Assembly: GCA_963704755.1 (NCBI GenBank)
Contig: OY969938.1
Span: 2,040,001 to 2,072,000 of the forward strand
Reading direction: 5' to 3'
DNA from: an uncultured Chloroflexia bacterium
GTDB lineage: Bacteria > Chloroflexota > Anaerolineae > Anaerolineales > Anaerolineaceae
Length of the DNA stretch: 32,000 nucleotides
Part shown: one piece after another, positions 1 through 32,000 of the stretch
How the letters are laid out: the number at the start of each line of letters is the position of its first letter
Position numbering within the stretch: the stretch's first letter is position 1
Translations under genes and position numbers: made by a program
Notes under the pieces: model-generated
Told to the model about the DNA's origin: nothing
The model's database searches: none
Seen by the model: only the letters and a program-made list of their open reading frames with translations

Positions 1-204
1 CTGATCGTAACGCGAGCGCTTCTGCGGATCGCGCAGCACTTCGTAGGCTTCGTTGATCTCTTTGAATTTATCCTCGGCGGTTTTATCTCCGGGGTTCCGG
101 TCTGGGTGATATTTCATCGCCAGCTTACGGTAGGCTTTCTTGACGTCGTCTTCGCTGGCGTTTTTAGCAACACCCAGAATTTTGTAATAATCCTTATAAT
201 CCAT
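1..204 (-). CDS. J-domain co-chaperone (DnaJ/CbpA-like). The N-terminal 68 codons are present and the gene runs off the left edge of the window
   Basis: Reverse-strand translation from ATG (complement of 202-204) gives [68 protein letters not shown]. This is a canonical J domain with the HPD motif. It is absent from the ORF track only because it is truncated. Confidence 0.85.
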
Positions 205-397
205 ACCCTCATTTTATTCTTTCAATCTTAAGAGAGTTCAAGTGGCTGAGGGGCGTATTAATACATTTCTTATAGATATTGGCAAATGCCGCCAGAATCG
301 CGCTTATTAAATGTAGAGAGAGCGGGAAAGAAGTGAATGGCTGGCGCCATTAGCTGTTAGCTGTTAGCTTTTAGCGGTTAGCGGTTAGCTACAACTT

Positions 398-480
398 GTA
401 GGGTGGGTGCAGGGCTCATTCGAATTGCCGGTGAATTACCGATTTGCTAAACTTTCCAAGCCCTGCCCGTAACCCACCAT
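398..480 (+). repeat. Family-A MITE/REP-like element, copy 1
   Basis: Starts GTAGGGTGGGTGCAGGGCTCAT and ends GCCCGTAACCCACCAT. The arms are imperfect inverted repeats (GGTGGGT...GGGC). Confidence 0.8.
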
Positions 481-521
481 CTGGCTGTTAGCTGTTGGCT
501 TTTAGCGCTTAGCTCGAGCCC

Positions 522-604
522 GTAGGGTGGGTGCAGGGCTCATTCCAATTATTGGTGAATTACCGGTTAGCAAACCTTTCCAAACTCTGCCCGTAACCCA
601 CCAT
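522..604 (+). repeat. Family-A element, copy 2
   Basis: Same termini as copy 1, and the interior closely resembles copy 1. Confidence 0.8.
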
Positions 605-804
605 CTGGCTGTTGGCTTTTAGCGGTTAGCCCCACCATTAATATCCCGGTTTTGGTGACCAAACCGATATATGCTTTTGGTGGGCTTGACAAATGGCGAC
701 TAATTGGATATTATTTCGATATTATTTATTTCAATATCAAACAATATCTTGCTCGCTACCCTAAACCAAAATGGGATGAGCGGGATTTATGAAGGAGATA
801 CCCC

Positions 805-1427
805 ATGTCTGCCATCTCTGAAGCCAAAATGATTTCGTTTTCCCCGGCGGATCTGCCCTCTCGCGAGGGTTACCGCTTATTTGCCAGCCTGATTATCCCC
901 CGTCCAATCGCCTGGGTTTCCAGCATCGGTACGGATGGCACGCTCAACCTGGCGCCCTTTTCTTTTTTAATGCAGTGGCCGGCTCACCCCCCACCGTAAT
1001 GGTCTCGATCGGCCAGCGGAAAGGCCAACAAAAAGATACGCTGCGCAACATCACCGAGACCGGCGAGTTCGTCTTGAACATTGCCGGCCAGGACCTGATT
1101 GAATTGCTTAACGCTACCTCGATCGAAGCTGCCTACGAATTAAACGAGTTCGCCTACGCCGGCCTGGAAACGATGCCCTCTCTGCTGGTCAAGCCGCCGC
1201 GCGTCGCGGCTGCCCCGGCCGCCCTGGAAGTCCGCCTGAGCCAGATCGTCCCGATCACAAACAGCACCTACACCATGGTGCTTGGGCAAGTCGTGCAGTA
1301 TCACCTGCGGGAAGATTTGCTGCTCGAGAACGGCCTGGTCGATGCCAGAGCCTTGCAGCCGGTCATCCGCCTGGGCGGCAATGAGTATGCCCGCCTGGGC
1401 CAGATTTATGAATTGGAGAGGCCGTAA
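805..1427 (+). pseudogene. Flavin reductase-like protein (FMN-binding split-barrel, PF01613-type) interrupted by a 1-nt frameshift near 963-969
   Basis: ORF 805-999 (..RPIAWVSSIGTDGTLNLAPFSF) and ORF 975-1427 (AGSPPTVMVSIG...) read as one protein if the T6 run at 963-968 is shifted by one base, giving APFSF(F/L)NAVAGSPPTVMVSIG. RBS AAGGAGA at 791-797. Confidence 0.75.
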
Positions 1428-1437
1428 GGCCACATTG

Positions 1438-2470
1438 GTAGCCCGGCTTTTGTAGCCCGGCTTTTGTAGCCCGGCTTTCAAAGCCGGGAAAACGCTTGGC
1501 TTAAGAATTTCTGCGGTAGGAAACCGCGTTTCGGCCTCACCTGCGGCGGCTGAAGCCGCATCTACAAGGACACAAAGGCCCACCTGCGTGGGTCTCCCTT
1601 TGGGCAAGGGCCAATTCCACAGCCGGGATTTTTCCCGGCAAGCTGGCGTAGTGCCCTCACCCCGGCCCTCTCCCAGCGGACAGGGTTAGTTTAGATCGGC
1701 GTAATGCGCTGGGAGAGGGAGAATAACTTCAGAGGAGAGGGACCTCCGGTCCCTCTCCTCTGAAGTCCACTTCCTTCTCAGGCATGTGTGCTCTCGGATT
1801 AGAAACCCGGCTTTACCGTAGCCCGGCTTTCAAAGCCGGGAAAACGCTTGGCAGAAGAATCTCTGCGGTAGGAAACCGCGTTTTTGACCTCACTTGCGGC
1901 GGCTAAAGCCGCATCTACAAGGACACAAAGACCCACCTGCGTGGGTCTCCCTTTGGGCAAGGGCCAATTCCACAGCCGGGATTTTTCCCGGCAAGCTGGC
2001 GCAGTGCCCTCACCCCGGCCCTCTCCCAGCGGGCAGGGTTAGTTCACAGATTAGCATAATCCGCCGGGAGAGGGAGAATAACTTCAGAGGAGAGGGACCT
2101 CCGGTCTCTCTCCTCTGAATTCCACTTCCTTCTCCGGCGTGTGCTCTCGGATTAGAAACCCGGCTTTTGTAGCCCGGCTTTCAAAGCCGGGAAAACGCTT
2201 GGCTTAAGAATTTCTGCGGTAGGAAACCGCGTTTCGGCCTCACCTGCGGCGGCTGAAGCCGCATCTACAAGGACACAAAGACCCACGCAGGTGGGTCTCA
2301 TTTTCGGCTAGAGTTGATTCCAATGTCGAAAATCCGCCCGGCAAGCTTTCGAAAGCCCTCACACCGGCCCTCTCCCAGCGGGCAGGGTTAGTTCACAGAT
2401 TAGCATAATCCGCCGGGAAAGGGAGAGAAATCTCAGAGGAGAGGGACCTCCGGTCCCTCTCCTCTGTATT
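1438..2470. repeat. Tandem array of three ~351-bp units, each a chain of about six hairpin modules
   Basis: GTAGCCCGGCTTTCAAAGCCGGG recurs at 1466, 1818 and 2169. Units 1 and 2 are near-identical. Unit 3 has one module replaced. No credible coding frame. Confidence 0.9.
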
Positions 2471-2754
2471 CTTTCCCCCTCCCGGCCAGCCAGAGGAAAC
2501 CCAACCCAGGCGCCATTTGGCTGGGAGGGGCCGGGGGAGGGGCTGGATCGTACCGGCGGCGGCTAAAGCTGCCGCCGGTACGATTTGACCATCCCCAGAC
2601 GAATGTCCTGAGTTCCATCCTCATTAAACCTTTATTAATTAAGCCAAAACCGGTACACTATAAGGGGGATTGGTTACGGCTTAATCATGGCCGAAAAAGT
2701 ATTATTTCCGCATCGGTTGAGCAGTAACAGGAATTTCAAAAACGGGGTTGGACA

Positions 2755-3663
2755 ATGGAAATTATCACTTTTAACGGCTGGAAGAATTGTATCCGACTGG
2801 AAAACCTTTTGGTGGATCTGGTCATCGCAACCGATGTCGGTCCGCGGATCTTGCGCTACGGTTTTCTCGACGAAGAGAACGAATTTGTCGAAATTGCCGA
2901 AGACATGGGCAAGACCGGGGGAGACGTATGGCGTTCCTACGGCGGCCATCGTTTTCAGCACGCTCCCGAAGTAGCCGGACGAACGGATTACCCCGACAAC
3001 GAACCGGTACAATCCGAACAGAAAGGCGATCTGATCCGCCTGATCCAGCCAGTGGAACGCACCACCCTGATCCAAAAAGAGCTGGATGTCCGCCTATCAC
3101 CGGTGGATACCCACGTCCGGCTGGTCCACCGGCTGCGCAATACCAGCATGTGGGATATCCGCCTGGCTCCCTGGGCCTTGACCGTTATGGCCCCCGGCGG
3201 AACGGCCATCCTGCCTATGCCCCCGCGCGGCCCACACCCCGAATTCCTCAACCCGGTCAATACGATTTCGCTCTGGCCGTACACCGATATGAGCGACCCG
3301 CGCTGGATCTGGGGCCGCCAATACGTCATGCTGCGCCAGGACCCCCTGGTCCAGATCCCGCAGAAGATCGGCGCCTGCCTTCCGGGTGGTTGGATGGGCT
3401 ATGCCCGCCGTGGTCACCTCTTCATCAAAAAATTTGCCTGCGAGACCGGACTGGAATACCCCGATTTTGGTTCCAACGCCGAAGTTTTTACCAACGACCA
3501 GATTTTGGAAATGGAAACCCTTGGGCCTATGCAGATCATTCCGCCTGGCGGGGCGATCGAACACGTCGAAGACTGGTACCTGTTCCGTGACGTGCCCACT
3601 CCGCACAACGACTCGCAGGTGGAGCGGCACGTGCTGACCCGCATGGTCGAGACCGGCGTCTAA
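2755..3663 (+). CDS. Hypothetical protein. A galactose-mutarotase-like fold is suspected only
   Basis: 302-aa ORF with normal amino-acid composition, unlike the Arg/Pro-rich overlapping frames. The N-terminus (MEIITFNGWKNCIRLENLLVDLVIATDVGPRILRY) resembles epimerase-like DUFs. No firm motif. Confidence 0.7.
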   Translation: MEIITFNGWKNCIRLENLLVDLVIATDVGPRILRYGFLDEENEFVEIAEDMGKTGGDVWRSYGGHRFQHAPEVAGRTDYPDNEPVQSEQKGDLIRLIQPVERTTLIQKELDVRLSPVDTHVRLVHRLRNTSMWDIRLAPWALTVMAPGGTAILPMPPRGPHPEFLNPVNTISLWPYTDMSDPRWIWGRQYVMLRQDPLVQIPQKIGACLPGGWMGYARRGHLFIKKFACETGLEYPDFGSNAEVFTNDQILEMETLGPMQIIPPGGAIEHVEDWYLFRDVPTPHNDSQVERHVLTRMVETGV

Positions 3664-3746
3664 AAGGCGTAAATTTTTATGCAACCCATTCAGCGATTCC
3701 CGGATCCAGGAATCGCTGGTCTTAACTCAGCTTTAACCTGTTGCGC

Positions 3747-3775
3747 TTGACCCGCCCCGACCTTCCAGCTACAAT
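3747..3775 (+). promoter_or_regulatory. Sigma-70-type promoter
   Basis: TTGACC (3747-3752), 17-nt spacer, TACAAT (3770-3775). It lies upstream of the hairpin and the phosphatase gene. Confidence 0.55.
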
Positions 3776-3850
3776 GGGCCCAACCGGCGCCCGATTCTCC
3801 ACGCTGCGGGTAAAATAACTTCAATTCGGGATAAGCGAAAAACGGATTAT

Positions 3851-3903
3851 TTGAGTGTGTTTTTTTCGTGCCGGCTTCGCCGGCACGAAAAAAACACACT
3901 CAA
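3851..3903. repeat. Long perfect hairpin with GCTTCGC apex (family C, copy 1)
   Basis: 24-bp perfect stem TTGAGTGTGTTTTTTTCGTGCCGG / CCGGCACGAAAAAAACACACTCAA around CTTCG. The T-run is on the 5' arm and the A-run on the 3' arm, so this is not a classical terminator on either strand. Confidence 0.9.
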
Positions 3904-3944
3904 AAACCCTTATCCTATTGAGAAAAGACGGATCAGGATTTATT

Positions 3945-4736
3945 TTGGACACAGAACAGAAAACTACTCAAGAAGCTACGCTCAGCTTCATAAAATTTAT
4001 TCGTTTGTTGCGCGTCAGGCTGGTCACCCAGGGGCTCAAGGCCACTTTATGGTGGAGCTTCAACCTCTTCAACCGCCTGATCCTGGACCGGCCGCTCCGC
4101 GGCCAGTGCCAGGTGACCCCTCAGTTGTTCGTCGGTGCCCAGTTTCGCCAGCGCGGCTGGCAGGTGCTGCACCGTTGGGGCATCACCGGCGTGGTCAACA
4201 TGCGCAGCGAGTTCGACGACCTGAGTCTGGGGGTTGATATACCGGCTTACCTGGCCCTGCCCACCCGCGACGACGACGCCCCCAGCCTGGAAAACCTGGA
4301 GCGCGGCGTGGCCTTCATCCGCCAGGAGTTCGAAAAAGGCGGCAAGGTGTATATCCACTGCGGGGCCGGTGTGGGTCGCGCGCCGACCATGGCCGCCGCC
4401 TACCTGGTCACCACCGGGCTGACGCCCGAACAGGCTTACGAGACCATCCGCAAACAGCGCATTTTCATCCGCCCCACCCGCGTCCAGCGCGAACAATTGC
4501 AGCGCTTCGCCGATTTGGCCGTTCAAGGGAACCCCACTGAAGCCATGCTGGCTGCGGAGAATCCCCCCTTATCCCCCCTTGCTGAGGCTGTGAAGAAATT
4601 CCAGGCACACTATTGTTGCCATGGAATAATCGATTCTCAAGAATTCCTCATGTATCTGGAATTCTTCACAGCCTCCAAGGGGGGAAAGGCTCGCCATTTC
4701 TTGCCCACTTTTAAAAGGGGGATGGGGGATTCTTGA
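3945..4736 (+). CDS. Dual-specificity (Cys-based, CX5R) protein phosphatase. The start codon is uncertain
   Basis: Active-site signature VYIHCGAGVGRAP (HCxxGxxR). The ORF is open from 3855, but that part covers the hairpin. TTG at 3945 follows AGGA (3935-3938). The last ~59 codons derive from a palindromic element. Confidence 0.75.
   Translation: MDTEQKTTQEATLSFIKFIRLLRVRLVTQGLKATLWWSFNLFNRLILDRPLRGQCQVTPQLFVGAQFRQRGWQVLHRWGITGVVNMRSEFDDLSLGVDIPAYLALPTRDDDAPSLENLERGVAFIRQEFEKGGKVYIHCGAGVGRAPTMAAAYLVTTGLTPEQAYETIRKQRIFIRPTRVQREQLQRFADLAVQGNPTEAMLAAENPPLSPLAEAVKKFQAHYCCHGIIDSQEFLMYLEFFTASKGGKARHFLPTFKRGMGDS
4558..4733. mobile_element. MITE-like 176-bp palindromic element
   Basis: Terminal inverted repeats AGAATCCCCC (4558-4567) and GGGGGATTCT (4724-4733). 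Subterminal arms CCCCCCTTGCTGAGGCTGTGAAGAAATTCCAG (4573-4604) and CTGGAATTCTTCACAGCCTCCAAGGGGGG (4656-4684). Confidence 0.6.
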
Positions 4737-4762
4737 AATGGCCTGAAGTCCGGCAAATTGGT

Positions 4763-5236
4763 TTACACGTTTTGTTGTTTTAAGGTTTCCTGCCATCCGA
4801 ACAATTGGGTCCGGACGGCATAAGCATCCTCGCGGTCCAGCAGGTGGATGCCCTGGCGGGCTAATCGCTCCGCCAGGGTGGATTCAAGCGAGACCTGGTA
4901 CAGGGCCAGCAGCGCTTCGGCGTCATCGTCGGCGGCGATGCGGTTGATAGATATCTCCCCGCATTCGCTGCAGTGATGCACCAGCATCAGCTCACCCTGT
5001 CCGGCGCAGACATAGCGTTTGAACGTCAATTTGCGCGTCAGGCCGACCGGCTGCATGGCACCCTTGCAGGCCGAGAGGCGGTCACCGGCCTGGTACAGGT
5101 CCAGGTGACGCGACCACAGGCAGTAAGGGCAGTGATTGCGGTTGCGCACACCTGCCAGCAGCACCTCGGCTGTGACGTAAGCCCGGCAATGCTTGCAGAT
5201 AAAATCCGCGTTGGGGGATGGCTGCTGCCGGCTCAT
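4763..5236 (-). CDS. RNHCP domain-containing zinc-ribbon protein
   Basis: Contains the eponymous RNRNHCPYCLWSRH motif and further Cys pairs (CKHC, CSEC). Its ATG overlaps the rsgA stop (ATGA). Confidence 0.85.
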   Translation of the reverse strand: MSRQQPSPNADFICKHCRAYVTAEVLLAGVRNRNHCPYCLWSRHLDLYQAGDRLSACKGAMQPVGLTRKLTFKRYVCAGQGELMLVHHCSECGEISINRIAADDDAEALLALYQVSLESTLAERLARQGIHLLDREDAYAVRTQLFGWQETLKQQNV

Positions 5237-6195
5237 TGTTCGGCCTGTAAGCTGATGAAATTCTTGTAACGCCGCGGGCTGATCTGGCCGGCCATGACCG
5301 CCTTGCGCACGGCGCAGCCGGGCTCTTCGTCATGGCAGCAGTCCAGGCCAAAGCGGCACTGCCCCAAATAGGGACGCATTTCGGGGAAGAAGTAAGCCAG
5401 GTCTTGCCCTTCCAGGCCCCACAAGCCAAACTCGCGCACCCCAGGCGTATCCAGGATAGCGCCGCCGAAGCCCAGATCGAACAGCTCCGCCTGGGTAGTG
5501 GTGTGCTTGCCTTTACCCGTCACCTGGCTGACCTGATTGACCCGCAGCCCCAGGCCGGGCTGGAGCGCGTTCAGCAGGGATGTTTTGCCCACGCCGGACT
5601 TGCCCAGCAGGGCCGAAACCTTGCCGGCCAGGGCTGCGCGGACTTCCGCTAGGCCCGCACCGGTGTGGGCGCTGACTATTTGCACCGGGTAACCGATGCG
5701 CCGGTACTCTGTGGCGACCGATTTAAGCTCATCTTTTTGGCCATCGTCAGCGCCGACCAGGTCGAACTTGGTGATGATAATCAGCGTCGGGATGCTGGAC
5801 GACTCGGCCGATACCAGGTAACGGTCGAGCATGTTCCAGTGCGGCGCGGGATTGGCGGCCGCAAAGACCGGCACGACCTGGTCGAGGTTGGCGGCGATCA
5901 CCTGCTCGTGGGCGTACGCGCCCGGCATAGGTACGGGCGAGCGGCGGGAGAGTTGGTTCTGGCGCGGCAGGATCTCCTGGATCACGCCACGATGATCCGC
6001 CTGGTATGTATAGGCCACCCGGTCACCTACGACCGGCAGTTCCGCGGGATCCATTTTTCGTCCCGATTTCGAGCTGCTGCCGCGGCTCACCAGGCTGCAC
6101 AAAGTGCTCTGGCTATCGCTGTGAACCTCATAGACCCCATTGGTTTTCTTGTAAACGGTCCCAGAGGTAGGACCATGTTCGTCGTTCATCTTCAT
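5233..6195 (-). CDS. rsgA: Ribosome small-subunit-dependent GTPase A
   Basis: Circularly permuted GTPase motifs: TKFDLV (G4), then GKSGVGKTSLLNAL (G1), DTPGVREF (G3), and a C-terminal CxxxxCxH...C zinc knuckle (CRFGLDCCHDEEPGC). The start is set at MKMNDEHG (ATG, complement of 6193-6195), because the longer ORF runs through a terminator. Confidence 0.9.
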   Translation of the reverse strand: MKMNDEHGPTSGTVYKKTNGVYEVHSDSQSTLCSLVSRGSSSKSGRKMDPAELPVVGDRVAYTYQADHRGVIQEILPRQNQLSRRSPVPMPGAYAHEQVIAANLDQVVPVFAAANPAPHWNMLDRYLVSAESSSIPTLIIITKFDLVGADDGQKDELKSVATEYRRIGYPVQIVSAHTGAGLAEVRAALAGKVSALLGKSGVGKTSLLNALQPGLGLRVNQVSQVTGKGKHTTTQAELFDLGFGGAILDTPGVREFGLWGLEGQDLAYFFPEMRPYLGQCRFGLDCCHDEEPGCAVRKAVMAGQISPRRYKNFISLQAEQ

Positions 6196-6218
6196 TGGTA
6201 CAAACCCTATCCAAATAT

Positions 6219-6251
6219 AAAAAAGCCAGCCCGGGTTAATTCCCGTGGCTG
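6219..6251 (-). terminator. Intrinsic terminator-like hairpin 25 nt upstream of the rsgA start
   Basis: Minus strand reads GCCAGCCACGGGAATTAACCCGGGCTGGC followed by TTTTTT. Confidence 0.6.
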
Positions 6252-6348
6252 GCGGTCGTGCAGAAAGCGTTGAGCGCTTTATCGGAGGGTGCCTGACAGG
6301 CACCGGGACGCAGAGCAGTCCCTTTCCCGGCAGTACTGCCGGGGAATT

Positions 6349-6380
6349 AAAAAGCCACGGGCTATGAACACACCCGTGGC
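6349..6380 (-). terminator. Intrinsic terminator after the small ORF
   Basis: Minus strand reads GCCACGGG-TGTGTTCATAG-CCCGTGGC followed by TTTTT. Confidence 0.6.
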
Positions 6381-6411
6381 AATTAGAATTCAGATAGGGT
6401 TAAACTTTCGC

Positions 6412-6480
6412 TTACCCTTCCACCAGCAGGCGCGTCCATAGGTCTTGAATTCGAACAAGCACCGAAGCCTTATAAGACAT
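6412..6480 (-). CDS. Candidate 22-aa small ORF or leader peptide (MSYKASVLVRIQDLWTRLLVEG)
   Basis: AAAGGAG (complement of 6490-6496) lies 9 nt upstream of the ATG. There is a near-consensus promoter upstream and a terminator downstream. No recognisable family. Confidence 0.3.
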   Translation of the reverse strand: MSYKASVLVRIQDLWTRLLVEG

Positions 6481-6521
6481 ACAACGCGTCTCCTTTCTAA
6501 AGGATAAACAAAGATAGAATT

Positions 6522-6550
6522 AATTTATCACGAGAATTAGGGGCTGTCAA
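6522..6550 (-). promoter_or_regulatory. Sigma-70-type promoter (minus strand)
   Basis: On the minus strand: TTGACA (complement of 6545-6550), 17-nt spacer, TAAATT (complement of 6522-6527). Confidence 0.55.
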
Positions 6551-6676
6551 GTAAAAAGTAGCAGGGTGTCAGGGCGATTGCAGCCTGCCTGTTTTTCGAG
6601 GGCAATTCCCCAAAGAACGGCATGATGCGATTGCCCTGAACAGGGTGTTGAAAAACGCCTGCGCTCAAAGAAATAT

Positions 6677-6723
6677 GGGGGGTATGTGGTGGCGCGGCTT
6701 CGCCGCGCCACCACATATCCCCC
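6677..6723. repeat. Family-C hairpin with GCTTCGC apex, copy 2
   Basis: GGGGGGTATGTGGTGGCGCGG-CTTCG-CCGCGCCACCACATATCCCCC, with one bulge. Confidence 0.85.
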
Positions 6724-6890
6724 AATCTTTTGGCAACAAGTGACTTTTTCAACGACCTCGCGTAGCAGGGGAAATCCTGTAAATTTCTTAGGGAATTCCC
6801 CGATTCTGTGTAATAATGGCTTGACTATACAATATACATAACACCTCATATCCGGGGTCCTGACCAATAAACTCTAAAAAGGAGGACACA

Positions 6891-7118
6891 ATGCCTTACA
6901 AAACAGTCCAAGAATTACCCGATTTAGTCAAAGACCATCTCCCCGAGCACGCCCAGGAGATATACAAAGAGGCTTTTAACAGCGCCTGGGAAGAATACAA
7001 GGATCCCGGTGAGCGCCGGGATAACGCCTCACGTGAAGAAACCGCCCACCGGGTTGCCTGGAGTGCGGTCAAAAAGGATTACGAAAAGGGGGATAACGGG
7101 AGATGGGTGAAAAAATGA
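6891..7118 (+). CDS. chaB: ChaB family protein (putative cation transport regulator)
   Basis: MPYKTVQELPDLVKDHLPEHAQEIYKEAFNSAWEEYKD...ASREETAHRVAWSAVKKDYEKGDNGRWVKK closely matches the E. coli ChaB pattern as I recall it. Strong RBS AAAGGAGG upstream. Confidence 0.9.
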   Translation: MPYKTVQELPDLVKDHLPEHAQEIYKEAFNSAWEEYKDPGERRDNASREETAHRVAWSAVKKDYEKGDNGRWVKK

Positions 7119-7540
7119 AAACGCGGAATACCTGGTTTACTCATTTTGCCCAGGCCGGCTCGCGCGCCACCGGCCATCCGTTGACATTCTTCCTGGCGCT
7201 GAGCCTGATCATTTTATGGGTCATTACCGGCCCCATTTTTCACTTCAGTGACACCTGGCAACTGGTCATTAACACCACCACGACCATTGTGACTTTCCTG
7301 ATGGTTTTTCTGATCCAAAACACCCAGAACCGCGATACCGCCGCCATGCAGGTCAAGCTGGACGAGCTAATCCGCGTGACCGAAGGCGCCCACAAAGTAC
7401 TGCTCGACCTGGAAGAGCTGGATGATGAGGAACTGGAGCATATCCGCAACAATTACGAAAAACTGGCCCGCAATGCCCGCGAAGAGTTGCGGGCCGGCAG
7501 TGTCGACACGGTTACCGAAGAAGTCGAACCAACGCCCTAA
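7103..7540 (+). CDS. Low-affinity iron permease family membrane protein (PF04120-like)
   Basis: Two TM helices followed by FLIQNTQNRDTAAMQVKLDELIR, which is characteristic of the family. An alternative start at ATG 7115 overlaps the chaB stop (ATGA). Confidence 0.8.
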   Translation: MGEKMKTRNTWFTHFAQAGSRATGHPLTFFLALSLIILWVITGPIFHFSDTWQLVINTTTTIVTFLMVFLIQNTQNRDTAAMQVKLDELIRVTEGAHKVLLDLEELDDEELEHIRNNYEKLARNAREELRAGSVDTVTEEVEPTP

Positions 7541-7578
7541 ATACTTTGTTTGTAACCGCGCAGCCTAATAGGCGAGAA

Positions 7579-7642
7579 CCCCGAGTTTGAAGTATCTGCC
7601 TGGGCTTCGCCCAGGCAGATACTTCAAACTCGGGGTGTTTTT
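7579..7642 (+). terminator. Family-C hairpin (copy 3) followed by a T-tract. Likely terminator of the chaB/permease operon
   Basis: Perfect 26-bp stem CCCCGAGTTTGAAGTATCTGCCTGGG / CCCAGGCAGATACTTCAAACTCGGGG around CTTCG, followed by TGTTTTT. Confidence 0.65.
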
Positions 7643-7794
7643 AAATCGGAGCCGGCTAGTTTTCTGTACAATTTATTCGGAGCGCTTCGGTCTTGTTATA
7701 ATCAAGGGGAGTGCAAATCATTATTCGCCGGCCTTGCACTCGGGCACACGCAGACCGCCAGGCCGGTTAAACCCTTCTGAGGTAGCCACTTTTT

Positions 7795-8712
7795 ATGCCC
7801 AAACTGTTGCGCTTAGCCCGTATGCAGTTCCTTCTGGCCAGCCTGGGATTATTCACCCTGGGCGCAGTTTGGGCGGTCCTGTCCGGCGCACCGTTGACTC
7901 CGCTGCGTCTGCTGCTGGGTTATTTGGTTATTTTCCTGGCCCACCTGTCGGTCTCCTTTAGCAACGACTACTTCGATGTCGCCATCGATGCCCTGGGCGT
8001 ACCCACCTTCATCAGCGGCGGCAGTGGGATCTTGGTCCAGCATCCGCAGCTACGCCCCACCGCTTTGCGCATCGCCATTGGCCTGACCCTGGGCTCGCTG
8101 GCTTTAGGCATCCTGGTGGTGCTGCTCTTCCCCATCCCGGCCTGGTTTCTGGCCTTTGTGGCCGCCGGCAATCTGGCCGGTTGGGCTTATTCCGCGCCCC
8201 CTCTGCGACTTTCCTACCGCGGGCTGGGCGAGATTTCGACTGCCTTTACCTCCGGTTTCCTGGTGCCGGTGATGGGTTACGTGGTCGCCCGGGGTACCCT
8301 CGACCTGAACGGCCTGTTGTTCGTGCCGCCGGCCTTGCTATTTGGGCTGGTCTTTATCCTGGCCGTAGAAATCCCCGACGAAGAGGTGGACCGGCGCGGC
8401 GGCAAGCGCACCTGGGTGGCCCGCCGCGGGCGAGTCTTCGGCTTCGCGTTGATCGGCATTCTGCTCCTGGGAATCAGCGCATATTTTTTCAGCCTGGCAC
8501 GCCCCACCCTGGCGTCCAACGGACCAAATTTCAGCCTGTTGGGGTTGGCCACACTGCCGGCTCTGCTCACAGCGGCGATCAGCCTGGTCGCCAAACCCAC
8601 CGGCCTGAAACAGGCCACTTGCCTGGCTAACTATGTCGTCGCCACAACGGCCGCCTTTTTCATTATGACGGATGGCTATTTGATCTACCTGGCAACAAAA
8701 TTAACCGGCTAG
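7795..8712 (+). CDS. UbiA-family aromatic prenyltransferase
   Basis: About 8-9 predicted TM segments and the first Asp-rich motif NDYFDVAID. The second acidic patch is EIPDEEVDRR. Confidence 0.85.
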   Translation: MPKLLRLARMQFLLASLGLFTLGAVWAVLSGAPLTPLRLLLGYLVIFLAHLSVSFSNDYFDVAIDALGVPTFISGGSGILVQHPQLRPTALRIAIGLTLGSLALGILVVLLFPIPAWFLAFVAAGNLAGWAYSAPPLRLSYRGLGEISTAFTSGFLVPVMGYVVARGTLDLNGLLFVPPALLFGLVFILAVEIPDEEVDRRGGKRTWVARRGRVFGFALIGILLLGISAYFFSLARPTLASNGPNFSLLGLATLPALLTAAISLVAKPTGLKQATCLANYVVATTAAFFIMTDGYLIYLATKLTG

Positions 8713-8745
8713 TAATTCATTTGGATATCAGTTCAGGAGCAAAAA

Positions 8746-9435
8746 ATGTCTCAACCTGAAGAGATCATCGCGGTTTATCTCGAAAATGGGAAAAAGCGGA
8801 CCTTCGCGGCCGCTATCGACTGGCCGGGCTGGTGCCGTTCCGGCAAGGATGACGAATTCGCCCTACAGGCTCTATTCGATTATGGAGCGCGCTATAAACA
8901 AGCCATCCTGCCGGCCGGGTTGAAATTTCAGACGCCTCGCGACCCGTCCAACCTGGTAGTGATCGCCCGCATAATGGGCACCGCGACCACCGACTTCGGC
9001 GCGCCGGATGCGGTTCCCGATGCCGATAGCGCTCCGCTGAACGTCGCGGACCAACAGCGGCTGCTGGCCGTGCTGGACGCGAACTGGCAAAAACTTGCCC
9101 AGGCACTGAACGCCGGCGCCGGCCACGAGTTGAGCAAGGGCCCGCGTGGGGGTGGTCGCGGACTGGAAAGCATTGGCTGGCACGTGCTGTCCAGTTGCGA
9201 TGGCTATCTCTCGAAGTTGGGCTGGAAGCACCGCACCGATACCGGCGCGCAGATCTTCTCCGAATTGAACCGTTCGCAGCAGGCCGTTGAGGCCGCGCTC
9301 AATGCCTCGTTGGCCGGTGAGCTGCCCACCCGCGGGCCGCGGGGCGGGGAGTATTGGCCGCCGCGTTATTTCGTCCGTCGGCTGGCCTGGCACATCCTCG
9401 ACCACGCCTGGGAAATCGAGGATAGAATCCTTTAA
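8746..9435 (+). CDS. Hypothetical protein. A DinB-like C-terminal helix bundle is suspected
   Basis: RBS AGGAG upstream. The duplicated PRGGG..W-H-(V/I)L pattern and the C-terminal WHILDHAWEIEDR resemble DinB/YfiT-like proteins. Weak. Confidence 0.6.
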   Translation: MSQPEEIIAVYLENGKKRTFAAAIDWPGWCRSGKDDEFALQALFDYGARYKQAILPAGLKFQTPRDPSNLVVIARIMGTATTDFGAPDAVPDADSAPLNVADQQRLLAVLDANWQKLAQALNAGAGHELSKGPRGGGRGLESIGWHVLSSCDGYLSKLGWKHRTDTGAQIFSELNRSQQAVEAALNASLAGELPTRGPRGGEYWPPRYFVRRLAWHILDHAWEIEDRIL

Positions 9436-9455
9436 GAATTTATCTGAAAATTGCC

Positions 9456-9502
9456 CTAGGGGTTTGTTTTGTGAGGCGAAGCCTCACAAAACAAACCCCT
9501 AG
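9456..9502. repeat. Family-C hairpin, copy 4, with the apex in the opposite orientation (GCGAAGC)
   Basis: CTAGGGGTTTGTTTTGTGAGGC-GAA-GCCTCACAAAACAAACCCCTAG, a perfect stem. Confidence 0.9.
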
Positions 9503-9786
9503 AATTATTTTTCGAACAGAAATTTATCTGAAAACACCTTTTTTGAAACCCAGACCATTCAATTCCGTATACTTTTTTACTAGTTAACTTCTCATTTTCT
9601 TCAATAAATCCATAAAAGTAGGCCCGTCGTGACCGGCTCTTAAAACGCCCCAGGCACATGAGCCTGCTTTACGGTTATCCCTGTCGATCCATCAAACCCC
9701 TTTATTCGTTTTGCCCGATATCGTACAGCGGGTGAGGCAAACAGGCGGTTTGTGTTTTTGTGTTTCATATCTTCTGGAGATCTCGA

Positions 9787-11307
9787 ATGACGATTGAAAA
9801 TACTCAAAACCCTCATATGATCATTATTGGCGCCGGTATTGCCGGCCTATCCACCGGCATTTACGCCCAAATGAATGGCTACAAGAGCCGGATCTATGAA
9901 ATGCACACCCAGCCCGGCGGTTTAATGACCGCCTGGAAGCGCAAGGGCTACACCATCGACGGCTGTATCCACTGGCTGACCGGCTCGAGCAAGGATCGTT
10001 ACCCGCAATATTACCGCTGGTGGGAAGAGATCGGCCTGATCCAGGGACGCGATATTTTCGACCCCGATGTGTTTGTGCGCATCGAGGGAGCAGATGGCAA
10101 AGTTTTGAACCTGTACGCCAACATCGACCGCCTGGAACAGCACCTGCTCGAACTGGCCCCGGAAGACGCCAGCCTGATCAAACAAATGTGCCAATCGATC
10201 CGGGTCTTTACCAATACTCACATGGCGCCGCCCAAAAATATTTTCGAGCGGATCTGGAATCCGATCCGCATGGTGCCGGTCATGCCGCACATGATGAAGT
10301 GGGGCAAGCTGAACATGAAGGATTTTGCCGGCAAGTTCACCAACCCCTTCCTGCACCGCTGTTTTTCCAATCTGTGGTTCCCGGAGATGACGGCCATGGG
10401 CCTGTTCTTCACCCTGGCCATGCTGCACAACCGAGGCGCCGGCTATACCCTGGGCGGGTCCTTGCCCATGGCTTACGCCGTGGAAAAACGCTATACCGAC
10501 CTGGGCGGTGAGATCCACTACAACACCCGCGTCAAAAGAATCCTGGTCGAAAACGACCGGGCCGTGGGTGTCGAGCTGGAAGATGGCTCCGTCGAGCGGG
10601 CCGATGTGGTCGTTTCGGCCGCCGATGGCTACACCACGCTGTTCCACATGCTGGAAGAGCGCTACATCACGGACGACTTCCGCAAGCAGTACGACGGCAG
10701 CCAGTTGATCTTCCCACCCGTGCTGTACATCGGCCTGGGCATCAATCGCACCTTCGACGACCTGCCGGCCTGCACCGGCGGTATTGCCATGGAGCTCGAT
10801 GAACCGGTTATAGCCGCCGGAGAGGCGGTCAAGCGCCTGGATGCGATGATCTATAACTTCGACCCGGCCCTGGCGCCGGCCGGCAAGACCGCCATGAACG
10901 TGATGCTGCCCACCAGCTACACCTATTGGAAAGAGCTCTACGGCGACGGCTCCAACCGCGAGGAATACGACGCCGAGAAACAGAAAGTGGCCCTGCAAGT
11001 TATCCAGCGCCTGGGGCAGCGCTTCCCGGGTTTGGAAGACCAGGTGGAAATGGCCGACGTGGCCACCCCGGTCACCTTCGAGCGTTACACCGGCAACTGG
11101 CAGGGCAGCTTCGAGGGTTGGATCCCCACCCCGCAGAACGTAATGAAGCCCCTGCCCAAAACCCTGCCCGGCCTGAACGAATTCTATATGGTCGGCCAGT
11201 GGGTCCAGCCCGGCGGCGGCCTGCCCTCGGGTGTCATGACCGGCCAGGAAGTGATCAAGCAAATGTGCAAGAAGGACGGTAAGAAGTTCGTGACAACCAT
11301 TGAATAG
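9787..11307 (+). CDS. FAD/NAD(P)-dependent oxidoreductase of the phytoene desaturase (CrtI-like) family
   Basis: N-terminal dinucleotide-binding motif IIIGAGIAGLSTG...E.....GG. Length is about 506 aa. GGAGA RBS lies 8 nt upstream of ATG 9787. Confidence 0.85.
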   Translation: MTIENTQNPHMIIIGAGIAGLSTGIYAQMNGYKSRIYEMHTQPGGLMTAWKRKGYTIDGCIHWLTGSSKDRYPQYYRWWEEIGLIQGRDIFDPDVFVRIEGADGKVLNLYANIDRLEQHLLELAPEDASLIKQMCQSIRVFTNTHMAPPKNIFERIWNPIRMVPVMPHMMKWGKLNMKDFAGKFTNPFLHRCFSNLWFPEMTAMGLFFTLAMLHNRGAGYTLGGSLPMAYAVEKRYTDLGGEIHYNTRVKRILVENDRAVGVELEDGSVERADVVVSAADGYTTLFHMLEERYITDDFRKQYDGSQLIFPPVLYIGLGINRTFDDLPACTGGIAMELDEPVIAAGEAVKRLDAMIYNFDPALAPAGKTAMNVMLPTSYTYWKELYGDGSNREEYDAEKQKVALQVIQRLGQRFPGLEDQVEMADVATPVTFERYTGNWQGSFEGWIPTPQNVMKPLPKTLPGLNEFYMVGQWVQPGGGLPSGVMTGQEVIKQMCKKDGKKFVTTIE

Positions 11308-11568
11308 CTTTTAGGGCAATTTCTGCATTTGCAGTGGCAAAGCCACCGAAACAGGCGTTCTTTGAAAACAGAGAAACAATAGCCGGTGGCTTCGCCATTA
11401 CGCCAATCCATTAAGATCGCAACTTTCAAAAGGGAGAAATAGTGGGAAAATTTGCAATCCTGACAGGTCCAGCATTGGCCCTGTAAATAGGTAAGAAAAG
11501 TTTATCCAAGTGGAGCTGGATGATTTAACATGAGAAGATTTATTCTTCTTTTGTCATAAGAGGTTTTA

Positions 11569-11577
11569 TGCTATAGT
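11569..11577 (+). promoter_or_regulatory. Extended -10 promoter of cassette 1
   Basis: TGCTATAGT. The identical 21-nt block TTATGCTATAGTATTCTTA recurs upstream of the paralogue at 17680. Confidence 0.55.
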
Positions 11578-11622
11578 ATTCTTATTGGTGAAACAATAGA
11601 TCCAGGATTTGGGGGAAAGAAA

Positions 11623-13020
11623 ATGACAATTTTCCAATTAAACTGTCATCCAGAAGAATTGTTTCAATTACAAGAAATCAATCCGGAATTATACACTGCG
11701 CTCATCAGCAAAGATCAACTCATTGAAATCCTATACGGTAAGCCACCCTACAATGTGGTGATCGGTGTTCCTCACCAAGCGGCAATAGGTGTCAAGTCCA
11801 TTGCAGAAAACGGTCGTGAGCGTGCTTCCGATGAAGGGGCTGCGTTTTATGCCCTTGTTGCGTTTTTGAGGCTTAAAGAGCAACAAATTCCATGCAAAAT
11901 CGTTATTTCCGCTCATGATACTCAATTAGACCCTAATAAAGACTCGAATAGTTCTTATTGGAAATCCATTTTTGCTAATGAGATGAAATTATTATTGGAG
12001 TGTCATGGCGCAAAAAAGGACGTGGATAAGATCGATCTTGAAATTTCATCAGGGAAGAACACGTATAGTCATCCTCTTATTTTCGGTCGAGAGCTTGCTA
12101 AAGAAACCGGATATAAATATGGCTTAGTAGCCCAAAAAGACGTTTGTAGCAAAGACGGAATCCAGGTTGCCAAAGATGGCGAGACACCAAAATGTTTACG
12201 AAATGCAGCGATAAGAACCGCTTCATTGGTTGAAGCAAATTGTCAAAAGATTCCAGCTTTACATATTGAGGCAACTCCGAAATTCCGTATCCCGGAAGAT
12301 AACACTAATACGGTTACACACTATGGGCTTGTTCTAGGTGAGGCAATAGGCAGGGTATTAATTGCGCTATTTATATCTGAAAAGCCAAATATAAAAATAT
12401 TAAACCATTACACGAAATTGTTCTATATGCTACAAATGATCATTGAAAAGAAGATTTTCCTAACCAAACCTTGTACGTGGGAGGACAAAAACGACGTTGA
12501 AGCAATGAAACAATATCAATGTGCAGTAGGTAGAGGAAATATATATGCAATTTGCTTTGAGGGACGACGCGAAACTATCCATCACTGGAAAGCATACGCA
12601 GGTGGTGTTACAGGGTGTTGCATTGAATTTAATAAAGAAAATTTGATTAACCACTTAAAAGATCAAGATGATTCAATAAAATATGGCAATGTTAATTATT
12701 TGGAAATCAAAAAGCTAAAAGTGTCAAATTTTCACATTGATTGTCTTCCATTTATTAAACGAATTCCATATCAATTTGAACATGAATATCGGGTAATATG
12801 GGTAAATAATGGGTCAGAAGACTTATTGGTTAAAGAATTTGAACTCGATACAAACACAATTAATAAAATTACTATCAGTTATTTTATGCCATATGATGAT
12901 TATCGCATCATAAAAAATTTCGTTGACAACAAATTGGGAAGAGATGTTGTTAATCAATCAACAATTTATGAAAACGACGAATGGATTACAGAAATTAAAA
13001 GAATCGGAAATGGATACTAA
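11623..13020 (+). CDS. Uncharacterised two-domain protein: N-terminal ~250-aa FGase-like (tentative) domain plus C-terminal DUF2971-like domain
   Basis: Low-GC ORF with GGGGGAAAG RBS. N-domain blocks: VIGVPHQ, SDEGAAFYALV, AHDTQLDPNK, LLLECHG, LEISSG, LHIEATPKFRIPE. C-domain blocks: LNHYT...TWEDKNDVE, IYAICFE...HHWKAYAGGVTGCCIEFNKENL, YGNVNY, FIKRIPYQFEHEYRVIW. Confidence 0.8.
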   Translation: MTIFQLNCHPEELFQLQEINPELYTALISKDQLIEILYGKPPYNVVIGVPHQAAIGVKSIAENGRERASDEGAAFYALVAFLRLKEQQIPCKIVISAHDTQLDPNKDSNSSYWKSIFANEMKLLLECHGAKKDVDKIDLEISSGKNTYSHPLIFGRELAKETGYKYGLVAQKDVCSKDGIQVAKDGETPKCLRNAAIRTASLVEANCQKIPALHIEATPKFRIPEDNTNTVTHYGLVLGEAIGRVLIALFISEKPNIKILNHYTKLFYMLQMIIEKKIFLTKPCTWEDKNDVEAMKQYQCAVGRGNIYAICFEGRRETIHHWKAYAGGVTGCCIEFNKENLINHLKDQDDSIKYGNVNYLEIKKLKVSNFHIDCLPFIKRIPYQFEHEYRVIWVNNGSEDLLVKEFELDTNTINKITISYFMPYDDYRIIKNFVDNKLGRDVVNQSTIYENDEWITEIKRIGNGY

Positions 13021-13053
13021 AAGAATTATCTACATAAATCTTGAAACCAATAA

Positions 13054-13308
13054 CCTCCAGTCCAGCTAAAGATCCCTTCATCTCTTTTTGCATGCGTTGA
13101 AGAGCGGGATTACGCCCTGGCTATTCGCAAGAAATTAGAGGAAATCGCCATTGACCCTTTCGCCACCCATAAGAATTGCAAAAAACTACAAGGGCGACCG
13201 GGCTATCGTTTGCGGGTTGGTGATTGGCGAGTTATATATGAGATTAATCAAAATGAAGTGCTCATTATCGTTTTGAAAGTAGCACCAAGAGGCGAGGTGT
13301 ATCGATGA
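13054..13308 (+). pseudogene. RelE/ParE-family toxin remnant lacking a start codon and part of its N-terminus
   Basis: The frame reads ..IRKKLEEIAIDPFATHKNCKKLQGRPGYRLRVGDWRVIYEINQNEVLIIVLKVAPRGEVYR*. There is no ATG/GTG/TTG between the upstream stop (13051-13053) and the conserved core. Its stop overlaps the antitoxin ATG (ATGA). Confidence 0.65.
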
Positions 13309-13685
13309 ACGTTCAAATTATTAAAAATAGCGGCAAACCAGAATGGGCAGTGCTGCCTTACCAGACTTATCTTAAACTCGTCGAAAAAGCCGAAATGCTG
13401 GAAGATATTCGTGATTACGACCAGGCCAAAGCCGATCTCGAGAATGGGCGAGAGGAACTGATCCCGGCGGAGCTGATTTTCGCTATCCAGGACGGCAAGA
13501 ACCCGATTAAGGCCTGGCGCGAATATCGCAGCTTATCCCAACAAGAATTGGCCGATATGGCCGACATCAGTGTTCCTTATTTGTCTCAACTGGAAACCGG
13601 TCGCAGAAAAGGCTCGCTGGAAGTTTTGACAGAAATTGCCAAAGCGCTTAAAGTCTCGTTGGATAACCTGACACCGGCCGATTGA
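13305..13685 (+). CDS. Antitoxin-like protein with a C-terminal Xre-type HTH
   Basis: The C-terminal SQQELADMADISVPYLSQLETGRRKGSLEVLTEIAKAL is a classic HTH_3 pattern. It is positioned downstream of, and coupled to, the RelE-like frame. Confidence 0.8.
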   Translation: MNVQIIKNSGKPEWAVLPYQTYLKLVEKAEMLEDIRDYDQAKADLENGREELIPAELIFAIQDGKNPIKAWREYRSLSQQELADMADISVPYLSQLETGRRKGSLEVLTEIAKALKVSLDNLTPAD

Positions 13686-13727
13686 TTATTTTTACGGATC
13701 CACTTTTTGCTTCTTCTTCGTAACGCT

Positions 13728-13812
13728 GTAGGGTGGGTGCAGGGCTCATAAACAACGCTCGCGAACAAAGAAGTAGCCGTCCCCACCAGGGAATAGCCCG
13801 TAACCCACTATG
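13728..13812 (+). repeat. Family-A element, copy 3
   Basis: GTAGGGTGGGTGCAGGGCTCAT...GCCCGTAACCCACTAT. Confidence 0.8.
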
Positions 13813-13820
13813 ATGTCGTG

Positions 13821-13903
13821 ATGGTGGGTTACGGGCAAGGATTCGTAGATTTTGCCTGAGCGCCGGACCCCGGCGCTATAAACGAGCCCTGCACCCACCT
13901 TAC
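13821..13903 (-). repeat. Family-A element, copy 4, inverted and head-to-head with copy 3
   Basis: ATGGTGGGTTACGGGC...GAGCCCTGCACCCACCTTAC. Confidence 0.8.
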
Positions 13904-13964
13904 ACCATTTTTTTAAAAAAACTTCTCCGTGCCTCAGTATTTTATTTGTAAAGTAAGTGCCGTA

Positions 13965-14049
13965 ATGGTGCGTTCCGGGCACGCCGGTGTAGGCGAATGA
14001 CCTGATGATCCGCCGGTGCCAGAGAAGTCAGCCCTCAAACGCACCCTAC
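13965..14049 (-). repeat. Family-A variant, copy 5, with co-varying arms
   Basis: ATGGTGCGTTCCGGGC...GCCCTCAAACGCACCCTAC. GGTGCG replaces GGTGGG in both arms. Confidence 0.65.
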
Positions 14050-14070
14050 GACGAGGCGTTTTTAAAATAG

Positions 14071-14121
14071 TCTCTCTTCTTCTCTTTCCTTTCTCCGTGA
14101 ACTCCGTGCCTCCGTGGTTTT
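14071..14121 (+). repeat. Family-B element containing three CTCCGTG direct repeats
   Basis: TTCTCCGTGAACTCCGTGCCTCCGTGGTTTT (14091-14121) is identical to 18708-18738. A degenerate copy lies at 13921-13950. Confidence 0.85.
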
Positions 14122-14159
14122 ATTTGCAAAGTCAGTACCACAATGGTGAGGATTCGCTC

Positions 14160-14187
14160 TTGTAATTCCTTTGCTTTTAGCTAAAAT
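14160..14187 (+). promoter_or_regulatory. Putative promoter of the GntR gene
   Basis: TTGTAA, 16-nt spacer, TAAAAT. The ATG is 19 nt downstream of the -10, with no obvious SD. Confidence 0.45.
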
Positions 14188-14205
14188 AGGTATGACGACT
14201 ATCGT

Positions 14206-14943
14206 ATGAATACATCAACCGTAATTCGAGCCAAACCCGTCGCGCTGCAGGTAGAAGAAATCCTGCGCGAGCGCATCCGCCAGGGCGTATACCCTCCGGA
14301 CCAGCGCATACCGTCTGAAGAACACCTGGCCGCAGAGCTACAGGTCAGCCGCGCCTCGCTGCGCACGGCCCTGGCCAGCCTGGAGGCGAAGGGGTACATC
14401 CTGCGCCGGCATGGCGATGGCACCTACGTTCACTCGCACGCGCTGGAGATCAACCTTAACCCGGTGCGGGCCTGGGACATCGAGCGCCAGATCCGTGAAA
14501 GCGGCCGCACGCCTTCCCTGCGGGTCCTGGAACTGGCCCGGCGGCCGGCCACGCCAGATGAAGCCGCCCGGCTTGGGATGGCCGGCGGGGAAGAAATCCT
14601 GGCCGTGCGGCGCCTGTTCTGCGCAGACAACCAGCCGGTGGTGGTGATCTCCAATTATCTGCGCACCAGTGACCTGGCCGCCCCGGTTACCCCGCAAGCG
14701 GCCAGTCTTACTCCAATCGAGTTCCTGGAGCAATACCTGCTGCCCAAACCACGCGACGGCCAGATCCACTTCACCGCTACCCTGCCCGACCCCCAACTGG
14801 TTGAACTGCTCCAGGTCCAACCCGGCCAACCGCTGCTGAAAATGGACAGCCTCGTGTTCGATGCCGACGGCCGCCCTATCCTCCTCGAAGATGAAATCTA
14901 CCTTGGCCAGGAAGGTTTCCAGATGCATCTCGGCCTCGCCTGA
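14206..14943 (+). CDS. GntR-family transcriptional regulator, HutC subfamily (wHTH plus UTRA-like C-domain)
   Basis: The N-terminus (IPSEEHLAAELQVSRASLRTALASLEAKGYILRRHGDGTYV) is the GntR wHTH signature. The ~160-aa C-terminal domain is typical of UTRA. Confidence 0.9.
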   Translation: MNTSTVIRAKPVALQVEEILRERIRQGVYPPDQRIPSEEHLAAELQVSRASLRTALASLEAKGYILRRHGDGTYVHSHALEINLNPVRAWDIERQIRESGRTPSLRVLELARRPATPDEAARLGMAGGEEILAVRRLFCADNQPVVVISNYLRTSDLAAPVTPQAASLTPIEFLEQYLLPKPRDGQIHFTATLPDPQLVELLQVQPGQPLLKMDSLVFDADGRPILLEDEIYLGQEGFQMHLGLA

Positions 14944-14994
14944 TGCTCTTTTTAATAATTTACAAGCCATGTAATGGCTCAACTTATAAGGAGT

Positions 14995-15043
14995 GAAATT
15001 TTTATTATTTTGCGTGCTTCGCCCGCAAAATAATAAAAATTTC
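14995..15043. repeat. Family-C hairpin, copy 5, with an AT-rich stem
   Basis: GAAATTTTTATTATTTTGCG-TGCTTCGCC-CGCAAAATAATAAAAATTTC. Confidence 0.85.
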
Positions 15044-15072
15044 GTAACTGCTCAGGCAAGTGCGCAAGGCGA

Positions 15073-15127
15073 GGGTGTTTTTATTATTTTTTGTGCGCTT
15101 CGCGCACAAAAAATAATAAAAACACCC
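15073..15127. repeat. Family-C hairpin, copy 6. Its stem is paralogous to copy 5
   Basis: GGGTGTTTTTATTATTTTTTGTGCGC-TTC-GCGCACAAAAAATAATAAAAACACCC, a perfect 26-bp stem. Confidence 0.9.
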
Positions 15128-15279
15128 TAAACCTCTGTAGTAGCTAAGTAGTTACAAAATTTCTACCTCCTGACCCTGCTCGAGCAGCCACCAGGCAATT
15201 TTTCCAATCCGCGTATAGGGAGATCGGAAACCCAACTCTCGCTATGTTCAGCCATTTTCTGATCGGATCGAGGTGAAAA

Positions 15280-17221
15280 ATGAACCTGCTTCAAATGCGA
15301 ATGAACTCTTTTGACGAACTCGTCCTGGCCGCCCGTGGAGAAATCCCGGTCGACTTGCTTATCGAGGGGGGAAAGATACTCAACGTCCAGACCGGGGATA
15401 TCCTGGAGGGCAACATTGCCGTCCACAAGGGCTTTATCGTCTCCCTATTTTTAAAAAATATCCAAGCGCACAAACGCATCGACGCCAGGGGCAAAATTGC
15501 CCTGCCGGCCTTCATCGACCCGCACGTGCACGTCGAAAGCTCGATGGTTCTGCCGCCCGCTTACGCCCAGGTAGTGGCTGCCAACGGTACCGGTACGGTG
15601 CTGGCCGACCCGCACGAAATCGTCAACGTGATGGGGGTGGATGGCTTCTCGCTGATGGAGGAGAACACCGCCGATTTGCCCCTGCGGCTCTTCTTCGATA
15701 TCCCAACCTGTGTGCCCTCCAAACGAGCCGCCGAGTCGTCCGGGGCCGATATCCAGGCCGGGGAAGTGCGCGAGATGGCCCGGCGTGGCGGCCGCAAACT
15801 GGGCGAGTTGATGAGCTACGAGGAAATCATCGGCGGCGAACCGGTTATGACCGGCATCGTCAAAACCGGCTGGGAGTTGGGCCTGCCGCGTGACGCCCAT
15901 TTCCCCATGTTCTCTGTGCTGGGCGGCGCGTTCAATGCGCTCAACGTGCCTCAAAAGCTGGGTGTAGGCCTGGGGCTGCTCGGCTCACAACTGCTCAAAT
16001 GGCCGGCCCTAAATGCGCTGCCCTATTCGATCTTCAGCAAACAACTACGCAAACAGGAATACGCCGATTTGAATGCCTACCTGGTAGCCCTGGGCCTGAC
16101 CGCCGATCACGAGACCTACGGGCCGGAAATCCAGATCAAGCTGGATCACGGAATGCACCTGATGATCAGCTCGCACGTCTTCCTGACTTTTCCCCAGATG
16201 ATGCCAATCCTGTTACAAGGGGTACGCCGGCTGAAATACAAAGATGCAATCGGCTTATGCACCGACGATTTGTGGCCGGACGACCTGCTCGCCATGGGGG
16301 GCATCGTAGGCGTGCTGCGCCACCTGGTCAAGAACGGCATCGACCCGGTCGACGCGGTGCGCTTTGCCACGATCAATAACGCCCAGCGCCTGGCCCAGGC
16401 CGGCCTGGCCGAAGGGTCTTTGATTGGCGCACTCGTGCCGGGCATGGCCGCCGATATCGTCCTGGTAGAGGAACCGCTGCGGCAATTCAAGATCGCCACG
16501 GTCATCCACGAGGGCAAGGTAGTGGCCGAAAACGGCAGCCTCACCCAGGCTTTGCCTGCTCCCAAAATCCCCGCGGCCGCGCTGGATTCGGTGCGGCTCA
16601 CACCGGTTAGCGCCGATACCTTCCGCATTCCCGCGCCGGCCGGCGTGCGCAATGGGACGACCCGCGCGCGGGTGCTGGTGCTGCCCAAACCACCCGACCT
16701 GCCCTTCCCCAACCTGTCTGAGGTGGAAGTCCCGGTAGTAGATCGCTACCTCGACCCGGGCAGCTACATTCTCATCGCCGCCTTCAATCGCTACGGCAAA
16801 GCGGGCAAATCGCCCACGATTGGGCTGATCCAGGGCTATACATTAAAAGAAGGCGCAGCCGCCAGCACCCTTTGCCACGATTCTTCACAACCTGATCGTT
16901 TTGGGCACAAACCCGGCCGATATGGCCGTGGCGGCCAACACGGTTATTGCGATGAAGGGCGGCATGGCGGCCGTGCGCAATAACCAGGTGCTGGCCAAAA
17001 TACCCTTCCCGATCGGCGGCCTGATGACCGAAGACACAGTCGAGGCTATGGCCGTCCAGGCGCGCGCGTTCCGCCAGGCCATCGACACGCTGGGGTTAGA
17101 CCCCAAGAGCCCCATCTTGCCCTTTGCGATCTTCTCGCTGCCGGCCGGCCCTGGCGACAAGGTCACCGATCGCGGCATCTGGGATGGGAGTAAACACGAG
17201 CTGGTGGAGCTGCTGGTGTAA
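15280..17221 (+). pseudogene. ade: Adenine deaminase (amidohydrolase superfamily) interrupted by a +1 base near 16885
   Basis: The N-terminus (LPAFIDPHVHVESSMVLPPAYAQVVAANGTGTVLADPHEIVNVMG) fits adenine deaminase. ORF 16901-17221 continues the family C-terminus. Reading GAT TCT [T] CAC AAC CTG restores ..CHDSHNLIVLGTNPADMAVAAN... RBS GAGGTG upstream of 15280. Confidence 0.8.
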
Positions 17222-17227
17222 CCGAAC

Positions 17228-17275
17228 GGCTGTGGGGCTTGCAGTCCCATGTCCACAGGTTCGAATTTTGGCCCA
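17228..17275 (+). other. tRNA-like 3' fragment (anticodon-arm-like and T-loop-like segments), degenerate
   Basis: TGGGG-CTTGCAG-TCCCA forms a 5-bp stem with a 7-nt loop and TGC at the anticodon position. It is followed by GTCCACAGGTTCGAAT, but the 3' T-stem and acceptor are not complementary. Confidence 0.3.
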
Positions 17276-17311
17276 ACTTATCTGCCTTTTTAATCGCACC
17301 TGTGTGGCTAT

Positions 17312-17392
17312 GTAGGTTGGGTTCGGGCTCATCAACTAAATTAGCCAGGAACTGGCATTGGCCCACTTTGCCCTTGCCCGAACCCAACAATA
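17312..17392 (+). repeat. Family-A variant, copy 6
   Basis: GTAGGTTGGGTTCGGGCTCAT...GCCCGAACCCAACAAT. The arms form a perfect 13-bp inverted repeat GTTGGGTTCGGGC. Confidence 0.7.
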
Positions 17393-17679
17393 TTGCCTCA
17401 CCTTAAAAAGTCGTGGGGAACGCTTTGTCCCAGGCGATTTAAAAAGTTGATCAATCCGCTCTACCCAACCTCTACAGCTACCGTTTCTCCTGAACGGTCG
17501 CGTCACACAGCGTCGAAACAATAACTCTTTTTATCATTGCCCTGGCCGCTTTTGCCAGGGTGCGGCAATCTCAACAAGGACTCGTTAGAGACTCTCGCAA
17601 GAATCGCGAAGACTCTCATGCTCATATTCGATGATTTGATACCGATAGACTGGTTCTTCACACCACCACCGGGTGTTTA

Positions 17680-17688
17680 TGCTATAGT
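17680..17688 (+). promoter_or_regulatory. Extended -10 promoter of cassette 2
   Basis: TGCTATAGT within the same conserved block as 11569-11577. Confidence 0.55.
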
Positions 17689-17733
17689 ATTCTTACCAAA
17701 GAATGTTTATTTTCGCATTCAAGGAAAAATGGA

Positions 17734-18498
17734 ATGACATTATTCCGACTTAACCGTCATCCAGAAGAATTATTACATTTGCATGAAAATGAGCCGGAAC
17801 TTTATAAAGCGCTTCTCAGTAAAGATTGCCTCATTGAAATTTCAAGCAGCATACAACCCTATGATGTGGTTATCGGTGTTCCCCACCAGACTGCCATAGG
17901 TATTGGGTATATTGCAGAAAATAACCACAAACGTGTGTCCGATGAGGGAGCTGCTTTTTATGCATTAGTCATTTTTACGACATTAGCCAATCTCGGAATT
18001 CCCAATAAGATTGTTATCGCAGCCCACGATACACAATATGACCCTAACAAGGAACCTAATAGCTCCTATTGGAAAGCAATTTTTTTCGACAAGATGCGAT
18101 TATTGTTGGAATGTCATGGCTCCAAAGATAGAGAAATAGACCTTGAGGTTTCTTCTGGAACGAATTCATTAGGAAAACCCTCAGTTTTTGGGCATATCTT
18201 AGCCAAAGAACTAAATTATCAATACTCCTTGATTGCACAAGAAAATGCAAAATCTAATGAAGGGATGCAAATAGAAATAAGCGAAGACAAACCCACTAAA
18301 TTAAAGTATGCGGCACTTAGCACAAAATCGCTGACCGAAGCAGGAGACCGTTGTATACCAGCATTTCACATCGAGGCTACCCCAAAATTCCGTATTCCTG
18401 AGAATAAGAGTAACAACCTTACAACTGATGGGCTCATTCTTGGCCAGGCAATAGGTAATGCCCTGTCTAAGTATTTTACCGAAACAGACAAAGGATAA
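17734..18498 (+). CDS. Stand-alone paralogue of the N-terminal (FGase-like, tentative) domain of the 11623-13020 protein
   Basis: 254 aa, colinear with residues 1-250 of the 465-aa protein. Conserved blocks: HPEEL, VVIGVPHQ, SDEGAAFYALV, AHDTQ.DPNK, SSYWK, LLLECHG, HIEATPKFRIPE. Low GC. Confidence 0.8.
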   Translation: MTLFRLNRHPEELLHLHENEPELYKALLSKDCLIEISSSIQPYDVVIGVPHQTAIGIGYIAENNHKRVSDEGAAFYALVIFTTLANLGIPNKIVIAAHDTQYDPNKEPNSSYWKAIFFDKMRLLLECHGSKDREIDLEVSSGTNSLGKPSVFGHILAKELNYQYSLIAQENAKSNEGMQIEISEDKPTKLKYAALSTKSLTEAGDRCIPAFHIEATPKFRIPENKSNNLTTDGLILGQAIGNALSKYFTETDKG

Positions 18499-18690
18499 CT
18501 CACATACAAATGTCAGCTTCTAAGAACTACGATTGGATAAACATAGCAAACAGCAAAAATATAGCCTAATTTAATTAGGCAAAGAAATATCCCGAAAAAC
18601 AATAAATTGGCGTAGAAGAGCGGCCCCGGCCGAGGGTTGCGAGGGACCGGGCCGATCCGCCTTCGGCTATGGCCTTTTTTTACAGCAAAT

Positions 18691-18738
18691 TCTCTTCTCT
18701 CTTTCTTTTCTCCGTGAACTCCGTGCCTCCGTGGTTTT
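18691..18738 (+). repeat. Family-B element, second full copy
   Basis: TCTCTTCTCTCTTTCTTTTCTCCGTGAACTCCGTGCCTCCGTGGTTTT. The 31-nt core is identical to 14091-14121. Confidence 0.85.
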
Positions 18739-18843
18739 CTTACCTTCTGTGGTTTACTTACTTTCCTGTCCAAGCGTATAATGGTCTCAGAGGGTTTGGA
18801 TGGTTGGGTCTCTTTTTGCACAAAACCAATAAGAGGACAAATC

Positions 18844-19194
18844 ATGGCCGACACACAGTGGGTACCCACCCCTTACAGCTATTCGGCCGCCGTCAAGGCC
18901 GGCGAGTACGTTTTTCTGGGGCTGCACCACGGGTTTGGTAAAAGCTTTACCGGGCAGATCGATGGAGCCTTGGCCGAGATGAAAGAGACCCTGGCCGGCC
19001 TGGGGTTGAAAACCCTGGTCAAGCTGCAGGTATGGCTGAAGAATGTCGAAGACCTGCCCCAGATGGAAAAGATCGTCGCAGGTTATTTTGAGCCGGGACG
19101 CATGACCGCCACCACCCAATTCATCGACGCCGACTGCCTGGTAATGATCGAGGGAATCGCCTACACGGGTAGAGGTGGCTTCGATGAAGCTTAA
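18844..19194 (+). CDS. RidA/YjgF/L-PSP family protein (reactive intermediate deaminase-like)
   Basis: MADTQWVPTPYSYSAAVKAGEYVFLG...VKLQVWLKNVEDLPQMEKI...TTQFIDADCLVMIEGIA fits the YjgF fold pattern. RBS AAGAGGA upstream of ATG 18844. TATAAT at 18775-18780. Confidence 0.8.
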   Translation: MADTQWVPTPYSYSAAVKAGEYVFLGLHHGFGKSFTGQIDGALAEMKETLAGLGLKTLVKLQVWLKNVEDLPQMEKIVAGYFEPGRMTATTQFIDADCLVMIEGIAYTGRGGFDEA

Positions 19195-20203
19195 TTCCCG
19201 AATTCCTCTATTCAGCTTTTTGTTGATCTTAATATTTACTTCCGGCTGCCATAGGGTTCCATCCGAAGAAAGCTCGCCAACACCAGGCGACTTTTTAAAA
19301 ACTCCCATCTCGACCACATCTCCAACCGAAGCAATCATAGCGCACACGGCCTTGCCTCCGGCCAATGGAGCCACCGTCCATTCGCTCACTCCAAGCATTC
19401 AATTTACAGAAACATCGGAAGCCCCAGATGTCGATGAACTCGGCTTATTTTCGGACTGTCCAATGGTTGATTATAGAGAATATTCACCCAAAGGAGATTG
19501 GGTAGTAATTTATTGTGTAGGGGGGGTTGAAGGCATTTACCAAAAAGATGACCCCTCCCGACACTGGCAGCTTTCTTATCACGACGATTACGAAGCCAAA
19601 TTTAGTCATTACGAGGGATTTTCCGGTTGGCTAAATCCGAAGTACTGGTCAATTGACGGCGAATACGTTTATTTCGTCGCCAGGCCGGCCAATATCGATG
19701 GGGGGTGCCCAATCTATGACCCAGAACAAGCTATAATCCGGTTAAACCTGGAAAGTGGAGAAGTATCATATCCATTTGCGCCCGGATTTAATCAGTTTTA
19801 CTACTTTTCATTTTCGCCAAATGGTAAATATTTAATTATTTTTACTAACCATGCACAGGCGACCGCTTTGACACAGCTTGACCTGATCAGTGGAGCAGAA
19901 AGGCAAATTCCTTTACCGAACTCGATCTCGGCAGCCGGCAATTTTATATGGTCGCAGGATATGAACCAAGGTATTTTTTCGGCCCGCACTTCCACAGATT
20001 GCGCCAATTTAACATTCGCACTCGTCCTGATTGACCTGGATACGTTTGAAAGCCAGATACTGATCAATGGTTTAGATACGGTACAAATACCCACAGAATG
20101 GAAACCCGGCACAAACCAGATAACCGTAAAAGGTTATGACCCTTCCACATATACCGACATCAATTCATCGTTCGACATTTCAACGAAATCATTTAGTCCT
20201 TAA
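19184..20203 (+). CDS. Lipoprotein of unknown function. Beta-propeller-like repeats are possible
   Basis: Signal peptide plus lipobox MKLNSRIPLFSFLLILIFTSGC. FSFSPNGKYLIIF resembles PD40/TolB-type blades. Lower GC than its neighbours. The ATG overlaps the ridA 3' end by 11 nt. Confidence 0.75.
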   Translation: MKLNSRIPLFSFLLILIFTSGCHRVPSEESSPTPGDFLKTPISTTSPTEAIIAHTALPPANGATVHSLTPSIQFTETSEAPDVDELGLFSDCPMVDYREYSPKGDWVVIYCVGGVEGIYQKDDPSRHWQLSYHDDYEAKFSHYEGFSGWLNPKYWSIDGEYVYFVARPANIDGGCPIYDPEQAIIRLNLESGEVSYPFAPGFNQFYYFSFSPNGKYLIIFTNHAQATALTQLDLISGAERQIPLPNSISAAGNFIWSQDMNQGIFSARTSTDCANLTFALVLIDLDTFESQILINGLDTVQIPTEWKPGTNQITVKGYDPSTYTDINSSFDISTKSFSP

Positions 20204-20292
20204 CCCCGAGAATTTATTGGGGACGGTCAGAAATGGATCACACTTTCTGCGTCATCTGTTCGAACTATGAGACTGGAAAACTTCCACCGTGT

Positions 20293-20375
20293 ATGGTGGG
20301 TTACGGGCAAGGTTTTGTAGGTCTTGCCGTTTTGTTGTTCGCCAGCGTTGCTTATAAGCCCTGCGCCCACACTAC
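20293..20375 (-). repeat. Family-A element, copy 7, inverted
   Basis: ATGGTGGGTTACGGGCA...GCCCTGCGCCCACACTAC. The interior resembles copy 3 (CAACGCT.GCGAACAA). Confidence 0.75.
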
Positions 20376-20433
20376 ATTTCTCAACGACCGCTGTGCCTCA
20401 GCGGTTTAATCTATGGCCAACAAGGAATCAAAA

Positions 20434-20487
20434 AGAAGGTTATGGCAATCCGGCGCGTACGCGCCGGATTGCCATAACCTTCTTTCT
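20434..20487 (+). terminator. Perfect 24-bp palindromic hairpin (apex GTAC), possible terminator
   Basis: AGAAGGTTATGGCAATCCGGCGCG-TA-CGCGCCGGATTGCCATAACCTTCT followed by TTCT. The U-tract is weak. Confidence 0.4.
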
Positions 20488-20508
20488 AAAAAAAGCCCTG
20501 CCGGCAAG

Positions 20509-20538
20509 TTGACAGGCCGCCGGTACCCTTGCTATACT
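20509..20538 (+). promoter_or_regulatory. Sigma-70-type promoter upstream of the MFS leader
   Basis: TTGACA (20509-20514), 18-nt spacer, TATACT (20533-20538). Confidence 0.6.
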
Positions 20539-20567
20539 CCCTTTAAAGCAAAGCAAGGATGTCCACT

Positions 20568-20591
20568 ATGAAAACCCTTATTCTCTCATAA
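20568..20591 (+). CDS. Candidate 7-aa leader peptide MKTLILS (or 10 aa from ATG 20559)
   Basis: AAGGA (20555-20559) lies 8 nt upstream of ATG 20568. Stop TAA at 20589-20591. It sits between the promoter and a terminator-like hairpin. Confidence 0.3.
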   Translation: MKTLILS

Positions 20592-20626
20592 TCTGTAAAC
20601 CGGACAAAAAAACTGTCCAACTCAGC

Positions 20627-20663
20627 GCATTTGCCACGCTCGCAAATGCCTGTTTTGCGTTTT
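20627..20663 (+). terminator. Terminator/attenuator-like hairpin in the 5' leader of the MFS gene
   Basis: GCATTTGC-CACGCTC-GCAAATGC followed by CTGTTTTGCGTTTT. Confidence 0.45.
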
Positions 20664-20708
20664 CCCAACGCGACACAATCCATCAGATGATGAAGAGAAC
20701 GAGGAAAC

Positions 20709-21902
20709 GTGGATCATCCTGCGAGTAAACTATACATCCGCGTGGCCAGCGTCACGGGCTTTATATGGCCCTTGATCTCAGCCGCGTATATTCTTTATCA
20801 AATCCAAATCGGGAAATTAGAACCCTGGCAACTGGTGATCATCGGCTCCGCCTTGGAGATCAGTTGCTTCGTACTGGAAATCCCCACCGGCATCATCGCC
20901 GACCTGTACTCGCGGCGGCTTTCGGTGCAGATCGGTATGGCATTCCTGGCAGCCGGTTACTTGATGGAACTGGCCTGGCCGATGTTTAGTGCGTTTCTGG
21001 TGGCCCAGGTGGTCAAAGGCTTTGGTTACACCTGTATCTCCGGGGCTTTTGGCGCCTGGCTGGCCGACGAATCCCAGGCCGACCTGGAACCCATCTACCT
21101 GAAGGCCGCCCGGCAGCAACAAGTCTACGGGATAGCCGGCACACTGGTATGCATGGCCCTGGGGGTCATCAACCTGCGGCTGGTGATGGGCCTGGTAGCA
21201 CTGCTGCACGCAGGCCTGGCCGTTTATTTGCTGATCGCCATGAAAGAAAGCCATTTCGTACCGGCACGCAGCGCCACCAAAAGCGTATGGCAAGACATGG
21301 GGGCGACCTTCACCCACGGCATCCGGGCGGTTCAGGGCCAATCCGTGCTCACCATCTTGATCCTGGTCAACCTGTTCTTCGGCCTTTCCAGCGAGGGTTA
21401 CGATCGTCTGAGCCCGTCTTTCCTCACCCAGGTCGTGAAGCTGCCCGGCCCGGCTCCGGTGGTCTGGCTGGGGGCAATCGACTTGCTGGCCATGGGCATT
21501 TCGGCGGTGGCGCTGCACAGCATAGAAAAGAAAGGCAGCGGCAAAAAAGCCCTGTCGCTTATCTCGATTGGGCAGTGTTTATCCCTGCTGGTCTTCGCCG
21601 TCACGCGTAATTTCCTGTTGGCGGTGATGTTCAAGCTGTTCTTCGACGTGCTGCGCTCACTGATCGAGCCGATCTGTAATAGCTGGATGAACCAGGCCGC
21701 GCCTGGAGCCGAAAGGGCAACGGTGCTTTCATTTCACAGCCAGGTCAACTCCCTGGGGCAGATCTTTGGGGGCTTGATGATCGCCGCTGTGGCGGCGAAA
21801 TCGCTGCCGGTTGCCATCCTGGTCAGTGCGGTCATTTTGGCCCCGGTGCCTTTCTTGCTCCTGGGGCTGAGCCGAAAAAGGCCAGTTCAACAAGCGGCAT
21901 AA
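20709..21902 (+). CDS. Major facilitator superfamily transporter
   Basis: About 12 hydrophobic segments. The loop 2-3 motif ADLYSRR (MFS D-R/K-x-G-R-R-like). GTG start preceded by GAGGAAAC. Confidence 0.85.
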   Translation: MDHPASKLYIRVASVTGFIWPLISAAYILYQIQIGKLEPWQLVIIGSALEISCFVLEIPTGIIADLYSRRLSVQIGMAFLAAGYLMELAWPMFSAFLVAQVVKGFGYTCISGAFGAWLADESQADLEPIYLKAARQQQVYGIAGTLVCMALGVINLRLVMGLVALLHAGLAVYLLIAMKESHFVPARSATKSVWQDMGATFTHGIRAVQGQSVLTILILVNLFFGLSSEGYDRLSPSFLTQVVKLPGPAPVVWLGAIDLLAMGISAVALHSIEKKGSGKKALSLISIGQCLSLLVFAVTRNFLLAVMFKLFFDVLRSLIEPICNSWMNQAAPGAERATVLSFHSQVNSLGQIFGGLMIAAVAAKSLPVAILVSAVILAPVPFLLLGLSRKRPVQQAA

Positions 21903-21953
21903 AATCTATAAAGGTATCCGGTGCGTAGGTGCCGGATACCTTATCCTTAATAA

Positions 21954-21971
21954 GCCCTACACCCATCCTAC
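21954..21971 (-). repeat. Solo family-A arm
   Basis: GCCCTACACCCATCCTAC is the reverse complement of GTAGGATGGGTGTAGGGC. No partner arm was found. Confidence 0.4.
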
Positions 21972-22072
21972 ATTTAATTATTCTTCCTCATTGCCTTGTT
22001 GCCTCGTTGCCTTATCCCCCAATCTCTATGCTCTACTCACTCTTCACTTTCCCCCGGTTAAATAGAAAAAGC

Positions 22073-22192
22073 CTCTTGGCAATGACCTACTCTCCCAGGG
22101 GGTCGCCCCCCAAGTACCATCGGCGCTGACGGCCTTAACTTCCGGGTTCGAGATGTAACCGGGTGTACCACCGTCGCTCAGATCACCAAGAG
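22073..22192 (-). rRNA. rrf: 5S ribosomal RNA
   Basis: The minus strand reads ..CTTGGTGATCTGAGCGACGGTGGTACACCCGGTTACATCTCGAACCCGGAAGTTAAGGCCGTCAGCGCCGATGGTACTTGGGGGGCGACCCCCTGGGAGAGTAGGTCATTGCCAAGAGG. Helix I termini are complementary. Confidence 0.9.
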
Positions 22193-22273
22193 ACTTTATT
22201 CACAAAGTCTAAGTTGAATATTGTATGTAGGTTATTAGTCGAAACAAAGAGTGCTGAGTTCTCCGCATCACGT

Positions 22274-25236
<2,963 letters not shown>

Positions 25237-25547
25237 GCACGTGATGCGGAGAATTCAGAACTCTTTAGTTCCGAAAAATGATTTGACTACTCTAAATTTA
25301 GCCTACATACAATATTCGATTATTAATGTGCAACTTTCTTCTTACGCTGGTTGACCAGCGCGGAGCGACCCTCACTAACGTCAGGGGCACTCAGCGCCCT
25401 TCAACTTTCTGCACTCATTTGTTAATAAACACGGCAACCCGGCTCACCGCCGGGCAATTTATTCCCTCGCGGATCTGCTTATTCTTTCTTATTTGATCTG
25501 CCGTTTGTTTCTTTCCACACACACTCCGTTATTATTTTCATAGCTAG

Positions 25548-25620
25548 TGGAGATGAGGGGATTCGAACCCCTGACCTCCGCCGTGCAAAGGCGGCGCTCT
25601 CCCAACTAAGCTACATCCCC
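25548..25620 (-). tRNA. tRNA-Ala (anticodon UGC). CCA is not encoded
   Basis: GGGGATGTAGCTTAGTTGGGAGAGCGCCGCCTTTGCACGGCGGAGGTCAGGGGTTCGAATCCCCTCATCTCCA, with a G3:U70-type acceptor and a cloverleaf visible by eye. Confidence 0.95.
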
Positions 25621-25670
25621 ATCGTACAGGGCAGCACCCATTCGGGCACGATGTACCCCTTGGGTACAGG

Positions 25671-25744
25671 TGGGCCTTTCAGGGCTCGAACCTGAGACCT
25701 CGCCCTTATCAGAGGCGCGCTCTAACCAACTGAGCTAAAGGCCC
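25671..25744 (-). tRNA. tRNA-Ile (anticodon GAU)
   Basis: GGGCCTTTAGCTCAGTTGGTTAGAGCGCGCCTCTGATAAGGGCGAGGTCTCAGGTTCGAGCCCTGAAAGGCCCA. Confidence 0.95.
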
Positions 25745-25885
25745 TTTCATTTGTTAATGAAGCGCCTTAGCAACTGAAGAGTGACAGGAAGATTGATTTT
25801 CGTGCTCCGCCCTCGTCACCGCGACGAGGCATTACGTATCAAGGAGTGGAGTTCGCGCCCTCAGGCGGTCACTCGAGGCTCCATA

Positions 25886-27384
<1,499 letters not shown>

Positions 27385-27497
27385 GCAAAAAATTTCACCT
27401 TTTCAGGTGTTTATTACGGGTTTATTTGACGGAGCTTACTCGTCTTTCTTCCTATCACTCTTCAGTTGTTAAGGTACCGCTTACTTCCGAGGGCCAG

Positions 27498-27526
27498 ATT
27501 TTAACCGTCTCATCTTACTCTGTCAA
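27498..27526 (-). promoter_or_regulatory. rRNA promoter, proximal
   Basis: Minus strand: CCCTTGACA, 17 nt, TAAAAT. Confidence 0.7.
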
Positions 27527-27690
27527 GGGCAGGCGATAAAATTGCCGATGTTTTCCTCGTCTTCATCGTGGTCAACACCGGCACATCATCTCGACGTCCT
27601 CGCCAGGCCTGGTCCTCAAGACCCAACCCGCTTTTCTGTTTTTATCGATCCGCTCTCAAGAGCAAGATCATTTCTCAGTTCGGGAGTTCT

Positions 27691-27719
27691 ATTTTACTCG
27701 CCTCCCGCGGGGTTGTCAA
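27691..27719 (-). promoter_or_regulatory. rRNA promoter, middle
   Basis: Minus strand: CCCTTGACA, 17 nt, TAAAAT. Confidence 0.7.
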
Positions 27720-27887
27720 GGGTTTGAGCGCATTTTGTTTTTCCGAATTTTTTTCGTTCTTTTCTTACTTTCGGAAAGCCTTTCTGCGCATTCCAATTCC
27801 CTTGTAGAAGCAGCGCTATTTATTTTTTATTGATCTGCCGGTCTTTGGGGCGAGATCTTTGTTGCTTCTGTTTGAGCAACGGGCGTG

Positions 27888-27915
27888 ATTATACTCTTAT
27901 CCCTAAGCTTGTCAA
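27888..27915 (-). promoter_or_regulatory. rRNA promoter, distal
   Basis: Minus strand: CCCTTGACA, 16 nt, TATAAT, with an A/T-rich stretch upstream. Confidence 0.7.
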
Positions 27916-28213
27916 GGGAATTCAAGGAAATTCGCAAAACTGGTTTCCAGCTCTTTTTTTATCCTGTCCAATGCCATCCGGCATACTCCATGCACCCCTA
28001 CCTTCTGAGCCCGTAAACGGAACTTCTTAGCCTCGTATTCCGTCTCATCTTTACCGCTCCGGGCTGTTATGGGCCGCAGCGCGGCTGCCCAAAGCAGCGC
28101 ACAAAGGTGCACCTCATGGGTTATCGTTCTTTTCCCCCCTTGCGATATCCACTTCCCTTCCTTATAAATGGGATTCGTTAAATAGGACTTTTAAAGTGGC
28201 ATTAATCACCCAA

Positions 28214-28222
28214 TGTTATAAT
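28214..28222 (+). promoter_or_regulatory. Extended -10 promoter immediately upstream of the VanW gene
   Basis: TGTTATAAT ends 10 nt before ATG 28233. There is no SD in between. Confidence 0.45.
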
Positions 28223-28232
28223 CGGAAAACTT

Positions 28233-30104
28233 ATGAAAGTATCTTCGCTCACCTACCCGCAAGACCGGCCCGTCCTCCAGCAGCTCTTAGCCACCCTGGG
28301 GTTGGCGCTGGTGACCGTGGCCGGCCTTTGCATTATTTTCCTGATCGGCTTCGAAATCTGGTTTGCCGGTCGAATCTATCCCGGGGTCCACATGGCTGGC
28401 GTGGATTTATCCGGGCTTTCCCCGGCGCAAGCCGGCGACATCATCAATAACGCCATTTCCTTCCCCTCTACCGGCAAAATCCTCATGCAGGATGGCCAAT
28501 CGGGTTGGGTCGCTTCACCGCAACAATTGGGGCTGTTCCTCGACCCCGGCGCCAGCGCTAAAGCTGCTTTTAACGTCGGCCGCCAGGGCGGGCTGTTTAC
28601 CCGCCTGGGCCAACAGTTCGGCGCCTGGTACTCGGGCAGCGAAGCCTCCCCTACCCTGGTCTTCGACCAGCGCATCGCCTACCAATACCTGGCCGGCCTG
28701 GCAAGCCAGATCAACCGGCCGGTGATCGAGGCTAACCTGGGCCTGCAGGGCACGGATGTGGTCGTCCGCTCCGGCGAAATTGGCCGCACCCTGGATATCG
28801 ACGCCTCATTGCAAAAAGTTTCGGCCCAGGTACAGACGCTCAAGGATGGATTGGTGACCCTGGTGGTCACCGAGACCCCGCCGGTGATCCTGGATACCAG
28901 CGCCCAGGCCCAGGTTGCCCAACATATTCTCAGCCAGCCGCTGACCCTGACCATGCCGGACGGCACCAGCGCGGACGGCAGCCCGTGGGTCATCGACCAG
29001 GCCACCCTGGCCGCCATGCTCTCCATTAACCGGGTCGATGAAGGCCAGAAGGCCACCTACCAGGTGCAACTGAACAACGACCTGCTGGCCACTTTCCTGA
29101 ACAACCTTTCGCCAAAACTGCACGCCGACCCGCAGAATGCACGTTTTACCTTCAACGACGGCACTCACCAGCTCGACCTGATCGAGCATGCCGTCATCGG
29201 GCGCGATCTCAACATCGAAAAGACCATCCAGGCCATTCAGGATGGCGTAAAGAACGACCAGCACACCATACCGCTGGTCTTCGACACCACTGACCCGGCC
29301 GTGACCGATTCGGCCACCGCGGAAAGCCTGGGGATCACCCAACTGGTCAGCCAGCAGACTTCGTATTTCTATGGTTCTCCCAGTGACCGGGTGCAGAATA
29401 TCCAGGCCGCCGCGAGCAGTTTTCACGGCCTGCTGGTCGCCCCGGGTGAGACCTTTTCGATGGCCAGCGCCCTGGGTGATATCAGTTTGGACAACGGTTA
29501 CGCCGAGGCGCTGATCATCGTCGGCAACCAGACCATCGAGGGTGTGGGCGGCGGCGTCTGCCAGGTCAGCACGACCCTGTTCCGCACGGCCTTCTTTGGC
29601 GGGTTTCCCGTCGTCGAGCGTTACGCTCACGCCTATCGGGTCAGTTACTACGAGAAAGTCGCCGGCAACAAGATCGATCCCTCCCTGGCCGGCCTGGATG
29701 CTACCGTGTACGTCCCCCTGGTCGATTTCAAATTCAAGAACGACACACCCTACTGGCTGCTGATGGAGACCTATGTCGATCCCAGCGCCAGCAGCCTGAC
29801 CTGGAAGTTCTACTCCACCTCGGACGGCCGCTCGGTCGATTGGACGACTACCGGGCCGACCAACATCGTCGCTCCGCCCGACCCGCTCTACAAAGAAAAC
29901 AGCGACCTGGCCAAAGGTGACATCGAGCAGGTCGATTGGGCCGCTGCCGGCGCCGACGTGACCGTCAACCGTACCGTCAGCCGTGATGGGCAGGTCTATT
30001 TCACCAACTCGTTCTACACCCACTACCAACCCTGGCAGGCCGTGTACGATTACGGTCCCGGCACCGATCTGCCCAAAGGGGCCAAAACGGATAACGGGAA
30101 TTAA
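28233..30104 (+). CDS. VanW-family protein with an N-terminal membrane anchor
   Basis: TM helix LLATLGLALVTVAGLCIIFLIGF. The C-terminal VanW core is GETFSMASALGDISLDNGYAEALIIVGNQTIEGVGGGVCQVSTTLFRTAFFGGFPVVERYAHAYRVSYY. Confidence 0.9.
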   Translation: MKVSSLTYPQDRPVLQQLLATLGLALVTVAGLCIIFLIGFEIWFAGRIYPGVHMAGVDLSGLSPAQAGDIINNAISFPSTGKILMQDGQSGWVASPQQLGLFLDPGASAKAAFNVGRQGGLFTRLGQQFGAWYSGSEASPTLVFDQRIAYQYLAGLASQINRPVIEANLGLQGTDVVVRSGEIGRTLDIDASLQKVSAQVQTLKDGLVTLVVTETPPVILDTSAQAQVAQHILSQPLTLTMPDGTSADGSPWVIDQATLAAMLSINRVDEGQKATYQVQLNNDLLATFLNNLSPKLHADPQNARFTFNDGTHQLDLIEHAVIGRDLNIEKTIQAIQDGVKNDQHTIPLVFDTTDPAVTDSATAESLGITQLVSQQTSYFYGSPSDRVQNIQAAASSFHGLLVAPGETFSMASALGDISLDNGYAEALIIVGNQTIEGVGGGVCQVSTTLFRTAFFGGFPVVERYAHAYRVSYYEKVAGNKIDPSLAGLDATVYVPLVDFKFKNDTPYWLLMETYVDPSASSLTWKFYSTSDGRSVDWTTTGPTNIVAPPDPLYKENSDLAKGDIEQVDWAAAGADVTVNRTVSRDGQVYFTNSFYTHYQPWQAVYDYGPGTDLPKGAKTDNGN

Positions 30105-30114
30105 AGAAAAACCA

Positions 30115-30183
30115 GAGAATAGAGAAAAGAAAACAGAGATTGGTAAAGTATTTACCAATCTCTGTTTTCTTTTCTCTATTCTC
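30115..30183. repeat. 33-bp perfect hairpin downstream of the VanW gene
   Basis: GAGAATAGAGAAAAGAAAACAGAGATTGGTAAA-GTA-TTTACCAATCTCTGTTTTCTTTTCTCTATTCTC. Confidence 0.9.
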
Positions 30184-30192
30184 ATCCTAAAC

Positions 30193-30235
30193 AGAAACAA
30201 CTCCAGCCTTATCCCGAAGTGCTGGAGTTGTTTCT
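30193..30235. repeat. 15-bp hairpin with a 13-nt loop
   Basis: AGAAACAACTCCAGC-CTTATCCCGAAGT-GCTGGAGTTGTTTCT. Confidence 0.85.
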
Positions 30236-30396
30236 ACTGTAGGGTCCCCTCAAATGTGACCACAGCGTGAAATATCAGTCGACAATGAATTTTCTTCGAG
30301 GGAAAAATACCTCACATGAAAATATCTTTTATAATATACTTAAAATATACTCCGAGTGGTATGTAGCATCACTCCGAATTCGCTCTGGACAAGCGC

Positions 30397-31596
30397 ATGC
30401 CGATGAGAACCTCCGCCGAATCTAAACTTAGTGAGATTTTACTCAAAGCAGTCAACCGGATTGCTTTTCTGGAAAACAAAAACAAACAAATCGTATACGA
30501 CGAACTCGGCTACGCAATCGGTCGCCAGGGCGGCAGCGCAGTGCAATATTGGGTATACCACAAGAAAATCCCTGCCCGCCTGGACGATATCGAAAACCTG
30601 GCCCGCGCGATTGCCCGCCAAAACGGCTGGGAAAACGAAAACGACCTGATCACTTTCCTGGACCAGGCCAATTACCCATCCCCCGAATTCCTGGTGCAAG
30701 AAATCCTGCCGGTAAGTTCAGCTCAAACGGCCAACCAGGCCGCCCAGGGGACAAACGGCCGCCCTCCGGCCGCCTTTATCGTGGGCTCCCCCATTCTCGA
30801 ACCGCGCCTGTTTTTCGGGCGCAACCATGAACTGCGCCATATCTTCGACGCCATCCGCTCCCAAAACATGCAGAGCGTGGCCCTTTATGGACTCAACCAC
30901 AGCGGCAAAACCTCGCTGTTGAATTACCTGCACAAAATCACCCGGGTTTCCCCACGGATCTTGCGCACAGGGCAATACGCCGACTGGCTCCAGCAGCCCC
31001 TGGCCTACCGCTGGGCCTATCTCGATTTCCAGGACCCGCGTATCCAGACCATACCCGGGCTCTTGAATGCCCTGCTGCGCCAGCTCAACTTTCCGCTGAC
31101 CGGCTCAACCGAGCTGGATGCATACATCGATGTCATTTGCCGCTACCTGACCAACCCGACCGTCGTTTTGTTGGACGAATTTCAACTGGCTTTGCAAAAT
31201 CCGGCCCTGAACCGGTCCTTCTGGCAGGCCCTGCAATCCCTGGCCAGCCACCTCTCCGATGGGAAGCTCTCGTTCATCATCGCCACATCCAGCCCGTTGA
31301 ACGGTTGGCTGGCCGACGACCTGGCGGCAGCCTCGTTCCTGTCGATTTTCGGCCGCCAGTTGACCCTGGGCCCGCTCACCGAAAACGAAGCACTTGAACT
31401 GATTCATTCGAGCCCCCGGCCTTTTAGCGCAGAAGATAGCCAATGGATCTTCACCCATAGCGGCGGCTGGCCAGCTAAATTGCAAGTATTGTGCAACGCC
31501 TGCCTGATGGCCCAGGAAGAAAACCAGGCCAGGAAAGTCTGGCAGGAAGAAGCCCTGCAAGGCCTGTCATTCTATCGCTCTCTGCTGGACAGTTAA
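30397..31596 (+). CDS. HTH-like N-domain fused to a P-loop AAA/STAND-like NTPase. No repeat or sensor domain
   Basis: FFGRNHELRHIFDAI...VALYGLNHSGKTSLLNYL (Walker A), VVLLDEFQ (Walker B), and a late GGWPAKLQ motif reminiscent of the NB-ARC GxP. The N-terminal ~90 aa look like a DNA-binding helical domain. Confidence 0.7.
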   Translation: MPMRTSAESKLSEILLKAVNRIAFLENKNKQIVYDELGYAIGRQGGSAVQYWVYHKKIPARLDDIENLARAIARQNGWENENDLITFLDQANYPSPEFLVQEILPVSSAQTANQAAQGTNGRPPAAFIVGSPILEPRLFFGRNHELRHIFDAIRSQNMQSVALYGLNHSGKTSLLNYLHKITRVSPRILRTGQYADWLQQPLAYRWAYLDFQDPRIQTIPGLLNALLRQLNFPLTGSTELDAYIDVICRYLTNPTVVLLDEFQLALQNPALNRSFWQALQSLASHLSDGKLSFIIATSSPLNGWLADDLAAASFLSIFGRQLTLGPLTENEALELIHSSPRPFSAEDSQWIFTHSGGWPAKLQVLCNACLMAQEENQARKVWQEEALQGLSFYRSLLDS

Positions 31597-31609
31597 AAAA
31601 TCCGGCTCC

Positions 31610-32000
31610 TTACAACCAGTTCTCGCCATCGTTTTCTCGCGGCCAATCCTCTGCCGACCAGCCATATTGCCCGCGTAAGGGCACAAAACTGACCGGCGAG
31701 ATGCTCTCGAAATCCAGCCGCTCCCCCTCCCGGCTCCAGACTTGCAGCTCCTGGCCTTTTTTACCGCCGGCCGGCAGCACCAGGCGCCCGCCTTGCCCGA
31801 GCTGCGCCAACAACGGCGCCGGCGGCTGGGATGCCGCCGCGGTGATCAGAATAGCGGGATATGGTGCGTATTGTGGCCACCCCAACGAACCGTCCCCATA
31901 GTACACGCTGACGTTGCCATAGCCCAGCCGGCGCAGATTCTCGTCCGCATAGCGCACCAGCGCCGCTTGCAGCTCGATCGAAATCACCCGGGCCGCCAGT
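31610..32000 (-). CDS. pcm: Protein-L-isoaspartate O-methyltransferase, C-terminal part. The N-terminus lies beyond the right edge
   Basis: VISIELQAALVRYADENLRRLGYGNVSVYYGDGSLGWPQYAPYPAILITAAASQPPAPLLAQLGQGGRLVLPAG matches PCMT post-I/II/III motifs (GDG..G, P(Y/F)D.I.VTAA, QL..GGRLV.P.G). Confidence 0.85.
   Translation of the reverse strand, partial: LAARVISIELQAALVRYADENLRRLGYGNVSVYYGDGSLGWPQYAPYPAILITAAASQPPAPLLAQLGQGGRLVLPAGGKKGQELQVWSREGERLDFESISPVSFVPLRGQYGWSAEDWPRENDGENWL

What the first reader, a model, noticed from the sequence alone, without database searches (positions are those of the whole stretch)
11521..18738. Two low-GC paralogous cassettes with a shared promoter and an uncharacterised ~250-aa domain, inserted 6 kb apart in GC-rich core DNA
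Segments of about 850 bp (roughly 11521-12370 and 17631-18480) are homologous at the nucleotide level. The homology starts about 100 nt upstream of the ATG (GATGATTT..., then the identical block TTATGCTATAGTATTCTTA containing an extended -10) and runs through about 250 codons. By eye the proteins are roughly half to 60% identical, with strictly conserved blocks VVIGVPHQ, SDEGAAFYALV, AHDTQ.DPNK, SSYWK, LLLECHG and HIEATPKFRIPE. Sample 60-nt lines inside are 25-35% GC, against about 68% in the flanking crtI-like gene, which suggests horizontal acquisition. Each cassette sits in an intergenic gap next to family-A and family-B repeats. Cassette 1 is followed by a TA remnant and cassette 2 is preceded by a tRNA-like fragment. 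Taken together, these features (self-promoted, duplicated and diverging, one copy with an extra C-terminal module, TA-associated) are typical of accessory conflict or defence genes, and I recognise no characterised system here.
Basis: partly seen in the sequence, partly recalled or inferred. Interest (0 to 1): 0.8.

Follow-up and report, generated by a model that had tools for sequence, protein, structure and literature searches.

The report
Rare hydrolase domain in defence genes
Two foreign-looking, old paralogous genes encode a very rare, unnamed metal-hydrolase-like domain that elsewhere sits inside anti-phage systems; one copy is fused to a DarT-like ADP-ribosyltransferase of a family with a proven anti-phage member, so they are probably defence genes, though this is untested.

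Summary
ORF A (11623-13020, 465 aa) and ORF B (17734-18498, 254 aa) share a 250-aa domain at 58% identity. Homology runs in one register from about 104 nt upstream, including a 20/20 identical block (TTTATGCTATAGTATTCTTA) with an extended -10. Synonymous sites are saturated (pS 0.73, dN/dS about 0.12). GC3 is 0.27-0.35 against 0.74-0.79 in neighbouring genes.

The shared domain matches no Pfam, NCBIfam, PADLOC or PDB sequence, and only 71 cluster representatives among 1.84 billion proteins. Its AlphaFold model (pLDDT 92) matches N-formylglutamate amidohydrolase, phage poly-gamma-glutamate hydrolase and M14-type carboxypeptidases. It has an invariant His/Asp/Glu/Arg set.

The C-terminal module of ORF A is DUF2971/PDC-S31. 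It has a DarT-like ADP-ribosyltransferase fold with intact Tyr and ExE motifs. This is the family of the validated Aristaios anti-phage gene.

Elsewhere the N-domain is fused to a complete TmtA (Tiamat), DUF4268/PDC-S11, DUF4145 or GNAT. It also leads an SspB/SspC-like plus MmeI-methylase operon on an integrase element, and lies beside BREX, restriction-modification and Lamassu-like genes. Some copies stand alone among metabolic genes.

Verdict: horizontally acquired, defence-associated genes built on a new hydrolase-domain family. The substrate and the domain's role (effector or regulator) are unresolved. The tRNA-like fragment and the 68% GC figure were not confirmed.

The parts
11519..11526 (+). 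GATGATTT: first in-register conserved upstream octamer of cassette 1 (counterpart at 17630-17637)
   Evidence: Alignment and in-register comparison. Function unknown.
11565..11584 (+). Conserved 20-nt block TTTATGCTATAGTATTCTTA. Putative extended -10 promoter (TG-n-TATAGT at 11569-11577) plus discriminator and start-site region of ORF A.
   Evidence: 20/20 identical to 17676-17695 and in the same register as the coding sequence. Zero chance matches expected. Promoter function is inferred from the consensus only.
11623..12384 (+). ORF A, N-terminal domain (aa 1-254): new family with an FGase/PghP/M14-like metal-hydrolase fold. Predicted active-site residues H51, D70, E71, H98, D103, N105, K106, Y112, E126, H128, E140, H214, E216, R222.
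   Evidence: 58% identical to ORF B. No Pfam, NCBIfam, PADLOC or PDB sequence hit. The fold was determined on the ORF B model. Invariant columns; residue numbers.
12385..13020 (+). ORF A, C-terminal domain (aa 255-465): DUF2971 / PDC-S31 module with a DarT-like ADP-ribosyltransferase fold. H320/H321, Y359 and E386-x-E388 are intact.
   Evidence: Pfam PF11185 E 1.4e-6 to 9e-6. PADLOC PDC-S31 E 1.9e-15. AF2 pLDDT 85. Foldseek top hits are DarT 7yk3/7omv-7omy, then Tpt1/KptA. Conserved columns. Literature: PMC11381338, PMC12522546.
13069..13308 (+). 5'-truncated relE/parE-type toxin pseudogene (no start codon) abutting the 3' end of cassette 1
   Evidence: Translation ends ...LRVGDWRVIYEINQNEVLIIVLKVAPRGEVYR. 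PHROG RelE-like toxin, profile 21-88 of 88, E 1.4e-14.
13305..13685 (+). Intact Xre-type HTH antitoxin gene. It is a neighbour, not part of the paralogous cassette.
   Evidence: Pfam HTH_3 E 4e-14; phrog_7241 E 9e-34.
17630..17637 (+). GATGATTT: upstream octamer of cassette 2
   Evidence: In register with 11519-11526.
17676..17695 (+). Conserved 20-nt block TTTATGCTATAGTATTCTTA. Putative extended -10 promoter of ORF B.
17734..18498 (+). ORF B (254 aa): stand-alone copy of the hydrolase-fold domain. All invariant residues are present: H51, D70, E71, H98, D103, N105, K106, Y112, E126, H128, E138, H212, E214, R220.
   Evidence: AF2 pLDDT 92.4, pTM 0.92. Foldseek results.

Best explanation
ORF A and ORF B are anciently diverged paralogues of one horizontally acquired cassette. 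The cassette consists of an extended -10 promoter and a gene for a cytoplasmic, metal-dependent amidohydrolase-like domain. This domain belongs to a new family within the FGase / PghP / M14 Zn-hydrolase fold, and it is a portable enzymatic module of anti-phage/conflict systems.

In ORF A the hydrolase domain is joined, by a linker of about 5 residues, to a complete DUF2971 (PDC-S31 / Aristaios-type) DarT-like ADP-ribosyltransferase. I read ORF A as a single-polypeptide, abortive-infection-type defence protein. The ADP-ribosyltransferase domain would be the toxic, NAD+-dependent effector that modifies nucleic acid or the transcription machinery on infection. The hydrolase domain would supply a second catalytic activity. 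ORF B would be a solo copy of the hydrolase expressed from the same promoter type.

Shown: homology, composition, fold, conserved residues, domain architectures and gene neighbourhoods.

Inferred: metal dependence, amide or peptide hydrolysis, promoter function, any anti-phage activity, and the role of the hydrolase. I favour an effector or co-effector role, because the domain is appended to the N-terminus of a full-length TmtA and sits in the restriction-enzyme position behind a type II methylase. A regulatory or antidote role is nearly as likely.
For: - Paralogy and selection: 58% amino-acid identity; pS 0.73, dN 0.35, dN/dS about 0.12. The two copies are sisters in the NJ tree. The 20/20 identical upstream block stands against saturated synonymous sites.
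- Foreign origin: GC3 0.27-0.35 against 0.74-0.79 in neighbours. No synteny with any homologue locus. Cassette 1 abuts a truncated relE.
- Rarity: 71 representatives in 1.84e9 proteins; 33 and 53 hits in 5.8e9 proteins, all unnamed and without Pfam domains on the shared domain; 10 loci in the scan of 185,579 species genomes, 8 of them Anaerolineae/Caldilineaceae.
- Fold: AF2 pLDDT 92.4. Foldseek PDB hits: M14-like 3k2k/4b6z/4a37, FGase 2q7s/2odf, Amidase_3 7b3n, at E about 1e-5, probability 1.0, TM 0.44-0.50. BFVD hits: PghP at TM 0.53/0.60 and FGase.
- Active site: invariant H51, D103, N105, K106, Y112, E126, H128, E214 and R220, with near-invariant D70, E138 and H212, across 42 diverse members including fusion proteins. 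All lie at strand ends or the loops that follow.
- C-terminal domain: PF11185 and PDC-S31; DarT/KptA fold; invariant Tyr and ExE, as described for DUF2971 (PMC12522546). Aristaios is a validated DUF2971 Abi gene that blocks phage transcription (PMC11381338, PMC13064643).
- Defence contexts of the N-domain:
  - N-domain fused to full-length TmtA, model positions 6-1535 of 1538, E = 0.
  - N-domain fused to DUF4268/PDC-S11, GNAT and DUF4145.
  - Integrase-borne operon HTH_17, N-domain, SspB-like, 159-aa protein, SspC/BrxC-like, MmeI-type methylase, at 7 distinct loci after merging duplicate records of the same contigs.
  - Three-gene operon next to BrxE/A/B.
  - Beside a type III-like restriction-modification locus with PLD, beside LmuB-like, PLD and NmeDI genes, and directly after a type II methylase.
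Against: - There is no experimental evidence for defence, toxicity, metal binding or hydrolysis.
- In the window itself neither cassette lies in a defence island. The neighbours are crtI-like, gntR, adenine deaminase, RidA-like and an rRNA operon.
- Several homologues stand alone among metabolic genes (L005, L009, L013). The distant ~210-aa subfamily shows no clear defence context.
- A solo, self-promoted effector (ORF B) would need some way to avoid self-damage, and none is visible.
- The link to FGase/PghP/M14 is at fold level only (TM about 0.45-0.6, 9-15% identity). No sequence profile reaches any known family.
- The DarT fold match of the C-terminal domain is modest (E 1.7e-3, TM 0.44-0.48).
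- PDC-S31 is only a candidate system, and direct homology of ORF A to Aristaios itself was not tested (one search found nothing in plasmids).
- The family is absent from the phage, plasmid and IMG/VR collections searched, so its mobility rests on integrase contexts and composition.
Confidence: 0.55

Rival explanations
1. Antidote/regulator model. The hydrolase domain is not an effector. It is the neutralising or gating partner of toxic modules, a functional analogue of DarG for DarT or of the cis antitoxin domain of fused toxin-antitoxins such as CapRel. In ORF A it would keep the DarT-like transferase silent, or reverse its modification, until infection. ORF B would be an orphan antidote expressed from the same promoter.
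For: The fusion partners of the domain are classic toxin domains: a DarT-like ADP-ribosyltransferase, GNAT, DUF4145 and motif-level HEPN-like regions. Most family members are solo ~260-aa proteins, and some sit harmlessly among metabolic genes, as orphan antitoxins and immunity genes do. The fusion in ORF A is tight, with a ~5-residue linker. The identical promoter block would give co-regulated expression of ORF A and ORF B. The phosphorylase/peptidase-like fold also contains N-glycosidic-bond and aminoacyl/peptidyl-tRNA hydrolases; weaker Foldseek hits include 2gfq and MTA nucleosidases.
Against: One hydrolase is unlikely to reverse the products of an RNase, an acetyltransferase and an ADP-ribosyltransferase. 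The domain is also fused to TmtA and heads an SspB/C-like plus methylase operon, where no toxin partner is evident. Stand-alone DUF2971 proteins (P0101-P0107, Aristaios) function or exist without it. No macrodomain-, ARH- or NADAR-like fold was found.
Confidence: 0.22
2. Metabolic enzyme model. The domain is an ordinary small-molecule amidohydrolase (N-acyl-amino-acid, gamma-glutamyl or similar) acquired by horizontal transfer as a niche catabolic gene. The defence neighbourhoods reflect hitch-hiking on mobile islands.
For: The closest folds are catabolic or peptide-trimming enzymes: FGase, PghP, M14 and aspartoacylase-like. Solo copies lie among metabolic genes: L005 with acyl-CoA dehydrogenase and methylmalonyl-CoA mutase, L009 with oxidoreductase and sugar isomerase-like genes, L013 with ilvBN and an amidohydrolase. 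ORF B lies between an adenine-deaminase-like gene and a RidA-like gene.
Against: No neighbour is shared between any two solo loci or with the window. There are physical fusions to TmtA, DUF2971, DUF4268, DUF4145 and GNAT. There is translational coupling, by overlapping stop and start codons, inside defence-type operons. The extreme rarity is atypical for a catabolic enzyme. No transporter or regulator gene is consistently nearby.
Confidence: 0.13
3. Relic model. The two cassettes are leftovers of a degraded mobile element or addiction module and no longer provide any function.
For: Cassette 1 abuts a truncated relE toxin. The neighbouring adenine-deaminase gene is frameshifted. The partner genes seen in the closest clade (the 267-aa and 406-aa proteins) are absent from the window. 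No integrase is nearby.
Against: Both ORFs are intact. dN/dS is about 0.12 despite saturated dS. All invariant catalytic residues of both domains are kept. The non-coding promoter block is perfectly conserved. Both have SD-like sequences 8-13 nt before the ATG.
Confidence: 0.05

Closest known systems
Aristaios / PADLOC candidate PDC-S31 (single-gene DUF2971, PF11185, anti-phage proteins)
   Same: ORF A residues ~263-453 match the whole length of PDC-S31 models (E 1.9e-15) and Pfam DUF2971. They have a DarT-like ADP-ribosyltransferase fold and keep the Tyr and ExE motifs described for DUF2971. Aristaios is a validated abortive-infection-type gene that blocks phage transcription.
   Different: Aristaios (316 aa) and the closest relatives of the ORF A C-terminal domain (P0101-P0107, 207-248 aa) are stand-alone proteins. 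ORF A carries an extra 254-aa hydrolase-fold domain at its N-terminus. Sequence similarity to Aristaios itself was not measured.
DarT-DarG toxin-antitoxin (DNA ADP-ribosyltransferase plus macrodomain hydrolase)
   Same: The best structural matches of the ORF A C-terminal domain are DarT (7yk3, 7omv-7omy). An ART-fold domain is paired with a hydrolase-fold domain, here in one polypeptide.
   Different: No DarT (DUF4433) sequence match was found. The partner has an FGase/M14-like fold, not a macrodomain. Reversal of ADP-ribosylation is pure speculation.
N-formylglutamate amidohydrolase (PF05013), phage poly-gamma-glutamate hydrolase PghP (PF05908), M14/MpaA-type carboxypeptidases (Zn-dependent exopeptidase / phosphorylase-peptidase-like fold)
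   Same: Single alpha/beta domain of about 210-270 aa. Foldseek probability is 1.0 to several members (2q7s, 2odf, 3k2k, 4b6z, 4a37, Bacillus phage Bobb PghP). Invariant His/Asp/Glu residues lie at strand ends in the same order as the metal and catalytic residues of these enzymes.
   Different: Identity is 9-15% and TM only 0.44-0.60. No HMM or profile match was found to any of these families or to any PDB sequence. The motif set (PHQ/H ... D-E/N ... D-P-N-K ... E-x-H-G ... H-x-E ... R) is the family's own. The genomic context is defence, not catabolism or cell-wall turnover.
Tiamat (TmtA) and PDC-S11 (DUF4268) defence proteins
   Same: In other genomes the same N-domain is fused to the N-terminus of a complete TmtA (1871 aa; L008) and to the DUF4268 half of PDC-S11 (P0037).
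   Different: The window proteins contain no TmtA or DUF4268 sequence. These architectures only show which proteins the domain is found with.
Fused or modular single-gene abortive-infection proteins (for example CapRel-type fused toxin-antitoxins)
   Same: One polypeptide combines a toxin-type enzymatic domain with a second domain that could sense or gate. The gene is self-promoted and horizontally mobile.
   Different: This analogy comes from general knowledge and was not tested here. The second domain looks like an active enzyme rather than a pseudo-enzymatic sensor.

Membership tests
DUF2971 / PDC-S31 / Aristaios-type ADP-ribosyltransferase-like defence proteins (ORF A C-terminal domain) | Significant match to the family HMMs (Pfam PF11185; PADLOC PDC-S31) | tested here: met
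   PF11185: 27.3-30 bits against a cut-off of 22. PDC-S31: E 1.9e-15, covering model positions 20-238 of 245 and 125-263 of 273.
DUF2971 / PDC-S31 / Aristaios-type ADP-ribosyltransferase-like defence proteins (ORF A C-terminal domain) | ADP-ribosyltransferase fold similar to DarT (H-Y-E clade) | tested here: met
   AF2 pLDDT 85. Foldseek PDB ranks 1-6 are DarT (probability 0.91-0.99, TM 0.43-0.48), then Tpt1/KptA. The match is modest but consistent with PMC11381338 and PMC12522546.
DUF2971 / PDC-S31 / Aristaios-type ADP-ribosyltransferase-like defence proteins (ORF A C-terminal domain) | Conserved catalytic motifs: motif II Tyr and motif III ExE (motif I His variable) | tested here: met
   Invariant Y359, E386-x-E388 and H320/H321 in the 10-sequence alignment. 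Motif definition from PMC12522546. The assignment of these columns to motifs I-III is by pattern, not by structural superposition.
DUF2971 / PDC-S31 / Aristaios-type ADP-ribosyltransferase-like defence proteins (ORF A C-terminal domain) | Confers phage resistance / abortive infection | not testable with these tools
   Needs expression and phage challenge.
DarTG toxin-antitoxin | DarT (DUF4433) sequence family together with a DarG macrodomain partner | tested here: not met
   Pfam and PADLOC give no DarT or macrodomain hit for ORF A or ORF B. The N-domain fold is FGase/M14-like, not a macrodomain.
N-formylglutamate amidohydrolase (PF05013) / PghP (PF05908) | Match to the family HMM | tested here: not met
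   No Pfam hit at E <= 1 for ORF A, ORF B or 10 remote relatives. No precomputed Pfam domain on the shared domain in any of the 33 or 53 homologues.
N-formylglutamate amidohydrolase (PF05013) / PghP (PF05908) | Same three-dimensional fold | tested here: met
   Foldseek: 2q7s and 2odf at E 7e-6 to 2e-4, TM 0.46-0.50. PghP of Bacillus phage Bobb at TM 0.53/0.60, rmsd 4.3; pithovirus FGase at E 2.7e-5.
N-formylglutamate amidohydrolase (PF05013) / PghP (PF05908) | Metal-binding His / Asp-Glu / His and a catalytic Glu at equivalent structural positions | tested here: inconclusive
   Candidates H51, D70/E71, H128 and E214 are (nearly) invariant and lie at strand ends. No residue-level superposition or model coordinates were available.
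M14 metallocarboxypeptidases | HxxE ... H zinc-binding motif | tested here: not met
   The family has G-V-P-H-Q/H-A with no Glu three residues later. The acidic pair follows about 19 residues downstream. Only fold-level similarity to 3k2k, 4b6z and 4a37 was found.
Tiamat (TmtA) | TmtA ATPase protein present | tested here: not met
   No TmtA match in ORF A or ORF B. TmtA occurs only in homologues from other genomes.
Type II toxin-antitoxin RelE/ParE-Xre (neighbour of cassette 1) | Intact toxin and antitoxin genes | tested here: not met
   The antitoxin is intact. The toxin matches only profile positions 21-88 of 88 and lacks a start codon, so it is a remnant.
Defence-island / mobile-element association of the N-domain family | Homologues recurrently fused to or adjacent to known defence genes | tested here: met
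   This is qualitative. The contexts fall into about 5 independent architectures, 3-5 loci have no defence neighbour, and no formal enrichment statistic was computed.

The most novel reading that the evidence does not exclude
The ~250-aa domain founds a previously unrecognised family of metal-dependent hydrolases dedicated to prokaryotic immunity. It would be a portable catalytic module that either executes defence on a new substrate or acts as an enzymatic antidote. In the second case ORF A would be a cis-fused 'DarT-like transferase plus non-macrodomain reversing hydrolase', a new solution to the DarTG logic. ORF B would then be a trans-acting orphan copy kept under identical promoter control.
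Probability: 0.2. Interest if true: 0.85.

Novelty: new variant of a known kind. Interest (0 to 1): 0.6.

Why it matters
- If the domain is a true defence module, it adds a new enzymatic chemistry to anti-phage systems, where metal-dependent amide or peptide hydrolysis in an FGase/PghP-like fold is little represented among the nucleases, NADases, proteases and transferases that dominate known systems.
- The domain partners with very different machines: Tiamat, Ssp/BREX-like operons, DarT-like transferases, DUF4145/HEPN-like regions and GNAT. Finding its substrate could therefore shed light on several poorly understood systems at once. The mechanisms of Tiamat and Aristaios are still unknown.
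- ORF A is a compact natural fusion that could be tested directly for interplay between the transferase and the hydrolase.
- The perfectly conserved 20-nt promoter block in a Chloroflexota-like genome is a ready target for promoter and regulator studies in a phylum with little promoter data.
- The family has no Pfam, NCBIfam or PADLOC model, so current annotation pipelines miss it.

Tried and rejected
- Sequence-level links to known families failed. Pfam, NCBIfam, PADLOC and PHROGs gave nothing for the N-domain. phmmer and two profile searches against PDB sequences found nothing. A widened profile search (A5) found only unnamed proteins without Pfam domains.
- I tried to obtain a PghP sequence from Bacillus phage Bobb for a profile-profile test. 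The two candidate CDSs I tried were not PghP: one is unrelated and the other is an M23 peptidase. I abandoned this.
- The conserved 20-nt block was searched elsewhere. It is absent upstream of homologues. The 7 exact metagenome matches have no homologue nearby, and their number is about what chance predicts for a collection of that size (my estimate). There were none in viral contigs.
- An RNA element in the leaders is rejected. There are no Rfam hits. Folding gave z-scores of +0.6 and -1.7 with different structures.
- The tRNA-like fragment upstream of cassette 2 is not detected by ARAGORN or Rfam.
- There are no target-site duplications or terminal inverted repeats around either cassette.
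- No partner genes of the closest clade (267-aa and 406-aa proteins) are in the window. No window neighbour is shared with any homologue locus.
- There are no homologues in 50,697 phage records, 72,556 plasmids or IMG/VR (the IMG/VR scan used one peptide pattern).
- The host organism could not be named. Look-ups return only an unnamed 4.87-Mb NCBI/ENA contig.
- HEPN identity of the regions fused or adjacent to the domain (P0039, P0044, the 406-aa partner) rests only on Rx4-6H-type motifs. PDB sequence searches were not significant. Only the DUF4145 domain of P0084 passes Pfam's threshold.
- The short ~210-aa subfamily gave no informative context.

Full report
**1. Observation.** The window contains two intact same-strand ORFs: ORF A (11623..13020, 465 aa) and ORF B (17734..18498, 254 aa). 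At DNA level the two loci align in one register (offset 6111) from an octamer GATGATTT about 104 nt upstream of the ATG to about codon 250.

The coding regions are 68% identical and third codon positions only 49%. A Nei-Gojobori estimate gives pS 0.73 (saturated), dN 0.35 and dN/dS about 0.12. This is therefore an old duplication, or two old acquisitions of one cassette type, with both copies under purifying selection.

Against that background, the 20-nt block TTTATGCTATAGTATTCTTA (11565-11584 and 17676-17695, 38 nt before each ATG) is 20/20 identical. It is the longest identical run of the whole alignment, longer than anything in the coding sequence. No chance match is expected in the window even with three mismatches. 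It contains TG-n-TATAGT, an extended -10.

GC is 0.40 (ORF A N-part), 0.305 (ORF A C-part) and 0.40 (ORF B), against 0.58-0.64 in the flanking genes. GC3 is 0.27-0.35 against 0.74-0.79.

**2. The shared ~250-aa domain.** It gives no hit in Pfam, NCBIfam, PADLOC, PHROGs or PDB sequences, either as single sequences or as profiles. It is very rare.
- An exhaustive HMMER scan of 1.84 billion cluster representatives finds 71 proteins at E <= 1e-3.
- Word-indexed searches of 5.8 billion clusters find 33 and 53 proteins. All are unnamed and have no Pfam domain on the shared domain.
- A scan of one genome for each of 185,579 species returns 10 loci. Eight are from Anaerolineae/Caldilineaceae and two are MAGs labelled Proteobacteria and Deltaproteobacteria.

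An AlphaFold2 model of ORF B built on 32 homologues is confident (pLDDT 92.4, pTM 0.92). Foldseek places it in the Zn-dependent exopeptidase / phosphorylase-peptidase-like fold.
- PDB matches: M14-type carboxypeptidases (3k2k, 4b6z, 4a37), N-formylglutamate amidohydrolases (2q7s, 2odf), PH0006 (2gfq) and Amidase_3 (7b3n). These have E about 1e-5, probability 1.0 and TM 0.37-0.50.
- Viral model matches: Bacillus phage poly-gamma-glutamate hydrolase (TM 0.53/0.60) and pithovirus FGase.

Across 42 diverse members, including fusion proteins, the invariant residues are P50, H51, D103, N105, K106, Y112, E126, H128, G142, E214 and R220. D70, E138 and H212 are nearly invariant. All lie at the C-terminal ends of beta-strands or in the loops that follow, which is where active sites sit in this fold. 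The order of the motifs (PH ... D-E/N ... D-P-N-K ... E-x-H-G ... H-x-E ... R) recalls my memory of the FGase motif order, but that is a lead and not a test.

I conclude that the domain is very probably an active, cytoplasmic, metal-dependent amidohydrolase or peptidase-like enzyme. It has no signal peptide or membrane segment in its sequence. It forms a new family, and its substrate is unknown.

**3. The extra C-terminal module of ORF A.** Residues 255-465 match Pfam DUF2971 (PF11185, above the gathering threshold) and four PADLOC PDC-S31 models over essentially their whole length (best E 1.9e-15). Their closest relatives are stand-alone proteins of 207-248 aa. ORF A is therefore a fusion of the hydrolase domain to a complete PDC-S31-type protein, with a linker of only about 5 residues.

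An AF2 model (pLDDT 85) has DarT as its six best PDB matches (7yk3, 7omv-7omy; probability 0.91-0.99, TM 0.43-0.48), followed by Tpt1/KptA. This agrees with two papers.
- The lactococcal plasmid gene Aristaios (316 aa, DUF2971) is a validated single-gene abortive-infection-type system with a predicted ADP-ribosyltransferase fold. It interferes with phage transcription (PMC11381338, PMC13064643).
- A survey of ADP-ribosyltransferases places DUF2971 in the H-Y-E clade next to DarT and AbiGi, with a strictly conserved Tyr and an ExE motif (PMC12522546).

ORF A keeps H320/H321, Y359 and E386-x-E388, all invariant in the alignment. The C-part has a lower GC (0.305) than the N-part (0.40). That suggests it was added from a different source after the N-domain cassette already existed (inference).

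**4. Contexts of the domain elsewhere.** The contexts fall into clades that match an NJ tree.
- (a) An integrase-borne element, seen at 7 distinct loci after merging duplicate records of the same contigs. They come from Leptolinea tardivitalis, Anaerolineaceae MAGs and unassigned metagenome contigs. The gene order is two integrases ... GerE ... HTH_17, N-domain, SspB-like (DUF4007), a 159-aa protein, a 1371-aa SspC/BrxC-like ATPase and an MmeI/Eco57I-type methyltransferase. The N-domain gene overlaps its neighbours by a few bases.
- (b) The clade closest to the window genes (51-57% identity) is the last gene of a conserved three-gene operon (~267 aa, ~406 aa, N-domain). In L021 it lies directly upstream of HTH_17-BrxE-BrxA-BrxB-BrxC.
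- (c) Fusions:
  - N-domain to a complete TmtA (Tiamat), 1871 aa, TmtA model positions 6-1535 of 1538, E = 0.
  - N-domain to DUF4268, the C-half of PDC-S11; and N-domain to GNAT.
  - DUF4145 ... N-domain.
  - Two architectures with N-terminal regions carrying Rx4-6H motifs that I read as HEPN-like. This is motif-level only and was not confirmed.
- (d) Other neighbours: a type III-like methylase/helicase with PLD and a 1267-aa protein; LmuB-like SMC with PLD and NmeDI/EVE; a type II methylase directly upstream, which puts the N-domain gene where a restriction enzyme would sit.
- (e) Solo genes among metabolic genes (L005, L009, L013). A distant ~210-aa subfamily has uninformative contexts.

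No homologue was found in phage, plasmid or IMG/VR collections. No gene neighbouring the window cassettes recurs at any homologue locus.

**5. Local surroundings.** Cassette 1 lies between a crtI-like FAD oxidoreductase gene and a toxin-antitoxin locus. The RelE-type toxin of that locus has lost its first ~20 codons and its start codon (13069-13308). Its Xre antitoxin (13305-13685) is intact. This fits insertion or deletion at the cassette's 3' edge. It does not make the cassette 'TA-associated' in a functional sense.

Cassette 2 lies between a frameshifted adenine-deaminase-like gene and a RidA-like gene. There is no integrase, target duplication or terminal repeat. The short dispersed repeats nearby are general features of this genome. 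No tRNA fragment is detected. The window itself is not a defence island; an rRNA operon lies 3.6 kb downstream.

**6. How it most likely works.**

Shown:
- Two diverged, selected paralogues with foreign composition.
- A perfectly conserved promoter-like block.
- A hydrolase-fold domain with an invariant polar residue set.
- A DarT-like DUF2971 domain with intact motifs.
- Repeated physical and operonic linkage of the hydrolase domain to defence components.

Inferred:
- ORF A is an Aristaios-like single-gene abortive-infection protein. Its transferase domain would be the toxic effector, and its hydrolase domain would supply a second catalytic activity.
- ORF B is a solo hydrolase.
- Both genes are transcribed from an extended -10 promoter. 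The 20-nt conservation goes beyond what a -10 element needs, which hints at a shared operator or a constraint on the discriminator and start-site region.

I favour an effector or co-effector role for the hydrolase, for three reasons:
- It is appended to the N-terminus of a full TmtA.
- It occupies a restriction-enzyme position behind a methylase.
- Its catalytic residues are always retained.

An antidote or regulator role (rival 1) is nearly as plausible, for two reasons:
- Solo copies seem harmless.
- Several partners are toxin-type domains.

A purely metabolic role (rival 2) fits the fold and some solo contexts, but not the fusions, the operon coupling or the rarity. A relic (rival 3) is contradicted by the selection signals.

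**7. Novelty.** The C-terminal module is a new member of a known and partly validated family. The N-domain is a new family within a known fold and has no model in Pfam, NCBIfam or PADLOC. I found no paper linking this fold to defence. The ORF A architecture was not seen in any other sequence retrieved. I rate the finding as a new variant of a known kind (modular single-gene or operonic anti-phage proteins). It has a moderate chance of revealing new defence chemistry. Everything functional remains untested.

Noticed in passing
window 15280-17221: The adenine-deaminase-like gene is split by a frameshift near 16888-16905. Pfam Adenine_deam_C profile positions 8-65 are in ORF 15280..16983 and positions 70-168 are in the overlapping ORF 16901..17221. 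This is either a pseudogene or a sequencing error.
   Followed up: partly
window 22074-27389 (- strand): Complete rRNA operon (16S, tRNA-Ile, tRNA-Ala, 23S, 5S) a few kb downstream of cassette 2. It is flanked by processing-stem-like inverted repeats: 22241-22273 / 25239-25271 and 25765-25792 / 27447-27474.
   Followed up: no
window 360-607 and 1435-2481: Tandem arrays: a 124-nt unit repeated twice (360-607) and a ~350-nt unit repeated three times (1449-2481). The second contains internal palindromes (GAGGGAGAATAAC...GGTCCCTCTCCTCTGA) and 14-nt TTTGTAGCCCGGCT sub-repeats. Their nature is unknown.
   Followed up: no
window 397-480, 521-605, 13722-13909, 14081-14124, 18698-18741, 20293-20411: Families of short dispersed intergenic repeats (REP/MITE-like). 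One carries a terminator-like CCGTGCCTCCGTGG-TTTT hairpin. They are genome-wide elements and are not specific to the cassettes.
   Followed up: partly
window 3850-3904, 7578-7636, 15072-15128, 20432-20485, 30115-30183: Perfect palindromes with 26-33-nt arms and 0-3-nt loops in intergenic DNA. These arms are unusually long for terminators.
   Followed up: no
window 17253-17271: T-arm-like CCACAGGTTCGAATTTTGG immediately after the adenine-deaminase stop codon. Neither ARAGORN nor Rfam calls a tRNA or fragment here. It could be an old att-site remnant or chance.
   Followed up: partly
L011/L012 (Leptolinea tardivitalis), L001-L004, L016, L019: A conserved integrase-borne element in Anaerolineae. 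It carries an unusual operon: HTH_17, N-domain, SspB-like (DUF4007), a 159-aa protein, a 1371-aa SspC/BrxC-like ATPase and an MmeI-type methyltransferase. No SspA or SspD was seen in the fetched stretch. It may be an undescribed Ssp/BREX-like hybrid system.
   Followed up: partly
L015 2985-5800, L020 3-2781, L021 2-1172: Conserved three-gene operon: a ~267-aa protein, a ~406-aa protein ending in an RHAILHG (Rx4H, HEPN-like) motif, and the N-domain protein. None has a Pfam or PADLOC match. In L021 the operon lies immediately upstream of a BREX cluster (HTH_17-BrxE-BrxA-BrxB-BrxC).
   Followed up: partly
L007 6530-8693: A type II DNA methyltransferase gene is followed 113 nt later by a solo N-domain gene. 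That is the position usually taken by the cognate restriction enzyme. A patatin-like phospholipase gene lies nearby.
   Followed up: no
window (whole) / host genome: All eight window proteins looked up are singletons at 90% identity and occur on one unnamed 4.87-Mb NCBI/ENA contig. The genome therefore has no close relative in the 15-billion-protein collection. The distribution of homologues suggests Chloroflexota (Anaerolineae), but the host was not identified.
   Followed up: partly
window 11579-11584 / 11652-11658 and counterparts in cassette 2: The two longest identical runs shared by the cassettes are the promoter block and the 16-nt coding run GTCATCCAGAAGAATT. They are complementary over 6 nt (ATTCTT / AAGAAT). 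The leaders have no shared or significant RNA fold, so this is probably chance.
   Followed up: partly

Follow-up and report, generated by a model that had tools for sequence, protein, structure and literature searches.

A single gene in the window, which is the whole stretch of 32,000 nt that was analysed, encodes a 465-aa protein in which an N-terminal domain with a predicted N-formylglutamate amidohydrolase (FGase)/PghP-type fold is joined to a C-terminal DUF2971 domain, a predicted ADP-ribosyltransferase (ART). This fusion is unreported, as a sequence-only reading of the window had suspected, and unique: the architecture search found one protein only, from a single genome, in 5.8 billion clusters. 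With a probability of roughly 55%, the gene encodes a cytoplasmic, horizontally acquired toxin or antiphage protein whose ART effector is coupled to an accessory hydrolase-like module.

The fusion gene and its genomic setting

The features described here are collected in Table 1. Both open reading frames singled out by the sequence-only reading, i.e. the fusion gene (465 aa) and a stand-alone copy of its N-terminal half (254 aa), are real. The fusion protein comprises two domains, each modelled with high confidence by AF2 (pLDDT 93.5 for the N-domain and 92.4 for the C-domain), and carries no signal peptide, as read directly from its sequence. The two modules are joined end-to-start: there is no canonical internal start codon for a separate ART gene that would include motif I, and only a pair of compensating indels within ~15 nt could divide the reading frame in two.

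Table 1. Features of the fusion gene and its surroundings (positions in the window)
Feature	Position	Strand	Remarks
Fusion ORF, 465 aa, intact, including stop codon	11623..13020	+	N-terminal FGase/PghP-fold domain (predicted), linker, C-terminal DUF2971 ART
N-domain, residues 1-251	11623..12375	+	GC 40.5%, GC3 34.5%; predicted alpha/beta zinc-exopeptidase (FGase/PghP-like) fold
6-residue linker S-E-K-P-N-I, end-to-start junction of both modules	12376..12393	+	
C-domain, residues 258-465	12394..13017	+	DUF2971 / PDC-S31-type, predicted DarT-like ART fold; GC 30.3%, GC3 27%
His51 (PHQ motif), invariant	11773..11775	+	Candidate metal ligand; aligns with PghP His40
Asp70-Glu71 (SDEG / DEN motif)	11830..11835	+	Candidate acidic metal ligand; PghP Glu45 in tier-2 profile alignment
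His98...Asp103-Pro-Asn105-Lys106 loop after strand 91-97	11914..11940	+	Place of PghP His78/Thr80/Ser81 substrate loop
Glu126-Cys-His128-Gly; His128 invariant	11998..12009	+	His128 candidate metal ligand; aligns with PghP His103
His214-Ile-Glu216...Arg222; Glu216 invariant	12262..12288	+	Glu216 candidate general base; aligns with PghP Glu165
ART motif I, H262-Y-T	12406..12414	+	Subfamily norm R-[FY]-T: R in 51/54, H in 2/54
Invariant Tyr359	12697..12699	+	Candidate ART motif II tyrosine (PMC12522546)
E386-x-E388-x-R390	12778..12792	+	Invariant ExE catalytic motif III of ART (PMC12522546)
Islet of low GC (30-49%), flanked by host genes of 58-64% GC	11308..14205	.	Holds fusion gene, ParE remnant and HTH gene
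ParE/RelE toxin remnant, 5'-truncated, without start codon	13060..13308	+	Pfam ParE_toxin model positions 26-89/89
HTH_3 (XRE-type) antitoxin-like regulator, 126 aa	13305..13685	+	Paired with ParE remnant
Stand-alone N-domain paralogue, 254 aa	17734..18498	+	GC 39.6%; 58% identity to fusion N-half
20-nt block TTTATGCTATAGTATTCTTA	11565..11584	+	Ends 38 nt before fusion ATG; extended -10-like
Second copy of 20-nt block, identical	17676..17695	+	Ends 38 nt before paralogue ATG

The N-terminal half has a GC content of 40% and the C-terminal half one of 30%, against 58-64% in host genes, and this drop of 10 points falls exactly at the fusion junction. Upstream of both the fusion gene and the paralogue lies the same 20-nt block, possibly an operator; scans for promoter and terminator consensus sequences returned no more sites than expected by chance. 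The GC contrast, the common 20-nt block and the analysis of the junction point to both foreign origin and chimerism, and on these compositional grounds the fusion gene is judged to be horizontally acquired and foreign to the host genome. Regarding its origin, the fusion would have arisen in this lineage through the end-to-start joining of a resident N-domain gene, which has its promoter block in common with the paralogue, to an ART gene of lower GC whose type is otherwise always found alone. The paralogue matches fusion residues 1-250 with an E-value of 6e-100, and its existence bears out the earlier proposal that the N-domain is an independent module.

According to Pfam scans, the genes flanking the fusion encode a FAD oxidoreductase, the ParE remnant, the HTH_3 protein and a GntR regulator. 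Gene decay is seen in and near the islet, where the ParE remnant is accompanied by a frameshifted adenine deaminase gene. The HTH_3 gene was evaluated as an antitoxin of the fusion and rejected; it pairs with the ParE remnant instead and is unlikely to act together with the fusion protein. An apparent synteny, seen in the window and at a second N-domain locus (L004), between the N-domain and a large amidohydrolase was likewise discarded, as the two amidohydrolases are not orthologous.

The N-terminal domain and its family

The sequence-only reading had tentatively placed the N-terminal half with the FGase-type enzymes. The fold part of this assignment stood: the best PDB matches of the N-domain model (Foldseek) were 2q7s (E 1.1e-5, TM 0.48) and 2odf (E 4.7e-5), and PF05013 structures overall gave TM-scores of 0.39-0.48. 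In the viral library BFVD, the best E-values belonged to Pithovirus proteins named N-formylglutamate amidohydrolase, and the highest TM-score (0.50/0.56) to the PghP homologue of Bacillus phage Bobb. Fold matches for the N-domain and the C-domain alike are moderate, at TM-scores of 0.45-0.56. In addition, the N-domain model contains extra beta-hairpins at residues 59-68 and 178-191.

The family part of the assignment was not supported. Matches to PF05013 and PF05908 were absent in the Pfam search, both for the query with 32 close members (E<=10) and for 47 remote members (E<=1), and profile searches of Pfam, NCBIfam, PADLOC and PHROGs gave no match for the N-terminal half. Sequence searches of the PDB with the N-domain (phmmer, and hmmsearch with profiles of 32 and 60 sequences) were empty or returned one chance-level match, and a local PghP HMM found nothing in 65 N-domain loci. 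Profile-profile comparison by hhalign with a 50-sequence PF05908 profile gave probabilities of 1-8%, the scores of 24-26 (E 0.004-0.01, probability 4-8%) being only slightly above the 13-19 of reversed or unrelated controls; with the single PghP sequence the probability was 0.09. As judged from these comparisons, the profile-profile similarity of the N-domain to PghP is suggestive only, and neither by sequence nor by profile does its homology to FGase/PghP reach significance. The N-domain has, in its predicted model, an FGase/PghP fold yet is no member of PF05013 or PF05908.

All the motifs that had been listed from the sequence for both halves of the protein are present and, in the N-terminal half, they fall on family-conserved columns: P50-H51-Q, S69-D-E-G72, A97-H98-D-T-Q-L-D103-P-N105-K106, E126-C-H128-G, E140-I-S-S-G144 and H214-I-E216...R222. 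In the alignment of 60 N-domain sequences, P50, H51, N105, K106, Y112, E126, H128, E140, G144 and E216 are invariant, and D70, D103, H214 and R222 are conserved in at least 90%. Concerning the metal ligands proposed earlier, H51, D70/E71 and H128 are invariant or nearly so, and the residue numbered "His50" was off by one, being in fact His51.

In PghP, five residues are required for activity according to mutagenesis (H40, E45, H78, H103 and E165), of which H40, E45 and H103 are the zinc ligands, while E165 is the base that corresponds to carboxypeptidase A Glu270 (PMC6506827). The order of H51, D70/E71, H98, H128 and E216 in the N-domain is the same as that of these five residues, and the candidate ligands and base are co-linear with H40, E45, H103 and E165. 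In a weak hhalign alignment, H51 pairs directly with H40, H128 with H103 and E216 with E165; D70 stands opposite E45 in the tier-2 alignment only, also weak, and H98 lies ~4 positions off H78. The His98...Lys106 loop also occupies the place where the FGase motif "D.NR", to which the sequence-only reading had pointed, would be.

The N-domain shares with FGase enzymes (PF05013; 2q7s, 2odf) a similar order of conserved motifs, but its family context is one of defence and not of histidine utilisation. With PghP/PghL (PF05908; 3a9l) it shares size, at least in its remote tier (~210-220 aa). Nevertheless, PghP, whether secreted or encoded by phages, acts on a capsule polymer, whereas the N-domain appears as a cytoplasmic module fused to intracellular effectors.

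A search of 1.84 billion proteins gave 123 representative homologues of the N-terminal half at E<=1e-3, which again supports its independence as a module; the only named close relatives are those of Leptolinea tardivitalis and a Thermodesulfobacteriota MAG. By its gene contexts, this family is defence-associated. The N-domain is joined to full-length TmtA of the Tiamat system; examples of TmtA fusions are P0120 (1270 aa; TmtA match E 8e-255) and L071 (1869 aa; E = 0, model positions 8-1535/1538). In one analysis, TmtA has been described as having a PD-(D/E)XK nuclease domain (bioRxiv 10.1101/2024.10.26.620412). These Tiamat variants resemble the fusion in that a same-family N-domain at the N-terminus is followed by a defence effector; they differ in that the partner is TmtA and not an ART, and in that they come from several metagenomes, the ART fusion having been seen once only. 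Other fusion partners are (i) a PDC-S11/DUF4268 domain; and (ii) GNAT. An N-domain gene also heads a conserved operon with genes for an SspB-like, a small and an SspC-like protein in 9-14 of the 65 loci, a count that is perhaps inflated since many loci may come from close relatives. Restriction-modification, PLD and helicase genes are found among the neighbours of the family as well. As a separate observation, one remote N-domain relative is fused to a YheC/D ATP-grasp domain.

The C-terminal DUF2971 domain

The C-terminal half belongs to DUF2971, as had been proposed: it matches Pfam PF11185 at residues 322-373 with 27.3 bits, above the gathering score of 22 (E 9.4e-6). Together with the homologues of the N-terminal half, this match shows that the motifs did not come about by chance. 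Furthermore, four PADLOC PDC-S31 models match residues 263-453 (best E 1.9e-15), PDC-S31 being, like PDC-S11, a candidate defence system only. No Pfam DarT match was obtained for this half, DUF2971 alone being reported at E<=10. By contrast, the top six fold matches of the C-domain model (Foldseek) were all DarT structures (7yk3, followed by 7omy, 7omw and 7omv), with TM-scores of 0.42-0.46 and 8-9% identity overall (7yk3_A: E 6.7e-4, TM 0.46). SopF and Tpt1/KptA were also among the top matches.

The earlier view of DUF2971 as a domain without an assigned function is outdated. The domain has been predicted to be a DarT/AbiGi-like ART, linked to DarT by sequence, whose core comprises a motif I [HR]-[YF]-T, a conserved Tyr and an ExE motif (PMC12522546). 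Besides, Aristaios, a lactococcal plasmid DUF2971 protein of 316 aa, is a validated single-gene antiphage system (PMC11381338). Since DUF2971 is a predicted ART and DarT is the top fold match, the C-terminal half is likely an effector or toxin, and the pairing, for which a link between an enzymatic module and a sensor or effector module had been suggested, is to be read differently.

The motifs of the C-terminal half are HYT (262-264), EDKNDVE (287-293), ICFEG (310-314), HHWKAY (320-325) and FEHEYR (385-390). Residues W286, D288, N290, D291, Y359, E386, E388 and R390 are invariant in 54 C-domain sequences; the assignment of Y359 to motif II is inferred. The closest relatives are stand-alone proteins with 37-42% identity, mostly from Bacteroidota and Verrucomicrobiota, and all 49 genomic relatives of this ART stand alone, with lengths of 200-258 aa. 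Aristaios was too distant for detection when the C-terminal subfamily was searched by tblastn against plasmids, and searches of plasmids, phages and viral contigs with either domain subfamily were all empty. As a side observation, the closest stand-alone ART gene is followed after 9 nt by a RimK-type ATP-grasp gene.

Regarding known systems, the fusion has a DUF2971 domain in common with PDC-S31 and Aristaios, and its predicted ART fold agrees with that reported for Aristaios; but while PDC-S31 (208-273 model positions) and Aristaios are single-domain proteins, the fusion adds a 251-aa N-terminal hydrolase-like domain. With DarT, the best structural match of the C-domain, it shares the ART superfamily and the catalytic glutamate motif. 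The difference from DarTG is that the fusion has no adjacent DarG macrodomain antitoxin: Pfam scans detected no macrodomain (DarG-like) partner among the flanking ORFs.

Possible coupling of the two domains and its meaning

In the preferred reading, the ART domain would be the effector, using NAD+ to ADP-ribosylate nucleic acid, most likely DNA as DarT does, and this modification would arrest either the cell or the phage. The N-domain, in turn, would be a catalytically competent metal-dependent amidohydrolase that serves as an accessory control or licensing module common to DNA-directed defence effectors; it would sense or process an amide-linked substrate, thereby gating the effector. Against this coupled-effector reading count the His in motif I, at a position that is Arg in 51 of 54 relatives, and the decayed genes of the islet. 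Moreover, a Rosetta-stone test found no DUF2971 gene near any of the 65 N-domain loci and no N-domain or PghP-like gene near any of the 49 ART loci; as the fusion occurs in one genome and its modules are never neighbours elsewhere (0/49, 0/65), independent support for functional coupling is absent.

It is possible, if rather improbable, that the chain carries two independent effectors, the N-domain being a toxic or degradative enzyme in its own right that works alongside the ART instead of controlling it; such an amidohydrolase might, for instance, break down a metabolite, a peptide or a cell-wall precursor. Defence effectors can be enzymatic modules joined to varied partners. The N-domain keeps its full set of catalytic-looking invariant residues, and it is found as a stand-alone gene in operons with large ATPases. 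However, its partners (ART, DUF4268, GNAT and TmtA) are themselves effector-type domains, and a constant N-domain with variable partners is what a sensor or regulator would be expected to show. Any cell-wall role would, in the absence of a signal peptide, have to be cytoplasmic.

That the fusion is an evolutionary accident, i.e. a recent and possibly non-functional chimera left when a deletion in a decaying islet brought two neighbouring foreign genes together, or else an assembly artefact, is considered unlikely. Its occurrence in one genome only, the GC step exactly at the junction, the broken neighbouring genes and the minority R-to-H change in motif I all fit such an origin. On the other hand, His is a canonical ART motif-I residue. 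The 465-aa reading frame is intact and retains all the family-invariant residues of both domains, and the join is exact, with its 6-residue linker, no internal start codon and two compensating indels needed for a split. The same arrangement, with the N-domain ahead of the effector, is found again, independently, with DUF4268, GNAT and TmtA.

A cis-antitoxin role is very doubtful. Here, the N-domain would be a new ADP-ribosyl hydrolase that reverses the ART mark, analogous to the DarG macrodomain, with the paralogue acting in trans. The pairing of a hydrolase with an ART does follow DarTG logic, with 7yk3 as the top fold match, and the other N-domain copy, which shares the promoter block, sits 4.7 kb from the fusion gene. 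But no ADP-ribosyl hydrolases are known among members of the FGase/PghP fold, the N-domain family occurs mostly with partners other than ARTs (TmtA, DUF4268, GNAT and the Ssp-like operon), and no conserved neighbour or partner gene was found across the 49 loci of stand-alone ART relatives. The N-domain is unlikely to be an ART-specific antitoxin. Finally, although FGase and PghP are the nearest folds, it is extremely improbable that the protein is a metabolic enzyme with an extra domain, namely a true N-formylglutamate amidohydrolase or a gamma-glutamyl hydrolase acting in amino-acid catabolism, given that neither PF05013 nor PF05908 matches, that the neighbours include no histidine-utilisation (hut) genes but a FAD oxidoreductase and HTH and GntR regulators, that the base composition is foreign and that the family context is one of defence islands.

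A further idea, that of a "glutamylation switch", was prompted by the RimK-type neighbour, the YheC/D ATP-grasp fusion and published DUF2971/peptidase-C26 operons (PMC12522546); it has been demoted to speculation, the ATP-grasp adjacency being present in 1 of 49 ART loci plus one weak case.

Returning to the coupled-effector reading, its most far-reaching version is put forward only tentatively and is judged unlikely: the N-domain would found a new family of defence zinc amidohydrolases, a shared catalytic licensing module that, by hydrolysing an amide-linked substrate specific to infection, switches on the attached DNA-directed effector or opens access to it, be it a DarT-like ART, the Tiamat nuclease, DUF4268 or the Ssp/BREX-like operon. 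Possible substrates in that version are (i) an amino-acid-type hypermodification of phage DNA; (ii) a phage peptide; and (iii) an amino-acyl mark that inhibits the very effector carrying it.

Elsewhere, ARTs of the DUF2971 / PDC-S31 type come as compact modules encoded by single genes, and the fusion is the only known case in which one of them is joined to another domain. The N-domain family (~120 representative clusters), which is without a model in the libraries searched and has what appears from conservation to be an enzyme-like active site, is a testable new accessory immunity module, and a profile model for it would let annotation pipelines see its members. The substrate of the N-domain could explain how Tiamat, PDC-S11 and PDC-S31, all of obscure mechanism, sense or act on phage. 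If the most far-reaching version is true, an amidohydrolase-gated ADP-ribosyltransferase would represent a logic of abortive infection or of toxin control that has not been described before.

The fusion gene and its foreign origin

The gene described by the sequence-only reading is an intact ORF encoding 465 aa, and the stand-alone copy of its N-terminal domain (N-domain, residues 1-251) claimed in the same reading is equally present: this paralogue of 254 aa matches the first 250 residues of the fusion protein with 58% identity (E 6e-100). Both genes are harboured in low-GC patches of a genome with otherwise about 58-64% GC. GC content and GC3 are, respectively, (i) 40.5% and 34.5% in the N-half; (ii) 39.6% and 34.5% in the paralogue; and (iii) 30.3% and 27% in the C-half (residues 258-465), while GC3 reaches 74-79% in the host neighbour genes. 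The fusion gene is of foreign origin.

At the junction, the end of one module meets the start of the other. N-domain proteins that stand alone usually terminate 13-18 residues past G239, stand-alone ADP-ribosyltransferases (ARTs) of the C-terminal type usually start 7-9 residues ahead of an LN[RH][FY]T motif, and in the fusion protein 20 residues lead from G239 to that motif. On inspection, the junction contained no ATG, GTG or TTG able to start a separate ART gene including motif I, and splitting the ORF requires two compensating indels within 15 nt.

The fusion gene and the paralogue are each preceded by an identical 20-nt block, TTTATGCTATAGTATTCTTA, with just these two copies in the window (chance expectation, none), despite the coding DNA of the two genes being just about 73% identical. 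Within the block lie an extended -10-like TGcTATAGT and a near-palindrome; it is probably a common promoter or operator, which would imply co-regulation of both genes. In view of this block and of the drop in GC at the junction (40% to 30%), we suggest an origin in which an ART gene of lower GC was added 3' of a resident N-domain gene that had its own promoter. Besides, each low-GC patch with an N-domain gene is followed downstream by one copy of a 44-nt repeat (chance expectation, none), perhaps a dispersed repeat or what is left of an insertion site.

Features of the window and of related loci (L- and P-numbers: loci and N-domain proteins of relatives; positions are those of the window or of the named locus)
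Feature	Position	Remarks
20-nt block, first copy	11565-11584	ends exactly 38 nt 5' of fusion-gene ATG
Fusion gene	11623-13020(+)	
20-nt block, second copy	17676-17695	ends exactly 38 nt 5' of paralogue ATG
Paralogue	17734-18498(+)	
Degraded toxin-antitoxin pair	13060-13685	ParE/RelE remnant, then intact 126-aa HTH_3 antitoxin-like gene, 4-nt overlap
ParE/RelE toxin remnant	13060-13308	first ~25 model positions missing, no start codon
Adenine-deaminase-like amidohydrolase gene	15280-17221	frameshift near 16890
ORF of this gene	15280-16983	Adenine_deam_C model positions 8-65
ORF of this gene, different frame	16901-17221	Adenine_deam_C model positions 70-168 of 169
44-nt direct repeat	14081-14124 and 18698-18741	95% identical, identical 31-nt core
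Intergenic palindrome	9447-9511	31-nt arms, 87% complementary, 3-nt loop
Intergenic palindrome	15072-15128	perfect 27-nt, AT-rich; related copy 14999-15039
TmtA with N-terminal N-domain	L071 791-6400	
TmtA with N-terminal N-domain	L065 2859-6671	
TmtA with N-terminal N-domain	L097 3121-6129	
TmtA with N-terminal N-domain		P0117; P0120
Fuller operon	L001 8001-16804	Leptolinea tardivitalis; HTH_17, N-domain, SspB-like DUF4007, ~163 aa, ~1371-aa SspC/BrxC-like, MmeI/PglX-type methyltransferase
ART and RimK-type gene	L011 6001-7655	Melioribacter MAG
C-terminal N-domain	L117 2-2014	

The C-terminal ADP-ribosyltransferase half

Pfam assigns residues 322-373 to DUF2971 (PF11185; 27.3 bits against a gathering score of 22), which bears out the earlier family assignment, and residues 263-453 are covered by four PADLOC models of the candidate defence system PDC-S31 (best E 1.9e-15). 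The C-half is at most 42% identical to its closest homologues, 84 stand-alone proteins about 205-220 aa long. Across a 54-sequence alignment, the residues W286, D288, N290, D291, E317, H320, W322, G331, C333, F336, Y359, P376, F377, K379, R380, E386, E388 and R390 are invariant. ART motif I reads R-[FY]-T in 51 of these 54 subfamily members and has H262 in the fusion protein, His and Arg being the two canonical motif-I residues of ARTs.

The AlphaFold model built from that alignment (pLDDT 92.4) finds DarT, the DNA ADP-ribosyltransferase toxin of DarTG, in all its six best PDB matches (7yk3, with E 6.7e-4 and TM 0.46, then 7omy, 7omw and 7omv), followed by SopF and Tpt1/KptA, both ART-fold enzymes. 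This match agrees with the literature, in which DUF2971 is placed among the DarT/AbiGi-like ARTs and has a conserved Tyr plus an ExE motif (PMC12522546), and the lactococcal DUF2971 protein Aristaios, which has an ART fold, is a demonstrated single-gene antiphage system (PMC11381338). The former description of DUF2971 as lacking an assigned function is, in consequence, out of date and, given the fold match and this literature, the effector of the fusion protein is, most plausibly, its C-half.

In 49 of 49 genomic loci of the subfamily the ART is stand-alone (200-258 aa), with no recurring neighbour family; nothing N-domain-like or PghP-like is encoded within 6 kb. The closest stand-alone relative, in an integrase island, has a RimK-type ATP-grasp ligase gene 9 nt downstream, an adjacency not seen again in the other 48 ART loci.

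The N-terminal half as a family of its own

The N-half has no meaningful match in Pfam, NCBIfam, PADLOC or PHROGs, and PDB sequence searches with the single sequence and with 32- and 60-sequence profiles returned only one chance-level match (E 0.93). A profile search run exhaustively over 1.84 billion representatives gathered 123 proteins at E<=1e-3, in two clearly homologous tiers (hhalign 99.8%, E 5e-30): (i) close members of about 255-270 aa; and (ii) remote members of about 210-220 aa. P50, H51, N105, K106, Y112, E126, H128, E140, G144 and E216 are invariant across both tiers, and conservation reaches at least 90% at D70, D103, H214 and R222. Judged by these comparisons, the N-half belongs to a real protein family. 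All the motifs listed by the sequence-only reading occur where it placed them, except that the proposed ligand His50 is His51.

The best PDB matches of the N-half AlphaFold model (pLDDT 93.5, pTM 0.92) are both solved structures of PF05013 (FGase), i.e. the N-formylglutamate amidohydrolase 2q7s (E 1.1e-5, TM 0.48) and 2odf, with M14 carboxypeptidases, M17 and M28 aminopeptidases and Amidase_3 ranking lower. Within a viral structure library, the best E-values correspond to proteins named N-formylglutamate amidohydrolase and the best TM-score (0.50/0.56) to a Bacillus-phage poly-gamma-glutamate hydrolase. As reported for PghL (PMC6506827), its close homologue PghP is the nearest structure, and 2odf and 2q7s come next. 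The zinc ligands of PghP are H40, E45 and H103, its activity is impaired by Ala at H40, E45, H78, H103 or E165, and its Glu165 is spatially equivalent to Glu270 of carboxypeptidase A (PMC6506827). Against a profile built from 50 sequences of PF05908 (PghP-type), the N-domain is co-linear over 165-176 columns, pairing H51 with H40, H128 with H103, E216 with E165, R222 with R170 and, in the tier-2 alignment, D70 with E45, in alignments that are statistically weak (score 24-26, E 0.004-0.01, probability 4-8%; reversed or unrelated controls, 13-19).

According to its model, the N-domain has the FGase/PghP fold, plausibly with an equivalent catalytic constellation, and its sequence belongs to neither PF05013 nor PF05908. 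Hence, a new family within this fold is the appropriate description: the structural intuition of an FGase-type domain was largely right as regards the fold only, and family membership did not hold.

Partners of the N-domain and readings of the fusion

Among 5.8 billion protein clusters, the window's own protein is the sole one covering both halves, so the impression that this architecture was unreported stands. It alone among the 123 N-domain representatives carries DUF2971, and no DUF2971 gene was found nearby in 65 N-domain loci. The N-domain family is, in fact, joined to a variety of partners, and these are defence proteins: (i) full-length Tiamat TmtA, N-terminally fused to it in L071 (1869 aa; PADLOC TmtA model E = 0, positions 8-1535/1538) and also in P0120, P0117, L097 and L075, the N-domain being absent from the PADLOC model; (ii) a C-terminal DUF4268 domain of the candidate system PDC-S11 (P0118); and (iii) a GNAT acetyltransferase (P0139). 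Remoter members are linked to DUF4145, PRTase-CE (below threshold) and a YheC/D ATP-grasp domain, the last one in P0206 (1309 aa). In P0116 and P0129 (~575 aa) and in L117, the N-domain is C-terminal and the ~310-425-aa N-terminal parts match nothing.

As a separate gene, the N-domain most commonly heads an operon (9-14 loci, including L001 of Leptolinea tardivitalis, L008 and metagenome loci such as L069, L077 and L080), followed by an SspB-like DUF4007 gene, a protein of about 165-200 aa and an SspC-like protein of about 1370 aa. The three loci with inspected flanks (L001, L002 and L008), the only ones in which HTH_17, methyltransferase and integrases were confirmed, place it on an integrase-bearing island, with an MmeI/PglX-type methyltransferase next. 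This arrangement has the look of a hybrid defence system, Ssp/BREX-like and so far undescribed. Other loci carry methyltransferase/helicase/PLD or SMC/SNF2/PLD genes alongside. Neither subfamily was present on the viral contigs, phage records or plasmid records searched and, therefore, both look host-side.

The two-domain protein retains catalytic-looking residues in both domains, and each module on its own is associated with defence. The ART, as effector, would perform NAD+-dependent ADP-ribosylation, most likely on DNA, as DarT does, and the N-domain would act as an accessory control or licensing module via metal-dependent amide hydrolysis. The N-domain might also be a parallel effector. It is possible, too, that the two domains were joined by recent accident within an islet under decay, as the ParE remnant and the frameshifted adenine-deaminase-like gene (a pseudogene or else a sequencing error) would suggest. 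An ART-specific antitoxin role as ADP-ribosyl hydrolase is less favoured, since the N-domain often has non-ART partners. Accessory control or licensing is favoured over that role because the N-domain stays constant and its partners are of varied effector types (ART, nuclease-type domains, GNAT).

The fusion protein is, in general terms, a PDC-S31/Aristaios-type ART with a novel accessory domain: the ART type is common to both, but only the fusion protein has the extra N-domain. In any case, the accessory N-domain family itself is a more interesting outcome than the fusion protein.
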